NCBI GenBank assembly: GCA_002328465.1
Contig: DCUE01000065.1
Location: 143 to 25,680 of the forward strand
Direction of reading: 5' to 3'
Source: Candidatus Dojkabacteria bacterium UBA2222
Lineage (GTDB): Bacteria > Patescibacteriota > Dojkabacteria > SC72
DNA length: 25,538 nucleotides
Shown: positions 1-25,538 of the stretch, in pieces
How positions within the stretch are numbered: position 1 is the stretch's first letter
Layout: each line of letters opens with the position of its first letter
Translations under genes and position numbers: made by a program
The notes under the pieces: model-generated
Seen by the model: only the letters and a program-made list of their open reading frames with translations
The model's database searches: none
What the model was told of the DNA's origin: nothing

Positions 1-20
1 GTCGAAAGCCTTACGTCCCC
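1..20 (-). ncRNA. ssrA: Probable 5' end of tmRNA (runs off the window start)
   Basis: Minus strand reads GGGGACGTAAGGCTTTCGAC, matching the conserved tmRNA 5' motif GGGG..G....G..TTCGAC (B. subtilis-type GGGGACGTTACGGATTCGAC). An extended -10 lies 20 nt upstream. Only 20 nt are visible. Confidence 0.65.
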
Positions 21-36
21 ATATTCTTAAAGAACG

Positions 37-1278
37 TTATATTATACCATTTTCTTTAATAATCTTGGAGTAAAACTCTCCACTTCTCTTAATTCTTCTC
101 TCTTTAGTTTGAGGATCTACAGAAACTAATCCAAATTTTGGCCAAAAGCCTTTGTCCCATTCGAAATTATCTAACAATGACCAATGAAGATACCCCATTA
201 ATTCAACACTTTCTTCCTTAATTGCTTTGTCCATAGCCTTAACAGTTTCTTCTATCCACCAAATCCTTTTATTATCGTCTAATGTAGCCAATCCATTTTC
301 GGTAATAAAGATAGGTTTGTTGTATCTCTCCTTAATCTTAACCAAAACATTGAATATTTTCCCTGGATCTAACCACCATCCTAAATCTGAAATAATATCA
401 TTATCATTTCTTAAACCTCTTATCCCCAACCTATTATGGAAATAGAAGTTAATCCCTAAGAAATCTGTATATTTAACAACCTGATCCATTATTGAAACAG
501 TCATATACCTATCGAAAAGAAAAGCTACGAACCTATTCCAAGGGGCCCTACTACACGAAGAAACGTGCCAAACATTCTTCGCCAATGACACCTTAGACCC
601 TTTATCAATATCTTTGATAGTTTTGTACGAATCTATGTACATCTTTGGTAATACTTTCTTAAATACCTTATGAAAAAGAAATGGATTTTTAATTCCTGGT
701 GGCCACATTCCTAAAAGATATGATGCTGCAAAGGACTCTGGTTCATTTATTACAATCCAATAATCTACATATTCACCAAGCTCTTTGGCTAGAAAAGATA
801 CATACTCATTGAAGTATTTATAAATATTTTTTGAAAGTAAACCACCCTCCTCATCTAGCCATACTGGAATAGTCCAATGCCAACAAGTTAATACAATTTT
901 TATATTGTTATCTCTAAGAGCCTTAAGATATTTTCTGTAATACTCAATCTCTTTACTATCAAAAACTCCCCTCTCTGGTTGTATTCGAGACCATTCTACA
1001 GAGAGACGATATGCTTTTAAATTAAGCTTTTTGATAGCTTCAATATCTCTCTCCCAATATTTATAACTATCACATGAATAGCTTGAATTTGATTTATAGT
1101 TCTCTGGATCACAAGCCACCTCTTTAAGAGCTTCGTTTGAGGGCCTCTGACCGTCCTTAGACAGGCGGGTAGCATTCTTCTCCTCCCATTTTACCCAGTT
1201 ATTAATCAACCCCCCTTCTATCTGGTGTGAGGCCGTTGCGGCTCCCCAAAGAAAACCTTCTGGAAACTTCTTACTCAT
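37..1278 (-). CDS. Glycoside hydrolase family 1 (beta-glucosidase/beta-galactosidase type)
   Basis: FPEGFLWGAATASHQIEG N-terminal signature, YRLSVEWSRIQP, INEP (acid/base Glu), ITENG (nucleophile Glu), WSLLDNFEW and PKFGL. Start overlaps the TrmH stop by 8 nt. Confidence 0.95.
   Translation of the reverse strand: MSKKFPEGFLWGAATASHQIEGGLINNWVKWEEKNATRLSKDGQRPSNEALKEVACDPENYKSNSSYSCDSYKYWERDIEAIKKLNLKAYRLSVEWSRIQPERGVFDSKEIEYYRKYLKALRDNNIKIVLTCWHWTIPVWLDEEGGLLSKNIYKYFNEYVSFLAKELGEYVDYWIVINEPESFAASYLLGMWPPGIKNPFLFHKVFKKVLPKMYIDSYKTIKDIDKGSKVSLAKNVWHVSSCSRAPWNRFVAFLFDRYMTVSIMDQVVKYTDFLGINFYFHNRLGIRGLRNDNDIISDLGWWLDPGKIFNVLVKIKERYNKPIFITENGLATLDDNKRIWWIEETVKAMDKAIKEESVELMGYLHWSLLDNFEWDKGFWPKFGLVSVDPQTKERRIKRSGEFYSKIIKENGII
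41..49 (-). promoter_or_regulatory. Extended -10 element TGGTATAAT, candidate ssrA promoter, inside the last codons of the GH1 gene
   Basis: Plus ATTATACCA = minus TGGTATAAT (TGn-TATAAT), 20 nt upstream of the GGGG tmRNA-like start. Confidence 0.5.
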
Positions 1279-1996
1279 CTTTGCTTGCTTCCCACAAACT
1301 TATTGCTGTTGCAACTGAAAGATTTAAAGAATCTATCTCATCAGAGTGTTTAATATATACACTCTCTCCTAAATCTGAATATGAACTATCTAAACCGGTT
1401 GATTCATTCCCCTGAATTATTGAATACGGCTTTTTAAAGACAACTTCTCTCAATTCCTTCTTTCCGTTAAGCATAAAGGGGTATTTATTGTGATTTGGAA
1501 ACTCTTTTACATATTCCTCAATGCTATTAAAATATGCAAAACGTATTCTAAATAGTGCTCCCATTGTTGATCTAACAACCAAAGGGTCGAAGATATCAAC
1601 CCCTGGTTTAATAATTGCTAAATCTTTTAAACCGAAACCCAACATTGTCCTCACTATCGTTCCCAAATTCCCCATATTAGAAGGGTTAACCAAAACGATA
1701 TGGCTTTCTGTGTTACTTACTTGTGATTCATACTTTTTAAACACTCCAACTACATAGGTATTTTCTTTTACAGCAATCTTATCAATCAGCCTATCATTTA
1801 CCTCTATTAAAATATCTTTCTCTTTACATATGCTCTGTATCTCTTCTACTCCCTCACTATCTAGTCCCTCCTTTTTCAATATGACTTTGTAGACTTTGTC
1901 TGGATGCTGACTAAGTAAATCTAATACTGGATATGCACCGAAGGCATATGAATATTCAAACTTTTTTTGATATTTCTTTATCTTAGGAGAATACAT
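1271..1996 (-). CDS. TrmH/SpoU-family SPOUT RNA 2'-O-methyltransferase
   Basis: NPSNMGNLGTIVRT (motif 1), IIQGNESTGL (motif 2), IDSLNLSVATAISLWE (motif 3), plus an N-terminal substrate-binding domain. Confidence 0.9.
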   Translation of the reverse strand: MYSPKIKKYQKKFEYSYAFGAYPVLDLLSQHPDKVYKVILKKEGLDSEGVEEIQSICKEKDILIEVNDRLIDKIAVKENTYVVGVFKKYESQVSNTESHIVLVNPSNMGNLGTIVRTMLGFGLKDLAIIKPGVDIFDPLVVRSTMGALFRIRFAYFNSIEEYVKEFPNHNKYPFMLNGKKELREVVFKKPYSIIQGNESTGLDSSYSDLGESVYIKHSDEIDSLNLSVATAISLWEASKDE

Positions 1997-1997
1997 G

Positions 1998-2954
1998 TTA
2001 CTTTTTTAATATGTCTTTAAATATCTTGTCCGTTGTTTTCTTTTTCTGTTCTTTAGATATCTTCCACTTCTCTTCTCTTAATATCATATATGCCTCTTCA
2101 ACCTTCCTTTTCGTTAAAGAGAGAAGCATGTTCTTTCTCTTCAATTCATTCTGAGCCCTCTCCTCGCTCTTATACATTTCATATATGCTGTATAGGAAGC
2201 CTACAAGAAGAATTGCATAGCTTAAGAATTTCGCCAATGTAGAAAGGTTTAACATTAACTCATATTCCAGATTTAAATACGGTAGGAAAAATATCTGTGC
2301 TAGGATTGAAAATGTAAGAGAAAATATTATCCAGAAATCAAAGTGCCTGTAATACATACCCTTGCTTTGCGTAAAGCCTAAGAGAGTAAAAAGATATACC
2401 ATCAAGGCAATGGTTTGCATCGCTATTGCGAATATATATGATTCAAAGCCCTCAAAAAAATTCGTGAAAGAAGATATTACTAAAACAAAAATTGCTATTG
2501 ATACTAAGAGAGAAGAAAAGGCTACTTTCTCTTTGACTCCCCGAATTTTCCTTTCCTCCTTCATTAGGATCCAGCTAAAGAAGAATACCAATGAAAGGAA
2601 CACCCTTGAGAGTACTATGCTACTTGGAAACATTTCGGATGTCTCAATTGATAGAAATTCAGAAAAGCCTTTAAACGAAAGTAAGATTTGGAAACCATCA
2701 AGTAGTGATACTGTTAGAAATCCTAAACCGAGTAATAGGTAATTTATGTATGTTTTTTTTGTATAGAAGCGCACAAGTGCAAGAATTCCAATAAAGAAGG
2801 CAAAGATACTTGCAAATAAATCTATCAGCCTTTGAAAATCTTTTAACCAAGCAAAATTACCAGAAATATATGCAAAAAGTAAGAAAAAGAATATTGATAT
2901 CAATATAAGCAACTCTTTCTCCCTTATCTCTTGTTTTGTAATCTTCTTTTGCAT
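1998..2954 (-). CDS. Polytopic membrane protein, MASE3-like sensor domain with a C-terminal coiled coil and no output domain
   Basis: About 7-8 hydrophobic segments. Pattern IGILALVRFY..YLLLGLGFLTVSLLDG..SRVF..FDFWIIFSL..KFLSY..LVGFLYSIY resembles MASE3 sensors of kinases/cyclases (recognition by eye). Charged helical tail with no H-box or GGDEF. Confidence 0.6.
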   Translation of the reverse strand: MQKKITKQEIREKELLILISIFFFLLFAYISGNFAWLKDFQRLIDLFASIFAFFIGILALVRFYTKKTYINYLLLGLGFLTVSLLDGFQILLSFKGFSEFLSIETSEMFPSSIVLSRVFLSLVFFFSWILMKEERKIRGVKEKVAFSSLLVSIAIFVLVISSFTNFFEGFESYIFAIAMQTIALMVYLFTLLGFTQSKGMYYRHFDFWIIFSLTFSILAQIFFLPYLNLEYELMLNLSTLAKFLSYAILLVGFLYSIYEMYKSEERAQNELKRKNMLLSLTKRKVEEAYMILREEKWKISKEQKKKTTDKIFKDILKK

Positions 2955-2972
2955 ATTTTTACTTACTACATT

Positions 2973-3500
2973 TTAATACATGTCTTTAGAAAATGATATC
3001 TTCTGATTTCTTTCTGCATGTGGAGCACAAACTGTAACGATACCTCCCCCATCGTGAGAAATAAAGTAACCGGTACCATTTACTGAAACATAGAGAGGAT
3101 CGTTTGGCATAACAACTAGCGCCTCTTCGTTACCTTCTATTAGAAATCCCATACTAACCAAATCAGTACAATTGTATGGCCCTGTTTTGCATATCTCATG
3201 TGTAAACTCTACACATTCAGAGGAGCTAGGTATTACTGTTGGAATACTCTCTTTCCCCTCAACATACGAACTTACATATGAAAGGACTGTAGAGATATCT
3301 GCAGATCTTTTTAGGTTCCTCGCTTCTGCTGCCTCTTTGTTAGGATTTATTGCTAGAAGAATCAGGAACACAACTATTCCCACAGCAGAAAGGATTAACA
3401 TTATCTCTGTTATCTTCAATCTTTCTGAAGAGGTCTTTTCTATTTTTGTTACAGAAGGAACAAAGTTTATTGTCTCTGCGTTTAAATCTGGGGCATCCAT
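2973..3500 (-). CDS. Type IV pilin-like protein (CPR type) with a degenerate prepilin cleavage site
   Basis: TEIMLILSAVGIVVFLILLAINP..EARNLKRSADI..ICKT..C..L..MPNDP..TGY..VTVCAPHAE matches the CPR pilin pattern. ATG at 3500 is preferred over the track's TTG at 3515. Confidence 0.75.
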   Translation of the reverse strand: MDAPDLNAETINFVPSVTKIEKTSSERLKITEIMLILSAVGIVVFLILLAINPNKEAAEARNLKRSADISTVLSYVSSYVEGKESIPTVIPSSSECVEFTHEICKTGPYNCTDLVSMGFLIEGNEEALVVMPNDPLYVSVNGTGYFISHDGGGIVTVCAPHAERNQKISFSKDMY

Positions 3501-3623
3501 ATATACATAATACAAAAAAGTACGACTATTTTATATAGCCCTATACAAAGACCGATAATATGATAATAGGTTTTATATAGTAATTATATTAAAGAAAAGA
3601 CTTACACAGCAACGTTCCTACGA

Positions 3624-3632
3624 TTATCCACA
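3624..3632 (+). promoter_or_regulatory. Perfect canonical DnaA box TTATCCACA in the intergenic region upstream of the pilin-like gene
   Basis: Exact 9-mer. A 2-mismatch inverted copy TGTGGGTAT lies at 3646-3654. Function untested. Confidence 0.4.
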
Positions 3633-3716
3633 GAGAAGGATAAAATGTGGGTATCTTCGAGAAAATTCTCTTTAAAGGAAATATTGGTACTAAAAAGCTC
3701 TTGAATTGAAGAAATA

Positions 3717-3805
3717 CGGAGAGGGTGGGATTCGAACCCACGGTTCAGGAAACCCCGAACAGCACATTTCGAGTGTGCCCTATTCGACCACTCTAGCACC
3801 TCTCC
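3717..3805 (-). tRNA. tRNA-Ser(CGA), CCA not encoded
   Basis: GGAGAGG/CCTCTCC acceptor stem, G discriminator, anticodon arm GCACA-CTCGAAA-TGTGC, long variable arm, GGTTCGAATCC T-loop. Confidence 0.96.
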
Positions 3806-3841
3806 AGACGATTCTTATTGGAAATTATACATCAATATCTA

Positions 3842-4531
3842 CTAAATCTCTTCAAATGGTATGTATTCACCATATGTCATAGAGTCTAGCTTGCTCTGTT
3901 TTCTAATATCTCTATATAATACTTTCTCTTGCAGAAGAATAAATATAGCATCTTTATCTGCACCATCAAGAAGTAGTATTAAAGATCTTGGGTATCTAAG
4001 TTTTGTTTCTACAATAAGAAAATATTGCCCATTCTTAATCGAAAACCAGAAAGCATCCAGTACAAACCATTCATACAGCTTTCCTCCAGTATCAACTCCC
4101 CTAGCAGTAATCTTATGTTTAACTTTTAAGGGTTTGTTTGTACCAGCAACATAAACAAAAAACAGCAAAGATATTATTGCTGCCATTAAATAGTACTGCT
4201 CCAGAATTGCTAAGAACAGGACAAATAGGAGGGAAATGGAAAGTATAATCCAAAAGTTCTTTGACTTAAATTCAAATTTGTATCTCTCTGGAGACTCCCA
4301 CTCAAAAAGTTTAATATTTTGAATAACTCTTTTCGCTGGAATATCACTTTCTTCTAGAACAATATCCTTCTCCGCAATCTTTTTCCTAAATTCCACTTTC
4401 TGTTTTCTCTTTGCTTCCTCTTTTAGCTTGGTAAGCTTCTCTTCTCTCTCTCTTAGTTGCATTTCCCCTGAAAGAATATTCATAATATCACTAAATTCCG
4501 CTTTTATTGTTTTCTTAGTATCAATTGCCAT
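3842..4531 (-). CDS. Conserved CPR-type membrane protein (DUF5673-like), two TM helices
   Basis: FEWESPE..TM-TM..KITARGVDTGGKLYEW..LDAFWF pattern recalled from widespread Patescibacteria proteins. Charged N-terminal extension. Confidence 0.6.
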   Translation of the reverse strand: MAIDTKKTIKAEFSDIMNILSGEMQLREREEKLTKLKEEAKRKQKVEFRKKIAEKDIVLEESDIPAKRVIQNIKLFEWESPERYKFEFKSKNFWIILSISLLFVLFLAILEQYYLMAAIISLLFFVYVAGTNKPLKVKHKITARGVDTGGKLYEWFVLDAFWFSIKNGQYFLIVETKLRYPRSLILLLDGADKDAIFILLQEKVLYRDIRKQSKLDSMTYGEYIPFEEI

Positions 4532-4540
4532 ATATCATTA

Positions 4541-4951
4541 TCATATAACAAAGGAGGCTATAATAACAACTAAGAGAATGCCTAGCCCCCAATATATATT
4601 AAGTATATGAAAAAAGTTCAGTATTAAAACAAAAGATACCCCTAGGGTAAAAAATAGCGCCCATTTAATACACACTATTTTAAGTTCTCTAGAATCTTCC
4701 TTCCGTAAGACAACTCTAAGTAAAAAGTAGGATATTAAACAGGAGGTAGAGAATATAGAGAAAAAGAAAAGTATTGCAACCGTTAAAATATTTGTCCAGT
4801 TATACTCTCCAAGATTATTAAATGGTAAGAAATCTCTTAGGGATATCAAATACAACAAAATTGCAACAGAAAATATTAGAAAAAAGATAGGTGTAAAAAT
4901 GAATTTAAGATTTTTAGGTTTATAAGTTTTGGAATCCATCTTACTAAGCAC
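4541..4951 (-). CDS. Hypothetical membrane protein (about 4 TM)
   Basis: 136-aa ORF with four hydrophobic stretches, co-oriented and 9 nt from the next gene. Start is GTG 4951 or ATG 4939. Confidence 0.6.
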   Translation of the reverse strand: MLSKMDSKTYKPKNLKFIFTPIFFLIFSVAILLYLISLRDFLPFNNLGEYNWTNILTVAILFFFSIFSTSCLISYFLLRVVLRKEDSRELKIVCIKWALFFTLGVSFVLILNFFHILNIYWGLGILLVVIIASFVI

Positions 4952-4983
4952 TATTCTTTAAAATTAATTTTAAAAGCATACCT

Positions 4984-5703
4984 ATGAATATTTTAATTAT
5001 AGAGAAATCTAAGACTATTTCCCATATCTTAAAGAATACTCTGATTGCATATGGATACAATATTACTCAAGATAGTGCAGATCTTAGTAGTGAATCGTTG
5101 ATTAGAAGGGGAATTTTTGAGATTTTAATCATTGATACAAATGTTGTTGGGAAATACTCTACCCTAGATATCATAAAGAAGGTAAAAGATAGGAAGAATT
5201 CAGAAATTAAAATATTGGGGATTTGTAGTGTAGGAACCTGGAAAGATAAGGTAAACTTCCTAAATAATGGAGGAGATGATGTACTCTCGTATCCATTTCC
5301 TATGCAAGAGTTAATAGCTCGAATCCAATCTTTGTTAAGAAGGCCGAATAATTACATCGATAATCGTATATACATAGGAGATATCCTCTTAGATACTAAC
5401 AGTAAGAGTGTCTCTTCAAAAAATAGTGATATAGATTTAAGAAAGAAAGAGTATCAGCTATTAGAGTATTTAATTAGGAACAAAAATAGAACAGTAAGTA
5501 GATGTGAATTGTTAGATCATGTTTGGGATTATCGAAGCTATACTGGCTCGAATACAATAGATGTACATATTAAAAGATTAAGAGATAAGCTACCAAAAAA
5601 GAGCCTTATTGAAACAGTTCATGGACAAGGCTATAGAATAAAAGATTCTAAAGCATCATTGGCATTACAAGATGAACAAAATCAGGATCCTCTACAATCT
5701 TAA
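4984..5703 (+). CDS. OmpR/PhoB-family response regulator with an atypical receiver domain; orphan
   Basis: Receiver fold plus winged helix (KEYQLLEYL..VSRCELLDHVW..NTIDVHIKRLRDKL..IETVHGQGY). Receiver has IEKS for IEDD, ICS for LTA and LSYPF for LTKPF. Confidence 0.92.
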   Translation: MNILIIEKSKTISHILKNTLIAYGYNITQDSADLSSESLIRRGIFEILIIDTNVVGKYSTLDIIKKVKDRKNSEIKILGICSVGTWKDKVNFLNNGGDDVLSYPFPMQELIARIQSLLRRPNNYIDNRIYIGDILLDTNSKSVSSKNSDIDLRKKEYQLLEYLIRNKNRTVSRCELLDHVWDYRSYTGSNTIDVHIKRLRDKLPKKSLIETVHGQGYRIKDSKASLALQDEQNQDPLQS

Positions 5704-6769
5704 AGACTCCTGGTTTAATAGTTTCAGAACACTCAAAGGAGATATCTTCAGAATCTAAATGATTAAGAATATCCGTTAGTAGTCTAGAACTAAAAGCTAT
5801 TTTTAAGGTATCTCCCTCTATCTTCCCAGAGAAAGTACTCTTATTACTACCCAGATCTGTCTGTGTAGCAGATAGTATTATTTTATCCTCACTTGGATCT
5901 ATATCTAATATGAGCTTATTACCCAGTACACTTTTTGCAATTATATTAGTAACTTTTAGAGAGTTAAGGAAATCAGATTTAGATACCTTACAGACTGTTT
6001 TATACCCAGTAGGTATAATCTGTCTATATTCTGGAAATTGTCCATCTATTAATCTCGATACTAAATCTACATCACTATACCTAAACAATACTTGATTCCT
6101 ATCTTCTATTAAATAAACCTCAACAGAATCATCCTCTCCTACTTCGGATACTATGTGTGCTAATTCCAATAAAGCCTTAACAGGTACTAGTATGTTTACA
6201 TCTTTCTCTGCACTAGATTCTAACTTTATAATCTGCCTTGATAATCTTAATCCATCTGTACCTACAAAAGATACACTCTCTCCTACAACTTCAAGCAATA
6301 CACCTGTTAAAACTGGCTTAATATCATCGGTAGCAGAGGCAAATGCCACTCTATTTACTGCCTTTGCTAAATCATCTTTTGCAATTTTAAACAAAGGTTT
6401 CTTACCTGTTACAGTAGCAACAGATGGAAAATCCTCTGCGGACATAGTATTAAAATTTGCAGAGTTATTAGTGGTCGAGATATTAAAGGTCTGATTATCC
6501 AAACTTGCATCTACTGCTTCGGAGGGTATTGATGTTACAAATTCAGTAAGCTGTTTTGCAGGTACTGTAGTTTGACCTTCTGATTTTACATCTGCACCTA
6601 TCCAAGTATTAATACCTATTTCTAAATCGGTAGCAGTCATAATTAGTTTTCCTTTGTTAGTTTCAAATCTGACGTTATTCAGAATAGGCAAACCTGGTTT
6701 ACTACTTACTACCCTACTAATTATATTTAGGTACTTTGCTAAAGTATCTTGATTACAAGAGAATTGCAT
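5648..6769 (-). CDS. dnaN: DNA polymerase III beta sliding clamp
   Basis: LPILNNV, ATDLEIGI, VGTDGLRLS, RLIDGQFPEYRQIIP and LVMPM motifs; position downstream of dnaA. Confidence 0.98.
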   Translation of the reverse strand: MQFSCNQDTLAKYLNIISRVVSSKPGLPILNNVRFETNKGKLIMTATDLEIGINTWIGADVKSEGQTTVPAKQLTEFVTSIPSEAVDASLDNQTFNISTTNNSANFNTMSAEDFPSVATVTGKKPLFKIAKDDLAKAVNRVAFASATDDIKPVLTGVLLEVVGESVSFVGTDGLRLSRQIIKLESSAEKDVNILVPVKALLELAHIVSEVGEDDSVEVYLIEDRNQVLFRYSDVDLVSRLIDGQFPEYRQIIPTGYKTVCKVSKSDFLNSLKVTNIIAKSVLGNKLILDIDPSEDKIILSATQTDLGSNKSTFSGKIEGDTLKIAFSSRLLTDILNHLDSEDISFECSETIKPGVFKIVEDPDFVHLVMPMML

Positions 6770-6850
6770 CTTTGTATTAAATAATATTATATATTGGGCA
6801 GTAACTTTGTATATTTTACTTAATATTGGTTCTGTTTTCTACTGTTTTAA

Positions 6851-6903
6851 TATTTATATATATATAGTTGTCATAGTAGTAGGGGCTATGGATATGTTGA
6901 TAA
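6851..6903 (-). promoter_or_regulatory. Basal unwinding module: tandem DnaA boxes, GC clamp, DnaA-trios, AT tract
   Basis: Minus strand TTATCAACA-TATCCATA-GCCCC-TACTACTATGACAACTA-TATATATATAAATA has the same order and dnaN-facing orientation as the B. subtilis module (box6/box7-GGCCC-TACTATTACTTCTACTA-AT, as recalled). Confidence 0.85.
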
Positions 6904-6923
6904 TGAACTTTAAATGGTAAGAA

Positions 6924-6940
6924 TACTACTTCTACAACTA
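6924..6940 (+). repeat. Second DnaA-trio-like array TACTACTTCTACAACTA, inverted repeat of 6865-6881
   Basis: Its reverse complement TAGTTGTAGAAGTAGTA matches TAGTTGTCATAGTAGTA (6865-6881) at 14/17. Followed by a T7/AT-rich tract. Confidence 0.7.
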
Positions 6941-7196
6941 GTTTTTTTAATAAATATTTAATGTTGATAACTTAATTAAAACAAAAGATTAAAAATATAC
7001 AGATATCTCTACTTCGTAATCTCTTAACTATGTGTATTCCAAATGTGTACTAATAAGCACAATATGTGTAATCCTGTGAGTAAAAGGATGTTAAGAAAAG
7101 GTTGCTAACAAAGCACTCTGTTATTAAATCAACGTTTTTGAATGTGTATTAACGAGCTACTTATCAACATGAATTCACATTAAATCCACATAACAA

Positions 7197-16235: not shown

Positions 16236-17918
16236 CTATACAACTACTATTAGAATAATTGGTTCCCTCTCTGTTTTCTTGTAAATATATTTCCCTATTG
16301 ATTTCTCCATCTCGGATTTTAACTCATCATATTCAAATTTTTTCCTACTCTGTGAACTATTTATCCATCCCCTATGGACATCATAAATAATGGTTTGTAT
16401 CTCCTTTAACAACTCTTGTGATTTTTTCATATAGATAAAACCTCTGGAAACAAATTGAGGTCGACCCATTAACCTGTGTGTTTTTGTACTTAGGTTTAAA
16501 ACAATTATAAACATTCCATATTCTGAAAGTTGTTTCCTATCTTTAAGTACAATTTCTCCAGTATCCCCTACCCCTAAACCATCTATAAGGATTGGTTTCG
16601 CATCAATAGGTTTGCCTTTCCTCCAATCATGCCCGTTAAAGGACCACATCTCCCCATCATCTGTCAAAAGGACATCCTCATCTCTCATTCCCCAGGACAC
16701 ATAGTTCTTCTTATTGAAATACCTAAAGGTCAGAGGTCCATGTATTGGCATAACAGTTTTAGGTTTGACAAGGTCGTACATAATTTTCATATCTTCTTGA
16801 TTCCCATGACCCGTTGAGTGAATCTTAGTTTCTATTGTATCTTTAAGTAAATCTGCACCAAGTCCAATTAACCGATCTGTCATTGCCTCTATACTTGAGA
16901 CATTCTCTGGAATTTCAGAGGAAGACATTATCACTAGATCTTTCTTCTTTACTTTTATAAACTTGTGTTCATTCAAAGAAATTCTATTCAAAGCTGCAAA
17001 CCTTTCTCCTTGGCTACCAGTACAAAGTATTAAGAGCTCGTTATCTTTATACCTATTCATATCCCTTTCCCTAATCATCAAGCCTTGAGGAATTTTAATA
17101 TACCCCTGATTGCTAGCAATGGTTATAGTTTGTTCTAAACTTCTTCCAGATATTACAATTTTACGATTTGTTCTCTTTGCTATCTCAAAGAGAGAGTACA
17201 ATCGTGTAAGAAGAGATGAGAAAGCAGCAACAATTACTCTCCCCTCTGTTTTAGCGATTACTTTCTCAAGGTTTTCATAAACCTCTGTTTCAGACGGAGA
17301 CTTTCCAGTCTTAGTTGCATTTGTACTTTCCATAAGGGCGAGGTCAATCCTACCTCTGAGAGATTTTAGTTTTCCATAATCAGCTTCTAACTCATTGGTT
17401 GGTTGAGTATCAATTTTATAATCTCCTGAGAAGAAAACATTACCCCCTGGGGTTTGTAAAAAGATTGAGAAAGCATCCGGAATACTATGATTAATACCGA
17501 TGAAAGTTGCTCTTAATGTTCTTCCAATATCTATTGTACTGTGTCTTGTTACCCCAAAAATCTTAACCTTATTTTTAAGATTGTATTCTTCTAACCTAGC
17601 CTCAATTAGAGCTTTGGCAAATGCTCCTGCATATACAGGTGGGAAATCTAATTCGGGTAGCATCCATCTTAGTGCTCCAGTATGATCTAGGTGCCCGTGT
17701 GTTATTAATATTGCCTTAACCCTTTTCTTGTTTTTCTTTAAATATTTGAAGTTAGGAATTAAATAGTCTATTCCATACATCTCTTGTCCGGGAAAAGAGT
17801 ATCCAGCATCTACGATTACAATCTCATCTCCATATTCTATGAAGTTGCAATTTCTACCAATCTCACTAGTTCCAGATAGCGTGCATAGCTTAAGTATTTG
17901 TTTTTCGTTTTTATTCAT
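16236..17918 (-). CDS. rnj: Ribonuclease J
   Basis: GTSEIGRNC, IVDAG..FP, THGHLDHTG, HSIPD, SGDYKID, TGSQGE, IHSTGHG and PIHG metallo-beta-lactamase/beta-CASP motifs. Confidence 0.97.
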   Translation of the reverse strand: MNKNEKQILKLCTLSGTSEIGRNCNFIEYGDEIVIVDAGYSFPGQEMYGIDYLIPNFKYLKKNKKRVKAILITHGHLDHTGALRWMLPELDFPPVYAGAFAKALIEARLEEYNLKNKVKIFGVTRHSTIDIGRTLRATFIGINHSIPDAFSIFLQTPGGNVFFSGDYKIDTQPTNELEADYGKLKSLRGRIDLALMESTNATKTGKSPSETEVYENLEKVIAKTEGRVIVAAFSSLLTRLYSLFEIAKRTNRKIVISGRSLEQTITIASNQGYIKIPQGLMIRERDMNRYKDNELLILCTGSQGERFAALNRISLNEHKFIKVKKKDLVIMSSSEIPENVSSIEAMTDRLIGLGADLLKDTIETKIHSTGHGNQEDMKIMYDLVKPKTVMPIHGPLTFRYFNKKNYVSWGMRDEDVLLTDDGEMWSFNGHDWRKGKPIDAKPILIDGLGVGDTGEIVLKDRKQLSEYGMFIIVLNLSTKTHRLMGRPQFVSRGFIYMKKSQELLKEIQTIIYDVHRGWINSSQSRKKFEYDELKSEMEKSIGKYIYKKTEREPIILIVVV

Positions 17919-17924
17919 ATCTTT

Positions 17925-17933
17925 ATTATATCA
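17925..17933 (-). promoter_or_regulatory. Extended -10 TGATATAAT, 6 nt before the rnj ATG (predicted leaderless)
   Basis: Plus ATTATATCA; spacing puts +1 on or next to the A of ATG. Confidence 0.6.
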
Positions 17934-17960
17934 AATGTATCGAAAATACTGTTGATATTA

Positions 17961-17979
17961 AGAACATTTTGAATGTTCT
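17961..17979. promoter_or_regulatory. Perfect inverted repeat AGAACATT-TTG-AATGTTCT between the divergent rnj and valS promoters
   Basis: 8-bp perfect arms with a 3-nt spacer, centred at 17970, about midway between the two -10 elements. Confidence 0.5.
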
Positions 17980-18002
17980 CTATGTAAAAGGTTAATATAT
18001 AC

Positions 18003-18011
18003 TGATATAAT
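18003..18011 (+). promoter_or_regulatory. Extended -10 TGATATAAT of valS
   Basis: Exact TGn-TATAAT, 26 nt before the ATG. Confidence 0.65.
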
Positions 18012-18037
18012 ACAACAATTTATTCTCAATATTTTCA

Positions 18038-20278
18038 ATGAAAAACGACATTTCTAAGACATTTGAAGAAAAGGAAAAGGAAATATTCACCCTCTGGGAG
18101 GAATCTGGATTCTTTAACCCAGATACAATGAAGGCACTTTTGAAAGAGGATGCGAAGGAACCTTTTACAATATCATTACCTCCACCAAATGCTAATGGGA
18201 ATTTACATCTTGGACATATGTGTGGTTACTCTTTTCATGATGCAATAGGGAGATATATGAGGATGACAGGACACCCTACTCTACTTCTTCCTGGAAAAGA
18301 TCATGCAGGTATTCAAACGGAAACAGCCTTTACAAAAGAGTTAGAGAAAAAAGGTAAGAACAAATGGGATATGGGAAGAGAGGAATTCTATAAACAGTGT
18401 TACGAATTCTGTATGAAGAATGCCTCCAATGCAAGAGATCAGGAGAAAAACATTGGATTAAGTGCCGATTTTAGCAGAGAGTTTTTTACATTAGATCCTA
18501 GACTAACAGAAACGGTATATGAAACCTTTGAGATGATGTTTAGAGAGGGGATGGTTTACAGGGACAAGAGGATTGTAAATATATGTCCTTACTGCAAGAC
18601 TGCATTAGCAGATATAGATACGGAGCATGAAGAGAGGAGAGGTATTTTTGCATATATTAAATATCCACTTGTTGGGGAAAAAGATAAATACATTATGGTT
18701 GCTACTACTAGACCTGAGACTATGTTGGGGGATACTGCTGTAGCAGTTAACCCAAAGGATGATAGATACAAAGAGTATATAGGGAAGAAAGTGATTCTCC
18801 CGATACAAAATAAAGAGATTCCAGTAATTGCGGATGAATCTGTAGACATAGAAGTAGGCACGGGAGCTCTAAAGGTTACTCCAGCCCACTCTCCTGTTGA
18901 TTTCGAATTAGGTATTAAATACAACCTTGAAGTTGTTAATGTAATAGACGAAGAAGGCAAAATGACTGGTAATATCCCAGAGAAGTACAAAGGAATGGAT
19001 ACACTTCAATGTTCTAAGGAATTGTGTCAAGACTTAGATAGTTTGGGTCTTTTAGAAGAGATTAAGAATATTAAACATGAGGTAGCAATTTGTGAAAGAT
19101 GCAAAACCCCTGTTGAACCTGTTATTTCAAATCAGTGGTATATAGATGTTAGTAATTTAGCAAAAGAAGCCCTAAATGCTCTCCATTCAGGAGAGGTAAG
19201 AGTTATTCCCGAGGGCCAACAGAAAGCTTTAGAGTTCTTCTTTGAAAATATTAGACCTTGGTGTATTTCGAGACAACTGTGGTGGGGGCAGAGGATACCC
19301 GTTTGGTATAGCGGGGGAAAGAAACTGTACGATTGGTTACAAGAGAACAAAGGGAAAACGGTTAAAGATTTCGAAAAAGAATTTAACCTAAAAGTTATTG
19401 GAGATGGAAGCATTTATATTGGTGAGAACATCCCAAAAGAGGGTGCAGGATGGGAACCCGAAACAGATATGTTTGATACGTGGTTTAGTTCAGGTCAATG
19501 GCCATACTCTACTCTCGGAGGACCAAGTGGAGAGGATTTCAAAAAATACTATCCTACTCAAATGATGATTCATGCAAGAGATATTCTTTTCTGGTGGTCA
19601 GCAAGGATGTTAATGTTGGGAATATATAGGACGAAAGAGGTTCCATTTAAAACAATCTTTCTTACAGGAATGATTCTTGCCCCTGATGGTTCTAAGATGT
19701 CAAAAAGTAAGGGTAATGGAATTGAACCTCAAGAAGTTTTTGAGAAATATGGGGCAGATGCTCTTAGACTTTGGTATTACTCCGATGCTCTTCCAGGATC
19801 AAACGCTCCAATCAGAGAAGAGAAAATAAAGGGTAATAGAAATTTTGTAAATAAGATATGGAACGCTAGTAGATTCATCCTTATGAATATCGATGATGCG
19901 GAGGTTGATGCCGTTAGGGAAGAGGTTGTAGATATGGAAACCGAAAGGATAAAAGAAACAGAGGTACATATCCAAAAGGTTTCGAAATATCTTAGTAAGT
20001 ATCAATTCAATCTCGGAGCAGAGGAAATTAGGGAATTTTTCTGGCATAAGTTATGCGATGTATGGATAGAAGAAATCAAATCAGAGATACAGGATAAAGA
20101 AGTGGGCTCTAAGGAGAGGGTCTCAAGACTTACAGAGCTTTTGTATATTCTTAAGCAGAATTTAAAAATAATGCACCCCTTCATTCCGTTTATTACAGAA
20201 TCCGTATGGCAGGAATTAGTAAAGCTAAAACTGACAGAGGGGATTTTGATGGGTGAACAGATTCAAATATCAGAGTAA
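18038..20278 (+). CDS. valS: Valyl-tRNA synthetase lacking the C-terminal coiled-coil arm
   Basis: PPPNANGNLHLGH (HIGH), PGKDHAGIQT, ATTRPETMLGDTAVAVNP, GTGALKVTPAH, WCISRQLWWG, DTWFSS and KMSKSKGN. Ends shortly after HPFIPFITE. Confidence 0.97.
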   Translation: MKNDISKTFEEKEKEIFTLWEESGFFNPDTMKALLKEDAKEPFTISLPPPNANGNLHLGHMCGYSFHDAIGRYMRMTGHPTLLLPGKDHAGIQTETAFTKELEKKGKNKWDMGREEFYKQCYEFCMKNASNARDQEKNIGLSADFSREFFTLDPRLTETVYETFEMMFREGMVYRDKRIVNICPYCKTALADIDTEHEERRGIFAYIKYPLVGEKDKYIMVATTRPETMLGDTAVAVNPKDDRYKEYIGKKVILPIQNKEIPVIADESVDIEVGTGALKVTPAHSPVDFELGIKYNLEVVNVIDEEGKMTGNIPEKYKGMDTLQCSKELCQDLDSLGLLEEIKNIKHEVAICERCKTPVEPVISNQWYIDVSNLAKEALNALHSGEVRVIPEGQQKALEFFFENIRPWCISRQLWWGQRIPVWYSGGKKLYDWLQENKGKTVKDFEKEFNLKVIGDGSIYIGENIPKEGAGWEPETDMFDTWFSSGQWPYSTLGGPSGEDFKKYYPTQMMIHARDILFWWSARMLMLGIYRTKEVPFKTIFLTGMILAPDGSKMSKSKGNGIEPQEVFEKYGADALRLWYYSDALPGSNAPIREEKIKGNRNFVNKIWNASRFILMNIDDAEVDAVREEVVDMETERIKETEVHIQKVSKYLSKYQFNLGAEEIREFFWHKLCDVWIEEIKSEIQDKEVGSKERVSRLTELLYILKQNLKIMHPFIPFITESVWQELVKLKLTEGILMGEQIQISE

Positions 20279-20335
20279 AAAGAAAAGAGATGGAGGGAAT
20301 CTAAGACGTAAGTCAAAAAACGGATTCCCTCCATC
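20277..20335 (-). terminator. Intrinsic terminator-like hairpin for minus-strand transcription (metG/small ORF)
   Basis: Perfect 13-bp stem GATGGAGGGAATC (20289-20301) / GATTCCCTCCATC (20323-20335), inner GAC-GTAA-GTC, then minus-strand TCTTTTCTTTTT. No U-tract on the plus strand. Confidence 0.7.
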
Positions 20336-20348
20336 ATTGCAATAGCTG

Positions 20349-20498
20349 TTAGCCATTGCGCCTAAAAACTGGATCACCTCCTTTCTTTTTCCCAACGGAT
20401 GCCGTAGGTTTCTGTTTTTTCTTCTCTTCCTCCTTTGAGGCTTGAGAAGTGAGCTTCCCCGTTGGGGGAGTGAAAGAGAACGCGATGTCTTTAGCCAT
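20349..20498 (-). CDS. Unannotated 49-aa basic small protein MAKDIAFSFTPPTGKLTSQASKEEEKKKQKPTASVGKKKGGDPVFRRNG
   Basis: Hand-translated open frame ATG 20498 to TAA 20349. Perfect SD AGGAGGTGA (20509-20501) just upstream, terminator downstream; below the ORF-track length cutoff. Could instead be, or overlap, a structured RNA. Confidence 0.5.
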   Translation of the reverse strand: MAKDIAFSFTPPTGKLTSQASKEEEKKKQKPTASVGKKKGGDPVFRRNG

Positions 20499-20553
20499 GT
20501 TCACCTCCTGGTGTCTTTATACCAGAAAAGAAAATCTTTGGAAATACTTGATG

Positions 20554-22293
20554 TTATTGACTTAATATTTTCTCAAAAAGAATCGTTGGGGGATTAAGAT
20601 TTTTCCCACCTTCTAATTTATTGAAAGACCACTTGTCTTCAAATCTTGTTACTATTCCACTTGTTTCTAGCTCTTGGTTGGCATCATATTCTTCATCTAT
20701 ATTTAACATGTCAGAGAGTTTCTTAGAGCTATTTGGGGTAAAAGGTTTTAATAATATTCTTAATGCATTGACTAGCTGGATGGAGTTATACATCGTGTTG
20801 TTACAATCATCTATATTTTCTTTGAAGGAAACCCAGGGAGCTTTATCATTAAAATATTTGTTTGAATAGTCTCCGAACTTTAATAGGGATTCGCTTGCCT
20901 TAACGAATTCACATTTTTCGATATGATGACCAATCTCTTTGAAAGCTTTATTTATTGAATCTTCAACCTCTTTCTCTAATTCTCCCTTAGGTATTTTGTT
21001 CTCAAATTTACTACTTATGAAAGTAAGGGTCCTATTTATGAAGTTTCCAAGGTTTGCAACTAATTCGTTGTTATTACAATCTATAAAATCTTTCCATTCA
21101 AATTCTCTATCATGATTCTCAGGTGCATATCTTAAGAAGAAGAACCTAATTAAATCAGGACTATATTTTTCAAGTAGAGAATCAGCGTCCATGCCAGTTC
21201 CATCTCCCTTTGACATTTTCTTCCCTTTGTAAAGAAGCATTTTGTTTGAAGGTACGTCGTATGGGAGATTTAATTTCTCTCTTTTACTTTCTCCTGGGAA
21301 TTTGTATTTTTCCCATAGGGTATCATCCTCGTATTTTTCACTGTATGCTAATATCTCTGCTGGCCATATTATTGTATGGAAGGGTGTGTTTCCTCCTGCG
21401 ATAAAGTAGTAATGTTTACAAGTGGAATCTTTCCAGAACTCTTCCCATTCACTTGGTTTTTCAATATTTTGTGCCCATTCTATTGAAGCAGAAAGGTATC
21501 CAACAACTGCTTCTATCCATACATATATTACTTTCTCTTCCCAACCCTTTACTGGCACGGGAATTCCGAACTTTAAATCTCTAGTTACCTCCCTAGCTTC
21601 CAAGCCCTCCTTGAGCCAACCTTTTGAGAATTCTCTTACCCATTTTCTCCAATCACTGCTACTTTCTTCAACCCATTTAGCAATCTGGGGTTCTAATTTC
21701 TTCAAATCAAGATAGAAGTGCTCAGTTTCTTTCAAAACAGGTTTCGTATCAGAGAGTGTACTATATGGGTCAATTAAATCTTCTGGTTTTAGGAATTTAC
21801 CACATTCTGGACACTCATCCCCTCTTGCATTTGTTGCTCCACATTCTGGACACGTACCTCTTACATATCGATCGGGAAGGAATTTACTTACTTTCTCATC
21901 ATAGTACTGCTTTGACTTCTGTGGATACAGATATCCTCTTTCTTTCAGTACTAAGAAAATATTTTGAACAACATTTTTATGATTCTCTGTAGTTGTTGTA
22001 GTATAGTTTTCATAGAGTAAGGAGAGCTTTTTAAAAGTTTCAACTATCTCTTTATGAGATTTTGTTACTAACTCTTCAGGAGAGATATTTAACTCTTCAG
22101 CCTTAAAGAGTATGGGAGTTCCATGACTATCACTTCCAGAGACCATTAATACCCTGTTCCCCTTCTGTCTATGATATCTTGCAAAAACATCGCATGCTAT
22201 ATTTTGACCAGCCAGATGTCCTAGGTGAATCTTCCCACTTGCATATGGCCACGATACACCGATAAAGATTTTATTTGATTGAAATTTGTCCAT
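20554..22293 (-). CDS. metG: Methionyl-tRNA synthetase (monomeric type, no C-terminal Trbp/EMAP domain)
   Basis: WPYASGKIHLGH (HIGH), VSGSDSHGTPI, Zn knuckle CPECG..GDECPECG, YVWIEA, KMSKG and NELVANLGNFINR. Confidence 0.97.
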   Translation of the reverse strand: MDKFQSNKIFIGVSWPYASGKIHLGHLAGQNIACDVFARYHRQKGNRVLMVSGSDSHGTPILFKAEELNISPEELVTKSHKEIVETFKKLSLLYENYTTTTTENHKNVVQNIFLVLKERGYLYPQKSKQYYDEKVSKFLPDRYVRGTCPECGATNARGDECPECGKFLKPEDLIDPYSTLSDTKPVLKETEHFYLDLKKLEPQIAKWVEESSSDWRKWVREFSKGWLKEGLEAREVTRDLKFGIPVPVKGWEEKVIYVWIEAVVGYLSASIEWAQNIEKPSEWEEFWKDSTCKHYYFIAGGNTPFHTIIWPAEILAYSEKYEDDTLWEKYKFPGESKREKLNLPYDVPSNKMLLYKGKKMSKGDGTGMDADSLLEKYSPDLIRFFFLRYAPENHDREFEWKDFIDCNNNELVANLGNFINRTLTFISSKFENKIPKGELEKEVEDSINKAFKEIGHHIEKCEFVKASESLLKFGDYSNKYFNDKAPWVSFKENIDDCNNTMYNSIQLVNALRILLKPFTPNSSKKLSDMLNIDEEYDANQELETSGIVTRFEDKWSFNKLEGGKNLNPPTILFEKILSQ

Positions 22294-22306
22294 AATTACA
22301 ACATTT

Positions 22307-22315
22307 ATTATATCA
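22307..22315 (-). promoter_or_regulatory. Extended -10 TGATATAAT of metG
   Basis: Plus ATTATATCA, 13 nt before the ATG. Confidence 0.6.
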
Positions 22316-22395
22316 GAATATATTTTCTTCCACTATCATATGGAAAGTTTTCAAAAAACCTTATATACTGGAATAGTAATCATATACACTGCCTA

Positions 22396-22953
22396 ATGTT
22401 AAAAACGAAAGATCAAACAAAATCAATAAACTTCTTACAACCAGTGGGAAGTTCAGATGGCGTACTTCAGACTTCATTCGCATGGTTGACTACAATTGGG
22501 AAGACAATTCTTATTGTAGTGCAAGCGATTGTATTATTTGCCTTTGCGTATAGGTTGATTAAAGATGGTAGGAATAATGATTTAACAACAGAGATAAATG
22601 CTCAGGTTAAGGTTTTGGAAAACGAGACGTGGAAAAAGAATGTTATCAAATATGAGAATCTACAAACACTTTTGGGAGATATTAAAGAAATTAAGGAGGG
22701 TCAAGATTTGAACTCGAATTTAATTTCAGAAATACTTAATGGTATTCCTCTGACATTGAATGTTGAGAGTATTTCTATTAATAATGGTAGAGTTAATTTG
22801 GCTCTTACGACTACAGATTTCAAAGCATTGAGAGATTATGAAGATTCTTTGAAGAACAACGCTTCGTATTCGGATGTCAAAGTAAACATATCGTTACAGG
22901 GCGAGGAATATGAGATATCTTTAACATTTAATGTTGTAAAAGGAAATAAATAG
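22396..22953 (+). CDS. PilN-like type IV pilus alignment protein
   Basis: INFLQP (INLLP-like PilM-binding motif), W..IGK.I.IV.Q.IV..AF.YR..D TM, coiled coil, ferredoxin-like C-domain (LSEILNGIP..VESISI..YSDVKV). ATG 22396 is preferred over 22279, which overlaps the metG start. Confidence 0.7.
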   Translation: MLKTKDQTKSINFLQPVGSSDGVLQTSFAWLTTIGKTILIVVQAIVLFAFAYRLIKDGRNNDLTTEINAQVKVLENETWKKNVIKYENLQTLLGDIKEIKEGQDLNSNLISEILNGIPLTLNVESISINNGRVNLALTTTDFKALRDYEDSLKNNASYSDVKVNISLQGEEYEISLTFNVVKGNK

Positions 22954-23583
22954 ATGGGAACCTTAGAGAGCAGTGCAAGAAAAGTAGAATATGTAAAAAT
23001 GGTAAAACGTGGCCCAGACAAAAAGGGCGAAATGATTTTTACCGGATTAACATACATTGTAACAATTTTACTCATTGTTTTTGCAGTAGTTCCTACATTT
23101 AAGACGGTTCAAAATATAGAGAAAGAGATAAAGAAAAAAGAACAGGTATCAGCAGCATTGAAGGATAAGTTGAATGCCTTAACTAGTCTTGATGGACAAT
23201 ATAATAATAATAAGGAGACTTTTAATGATTTAACATTGATATTCCCTACCTCTCAAAACTTTAGTCTTCTTTTGGCAAATATGGATGCAATCGTTACAAG
23301 GCAGAGTTTTGTTTTACGAAATATTGGATTCTCAGATTATAAAAAGAGCAAGTATGATGAGACTGAATTAAAAGTTCTAGCTCTAAAACCGTACTCTGTT
23401 AGATTGTCAGTAACAGGTAGTAGGATAAATCTTATTAACTTCCTTAAGGAATTAGAAGCCCTACCAATGTATCCTGTAATCGAAGGAATCTCTTACAGTA
23501 GTGAAGTTGATGATAAGGGAAATACAGATTATTCCTTATCTCTTCGGGTGTATCTAATTGAAAATGTAAACTTTTATGATTAA
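22954..23583 (+). CDS. PilO-like type IV pilus alignment protein
   Basis: N-terminal TM, coiled coil, IFPTSQNF..LLANM, VRLSVTGS..LINFLKELEALP..IEGISY PilO/GspM pattern; abuts pilN-like. Confidence 0.75.
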   Translation: MGTLESSARKVEYVKMVKRGPDKKGEMIFTGLTYIVTILLIVFAVVPTFKTVQNIEKEIKKKEQVSAALKDKLNALTSLDGQYNNNKETFNDLTLIFPTSQNFSLLLANMDAIVTRQSFVLRNIGFSDYKKSKYDETELKVLALKPYSVRLSVTGSRINLINFLKELEALPMYPVIEGISYSSEVDDKGNTDYSLSLRVYLIENVNFYD

Positions 23584-23588
23584 TACTT

Positions 23589-23828
23589 ATGGAGGTCTTT
23601 AGAAGATATTTTGTAGTAATACTGTTATCTATAATAATAGCCATAGTATGGGGTGGTGTCCTTATTTTCTCGAAAGAATCTTTCTCGACCTTAAATCCAA
23701 ATGCTGAAACATATACAAAACCATTAAGTCCCAAATTTGATGAGGAAATCTTAGATGCGGTTTCAGAGAGAATTCAAAATGGCTTTGCTATACAACCAAG
23801 CTCCTTCTTTGAGATGACAAAGGACTAA
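23589..23828 (+). CDS. Small single-TM protein in the PilP position of the CPR pilNO cluster
   Basis: N-terminal TM then [12 protein letters not shown]; 5 nt after pilO-like. Confidence 0.55.
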
Positions 23829-24913
23829 ATATCAATATAGTCATCTAATTTCTTTTCAGAAGATTTCTCTTTTAATTTCTTTAATGCTTTCGCTTCTATT
23901 TGTCTTATTCTTTCTCTAGTTACTCCAAATTCTCTTCCAACCTCTTCAAGTGTTCTTGTTACACCGTCTGTTAGTCCAAATCTTAATGAAAGGACTCTTC
24001 TTTCTCTATCTTGTAAAGAATCTAAGATATCCTTTAATTGATTCTTTAGATATTCAGAGGTAGCAAAATCCTCTGGGCTTTGGGACCATTCATCTGGCAA
24101 GATATCTTGTAATTTACTATCCTTCTCGTCTCCTATTGGAGTAGCCAAAGAGGATGGATTCTGTTTAATTTTTCTAATCTCCGCTATCTTCTCTAATTCA
24201 ATATCCATTTCCTTTGCAATCTCTTCATCTGTTGGTTGTCTTCCTAACCTTGTTGTCAAAGTACCATTTACCTTATTAAACTTGTTTATAGTTTCTATCA
24301 TGTGTACAGGTACTCTGATTGTTCTAGCCTGATCTGCAATTGCCCTAGTAATTGCTTGTCTAATCCACCATGTTGCATAGGTAGAGAATTTAAAACCTTT
24401 ATGGTAATCGAATTTTTCTACTGCCCTCATTAAACCGATATTGCCCTCTTGAATTAGATCTAGAAGCTCTAATCCACTCTTACTGTACTTTTTGGCGATG
24501 CTTACAACTAATCTAAGATTTGCAGTTATTAATAACTGTCCAGCCTCTTTATCCCCATTCTCAATTCTTTTTGCAAGTATTACCTCTTCTTCTGCTGTTA
24601 ATAGGGGGATTTTACCTATCTCATATAAATATGATCTAATAGCATCTGTAGATAGACTAGATTGAATAGTTTTTAGTATTCGAATTTTCTTTTCAAGTGT
24701 TAGCTCCTCGCTATCTGTAACAATATCCTCCTCTGGTTCTAATACTTCTACATCATTTTCCTGTAACTCTTTAAAAATATCATCTAAGAGAACGATATCC
24801 TCTTCTATAGTAGGGAAAACCTCTAAGATATCTTCTTGAGAAAGAAATCCTTGCTCTTTTCCTTTTTTAACTAATTCTTGGATATGTTTTGCCTTATTTG
24901 AGGAATTACTCAT
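23825..24913 (-). CDS. rpoD: Primary sigma factor RpoD/SigA
   Basis: Region 1.1 ([10 protein letters not shown]), 1.2 ([16 protein letters not shown]), 2 ([56 protein letters not shown]) and 4 ([16 protein letters not shown]). Confidence 0.99.
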
Positions 24914-24922
24914 TATTTATTA

Positions 24923-24931
24923 TGGTATAAT
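24923..24931 (+). promoter_or_regulatory. Extended -10 TGGTATAAT, 7 nt before the ATG of the Zn-ribbon gene (predicted leaderless)
   Basis: Exact TGn-TATAAT inside the 25-bp rpoD divergent gap. Confidence 0.6.
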
Positions 24932-24938
24932 TTAATAT

Positions 24939-25283
24939 ATGGTAAAGTCTTTTAATAAAAATAATTTAGATGAGAAGAAGCAATTCTTTATTGATACTAT
25001 TGCTAAATTTTGCGATAAATGTGGTAATCCTTATTCTAGGAGTGATTTAGAAATAATACAGGACACAAATATATCGAGTATTATACACTTCTCTTGCGTA
25101 AATTGTAAATCAAATCATATTGCAACTTTCTTTAAACCAATTGGAATAAGCAATAGGATGCCGATTAACACAGACTTGAATGTAGAGGAAATAGGGAAAT
25201 TCTCTTCAATGAAAGAGACTTCTGTAGAGGAGATTCTCGATCTTTATCTTTATTTAAAGGAGCAGGAGAAAGTAGTTCTTTAA
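24939..25283 (+). CDS. Conserved CPR-type Zn-ribbon protein of unknown function
   Basis: CDKC..CVNC four-cysteine motif, then TDLNVEEI..SVEEILD pattern recalled from Patescibacteria hypotheticals. Confidence 0.7.
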   Translation: MVKSFNKNNLDEKKQFFIDTIAKFCDKCGNPYSRSDLEIIQDTNISSIIHFSCVNCKSNHIATFFKPIGISNRMPINTDLNVEEIGKFSSMKETSVEEILDLYLYLKEQEKVVL

Positions 25284-25538
25284 CTATCTCTGCCACGAGA
25301 TATAGAATTCTTGATCTGAGGAAAGCTCAAAACGTCTGTTCACATTATTCTCAATCCTTGTTAGACCCTCATTGCTTTCAATAACCCAAGCCTCTGGATA
25401 ATTTATTGATAAATTATATGAATCTTTCCTACTACCAGGCTGTTTATATATATCTAGGTACATTTCATAATGGGAGTCAGCTTTTATCAATACGAAATTA
25501 GAGGTATTAGAATCCTTGATAACACGATATTTGATTTC
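25284..25538 (-). CDS. 3' end of a gene running off the window, possibly a DUF4012-family protein
   Basis: Frame is open to the window edge (EIKYRVIKDSNTSNFVLIKADSHYEMYLDIYKQPG..SINYPEAW..). Y.L.I.KQPG..YP..W resembles DUF4012-protein C-termini. Confidence 0.5.
   Translation of the reverse strand, partial: EIKYRVIKDSNTSNFVLIKADSHYEMYLDIYKQPGSRKDSYNLSINYPEAWVIESNEGLTRIENNVNRRFELSSDQEFYISWQR

Follow-up and report, generated by a model that had tools for sequence, protein, structure and literature searches.

The window analysed here, a stretch of 25,538 nucleotides, belongs to a Candidatus Dojkabacteria assembly (hereafter G000; 736 kb in 78 contigs, 33.6% GC, 82% completeness, 4.5% contamination). 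In this window a gap separates metG (20554-22293, minus strand) from the convergent valS (18038-20278, plus strand), and the minus strand of the gap carries what the initial annotation described as a hidden small gene: a strong Shine-Dalgarno sequence (SD), a 5-nt spacer, then ATG and a Lys-rich frame of 49 codons closed by TAA. The sequence is as described. The question that it raises is what such a gene does in a genome where SDs are rare, and the initial annotation, by analogy with the rpsU gene of Bacteroidia, proposed that the product could be a ribosomal or hibernation factor sensing the availability of the anti-SD, a plausible candidate role. The public sequencing runs that contain the locus are DNA runs only, from a hydrocarbon metagenome.

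Read on the minus strand, the unit begins with a -35-like hexamer, TTCCAA (20538..20543), which is weak with respect to the consensus, and an extended -10 box, TGGTATAAA (20516..20524). In nine relatives TTYCAAA is kept 16-18 nt 5' of the -10 box and TGATATAA is invariant at the equivalent position, so that the promoter is conserved as TTYCAAA-N16-18-TGATATAA across nine aligned loci; the TGG-TATAAA element suspected at 20524-20516 is thereby supported. A simple sigma-70 scan calls no promoter at the small ORF because the -35 hexamer is weak. The conserved promoter predicts a transcript start at about 20509-20513, just ahead of the first SD (SD1), which makes the mRNA start at the SD that had been suggested a probable one. 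The leader would then measure about 10-15 nt and hold little more than SD1 itself (CAGGAGGTGAAC, 20499..20510, 5-nt spacer to the ATG at 20498), whose GGAGGTG is invariant in alignment A2.

The ORF (protein P0001, core SKEEEKKKQKPT) occupies 20349..20498 on the same strand, with its TAA stop at 20351-20349. The hand-counted GC content of 47%, said to stand above the flanks, is exact (71/150 = 47.3%; the window as a whole has 34.5%, metG 35.3% and valS 37.7%). Within its KEEE codons lies an SD-like tract, AAAGGAGGAAGAG (20424..20436, minus strand), which varies synonymously among relatives and is therefore probably a by-product of coding. Closer to the stop codon is a second SD-like sequence, SD2 (GAAAGGAGGTGATCCAG, 20369..20385, minus strand), an orphan extended SD read here as the codons K-G-G-D-P, with a core of 10-11 nt that is kept in three reading frames.

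The 3' part of the unit, also on the minus strand, is formed by two hairpins and a pyrimidine tail. Hairpin A (20339..20359, 9 bp, -11.7 kcal/mol) uses the last codons as its 5' arm and has the TAA stop in its loop. Hairpin B (20289..20335), with a 13-bp stem and an inner small hairpin (20305-20314) that recurs in relatives, is likely an intrinsic terminator shared with the convergent valS, and the tail TCTTTTCTTTTTAC (20275..20288) overlaps the valS stop codon (20276-20278, plus strand). The 71-nt stretch containing hairpin B folds at -23.6 kcal/mol and is followed by the tail UCUUUUCUUUUU, rich in U and C, as in an intrinsic terminator, in agreement with the strong terminator noted earlier behind the ORF; a simple terminator scan overlooks it, its loop being longer than 8 nt. 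In all relatives the tails after hairpin B are C/U-rich, not pure U. From these predicted ends the mRNA would be roughly 240 nt long.

The placement metG|ORF|valS is constant in the family wherever the gene occurs, and the small ORF retains its own promoter even where metG is inverted (L019, L020). The interval 20275-20543 (minus strand) is best explained as a self-contained small gene comprising its own promoter, an SD-only leader, an ORF and a conserved 3' RNA module; taken jointly with the working model developed below, this explanation is given a little better than an even chance of being right.

Relatives of the small protein (26-65 aa, core EKKKQKPT) were recovered by tblastn and profile searches as conserved open frames in 40 of the 100 genomes of the family. 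At class level, 32 of 221 genomes have one, and 29 of these belong to the family. A collection of 5.8 billion proteins contains 27 clusters matching at E<=1e-4, all unnamed or "hypothetical" and devoid of Pfam domains, and ten representatives were matched in a library of 1.84 billion representatives. Selection on the frame, for which the initial annotation had suggested a dN/dS estimate, was measured on the gap-free core of 12 codons in 25 distinct sequences, the homologue set being small and its sequences related. The pN/pS ratio is 0.23 in the ORF frame vs 1.39 and 1.14 in the shifted frames, and core codon variability is 0.44 at third positions vs 0.13 at first and second positions. This shows the small ORF to be a real protein gene under purifying selection.

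The peptide contains 10 K, 2 R, 3 E and 2 D, and has no hydrophobic stretch. An AlphaFold model built on 32 sequences shows no confident fold (pLDDT 60, pTM 0.13); a model of such low confidence is compatible with a disordered basic peptide that would fold only on a partner, and proves nothing. The product is probably a Lys-rich, disordered protein of a family restricted to Dojkabacteria, and it most likely binds RNA or the ribosome, as an accessory rather than a core component.

Known families do not account for it. Neither P0001 nor any one of 32 family members has a Pfam or NCBIfam match at E<=10; no relative of the small protein was found in PHROGs, the ESM Atlas, phage records or IMG/VR; and the family profile returned only noise against PDB chains (best E 0.07, to a capsid protein). 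The initial annotation had not recognised the product as bS21, bS22 or bTHX, and it was right in this. The protein has no Ribosomal_S21 (PF01165) match, and since a normal rpsU is located elsewhere (G000:C75:15221) the small ORF is not bS21; bS22, bTHX and bL36-like tiny ribosomal proteins were rejected on the basis of zero Pfam families and no matched chain from solved ribosomes. HPF/RaiA (PF02482) was also discarded: there is no profile match, and no HPF gap to fill, a long HPF being present in G000 and in 86 of the 100 family genomes. In G000, HPF (Ribosomal_S30AE) is matched twice (C21:3585-3872 and C26:1424-1708), reflecting either a paralogue or strain mixing.

The weight to be given to SD1 depends on how rare SDs are in this genome. 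Among 549 long ORFs, an SD-like 4-mer at -20..-4 was found for 7.7%, vs 11.7% in an upstream control stretch, no positional SD peak was seen genome-wide in this set, and the G content is 10-14% throughout -15..-5 of the gene starts of the genome. In the window, GGAG or GAGG occurs at -20..-4 of none of the 24 other gene starts, and AGGA at one, so that the region is indeed otherwise SD-free. Genome-wide, listing GGAGG followed by a start codon leaves about five credible SD-led genes: rpsU, two HU genes, a 45-aa hydrophobic ORF and the small ORF. SD motifs are rare, as the initial annotation had supposed. The small ORF is not, however, the lone SD-led gene that it had taken it for: the four others carry AAAGGAGGT at proper spacing.

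In rpsU (66 aa; G000:C75:15190-15420, locus L012:1464-1692) AAAGGAGGT is followed by a 5-nt spacer. The extended form of this SD, AAGGAGGT[A/T]AAT, is found in 15 of 30 relatives, mostly of genera g1 and g2, is complementary over up to 12 nt to the 16S tail of the lineage, and is absent from the other families of the order; the comparison with Bacteroidia rpsU from which the initial annotation had started thus finds a counterpart in this lineage. The two HU-like genes (90 aa; G000:C29:2045-2330 and C34:10020-10305) have an identical 30-nt upstream stretch with AAGAAAGGAGGT and a 9-nt spacer, and the strongly hydrophobic 45-aa ORF (G000:C4, minus strand, near 19339), a small membrane protein, has AAGAAAGGAGGT ahead of it with an 8-nt spacer. 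As the HU genes are SD-led too, an SD may merely mark small, strongly expressed genes. GGAGG-N-ATG is also present in the window at 1175 (minus) and 4235 (plus), where it opens frames of 52 and 28 codons; these are located inside long ORFs (37-1278, minus, and 3842-4531, minus, the latter antisense) and look like chance occurrences.

A -10 hexamer ending 5-9 nt before the ATG was detected for 61 of 556 genes, vs a background of about 2-3 per position, and therefore many first genes of operons look leaderless; in the window, this placement is seen at 17919-17945, 16205-16230, 22294-22320 and 24910-24938. Leaderless mRNAs may be a better account of the missing SDs than a Bacteroidia-type mechanism. 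The G000 assembly contains no 16S gene, and the 16S 3' tail was read from one relative of the same genus and four other relatives in the order (L113, L014-L016, L013). The proposed inspection of the organism's own tail was thus possible only by proxy: the CCUCC core is intact in all five relatives, while the 16S of the organism itself is absent from the assembly. These tails end in GAAUUACCUCCUUU / ...ACCUCCUUU, so the anti-SD core is intact. The data show a genome that outside these few genes is SD-less and partly leaderless, in a lineage where the 16S tail still carries CCUCC. The tail of the order, GAAUUACCUCCUUU, is two transitions apart from the usual GGAUCACCUCCUUU; the SDs of rpsU fit this variant (GGAGGUAAU), and both SDs of the small ORF keep GGAGGUGAU.

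Against this background SD1 stands out. GGAGG is located 5-9 nt ahead of the start codon in 18 of 24 distinct members of the family and an SD-like 4-mer in 22 of 24, compared with 1.3% and 7.7%, respectively, at the other genes of the genome. In these 18 members SD1 reads GGAGGTGR, a long SD at the correct spacing, as expected of an rpsU-type gene.

With the 16S tail of the genus SD2 forms 12 consecutive bp, one being G.U, and its predicted tail pairing (-16.9 kcal/mol) ranks 5 among 6,688 SD-like sites in the assembly, outscored by four chance sites. To the canonical bacterial tail (GGAUCACCUCC; CUGGAUCACCUCCUUUC) SD2 is complementary over 17 nt without a flaw, a better fit than to the lineage's own tail, where one G.U and one C/A mismatch arise. 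As the fit to the tail of the lineage is the poorer one, anti-SD pairing does not account for the conserved GAUCC.

Four layouts of SD2 were distinguished. It is in frame, as GGD, at 9 loci; interrupted by an internal TGA stop at 2 loci; located 3-5 nt past the stop, in two frames, at 5 loci plus one in another family; and found about 50 nt past the stop, behind an SD-led mini-ORF of 10-12 codons, at 5 loci (L045, L046, L049, L051 and L054, of genera g10, g14 and g15), where three SDs are chained on one short RNA. The peptide of the mini-ORF is not conserved, and its stop is within 6 nt of SD2. Seven distant, short family members keep the ORF and SD1 and have no SD2. At one further locus (L043, G065:C1, ~2030-2090) SD2 is fused to the post-hairpin tail, hairpins A and B being deleted, owing either to a natural deletion or to misassembly.

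Where SD2 is read in frame, its codons AAG, AAA, GGA, GGT and GAT have third-position diversities of 0, 0, 0.39, 0 and 0, vs 0.40-0.67 in the twelve core codons. Across 120 genomes of the order AGGAGGTGATC is matched exactly 56 times. About 22 of these matches are no more than 150 nt away from the small ORF, and the remaining ones that were checked are inside ordinary coding sequence. No ATG, GTG or TTG occurs 5-10 nt downstream of SD2 in any relative, which removes an ORF starting behind it from consideration. Programmed frameshifting at SD2 was likewise rejected, since there is no slippery site and the stops differ in place and frame. The SD2 bases are kept across frames with no start codon behind them, and SD2 is thus considered as an orphan SD under selection at the nucleotide level.

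The hairpins behind SD2 were examined for compensatory change. Among 17 distinct relatives, all but one have hairpin A at the equivalent position, and its stem exists in no fewer than 8 different sequences. In the long forms of the gene a coding 5' arm is matched by a non-coding 3' arm that changes along with it. For hairpin B, 12 pairs were modelled, of which 98.6% of cells are paired, with compensatory changes at 6 pairs; its covariation surpasses every slid control and, with few or no exceptions, the 500 shuffles. Its arms are SD-like on the 5' side (GGAGGG) and anti-SD-like on the 3' side (CCCTCC), and the stem sequence itself is conserved in relatives (GGAGRG arm vs CYCUCC arm). The whole-transcript fold has z = -5.9. 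Hairpin B is not a repeated element, its arm pair being unique in the genome. That hairpin B and its tail might imitate helix 45 and the tail of the 16S was rejected by eye, only the CUCC run being alike. In Rfam searches of the whole window just three tRNAs reach the gathering score; a relaxed search of 20200-20650 on either strand gave sub-threshold noise (best 22 bits vs a 75-bit cut-off), and the loci of seven relatives gave nothing.

The plus strand, too, can fold into hairpins A and B, and at 20369-20385 it spells the canonical 16S tail. This allows the opposite strand to be considered as the functional one: a valS read-through transcript would carry hairpins B and A and then a copy of the 16S tail, GGAUCACCUCCUUUC, acting as an anti-SD mimic in the valS 3' UTR. 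On that strand, however, 11 G.U cells of hairpin B and 21 G.U pairs of the hairpin A set become A/C mismatches, so that the functional strand is the strand of the ORF. It is also the minus strand that bears the conserved promoter, SD1, the selected ORF and the pyrimidine tail, and the L019/L020 unit keeps its promoter despite the inverted metG, leaving the plus-strand reading highly improbable. On the comparative data, SD2 and both hairpins are shown to be constrained at the RNA level, with the hairpins folding on the ORF strand.

Another reading makes the RNA the main effector, an sRNA of about 240 nt whose 3-4 SD-like sites would soak up either free 16S 3' tails or a C-rich regulatory RNA, the ORF being secondary or dual. 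One short transcript does combine several SD-like motifs (SD1, the AAGGAGG inside the ORF, SD2 and, in hairpin B, the 5' arm), its fold is strong and its SD2 is nearly invariant. Against it, the core is clearly selected as protein, distant members retain the ORF and SD1 and dispense with SD2, and a quick, non-systematic look through the assembly gave no convincing intergenic RNA with paired CCUCC loops. This reading is considered very unlikely.

The GAUCC of SD2 can pair with a GGAU(C) just 5' of the start codon in some clades, at a predicted -13 to -18.5 kcal/mol; for the window the prediction is -8.0 kcal/mol, which is equalled or beaten by 12% of background start regions, and no consistent pairing of SD2 with the 3' tail was predicted. 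Being strong in some clades and not significant in the window and several others, the predicted pairing of SD2 with the start region is retained as a lead only, as far as a general switch is concerned. Together with the position of a short ORF adjoining hairpins, this possible pairing in some relatives, which resembles that of hok/aapA-type mRNAs, would speak for a leader peptide/attenuator or a type I toxin-antitoxin-like small ORF. A leader would have no gene to control downstream because valS is convergent; the peptide, hydrophilic and Lys-rich, has no hydrophobic membrane stretch and is not membrane-active, for which a type I toxin was rejected; and the long-range pairing in the window is as weak as just stated. 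The probability of this interpretation is judged next to negligible.

Presence of the element is patchy even among close relatives. In G012, G004 and G005, three genomes of the same genus (85-98% complete), only 5-40 nt separate the stop codon of metG from that of valS and the element has left no trace, and in two others (G002 and G008) it has decayed to remnants of hairpin B. All these genomes still show an SD on rpsU. Clean absence within the genus indicates that the element is accessory, dispensable and repeatedly lost, and this patchiness, combined with the presence of HPF, argues against an essential role and weakens the proposal of a ribosomal or hibernation factor.

The same distribution is in keeping with a simpler view, in which the locus is an ordinary, GC-richer, SD-led accessory mini-gene as found in CPR bacteria, the SD providing strong independent translation and SD2 arising incidentally from the KGGDP codons and from the way the terminator evolved, without any part in sensing or tethering. 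The small ORF does have the features of an SD-led, GC-rich accessory cassette (own promoter, SD and terminator, GC above that of core genes, patchiness among close relatives with clean losses), and HU genes and a small membrane protein are also SD-led in this genome. Such a by-product, however, would not be expected to keep the SD2 bases where they are untranslated or read in other frames, to freeze their synonymous sites next to saturated ones, to conserve the stem of hairpin B beyond what a terminator needs, or to have variable mini-ORFs terminate exactly at SD2. This account is considered unlikely, though with a real chance of being correct.

The working model retained here instead takes the SDs at face value. 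The mRNA would be among a handful, with rpsU, that can be started only through SD:anti-SD pairing; if initiation is possible only in this way, the yield of the small ORF would depend on how many 30S subunits have their 16S 3' tail free, as has been proposed for Bacteroidia rpsU. SD2 would be a second docking site that does not initiate translation, catching the ribosome at or after termination and holding 30S subunits on the mRNA of about 240 nt. Through such docking, ribosomes could be re-used in cis, the 3' end could be protected, or free tails could be titrated. The best clue for docking at termination is that a stop codon adjoins SD2 in four different layouts, the translated frame finishing at SD2 or just behind it. 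In its most developed form, the model regards protein and mRNA as a lineage-specific device that reads and sets the pool of ribosomes with exposed tails, SD1 being tail-dependent, SD2 parking terminating 30S subunits and the Lys-rich product acting on the 30S platform or tail, as a second counterpart of bS21/rpsU autoregulation that evolved independently in this leaderless, SD-less lineage; this specific form is speculative and considered quite unlikely to hold in full.

SDs that serve purposes other than initiation have precedents. The STAB-SD of Bacillus thuringiensis cryIIIA, located in the 5' leader, is an mRNA stabiliser that protects against 5'-to-3' decay; it is perfectly complementary to the 16S 3' end, is not used for initiation and is thought to work via 30S binding. 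SD2 is similarly an SD-like sequence not used for translation start and, unlike the 5'-leader STAB-SD, is placed beside the stop codon, where the ORF has its 3' end. A second precedent is the internal SD of the prfB programmed frameshift, which is kept in an SD-blind organism (PMC10798248). SD2 resembles the frameshift SDs of prfB and dnaX in being conserved, within a frame or where the frame ends, in an SD-avoiding organism. In contrast to them, it has no slippery site at the required distance and no conserved shifted frame, and the short and long forms of the family arise through ordinary stops and frame changes.

The closest comparison remains the rpsU (bS21) autoregulation by an extended SD in Flavobacterium johnsoniae and other Bacteroidia (PMC9976891, PMC13000453, PMC7797042), in which expression is proposed to follow the availability of free 16S tails (PMC9976891, PMC13000453). 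Of an rpsU-type gene one would expect a product that covers the 16S 3' tail and an mRNA that is translated better by ribosomes without this product. Shared with Bacteroidia are a nearly SD-free genome, a 16S with CCUCC and a gene for a tiny basic protein with an unusually long SD, and also, in the host genome and its genus, an rpsU bearing AAAGGAGGT(A/T)AAT. The product of the small ORF differs in not being bS21, contact with the 16S tail being only a candidate role for it, and the host genome differs in looking partly leaderless and in having about five SD-led genes, not one. The start-less second SD has no counterpart in the rpsU system described for Bacteroidia (PMC9976891, PMC13000453, PMC7797042). 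It is this frame-independent orphan SD, with its hairpins, that is the new part of the finding; the spare SD and the two conserved hairpins point to a putative ribosome-linked control device.

For one family of Patescibacteria the present comparison shows that core genes are SD-less and often leaderless, and that rpsU carries an extended SD in part of the family. To our knowledge, SD-blind translation with a single SD-bearing autoregulated gene (rpsU) has so far been described in Bacteroidota only. To this is added a further small protein family with an equally conserved SD and an RNA-constrained orphan SD, which current annotation leaves nameless or uncalled. If SD2 binds 30S subunits, the locus would be a compact natural mRNA that uses a start-less SD at its 3' end.

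Follow-up and report, generated by a model that had tools for sequence, protein, structure and literature searches.

A conserved Shine-Dalgarno-like element near the 3' end of a small-gene mRNA in Dojkabacteria

An 18-nt sequence that matches the canonical 3' end of bacterial 16S rRNA, located between two aminoacyl-tRNA synthetase genes of a Dojkabacteria genome, is, as judged by comparison with related genomes, this genome's copy of a 14-nt RNA element that is conserved across Dojkabacteria. The window analyzed here, i.e., the whole stretch of DNA, comprises 25,538 nt; all coordinates are positions in this window, and the RNA carrying the element is encoded on the minus strand. The element (designated SD2; 20372 to 20385, minus strand; RNA 5'-GAAAGGAGGUGAUC-3') is a conserved orphan Shine-Dalgarno (SD)-like sequence contained in the 18-mer at 20369 to 20386, and the pattern of its conservation indicates that it is very probably a functional cis element, acting at the nucleotide level, of the minus-strand mRNA of a small gene. 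While SD sequences are understood as signals for start sites, SD2 may well serve as an anchor at the 3' end of this mRNA for the 16S tail of 30S subunits or of ribosomes after termination, although this reading of the sequences is a tentative one. Dojkabacteria are ultra-small bacteria of the CPR, and a lineage with very few SDs thus keeps, in at least 8 genera, a site at the 3' end of a tiny mRNA that matches the 16S tail over its full length.

The first-pass annotation had described an 18-nt copy of the 16S 3' tail at this site, and the exact match was recovered; CTGGATCACCTCCTTTCT is found without mismatch at 20369 to 20386 of the plus strand, and no other match exists in the window even when up to 3 mismatches are allowed, with an expectation of 0.01 in shuffled sequence. 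The 13-nt core of this sequence, GGATCACCTCCTT, is present as a single copy in the assembly (736,233 bp in 78 contigs). The Rfam bacterial SSU consensus ends in gcgGcugGAUcACCUCCUUu, with which the 18-mer also agrees, as expected for the canonical-type 16S 3' end that it had been taken to be. An Rfam scan of the window yielded three tRNAs only, with no SSU match at 20230 to 20570, so that the flanks of the 18-mer are not rRNA, which is also what had been concluded from the letters alone.

A 16S gene was not found in the assembly of the window genome. In seven relatives of the order, which include a member of its genus and a member of its family, the 16S 3' end reads GCGGCUGAAUUACCUCCUUUC, and four relatives that have both the element and a 16S gene (G009, G015, G083 and G084) carry the tail CTGAATTACCTCCTTTC. 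The lineage tail, which reads CUGAAUUACCUCCUUUC, differs from the 18-mer at 2 of 18 positions, with CUGAAUUACCUCC in the relatives where the window has CUGGAUCACCUCC; in the alignment to the Rfam SSU model, it differs from the consensus by G to A and C to U. It is therefore the canonical tail, and not that of the lineage, to which the 18-mer corresponds, and both the flanks and the difference from the lineage tail argue against a 16S gene or gene fragment at this position. Across the order, the 16S tail GAAUUACCUCC replaces the near-universal GGAUCACCUCC (L013, L014, L193 and L194); the substituted bases belong to GAUCA, the stretch recognized by the KH domain of Era in 30S maturation.

The 18-mer is placed in the 275-nt gap that separates the convergent genes valS (18038 to 20278, plus strand; a valyl-tRNA synthetase-type class I enzyme, Pfam PF00133, E 4e-113) and metG (20554 to 22293, minus strand; methionyl-tRNA synthetase, Pfam PF09334, E 4e-137), with metG as the upstream neighbor of the small gene; valS is the convergent neighbor in nearly all homologous loci as well. 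A Lys-rich ORF of 49 aa (20352 to 20498, minus strand; core GKLTS.SKEEEKKKQKP) is encoded in this gap, with its ATG at 20498 and its stop codon, TAA, at 20349 to 20351. The 18-mer does lie within this ORF, as had been claimed, and reads AAG AAA GGA GGT GAT CCA (KKGGDP) on the minus strand, six codons before the TAA. The true ribosome-binding site of the ORF, SD1 (AGGAGGUGA; 20501 to 20509, minus strand), is found 2 nt before the ATG, which is 7 nt from its GGAGG core, and an extended -10 promoter-like box (TGGTATAAA; 20516 to 20524, minus strand), read from sequence as a putative promoter, lies upstream of it. Sequence comparison showed that a TGATATAA(T/C) box occupies the same place in relatives; every homologue has GGAGGUG 3 to 7 nt before the ATG and a TGnTATAA box just 5' of it. 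The element is followed on the same strand by two hairpins, P1 (20339 to 20359), with the stop codon of the ORF in its loop, and P2 (20289 to 20335), with 13-bp arms at 20289 to 20301 and 20323 to 20335 that are 100% complementary, and then by a U/C-rich tail, UCUUUUCUUUUU (20277 to 20288, minus strand). From these features we infer a small-gene mRNA of approximately 230 nt that is probably strongly expressed. Both direct repeats that had been noticed in this region are present. The two copies of TCACCTCCT represent the true SD (20501 to 20509) and the conserved element, and SD1 and SD2 have a common extended consensus, AGGAGGUGRWYC, with up to 11 nt matching; the repeat of TTAGCCAT, an 8-mer pair formed by ATG GCT AA at the start of the ORF and AAT GGC TAA at its stop, is at about the level expected by chance in 450 nt.

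Comparative sequence evidence indicates that the 49-aa ORF between metG and valS is a real gene. Homologues were identified in 6 of 24 family genomes by a translated search with the single protein and in 21 of 99 family genomes by a profile search, and the profile search found none in 20 genomes from four other families of the order. Among 1.84 billion cluster representatives, 12 clusters were matched, nearly all with lengths of 39 to 52 aa. The protein has a conserved core, GKL(S/T)S..SKEEEKKKQKP, between variable N- and C-termini. In the codons of this core, differences between genomes number 546 at third positions versus 190 and 237 at the other two, and this third-position excess represents a coding signature. 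Searches with the small protein or its alignment identified neither a Pfam family nor a PDB relative, a search of the ESM Atlas with the protein gave no usable match, a word-based search retrieved a single close relative only, and a metagenome scan with a profile of the N-terminal part only gave 597 pattern matches, 0 of which were confirmed. An assignment of the small protein to bS21 was dropped because a canonical rpsU is found on another contig. These data point to an unstudied, Lys-rich protein of 40 to 50 aa that is specific to Dojkabacteria and probably abundant.

For comparison of the element itself, 25 loci were aligned on it, one from a metagenome contig and the others from 24 genomes that belong to at least 8 genera; 23 of these loci are non-redundant. 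The element follows the consensus G-R-R-A-G-G-R-G-G-U-G-A-U-C with hardly any variation, while neither flank can be aligned, and over AGGnGGUGAUC the 23 non-redundant loci have an information content of 1.9 bits per position versus 0.33 in the upstream and 0.36 in the downstream flank. With regard to translation, three classes of loci can be distinguished. In class I (9 loci), the ORF reads GGA-GGT-GAT through the element, as in the window; in class II (5 loci), the ORF runs AGG AGG TGA and the stop codon is supplied by the element; in class III (11 loci), a TGA, TAG or TAA is found 0 to 3 nt upstream and the element is untranslated. Classes II and III comprise 15 non-redundant loci, and even in these, identity in the element is 0.99 versus 0.46 to 0.50 in the flanks. 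Conservation at the nucleotide level in homologous loci, on which the case for the element had been made to depend beforehand, thus holds even where the element is outside the ORF or out of frame with it. An elongation pause inside the ORF, which had been considered initially, does not qualify as a general mechanism, as translation does not proceed past the element in 16 of the 25 loci.

The synonymous positions that had been named for inspection gave a consistent picture, with third positions of GGA, GGT and GAT that barely change while synonymous sites in the protein core vary freely. The window alone could still be accounted for by coding constraint and codon bias, i.e., by a KKGGDP peptide that happens to be spelled in the commonest codons. 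With the codon usage of this genome, the probability of GGA GGT GAT given Gly-Gly-Asp is 0.135, and internal GGAGG is not avoided, with 630 sense-strand copies within genes of the genome, so that codon bias could give the spelling seen in the window and it is the conservation across frames that represents the evidence. Since these nucleotides are retained in two other reading frames as well as in untranslated RNA, at 16 of 25 loci that are not read in the frame of the window, coding constraint and chance are ruled out and an explanation of this kind is extremely improbable.

The distribution of the element was also assessed independently of the gene. A search keyed on the P2 hairpin only recovered an independent metagenome locus with the element directly after a TAA, as well as a G055-like lineage in which the gene and P2 are present without the element. 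With a covariance model of the element and P2, 34 of 100 family genomes (that of the window among them) and 11 of 21 genera were found to contain the module. A genome-wide search for a DNA pattern of SD2 and a P2 arm was swamped by chance matches. Two close relatives, G002 (L184) and G074 (L182), have lost both the gene and the element and kept P2 as the terminator of metG and valS; in G089 (L183) and the G055-like lineage (L181/L160), the gene is kept and the element is decayed or absent. Many relatives thus have neither the gene nor the element, and some have the gene on its own, which indicates that the element is dispensable.

The extent of the conserved sequence coincides with the 16S tail. 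SD2 is complementary to the 16S 3' tail as an SD would be, forming 13 continuous Watson-Crick or G.U pairs with the tail of the relatives, AUUACCUCCUUUC, in nearly all loci and in a fixed register, and 15 to 17 pairs with the bacterial consensus tail. Variation in the element is largely of a kind that preserves this pairing. A or G opposite U is found at the three purines before GGAGG and, as a central A-to-G change, in three genomes, and one genome has a G-to-A change opposite the lineage-specific U; these changes are wobble-compatible on the minus strand only and would be mismatches on the other strand. Moreover, conservation begins opposite the last nucleotide of the tail and ends opposite the first. 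The complementarity to the 16S tail and the nucleotide-level conservation thus support the earlier designation of the element as an SD-like site on the minus-strand mRNA. By comparison, the last conserved base, a C in 23 of 23 loci, faces an A in the lineage tail and is mismatched, pairing with the canonical G only, so that pairing with the organism's own tail does not account for all of the conservation. A search of the genome for a partner in trans found 4 copies of GGATCACC, and the three outside the element are without obvious RNA-gene context.

The plus strand had been proposed to give rise to an anti-SD mimic; related readings would be a decoy that captures 16S 3'-end-binding proteins and a remnant of a 16S gene. 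The identity of 18 nt to the canonical tail would fit such a role, the hairpins precede the site on that strand, and fold energies do not clearly favor either strand (summed minimum free energies (MFE) of -598 kcal/mol for sense versus -618 kcal/mol for antisense). However, besides the flanks and the lineage tail described above, no promoter-like site for the plus strand was found in the gap, the site lies beyond both hairpins after valS, and the A-to-G variants would give CCCCC, which would mismatch an SD. The rule by which stop codons are placed makes sense on the minus strand only. As all the conserved relations, i.e., the positions of ORF stops and the wobble-type A/G variation, belong to the minus strand, the anti-SD mimic is not supported and a plus-strand function of any of these kinds is considered very improbable.

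The element always lies close to the end of translation or directly at it, 7 to 14 nt before the first hairpin (P1, or the terminator in loci without P1); a stop codon is found inside SD2 or 0 to 3 nt upstream of it in 16 of 25 loci. In genera g29 and g10, the stretch from the stop of the main ORF to the element is bridged by a mini-ORF of 8 to 14 codons that has its own SD (GAAAGGAG) and start codon and whose stop is again located within the element or immediately 5' of it. Judging from the arrangement of the ORFs, translation is apparently guided toward the element. The sequences of the mini-ORFs, found in L186 to L189 (G050, G049, G114 and G048), are unrelated between genera. In G024 (L185; minus strand, approximately 1000 to 1790), two promoter-led units of tiny basic ORFs are located away from metG and valS. 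There, the element ends an unrelated ORF of 20 codons (AGG AGG TGA) in a different genomic context; a 47-aa KQKPT-containing ORF is also followed by a 41-aa Arg/Lys-rich ORF that ends in AGG AGG TAG. SD-like sites at the 3' end were looked for after other small genes with strong expression (HU and rpsU) and none were found. Regulation of the ArfA/BrfA non-stop type was considered because of the stop codon in the P1 loop, and was rejected since translation at most loci stops before any hairpin.

No ATG, GTG or TTG that opens a conserved ORF was found approximately 4 to 12 nt downstream of SD2 in the window or its homologues. The nearest ATG that recurs is located at least 13 nt from SD2 or past P1, and the frame it opens is not conserved. 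No cistron was found to start downstream in overlap with SD2 or close to it; what comes next are hairpins and a terminator. The 5' arm of P2 always opens with ATG (GTG in one genome), even where these three bases are unpaired (G053), as seen for the hairpin at 20289 to 20335 of the window and in columns 88 to 101 of alignment A2. SD2 could therefore be conceived as one half of a split re-initiation site that serves this AUG or GUG, with P1 shortening the spacing and a short peptide being translated through the terminator. Such an arrangement would be consistent with the presence of the ATG (GTG in G052) before GGAGAG in 17 of 17 P2-bearing loci, with spacings of 16 and 13 nt between GGAGG and ATG in the variants that lack P1, and with P1 ending 1 to 3 nt before the P2 ATG. 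The ATG is within the P2 stem in most loci, though, and the frames opened by it are between 7 and more than 30 codons long, with MER(V/A) as their only conserved part and no conserved peptide beyond the stem, while g29, g10 and g11 keep SD2 with a different terminator that has no such ATG. A split re-initiation site thus appears improbable.

Since SD-like sequences can stimulate recoding, SD2 might alternatively promote a programmed frameshift or stop codon read-through that adds a GGDP-type tail to the protein. The GGA-GGT-GAT frame is indeed open for a few codons past the stop in several loci, in frame after TAG or TAA in G086 and G088 and in the +1 frame in G052 and G082. The relation of the frames differs between loci, however, the extensions of 3 to 16 codons are unrelated in sequence, and among the relatives neither a conserved slippery heptamer nor a CUU-UGA-type site was found at a fixed distance as in prfB or dnaX. 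Taken together, recoding is a very unlikely function for the element.

Further analysis of the RNA downstream of SD2 was carried out by single-sequence and alignment folding. In MFE folds of 16 loci, the sequence of P1 varies by lineage while its pairing is kept; P1 is absent in G088 and L161. The alignment fold of P2 has 10 pairs, 6 of which show compensatory changes. The perfect 13-bp stem of P2 is followed by UCUUUUCUUUUU, and P2 is probably an intrinsic terminator; with its loop of 21 nt, it was not detected by a simple terminator scanner, which allows loops of up to 8. P2 probably also acts in both directions, as the outer G.U pairs of P2 favor the sense strand and one inner pair favors the antisense strand, and such opposing strand signals fit a bidirectional terminator. 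In G054 (L036), P1 and P2 are missing and CCTTTCT is found at the junction, while G053 (L035) has two copies of CCTTTCT; the hairpin loss in G054 looks like a repeat-mediated deletion that left the element beside the pyrimidine tail.

These structures raise the question of whether SD2 could be a structured-RNA or protein-binding motif with only a secondary likeness to an SD, in which GUGAUC is displayed for a partner or forms the base of a composite terminator. Three possible partners for the GGAG of the element were identified, i.e., CUCU 2 to 4 nt downstream, the pyrimidine tail after P2 and the 3' arm of P2. CUCU-like pyrimidines recur 2 to 4 nt after the element and vary in a pairing-compatible manner (CUCC, CCUC, UUCU and CCUUUC), MFE folds often pair GGAGG with the pyrimidine tail, and the U/C tail and the purine run of SD2 are 88% complementary over 16 nt, with both mismatches being G.U on the minus strand. 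The predicted unpaired probability of SD2 is 0.13 to 0.57, an intermediate range from which little can be concluded. A structural role would also fit the position of the element beside CCUUUCU in G054 and the mismatch of the invariant C with the lineage's 16S tail. Intrinsic terminators with AAGGAGG/CCTCCTT stems are common in the genome (for example, at C21:4184, C68:9336, C2(-):739 and C27(-):3415), so that runs resembling an SD or an anti-SD are frequent at the ends of genes, which makes a purely structural reading of GGAGG thinkable. However, none of the partner pairings is strong or convincingly covarying; the candidate stems have 4 to 6 bp with many G.U pairs and are thermodynamically marginal, and the partners vary while the element is invariant. 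An antiterminator switch between SD2 and the 3' arm of P2 was examined and rejected, as this pairing amounts to -7 to -13 kcal/mol versus -19 to -27 kcal/mol for P2 and beats shuffled sequences only in some loci (1 to 87 of 200 shuffles). As the boundaries of conservation coincide with the 16S tail, an exclusively structural or protein-binding motif is considered rather unlikely.

Taking into consideration that the conserved span matches the single-stranded 16S tail base for base, SD:anti-SD pairing without initiation represents the most likely mechanism for SD2. The physiological setting is suggested by the use of SDs in this genome, where, with crude gene calls, GGAGG is present within 22 nt upstream of only 5 of 589 long ORFs and the 5-mers enriched upstream are TATAA, ATAAT and TAAAT. 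Their resemblance to -10 boxes suggests that many mRNAs may be leaderless or have very short leaders. Strong SDs are found mainly before small genes, i.e., rpsU, two HU genes, a 45-aa membrane ORF and the small gene described here, and before one longer ORF of 472 aa; rpsU has the SD AAAGGAGGU after a TGTGATATAAT box, and strong-SD sites are found, for example, at C75:15150-15225, C29:2040-2063 and C34:10015-10038. Of the 3 copies of AGGAGGTGA in the genome, 2 are within the transcript of the small gene.

In the proposed mechanism, a duplex of approximately 13 bp just upstream of the terminator hairpins would retain either a 30S subunit or a ribosome that has completed termination at the element or next to it. 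With most other mRNAs lacking SDs, the 16S tail would be left unoccupied and could engage in such pairing. The pay-off could be the retention and re-use of ribosomes on a tiny mRNA, protection of its 3' end, or both; alternatively, the site could titrate free 16S tails in an SD-poor cell. We infer both the ribosome binding and its pay-off from the sequences, and the absence of a usable start codon after SD2 makes the benefit of binding a conjecture. In a more far-reaching version, the small RNA would be abundant and act as a sponge that titrates free 16S tails and thereby sets the translation of rpsU, HU and the small gene itself, or would act on the ribosomes of a host bacterium, on which the organism is presumed to live as an episymbiont. 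The site fits the canonical tail over 15 to 17 nt and the producer's tail over 13 nt with a terminal mismatch, and action on host ribosomes would explain an invariant C that pairs with the canonical tail only; nevertheless, a sponge is regarded as very unlikely. If SD2 does hold ribosomes, as in the anchoring mechanism favored here, this would represent a new use of the anti-SD tail and a concrete reason for SD-poor bacteria to keep it. As a cis element, SD2 would be simple to test by experiment.

To our knowledge, conserved SD-like sequences that do not initiate translation are known only as 5' stabilizers, stimulators of frameshifting and debated pause sites. SD2 belongs to the same sequence class as the canonical SD (in its extended form AAAGGAGGUGAUC, the full complement of a Bacillus-type tail) and shares its complementarity to 16S rRNA, but differs from it by having no start codon 4 to 12 nt downstream and no downstream cistron, and by its position at the 3' end, at or after the stop codon. 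A parallel is offered by STAB-SD, reportedly described by Agaisse and Lereclus in 1996 as a 5' mRNA stabilizer of Bacillus thuringiensis cryIIIA. STAB-SD is located near the 5' end, where it binds the 16S tail without initiating and blocks 5'-to-3' decay. SD2 is similar in that it is an SD-like cis site proposed to bind the 16S tail without initiation, whereas it is found not in the 5' UTR but at the 3' terminus, beside the stop codon.

At termination-reinitiation junctions in operons, the SD of the next gene is located inside the end of the previous gene (Huber et al. 2019, PMC6728339). SD2 likewise has a stop codon within a few nt of a strong SD, including a coupled mini-ORF in g29 and g10, but at SD2 the chain ends; nothing is re-initiated and a terminator comes next. 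In the SD-poor Bacteroidia, the extended SD of rpsU is a start-site signal in an autoregulatory loop (McNutt et al. 2023, PMC9976891; Jha et al. 2020, PMC7797042). The window genome similarly ignores SDs to a large extent and has very strong ones on a few small genes, including rpsU. SD2, by contrast, starts nothing, and occlusion of the anti-SD is not known for CPR ribosomes.

The only Rfam family that matched the element was RF01867 (CC2171 sRNA of Alphaproteobacteria), with 22.2 bits and an E value of 0.007, compared to a gathering threshold of 75, so that the locus is not a member of this family. The same GAAAGGAGGUGAUCCAG stands at the 5' end of the RF01867 consensus, whose 3' end is formed by a terminator, but the 100-nt middle of the model is missing here and the phylum is unrelated, the match consisting of the SD-like run and a hairpin. 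At positions 9 to 25 of the RF01867 consensus, the full-tail complement GAAAGGAGGUGAUCCAG is followed by a GUG 7 nt after GGAGG, and RF01867 may itself be the mRNA of a small protein and not a non-coding RNA.
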